A model generated the notes under the pieces. It did no database searches. It was not told the DNA's origin and worked only from the letters and a program-made list of their open reading frames with translations. Below are positions 1 to 64,000 of a stretch of DNA of 64,000 nucleotides, piece by piece. The stretch comes from Eledone cirrhosa. Lineage: Eukaryota. Within the stretch, counting starts at the first letter, position 1; every line of letters starts with the position of its first letter. The stretch is taken from assembly GCA_964016885.1 (NCBI GenBank), contig OZ024753.1, positions 12,834,001 to 12,898,000 of the forward strand, in the 5' to 3' direction. The position numbers and the translations under genes were made by a program.

Positions 1-15800: not shown

Positions 15801-18800
15801 ATACAATAATCAATGGAAAGATCAATACACTCAGTTTCCTTTGTTTCAACCGGTCATGTGACACACGCCATTCTATTTGGTCGAAGGCACACACTCATGA
15901 CAAAATATCCCCCGGCGTTGATTGATCACCAGTTATTATATTCTCTTAAGGAATGCAAACAAAATTGTTTTATCCAGTGTGAAATAATATTATATGACAG
16001 TGAAAGGGATGGGGTCATCTGCGGGGGAAATTCTTAAAAATAAAAAAAAATAAACATGTAAAATAATTTTGTCTTTTGCTTGTAAGATTGATTATAAAAT
16101 GTCTACGTCAATGATGTAGTAGAGCTATTCAGCATACGCTAACATCATATATATTATAGCAACATGTGTTATATTTCAGTGGAAACGGAGTTGGGTTTAT
16201 AAAATATTGAGGCTGCAACAAACATGATATGGTTTAAAGAAAAACGCAACAATAGAAATAAATGTAGACCAGATAATTGAAAAAGAAACGAGAAAGCACC
16301 AAGTGGAAAGCATGGGAATAACTTGGAGAAAAAATATTCTTACAGTAGTTATCAGTACTGACACGCATCATTCAACAACAAACAGGAATCAAATGAATGT
16401 TCAAATAAATGTCGATGAAAACTGGAGTAGAGATTAAACGAAGGACATACATATTTATATCTAAATTCGACTTAAAAGGTTACATCTATCTAGACTACGA
16501 AAACAATGGGTGTGTAGAAGTAAAACCAAAGCTTGGTAATCTTCAAAGAAATATTACTGCAGAAATAAAGAAAATGCTATAAACCAGTAGAAATTGAAAC
16601 AAAAAAAAATACACATAAACCACACCTTATCTGAATTTCACCAAATTGAACTAATATTTATTTTCATCTGTGGGCAATCATACATTAAGAAAAATTATAA
16701 ACAACGTTTGTAAAAATGATAGAAGCTATATTTAAACAAAGAAAAACACGTTATTTTTAGAAAAAGAAAAAGAAGAAGAAAAAGAAAAAGAAAAAGAAAA
16801 AGAAAAAAAGAAAAAGAAAAAAAGAAAAAGAAAAAGAAAAAGAAGAAGAAGACGAAGAAGATATGCGACCCACAGATATCATTGGCAATTGGAAAGACAA
16901 ATGGAAACATTGTTTCCTCGGTCCGATTTGACGAGCTCCATGCCACTCTTTAAGTGAATGATGTCTTGGATTTTGTCGATATGACGTGTATTAAAGTCTA
17001 ATATATCTTAAGTGTTAAGTAACCTATAGTGATATTGTTCAAGTGTGTTCTTGTGTCACAGAGAATGGAGTTTATTTTACTTTTGTTAGACGACTATCTC
17101 CTCTTTCATACACATCAAGTTCGTTACATATTTATTATTTTCAAAGACCCAGTCAAAATGGCGTGATGATATTTAGTAACTATACTCCAATCTCCCTTGT
17201 CGTTACCAGAATACATAATGTAAGATTAGTCGTTGAATAATGAATACTTTTAGTAACTACAGTTTCATTTTATTAACTTTTGAATACTGAATGCATTACA
17301 TATGTTATTACAATATTTACTGGTAATATACATCTTTCCATACAATATTCCAAATTGCCATTGCTGTATGTTATTTTTCTATGACCGTTCTGCGTTAATA
17401 TACACTAGTATAATATTAATATATTTCTCTATTCAAAACTTTACATTTATCTTCGTATAAACTGACAGGTGAATTAAATTAACATGTCTATCTATTGTTT
17501 CAGACAAAGGGTCCGTAATACTGGGTTGATATGGTCGATGACTTTACAATTTATACACCAGCGAGATACGTTATAGTAAATAACACTGCAATGATATTGG
17601 TAAACAGAATTATTCTAATGAAAATAAATCAAATTGAACATGTCTGTGTTTGCATTCTTATATTCTTTACTGATGCGCTTCAATACATACCTAGTGATTA
17701 GAATTATCGATCGTAATCAATATATCATATTAAACAACTGGCTAAAATAGTCAGTTATGCGTATAGTATTAAATACTCAGCTACTTCACTGTATACAATA
17801 CATTAGAGAGACTGCAAACCCTATATGAACAGGCACAATATAACCTTTCTAAATATCTAATTAAATTGTCAGCGTAGTAATTCGTGATGTTTGTGTGGTA
17901 AATCTGTGTTGTGTGTGTGTGCGTGTGTGTGTGTGTTGTGTGTGTGTGTGTGAAAAGTAAATAGAAATAACAAAAAACAATCGGTACAGTATATGGAAGG
18001 GATAAATTAGGTTAACGCTTGATATAGCAGGACCCCCCGTGGCACGTTGGGTCACGTTCACTTTAAAAAAATATTTTTTAAAAATTCTTGTCACACGTAA
18101 AAATAATTTTTGATGATACTTGAATATAAGGTAAAATGCCTTTCAATTTACTCAGTCACAACCACTATTACTTTCTCTCTGTCTTTCTATCTCGCTATTT
18201 ATGAAGGTAGCGGAAAAAGCCCATATCCCTGTAATCCGTGCTCCGATTGACGCGAAACTTGTATTCCAATTGTATTCTGATATCAGGGTCAACTTCCTTT
18301 CAAAGTATTTTCCTATTGTGCGTCGTCTTGGCTGTTTTACATTACAGACAAGCAAACAAGCAATCACAGTTTTAGTAGTACATAGATAGATAATTAGCTT
18401 TTAAGAGGAAAGGAGCGCATTCATCATTTGAAATAGGTGGGATGGAAAGGCGGAGGTGGCATTTTCAAGGCGAAATGATTGCAAATGAGAGGCCTGCTGG
18501 TGTTGGTAAAATAGAATGCAGTTTAAGATTTGCCACTGCCAGATTTATAATCAGAAAGCAAGAATCCCCACCTCCCAATAGGCCCAGGCTATCAATGCTT
18601 CCGCCATTGCATAGGTTTTGTTTAACAGGTTATCTATGTACATCGAAATGATAAACGGAAAATAAGACTGTTGCCAGACTATGTCTCAAGCACATAGTGT
18701 CGGATTAAATACTGCCAAGTCCTTATCATTAACGGTTCTGCTCATTTAGTCGCAGCGGAATTGGAACTGAAATAACTCGGACAAACCATACAACTCATCT

Positions 18801-19304
18801 CATCCGACGCTGTATAAATTCTGCATATCCAACTGGTTGGTTTCGTGACTTCTAGACAGGTTGTTGGCCTTCCGCAGAATAGTCGGATGGTGGGGCTGCC
18901 ATATTGGTGCCGACCTGACACACCGTGGATCACTAATGTTATGGAACCTGAAGCGAGGCCGGCCCGCCTGAGGTGGTCCCACCAGGAGCAGAACTCCAGA
19001 CGGTCCAGATAGTAACAACCTCTCAGATTTATGGAACACATAGATCTCCTTGCCGCCATGACAAGGCCAGGTCCATAGAACTAGTTTATTATCATATTGA
19101 CAACGGACGTTTGACAGGAAATGTAGATCCCCCCCCCCCCGCCAGCTATATTTAAACATAATGCAGAACGCCTGAAAGTTATCTGAAAACCTGCTCAAAC
19201 AAATTCATTTGATTCGTCGCCCATATTCACTCTATTAATGTTACTCACTCAATTGTTGAATTACTGATTTGCGTTTTATTTTGAAATCAGATTGATCACA
19301 TTAT

Positions 19305-19435
19305 ACGGCCCTTTATGATCTGAGTTCAAATCCCGCCGTGGTTAACCCACCTTTCATCCTTACGTGGTCGATAAAATAAAGTAGCAGTATACACTGGGAT
19401 ATTTGCTGGCCTTGTGCCAAAAGTAGAAACAATTA
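19305..19435 (+). mobile_element. 5'-truncated tRNA-SINE
   Basis: B box, central domain and GGCCTTGTGCCAAAAGTAGAAAC end. Confidence 0.8.
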
Positions 19436-20373
19436 TATTCAAAATATATTAAACCAAGTGGGGATTCCTAGCAGAGTGGAATAATATTAGAATATATAAA
19501 TATGAATATTTTGATTGGTAATACAGGCAGTTGTGGATAAAAAATTAATGTAATTAACCCCTTGATTCTATATCACATTTAGAAGTCATTAAGAATGGTT
19601 TAATATGGCAAAACAATAAATAACGGGGGAAGGAGAGCGAGTGACACACTCTACACCTTGGTCAGTCTCTTACCTTACATTAAATTGAAAACTATCTCTA
19701 AATTAGAAATAACACATCTACATTTTAAACACTTTAACATTGTTCCAACGGCACGAATTAGAAGAATCGGTAGAACAAGTCTTTAAATGAACTGAAGAAT
19801 TTGTTTGACCGATCTGAATACAAATAACAGAAATCTGAACAGTTATATTGTTACATTGTAAATGTTAAATATGGATGAAGCTGTATTGAGTATGATTGGT
19901 TTTCACTCAATCACAATCTCTATGTGTATTTATATATTTATTTTATATATATTCAAACATATATGTATCTCTCTCTCTCTCTCTCTCTCTTTCAATTTAT
20001 AAATCATTAGTAATTGTCCTTGCGTTTGTGTCTTCCCATGTTTTCACCGACGTTTTATAAATAAAATTTATTGGTAATCACATAGCCTCATGTTTAATTT
20101 TCTTTGTCTCTCTCTTTCTCTCTCTCCCTGGAGTGTGTAAACAAGATAAAGAGGGAGCTTTGTCGTAATGAGTCACGATTATTCTGCCCGAAAGTTGGGT
20201 TAAGTTTATAACTTAAGTGAAACTTAACCACGTGCACATCAAATATAAATCTAAATATTCAGTAATCGAACAACCAAATATCCTATAACTAGTTCGATTA
20301 AGCTTATCTGTATTTTTTTTTTTACATTTATCAAATCTTCGTTTCCTCTCTCTTTCTCTCTCATACACATGCA

Positions 20374-20414
<41 letters not shown>

Positions 20415-20423
<9 letters not shown>

Positions 20424-20746
20424 AAAGTAAGTCCATAGAATTATTTGATAAAATATATACACTATTTCTTCTCCCAATCAGCATAATTAACCACACATAT
20501 AGACATATAGTTGGCTATATGACCAATCAATTTCTACGGGCTATTAGAAATACTGGGTAAATCTTCGGTGGCTGTTGATCGTGGATAAAATAGCTATCAT
20601 TTATTTATCAATTGTTTCTTCATAGGTACATTTTAAACTTATAGCCTCGTTTAATTGATTTTTTGTGTGGTTAATTATGCTGATTGGGAGAAGAAATACT
20701 GTATATATTTTATCAAATGATTCTATGGACTTACTTTCTTATATAT
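20415..20746. repeat. ~83-bp inverted repeat with ~165-bp spacer next to (TA)n; probable fold-back Penelope relic
   Basis: 20415-20497 is the reverse complement of 20664-20746 with few mismatches. Confidence 0.75.
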
Positions 20747-20957
20747 TGCTCTGATTGTTGATTATTTAATTAATTAATTCGTCATTGAGCCACACCGTGA
20801 ATGGTTGCCAAAAACAAATATAGGTATCTATGGATCTGTCTAGTTTATGTATATGTAAATCTATAAATTTTATAAATAAATATATATAGATATATATAGA
20901 TATATATATATATGATATATATAGATATATATATAGATGCAGATAAAAACATATACA

Positions 20958-21160
20958 TAACAAAGATGGTGTGATAGGATATCAGGTGGACCCAAACAGA
21001 CCATAGTATTCAATACTTAGGATAGTAGTGCGGATAATAGGAAAACAGTCAGGACTACGAAGGGTGAGATCCGGTCGTTACGACAGCTAGATCCGAACAG
21101 CTCGGAACTAACTGTCAAAATGGCCGGAGCTCAGCCGCCTGGGTCCTGACTGTTTTCCTA
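20958..21160. mobile_element. Diverged fold-back copy of the 63267-63462 family
   Basis: TAGGAAAACAGTCAGGAC / GTCCTGACTGTTTTCCTA arms with an imperfect hairpin between them; the long extension is on the left. Confidence 0.65.
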
Positions 21161-21232
21161 TATATTAATATATATATATGTAAGTATGTATGTATAAGTA
21201 CATACATATATGTATACAGACGTACAGTAGCA

Positions 21233-21292
<60 letters not shown>

Positions 21293-21622
21293 TATACACA
21301 TATGCATACAGGTACACATACATATATGCACGCATCAGTTTAGCCGACGTTTATTATAACGCCGGCCGCTTTGTTCGTTTGTTTGTCAACAAAGCGAACA
21401 GCCTGAATTTATGCCATACGGTGTTAAGGCAACCACGTCACCTTTTTGTTCAACACTGACACAGGAACGATGTACTAGTTTCAAGCTTGTTAGCTATCAT
21501 CAGCACCGTTTACCCATCTGCCAGATAGTTGAACGTTCGAAAGTATATACTTTCCTTATGAAAATTAACGGCTGTAAGTGCCATACTAAGAGTGAGAAAT
21601 GAAATTTCGTTTTCATTTTTTT

Positions 21623-21656
<34 letters not shown>

Positions 21657-22283
21657 AATATCAGTATGGCCGATAGAATAAAGCAGAATTCATTAACGCA
21701 AGGTAGAATGCCTTGTGATAAGAGAACGAAATACGCTGATAGGAAATACATATCATAAACGAACGAACAAACTTAGGGCTATATTGCTTTGTATTTATTC
21801 TCAAACTCCTGGCGCCTACATTGCGTTTCATATCAGGAAATCAGTCTCAATTCGAAGCACTAGTATCTACATAGTTCAGACTAAATGAATGGCCTCCAGC
21901 CAACGATATAAATCATAATATCTGTTATTGTTGTAAATATAAAATATCGTCATATTTAATGTTTGTTATATTTATACTATTAGTAAGTAATGTTCTCTGT
22001 TATGAGGTTTTGGAATATTCGATTTATTCCATTGAGAGCGATGTTGACATGTAGATGAAATATGAATGAAATATTCGATCCAGTCATAAATATTAAACAT
22101 CAAATAACCCTCATCTCTTCAACAATGACACACACTTATTGCATTTAGCTTGGCAGTAGAAATTCAATAATAAATTAAACTCTTAGTAGTACAAGCCGAC
22201 TAAAGATTATTTTTTGGCTTTTGGATGAGATGCATATAAAAACATATACAGACGTATACACACACCTATATACAGAATATACA

Positions 22284-22342
22284 AAGATATGAAATTGTTT
22301 TCCCCAAGACATTCCTAAAAATGCTTATACTTCAGATATTTT
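22284..22342 (-). ncRNA. Degenerate hammerhead-like motif (A9>U)
   Basis: ATAT-CTGAAGT-ATAAGCATTT TTAG GAATGTCTTGGG-GAAA-ACAATT-TC-ATAT; stems form but the core is mutated. Confidence 0.4.
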
Positions 22343-22360
22343 CTCGAAATGAGCATTAGG

Positions 22361-22405
<45 letters not shown>

Positions 22406-22411
<6 letters not shown>

Positions 22412-22666
22412 ATACTTGGGGAGGGTCATATTTGTGTAATATTGCCAGAATTAATAACAGAACACACTCACTTTTTGGTTGGTTTTCGCTTCTCGCTTCT
22501 GTGTCTTTTATATCGGTAATCTAACATACTCGGTCCTCAATGTTGCCATTGACTGACCGACGGTCAAAAATAATACAGATACAATATAGACACAAACACA
22601 CATATATAGTTTATCATAAATCTTTCGTTGCACATCTGCCAAAAAAAGAAAGATCTCGCAAAACTA
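22406..22666 (-). mobile_element. Penelope pLTR fragment, same family as 34293-36835
   Basis: High identity to 34336-34572, followed by an oppositely oriented terminal CTCGCAAAACTA. Confidence 0.85.
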
Positions 22667-22849
22667 TATATATATATATAAGGGATAACAAAATATCGTT
22701 ATAGGTAATCCAGTTAGAGATTGTGAATACTCCGTATTGTGGATAGTTTTAGCGTACGGTGTTGTTTGACTCAACAAGAGGTTTCCATAGGTGGCGAGTT
22801 TGTGAGTTCTCTTGAATTCCTATCTAAGTTTATCGTGGAGTAATAATAT

Positions 22850-23010
22850 TTGTTTCTACTATTGGCACAAGGCCAGAAATTATCCCAGTACATTACTGTT
22901 ACTTTATTTTATCGACCCCGTAAGGATGAAAGGCAAAGTTAACCTCGGCGGGATTTGAACTCACAATAGCAAGGGCCGTAACTCTATGCATCAAAGCATG
23001 GCGTCCGATC
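22850..23010 (-). mobile_element. tRNA-SINE
   Basis: Same family as 14213-14397; flanked by a direct repeat TGGAGTAATAATATT. Confidence 0.85.
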
Positions 23011-23134
23011 CACCGCCATATCTTGGAGTAATAATATTGAAAGAGTGAAGAATAACATGGTCAACAGTACATAATTCTTCACTCTTTATATATATATATA
23101 TACATATATATAAATATATATGATGGCTGCAAAC

Positions 23135-23588
23135 TCTGGTAAGAGTATTGCAATTGCTTGTCAGATTATAGAGTTTGGTGCACCTTTAAGCTACACCCAG
23201 CCAACGAAAGTGTAGCATATCCTGAACAAGCAATGCCTGTACTTTGAATGTTTTTTAAGTGGGGAAAGGTCTTGCACTCGACTGATTCTACTCTCTGAGC
23301 ACCGAAAACACTACCCAACAAGGAGAAGTGGTCAACATCATCGGACGCTGCCGAAGCCACGGGGTTTATTTTTCAGAGTTTTCCTCTCTTAGAAAGATGT
23401 TGTGTCAACAACTGGGGGAAGGGGGGGGGGCTCACTCCCAGGTGAAAAAAAAAAACAACTACTAATTGGATGGCCGTTCACTCTGCTAAGTTCCACCGCC
23501 CTTCGCCGTATCTTGTATTTCATCCCGTAGAGTGTCCAAATATCACCCTCCTCAGCAGGCTAGCTTGATGGGATTGCCGGTTTAGTCG

Positions 23589-23592
<4 letters not shown>
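23135..23592 (-). mobile_element. Diverged relative of the RTE-derived non-autonomous element
   Basis: GTCAACATCATCGGA...CAGAGTTTTCCT...TTGGATGGCC...TTGCCGGTTTAGTCGC is collinear with 27270-27501. Confidence 0.65.
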
Positions 23593-23630
<38 letters not shown>

Positions 23631-23774
23631 CTTATACAGAGAGAGAGAGAATCTCATTTGGTGATTAATCTCATATCAATATAAAGCTGTATAATCACCT
23701 CATTTACACAGACGAGAAAACTATATATTCTCGTCTGTTTTCAAAGTCCAATAGTTGCAAGAGCGGAAGGGATG

Positions 23775-23812
23775 GTCCTGATGAGGACCCGTTCAGTTCG
23801 AAATGCATCGAC
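23775..23812 (+). ncRNA. Minimal type I hammerhead ribozyme (family 2)
   Basis: GTC-CTGATGA-GGAC CCGTTCA GTTC-GAAA-TGCA-TC-GAC; palindromic stem III ATGCAT, AUC cleavage site. Confidence 0.7.
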
Positions 23813-23924
23813 AATTGTCCTCCTTGCTTCTGCTGGTCATTACCAAGTGACAATAGCTGCCAGTGTTTTTGCATAGCTACGTCTTTCTAAATGTTTATTT
23901 ATAAACATACGTATTTCTTTAGAA

Positions 23925-24105
23925 ATAATGGTTTCTACGTTAGGCACAAGGCCAGCAAATTAACCAGTTCATTACTGGTACTTTATTTTATCGACCCCGT
24001 AAGGATGAAAGGTAAAGTCAACCTCGGCGGGATTTGAACTCAGATCGTAAAGGGACGTAACTATGCTGCAAAGCATGGCGTTCGACCCTCTACTGATACT
24101 GCCAA
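23925..24105 (-). mobile_element. tRNA-SINE
   Basis: Full A box, B box and central domain. Confidence 0.88.
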
Positions 24106-24446
24106 TACATATCTGTATACAGCTATGCTCGAAGCTAAATTCTAATTCTATTCTATAATAAGTTGAGCCAACTTCATATAACAAAGTGTTGTAGTTTGCG
24201 TGAAGAATTGTGGAATAGGAAATTATTATGTGGAATAATATAAATTAAATTAAGTTTAAAAGCCTTACACTGCATACAAGACGCCAAGATAGCCTTAGTA
24301 AATTTAATTATCTCAAATATTTTCGTGTCTAAAACCACATTATCAGAGAATCCGTGTAACGGTCTTCAGCGATCAGTCGGAGATGAGTTATTGTTTGACT
24401 GGCAGATTTAATATGTGTGTATGTATGTGTGTGTGAGTGAGTGATA

Positions 24447-24486
<40 letters not shown>

Positions 24487-24742
24487 GAGTGAGTGAGGGT
24501 GTGCGTGTGTGCGTCAGTGTGTGAGTGAGTGAGGGAGTGAGTGAGGGTGTGCGTGTGTGCGTCAGTGTGTGAGTGAGTGAGGGAGTGAGTGAGGGTGTGC
24601 GTGTGTGCGTCAGTGTGCGTATAGGTGTGGTGTACGCGGAACCTGCCCTGATATAAAACTGCCCAGTAGGCCATGTTTGTCATGACGGTATATCTCCGTC
24701 CCTTTCATCATTTGAGGGCTTGATTCATACATATATACATAT

Positions 24743-24794
<52 letters not shown>

Positions 24795-24796
<2 letters not shown>

Positions 24797-24868
24797 TTGG
24801 TTCCTTTGCCGGTTTCGCAGTTCTGCTTTTCAAAAGTAGAGTTGAGATGGAGGGTCTGTGATTTCTCT

Positions 24869-24926
<58 letters not shown>

Positions 24927-24947
24927 CATATATATATATACATATAC

Positions 24948-25026
<79 letters not shown>

Positions 25027-25103
25027 AGAAAAACCACAGACCCTCCATCTCAACTCTACTTTTGAAAAGCAGAAGAACTGCGAAACCGCTAAAGGGACCA
25101 AAT
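24795..25103. mobile_element. Fold-back element with a microsatellite spacer; each arm has a hammerhead-like motif
   Basis: ~24795-24880 is the reverse complement of ~25010-25103. A relative lies at ~62285-62385. Confidence 0.75.
25056..25097 (+). ncRNA. Hammerhead with U3-A8 core (family 3); mirror copy at 24803-24839 on the minus strand
   Basis: CTT-TTGAAAA-GCAG AAGAA CTGC-GAAA-CCGC-TA-AAG. Confidence 0.6.
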
Positions 25104-25131
25104 ATATATATGTATATATATATACATACAC

Positions 25132-25232
<101 letters not shown>

Positions 25233-25241
25233 TATACATAC

Positions 25242-25287
<46 letters not shown>

Positions 25288-25319
25288 ACATACATATATA
25301 TATACATATATATATATAT

Positions 25320-25411
<92 letters not shown>

Positions 25412-26180
25412 TTAATACAATAACAGAGGAAGCTTTAAGCTAAACTCCGACTGGTAACCATCTCACTTAACAAACATTAGGATATACGTTAGTATAATCC
25501 CAATTTTGTGTTTGGGGTGCTAACTATATGTATTTTGTGGAAAGCCAGTTGTATTATTTTATATGAGATATAATTAAAATTAAAATATATCTCTCTTTCC
25601 AAACAATTGTTTCATTATAAGTTTTCTACAAGTTGGGAGAATGTTTCCAGGTTATGTAGAAGCCTAACATATTTTCCTGTAAGAATATATGTAGGTGGCA
25701 CTTATAAATCATCAGTGGATGACCATTAAACTTGATATAAGAAAAAATTTCTTACCGCAGTTATTTTTCGTGTCCGCTAAGTCATCCCTTCAGGCATCGA
25801 ATGACCGCCAGATTTGAAATTCCAGCAGACTTTAGACTGAGGAAATATCATAGCGCCACGAAGCGGAAAAGGGAGACAATCGCGAGTCACAAGAAAAGTA
25901 AAATAATATACACATGGTTTAATTATTTTTTTCAAAAACATTATCAAGCCTGCGTGTTAAAAACTCAATTAATTTTAAAAAAATAAATGTATGCATGTAT
26001 TAATTAGACACGCATATAGATATTTTCTTAGGCTAAAAACAGAGAAGTGATACCTAAATAACAAACAATACCTCATGACAGTAATAAATACGGAAAGTTA
26101 CGTTTAAAAGGCATCTGGAAATATAAATCTCTGGCCAAATTAAGAGTAAAATATATACATATATATATATATACATACAC

Positions 26181-26227
<47 letters not shown>

Positions 26228-26231
26228 CACA

Positions 26232-26267
<36 letters not shown>

Positions 26268-26274
26268 CATACAC

Positions 26275-26313
<39 letters not shown>

Positions 26314-26337
26314 TATATACATATACATGTGTATATA

Positions 26338-26371
<34 letters not shown>

Positions 26372-26632
26372 CATATATATATACATATACATATATATAT
26401 ACATATACATGTGTATATATATATACATATATATATATACATATATATATATACATATATATATATACATATATACATATATATACATATATACATATAT
26501 ACATATATACATATATATACATATATATATATACATATATACATATATACATATATATACATATATATATATACATATATACATATATATATATACATAT
26601 ATACATATATATACATATATACATATATATAC

Positions 26633-26683
<51 letters not shown>

Positions 26684-26684
26684 C

Positions 26685-26731
<47 letters not shown>

Positions 26732-26746
26732 CATATATATATATAC

Positions 26747-26795
<49 letters not shown>

Positions 26796-26796
26796 C

Positions 26797-26843
<47 letters not shown>

Positions 26844-26964
26844 CATATATATATATACATATATATATACACATATATATATACATATATATATACATAT
26901 ATATATATATACATATATATATATACATATATATATATACATATATATATATACATATATATAT

Positions 26965-27516
26965 GGTGGCTGCCAACTCGTTTTCGAGTACGGCCACTAC
27001 TTTACATCCATGTAGGAGAGCCCCCACCGATGCGCTGAACGAGTGTGACTTTTTAGTCCAGCCAGCCACCTGAAAACTCTGGTACAAACACTACACCTGT
27101 GACAATTATTGACACATAGTGCTGGGCCCATGGTACCATGTGACGACAAGTGCAGAGATCTCCAGATATAAAGCAATGCCTGTGCCGTGAAGCTTTTATA
27201 GTGAGCAAAGGCACTGCACAAAGCCAGTCCCACTCTCTTAACCAAGATGATATTTACCAAAAAGAAGAACAAGTCAACATCATTGGATACCATCAGGGTT
27301 GCAGGTGTTATATCAGAGTTTTCCTTCTCCTAGAATTCTGCCTTGACAAAGGCTAAGGGGTCATCTCTCCCGGTGATTTTGGATGGCCATTGACTCTTAA
27401 GAGCTCCTTTGCCCTTTGACAGGTTTTGTTTTTAGTCCTGCAGGATGTCCAAAGTCACCCTCCTCACCAAGAAACCTTGGTGGGGTTGCCAGTTTAGTCG
27501 CCAACGACCCGACCAT
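26965..27516 (-). mobile_element. Non-autonomous RTE-derived element, copy 1
   Basis: Minus strand carries an RTE-type 5'UTR motif CTAGGAGAAGGAAAACTCTGA and a remnant C-x2-C-x12-H finger ([17 protein letters not shown] in sister copies); its 3' end GCAGCCACC joins (AT)n. Confidence 0.75.
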
Positions 27517-27961
27517 ATATATATATACAGACATATATATACACATACATATATATATATATACAGACACATATATACACACACATATATATATATATAT
27601 ATATACAGACACATATATACACATACATATATACACATATATATACACAGACGTATACATACACATACATATATACACATATATATATACACACATACAC
27701 ATATACACATATATACACACATATACATACATATATATACACACATACATATATATACATACACATACATACACATATATACATACATATATATACATAC
27801 ATACATATACACATATACACATACATACACATACACATATATACACACACATACACATACATACACATATACATACATATATATATACATACACATATAC
27901 ACACACATACATATATATACATACACATATATACACACATATACACACACATATATATATA

Positions 27962-28172
27962 CATCATCATCAACGTTCAACGTCCGTGCCCCACGCCCGC
28001 ACGGGCCCGGACGGGGGCAGTCCCACTCGAGGCAAGAGCGACCGCCCCGCCCGCATAGGACCCCCTGGCAGGCCTCCCACAGCCGGATGCCCCCCCCAAC
28101 ACCAACCACACCCACAGCGTGGGGCTAGGAGGCCCCTACCGCGCTGCCCACACGGCCACACTACAGCGTCGA
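27962..28172 (-). mobile_element. Retroposon fragment with (GAT)n tail, extremely T-poor on the + strand
   Basis: (CAT)n then CGTTCAACGTCCG...GGATGCCC...AACACCAACCAC resembles a common RTE-tailed repeat (from recall); 16 T in 200 nt. Confidence 0.65.
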
Positions 28173-28974
28173 TATATATATAAGGACATGTATATATGTA
28201 TGTATACATACATACACATACATATACACACACATATACATATATATATATACATACATACATATATATATATACATACATACATACATATACATATACA
28301 TACACACATACACATATATACATACATACATATATATATATATACATACATATATACATACACATACATACATACATATACATACATACATATATATACA
28401 TACATACATACATATATATACATACATACATATATATACATACATACATACATACATACACATATACGTACATATATACATATACATACATACATACATA
28501 CATACACATACATACATACATATATATATATACGTACATACATACATATATATACGTACATATATACACACACATACATACATACATACATATACATACA
28601 TACACACATATACATACATACATACATATACATACATACATACACACATATACATACATACATATATATACGTACACATATATATATATATACGTACATA
28701 TATATATATATACATACATACATATATATATACATACATACATACACACATACACATACATACATACACACATATATATACATACATACACACATATATA
28801 TACATACATATATATATACACATATACATATACATACATATATATATATACATACATATACATATATATATATATACATACATATATACATATATATATA
28901 TACATACATATATACATATATATACATACATATACATACATATACATACACATATACATATACATATATACATA

Positions 28975-29008
<34 letters not shown>

Positions 29009-29815
29009 CACATACATATATACATACATATACATACATATATACATATATATATATACATACATATACACATATATATATACATACATATACATATATA
29101 TATATACATACATATACATATATATATATACATACATATACATATATATATATACATACATACATACATACACATATACATATATATATACACATATATA
29201 TATACATACATATATACATATATATATACATACATATATATATACACATATATACATACATACATAGATATATACATATACATACATATATATATATACA
29301 CATATATATATATATACATATATACATATATACATATATATATACATACACATACACACATATATACATATATATATACATACACATACATATATATATA
29401 CATATATATATACATACATATATATATACATACACATATATATAGATACACATATACATACATACATATATATATATATATACATATATATATACATACA
29501 TACATACATACACATATACATATATACACACATATATACATACATACATATACACACATATACATACACACATACATACACATATATATACACATATACA
29601 TATATATATACATATATACATACATATATATATACATACACATATACATATATATATACATATATACATATATATATATATACATACACATATACATACA
29701 TATATGCATACATATATACATACATACACATATGCATACACATATACATACATATATACATATACACATATACATACATATATATATATATACATACATA
29801 TATACATATATATAT

Positions 29816-29901
29816 GGTGGCTGCCAACTCGTTTTCGAGTACGGCCACTACTTTATATCCATATAGGAGAACCCCTACCGATGCGCTGAACGAGTGTGAC
29901 C
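29816..29901 (-). mobile_element. RTE-derived element, 3'-terminal fragment (copy 2)
   Basis: Near-identical to 26965-27049. Confidence 0.85.
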
Positions 29902-30099
29902 ATATATATATACATATATATATATATACATATATATATATACATATATATATATACATATATATATATACATATATATATATACATATATATATACATA
30001 TACATATATATATACATATATATATACATATATATATATACATATATATATATACATATACATATATATATACATATATATATACATATATATATATAC

Positions 30100-30144
<45 letters not shown>

Positions 30145-30497
30145 CATATATATATTTACATATATATATACATATATATACATACATATATATATATACA
30201 TATATATACATATATATATATATACATATATATATATACATATATATATATACATATATATATATACATATATATATATACATATATACATATATATATA
30301 TACATACATATATATATATATACATATATATATATACATATATATATATACATATATATATATACATATATATATATACATATATATATACACATATATA
30401 CATATACATATATATATATACATATATATATATACATATATATATACACATATATACATATATACACATATATACATATATATATATACATATATAC

Positions 30498-64000: not shown

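What the first reader, a model, noticed from the sequence alone, without database searches (positions are those of the whole stretch)
27962..28172. Repeat copy with a one-way T>C skew: possible ADAR-hyperedited RNA retrotransposed into the genome
Seen: 27971-28170 has 16 T, 39 A and ~72% GC in very AT-rich DNA, with C-runs such as GTGCCCCACGCCCGCACGGGCCCGG and GGATGCCCCCCCCAAC. From recall (unverified), this repeat family reads roughly CGTTTAACGTCCGTTTTCCATGCTGGCATGGGTTGGACGG...GGATGCCCTTCCTAAC, so most differences would be T>C, i.e. A>G on the element's sense (minus) strand. Several surviving Ts are in TC (minus-strand GA), the context ADAR disfavours. Known: reverse transcriptase reads inosine as G, and coleoid cephalopods edit RNA heavily. 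Inference: a genomic fossil of A-to-I hyper-editing.
Basis: partly seen in the sequence, partly recalled or inferred. Interest (0 to 1): 0.8.

Follow-up and report, generated by a model that had tools for sequence, protein, structure and literature searches.

The report
Edited RNA fossilised in mollusc genome
A 200-base piece of a jumping-gene copy in a mollusc genome assembly has 41 of its 58 adenines replaced by guanine on one strand, as do similar copies elsewhere in the assembly, likely because an RNA-editing enzyme altered the RNA before it was likely copied back into the chromosome, which would make RNA edits heritable.

Summary
Confirmed. Window 27971-28169 is the 3' UTR end of an abundant LINE (sense on the minus strand). 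Against the family majority it has 41 T>C at 58 T and 0 A>G at 38 A. It sits in a composite unit with three sister copies on other contigs. One sister is almost unchanged. In the others T>C falls in hairpins, (AT)n arrays and the LINE piece, not in unpaired sequence. Over 12 such places the pooled neighbour bias is that of ADAR (5' U 0.63, A 0.62, C 0.36, G 0.22); this copy alone does not show it. Another copy has a 17-bp target-site duplication and a 5' inversion where the direction of change flips. A fold-back copy is changed in both arms, only where they pair. Best reading (0.8): hyper-edited double-stranded read-through RNA, written into DNA by target-primed reverse transcription from a SINE-like element X. 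Such copies are rare (8 motif hits against 46,340). There is no second-platform check: the supporting contigs come from one sample, and Illumina runs of other animals miss the site.

The parts
27971..28169 (-). 3' UTR end of an abundant LINE (RTE-like), A>G-hyperchanged on its sense strand: 41 of 58 A
   Evidence: intact copies run into a 439-aa frame with Pfam RVT_1, E 2e-25
27962..27970 (-). remnant of the LINE's (GAT)n tail
   Evidence: sequence; alignment
28170..28192 (-). junction shared with sister units L002 and L006; the window copy stops about 9 nt into the arm of a -89 kcal/mol hairpin that the sisters carry whole (inferred 5' truncation or template jump)
27521..27961 (-). internal (AT)n array of the unit: 27 T>C against 5 C>T relative to the near-unedited sister; C/(C+T) 0.44 against 0.28
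   Evidence: arrays align loosely, so counts are approximate
26964..27517 (-). element X, a SINE-like retroposon of about 613 nt, here positions 1-554 (5'-truncated), almost unedited (2 T>C at 148 T against L006); inferred priming end of the retrocopy at about 26964
   Evidence: 91 of 95 high-identity copies keep this end, 31 are cut at the other end
26151..26963 (.). (AT)n array at the 3' end of X (tail and/or target site); no target-site duplication can be resolved in it
28193..29816 (.). C-rich (AT)n array, C/(C+T) 0.35, like the arrays of the edited sisters (0.28-0.38); whether it belongs to the cDNA or the target is unresolved
29814..29900 (-). second, 87-nt 5'-truncated X copy in the same orientation

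Best explanation
The window copy has 41 of 58 adenines replaced by guanine on the element's sense strand, and it is likely a DNA copy of an RNA that an ADAR enzyme likely hyper-edited before a LINE reverse transcriptase likely inserted it. Steps: (1) Shown: the copy belongs to a unit [X - (AT)n - LINE 3' piece - hairpin 1 - (AT)n - hairpin 2] found at four places with different flanks, one of them (L006, C3:374.56 Mb) almost unchanged. (2) Inferred: a long minus-strand transcript runs through a donor like L006. There, inverted LINE copies lie 4 kb (96%) and 9 kb (100%) upstream and would pair with the UTR piece; the hairpins and (AU)n pair with themselves. (3) Inferred: ADAR deaminates A in the paired parts only. 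(4) Inferred: reverse transcription primes at the (AT)n tail of X in a genomic (AT)n array and puts C opposite inosine. It copies X, the array and the LINE piece, and stops or jumps at the base of hairpin 1. (5) Inferred: this happened in the germ line, recently, and independently for each sister.
For: One-way spectrum: 41 T>C, 0 A>G; background in 146 other places is symmetric (T>C 709, A>G 672, C>T 901, G>A 867). Confinement to paired sequence: sister L002 has 15/30 and 10/41 in two hairpins, in both arms on one strand, 17/61 in the LINE piece, and 0/26, 0/20 and 1/148 in unpaired parts; L003 has 14/41 in hairpin 2 and 0/20 beside it. Fold-back copy L228: both arms are A>G on one strand; the long arm has 17/110 inside the paired span and 0/251 outside. 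Pooled neighbours over 15 segments at 12 places: 5' U 139/222, A 245/394, C 125/350, G 44/202; 3' G is highest at 143/240. This matches the ADAR motif given in PMC4365171. Copy L215 has a 17-bp target-site duplication and a 5' inversion, and the direction of change flips at the junction. Its LINE pieces lie antisense to X and the changes follow X, not the LINE. In L003 a perfect 129-pair hairpin between two edited parts has no G-U pair. The window has no inverted LINE partner; the L006 region has. Sisters differ in their edit sets. Run X1 holds the left 158 nt exactly at depth 5.8 and the right 80 nt exactly at depth 10.8. The genome encodes ADAR-family deaminase domains at 4 places.
Against: No second platform or individual: the RAD-seq Illumina runs X4 and X5 cover only 27962-27996, with unedited family reads (169 and 143). 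No contig spans the whole stretch, the two supporting pieces are joined to other copies, and run X3 of the same sample holds 0.04 of the words. This copy alone shows no 5' G depletion (6/8). No target-site duplication is visible in the window. L006 is not the exact donor: the three edited sisters share two X variants that it lacks. The partner strand is inferred; the UTR does not fold on itself (z -0.7). Most edited copies were found with edited queries, and pooled sites reuse the same family positions, so the p-values overstate independence. No RNA run was listed.
Confidence: 0.8

Rival explanations
1. Sequencing, polishing or assembly artefact: systematic T>C miscalls next to long (AT)n arrays and hairpins.
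For: The copy lies between long AT arrays. Read support is from one sample of unrecorded platform, no record spans the stretch, and X3 nearly lacks it. Same-type mismatch clusters caused by a sequencing error are documented (G-to-A; PMC2873906, passages).
Against: The same hairpins are clean in L006 and changed in L002. A perfect hairpin between edited parts is untouched in L003. The direction flips at a retro-inversion junction. The pooled neighbour bias is the ADAR one. L228's edited arm is not flanked by long AT arrays. Window-specific 31-mers (108 of 128 and 46 of 50) lie in contigs of depth 5.8 and 10.8.
Confidence: 0.07
2. Change in place: a deaminase acts on DNA at the locus (ADAR on the DNA strand of R-loops, or another adenine deaminase), or edited RNA of the same locus templates local repair.
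For: ADARs can deaminate dA in model DNA:RNA hybrids (review passage, PMC12925331). (AT)n arrays keep one C/G polarity over tens of kb in these regions. L004 and L014 have inverted LINE copies close by.
Against: The window has no inverted partner for the edited UTR. In L004 the neighbouring inverted arm is not changed. Direction flips inside one insertion bounded by a target-site duplication. Unpaired sequence between edited parts is spared.
Confidence: 0.08
3. Error-prone reverse transcription (C put opposite A under skewed dNTP pools), with no RNA editing.
For: It would also give one-way A>G on the sense strand of retrocopies with target-site duplications (inference).
Against: It cannot readily spare X (1-2 of 148) and unpaired spacers (0 of 46) in the same cDNA while changing 25-70% of A in paired parts, nor stop at the pairing boundary in L228.
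Confidence: 0.03
4. An old or GC-rich subfamily, or ordinary drift: the C-rich form is inherited from a C-rich master.
For: About 15 C sites are shared by the three edited sisters.
Against: The shared sites are also C in unrelated copies L004 and L005. Edit sets are not nested. Other substitutions are nearly absent. The C form is 8 hits against 46,340.
Confidence: 0.02

Closest known systems
[quoted passage not shown]
   Same: ADAR-type hyper-editing of a retroelement RNA, including an inverted-repeat region with about half of the A changed, carried into DNA by reverse transcription.
   Different: Those are infectious LTR retroviruses. Here the carrier is a non-LTR SINE/LINE system, the cargo is read-through host repeat RNA, and the copies lie in chromosomes of an invertebrate assembly.
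APOBEC DNA editing of LTR retrotransposons (Knisbacher and Levanon, PMC4866542, passages; Zaranek et al., PMC2873906, passages)
   Same: Single retro-copies with a strand-biased, clustered, one-type hypermutation against the subfamily consensus, fixed in a genome.
   Different: That is G>A by C-to-U deamination of cDNA, in LTR elements of vertebrates; 19 invertebrate genomes were devoid of it. Here it is A>G, tied to paired RNA, in non-LTR copies of a mollusc.
A-to-I hyper-editing of repeat RNA (Porath et al., PMC4365171; repeat-directed editing in squid, Albertin et al., PMC9068888; passages of both)
   Same: Clustered A>G, 5' G depleted and 3' G enriched, in inverted repeats.
   Different: Those are differences between RNA and DNA; here the changed state is in the DNA assembly.
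ADAR1 restriction of human L1 (Orecchini et al., PMC5224506, passages)
   Same: ADAR meets non-LTR retrotransposon RNA.
   Different: No editing was found in more than 2.5 kb of L1 RNA and the restriction was editing-independent. Here editing is dense and the RNA was still inserted (inferred).
Retroprocessing of edited mRNAs in plant mitochondria and kinetoplastids (recalled; not read here)
   Same: RNA edits become genomic through cDNA.
   Different: Organellar C-to-U or U-insertion editing with replacement of the gene itself, not A-to-I in dispersed nuclear insertions.
RTE-clade LINEs of octopods (RTE-2_OV; Petrosino et al., PMC9115989, passages)
   Same: Young, abundant LINE with reverse transcriptase and a short-repeat tail in a cephalopod-like genome.
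   Different: Identity with RTE-2_OV was not tested, and that paper's passages report no edited genomic copies.

Membership tests
ADAR A-to-I hyper-editing product | Dense, one-type A>G change on one strand | tested here: met
   41/58 against 0/38; 8-85 A>G per segment over 15 segments
ADAR A-to-I hyper-editing product | 5' G depleted, 3' G enriched | tested here: met
   Pooled 5' G 44/202 against U 139/222 and A 245/394; 3' G 143/240. Not met in the window copy alone (6/8).
ADAR A-to-I hyper-editing product | Confined to double-stranded regions, both arms on the same strand | tested here: met
   (sisters and L228); for the window's LINE piece the partner is inferred from the L006 region
ADAR A-to-I hyper-editing product | ADAR gene in the genome | tested here: inconclusive
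   PF02137 over cut-off at 4 places; the family also holds ADAT1 and ADAD (recalled), and dsRNA-binding domains were not checked
ADAR A-to-I hyper-editing product | Inosine or RNA-DNA differences seen in RNA of the donor | not testable with these tools
   no RNA holder listed
Non-LTR retrocopy (target-primed reverse transcription) | Fixed 3' end with repeat tail and variable 5' truncation | tested here: met
   X: 91 of 95 copies keep the 3' end, 31 are 5'-truncated, 3 lack the 3' end but keep the 5' end; sisters end at different points
Non-LTR retrocopy (target-primed reverse transcription) | Target-site duplication | tested here: inconclusive
   17 bp at the edited copy L215; not resolvable in the window, whose ends lie in (AT)n; none convincing at L228
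Non-LTR retrocopy (target-primed reverse transcription) | 5' inversion (twin priming; mechanism recalled) | tested here: met
   L215, with flip of edit direction; not seen clearly in the window
RTE-clade LINE | Reverse transcriptase domain and short tandem-repeat 3' tail | tested here: met
   RVT_1 E 2.2e-25; (GAT)n tail; nearest atlas clusters are RVT_1 + PHD proteins of invertebrates
RTE-clade LINE | RT phylogeny inside the RTE clade; AP endonuclease in a single ORF | not tested
   the clade name rests on recalled resemblance; only the C-terminal 439 aa were examined
APOBEC DNA editing | G>A on the element's sense strand | tested here: not met
   1 G>A on the + strand and no C>T in the window copy

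The most novel reading that the evidence does not exclude
ADAR plus a microsatellite-targeting SINE form a standing RNA-to-DNA mutational route in this genome. Edited read-through RNAs are retro-copied in the germ line, and editing of (AU)n RNA is the source of the strand-polarised C interruptions of the (AT)n arrays around X (C over G at 45 against 6 left flanks and 47 against 9 right flanks of 56 loci; C share up from 0.21-0.28 to 0.36-0.44 in edited sisters). ADAR would then shape microsatellite sequence genome-wide, far beyond the rare hyper-edited LINE pieces. A target preference of X for (ATAC)n is not excluded as the cause of the polarity.
Probability: 0.25. Interest if true: 0.9.

Novelty: new variant of a known kind. 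Interest (0 to 1): 0.76.

Why it matters
If the bases hold on a second platform, these are direct cases of A-to-I edits becoming heritable nuclear DNA in an animal through retrotransposition. That route has been proposed to explain A>G substitutions at edited sites (PMC10209271, passage). I found no report of it for non-LTR copies in 10 paper searches, in a library that lacks most subscription journals. Each copy would be a single-molecule record of germ-line ADAR activity and of RNA structure. The copies also show that LINE reverse transcriptase reads through inosine-rich RNA. A published screen that found invertebrates devoid of edited retroelements was built for G>A in LTR elements. Practical point: such copies could mimic editing sites or SNP clusters when RNA reads are mapped. 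The effect is rare for the LINE 3' end (8 triple-C motif hits against 46,340).

Tried and rejected
Self-folding of the LINE UTR as the ADAR substrate: z -0.7 against 40 shuffles; rejected. An inverted partner inside the window: none; the inverted-repeat scan was swamped by (AT)n. Progressive editing along one lineage (L006 to L002 to L001/L003): L002's LINE sites nest in L001's, but 3 of its 10 hairpin-2 sites and 1 LINE site are absent in L003, so independent editing is preferred. L006 as the exact donor: not met. A search with the antisense-edited piece of L215 gave no further edited copies in the 4 other loci fetched of 39 other hits. Rfam on X: nothing reached a gathering score. No RNA holder listed: no evidence either way. 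RAD-seq runs do not cover the edited part: no evidence either way. No random genome sample was obtained, so the frequency rests on motif counts and on 112 places found with unedited queries. Of those, 1 (L160/L215) is clearly edited; 4 more have weak clusters of 7-9 changes of mixed types, taken as noise. Earlier scan notes: nothing relevant. PMC2987831 passages were irrelevant. Supplements of papers were not read and could hold A>G control screens.

Full report
Observation. The window is G000:C13:12,834,001-12,898,000 of a 3.0-Gb assembly. The genome carries molluscan haemocyanin units; blocks of seven on C1 would fit an octopod (recalled), so 'coleoid' is an inference. Aligned with 29 other copies, the stretch differs from the majority of 21 near-consensus copies by 41 T>C at 58 T, three other changes shared with sister copies, and no A>G at 38 A. 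The family majority is 52% GC. Its unedited 20-letter motif occurs 46,340 times in the genome and the triple-C form 8 times, against 0.2 expected. A mirror-direction motif gave 2 hits.

What the element is. Intact copies run into a 439-aa frame on the minus strand with a reverse transcriptase domain and end in (GAT)n. The stretch is therefore the 3' UTR end of a LINE, and T>C on the + strand is A>G on its sense strand. The RTE clade is a recalled resemblance and was not tested by a tree.

The unit is larger than the repeat. L001 (window), L002, L003 and L006 share a unit: element X, an (AT)n array, the LINE piece and, where kept, hairpin 1 with a spacer, a second array and hairpin 2. Their outer flanks differ. 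L006 is almost unchanged. Against it, L002 has 17/61 T>C in the LINE piece, 15/30 in hairpin 1 and 10/41 in hairpin 2, but 0/26 and 0/20 in the spacers and 1/148 in X. L003 has 14/41 in hairpin 2 and 0/20 beside it. The window has 41/61 in the LINE piece and 2/148 in X. Both arms of each hairpin are changed on the same strand. The window copy ends about 9 nt into the arm of hairpin 1. X keeps its left end in 91 of 95 copies and is cut on the right in 31, the pattern of a retroposon whose 3' end lies left, on the minus strand. That is the edited strand. The LINE UTR does not fold on itself and has no inverted partner in the window. The L006 region has partners at 96% and 100% identity, 4 and 9 kb upstream on that strand. 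L006 lacks two X variants shared by the three edited sisters, so it is donor-like and not the exact donor.

Other copies test the mechanism. A scan of 159 fetched places for clusters of any mismatch type gave strong clusters almost only of A>G/T>C. Most of those places came from searches with edited queries. Among 112 places found with unedited queries, one is clearly edited and four show weak clusters of mixed type. Background outside edited places is symmetric (146 places). Over 15 segments at 12 places, the share of A changed by 5' neighbour is U 0.63, A 0.62, C 0.36, G 0.22, and by 3' neighbour G 0.60, A 0.53, C 0.38, U 0.37. This agrees with the ADAR motif in PMC4365171 (passages). The sites are not independent, and the window copy alone has 6 of 8 changed after G. 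L215 is bounded by a 17-bp duplication and runs from the 3' end of X through antisense LINE pieces to an inverted 5' piece. The changes follow X's strand up to the junction and reverse beyond it, so they predate the insertion. L228, found with the mirror motif, is a fold-back LINE: the antisense arm has 36/69 and the sense arm 17/110 inside the paired span and 0/251 outside. The other mirror hit is an older, mixed copy near L014 (14 against 9). Of three new triple-C hits, L225 (17 of 27 changes) lies behind an X, L227 (16 of 41) is older, and L226 has only 4. In L003 a 129-pair perfect hairpin between edited parts has no G-U pair, so it probably arrived after the edits were fixed. X lies downstream in the fitting orientation at 9 of the 12 places, counting a 92-nt fragment at L023 and counting three sisters apart. 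None was seen in the flanks fetched for L007, L014, L057, L227 or L228, where the LINE's own tail could prime.

Reads. Six runs were listed, none as RNA; four were laid at 88% likeness. A contig of X1 (depth 5.8) matches 27962-28119 exactly and then differs at seven places; the five listed are among the seven by which L004 differs there. It reads as a graph join of two edited copies. Another contig (depth 10.8) matches 28090-28169 exactly. Of the 31-mers in these parts, 108 of 128 and 46 of 50 occur in no other fetched locus. X3 holds a contig with 18 differences, the number that separates L004 from the window. X1 and X3 are one sample, possibly the assembly's source, so this argues against random error but is not independent. 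No record spans the stretch. The two RAD-seq runs of other animals cover only the tail end, with unedited family reads.

Mechanism. Shown: spectrum, strand, confinement to paired parts, pooled neighbour bias, and the insertion hallmarks at L215. Inferred: the read-through transcript, its partner strand, ADAR as the enzyme (PF02137 at 4 places, without telling ADAR from ADAT1), priming at X, and germ-line timing. I put this at 0.8, change in place at 0.08, artefact at 0.07, reverse-transcriptase error at 0.03 and an inherited C-rich subfamily at 0.02.

Known and new. I saw passages only of PMC12925331 (A-to-G hypermutated avian retroviruses), PMC4866542 and PMC2873906 (APOBEC G-to-A copies; invertebrates devoid), PMC9068888 (repeat-directed editing in squid), PMC5224506 (no editing of L1 RNA), PMC9115989 (active RTE in octopus) and PMC10209271 (proposed link from editing to DNA mutation). 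Twin priming and organellar retroprocessing are recalled. Ten searches listed no paper on ADAR-hyper-edited non-LTR copies in an animal genome; I saw only their listings and abstract openings apart from the papers named, and the library is incomplete. It works like the avian retrovirus cases and parallels APOBEC-edited LTR copies, but differs in enzyme, element class and host. Verdict: a real feature of the assembly, a new variant of a known kind, interest 0.76. The bolder reading, that ADAR also supplies the polarised C interruptions of the (AT)n arrays, stays open at about 0.25.

Noticed in passing
window 26964-27517, 29814-29900, 37830-38417, 41983-42591, 55021-55187: All five high-identity X copies in the window share one orientation, as do X copies within each other fetched region; X is flanked by (AT)n or (ATAC)n on both sides, which suggests a microsatellite-targeting SINE with polarity. 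Its autonomous partner was not found.
   Followed up: partly
window 29901-34280 and 44000-47000; G000:C403:1400-31399: (AT)n arrays keep one polarity over many kb: only C interruptions on one strand (GC skew near -1 at 30001-34000), switching to mostly G near 45000-46000.
   Followed up: partly
L006 1315-1560 and 645-848 (minus): Two abundant young hairpin repeat families (2,417 and 1,631 first-look candidates) with near-perfect 50-60-bp stems and one unique flank; unclassified.
   Followed up: partly
G000:C22 about 14,124,250-14,124,530 (L003): A third element with a perfect 129-pair hairpin replaces part of the composite unit and is followed by a partial tandem copy.
   Followed up: partly
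L210 and L211 (C2:339.37 Mb and C2:330.70 Mb): Two X copies truncated at the same position (333) with the same right flank: another small family of sister units.
   Followed up: no
L225 3410-3455 and L023 about 1640: Edited copies carry pure C runs of 13-19 nt where the family has T/C mixes, which suggests slippage after editing; the L225 run also appears in a contig of run X1.
   Followed up: no
G000:C6:13644405-13646174: An adenosine-deaminase domain (PF02137) matched in two parts 800 bp apart within a 700-aa open frame, apparently intronless with a long insertion; possibly ADAT1 or a retrogene.
   Followed up: no
G000:C1:173.74-173.91 Mb, C26:21.93-22.02 Mb, C27:61-67 kb: Haemocyanin unit arrays: three seven-unit blocks on C1, two longer blocks in opposite orientation on C26, two units on C27.
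   Followed up: no
window 12086-13561, 48025-49218, 59936-60939, 56389-56917: Tandem arrays with units of 99 (15 copies, 99% alike), 41, 19 and 221 bp.
   Followed up: no
window from 46971: A run of N (assembly gap) starts at 46971, at the end of the long (AT)n region.
   Followed up: no
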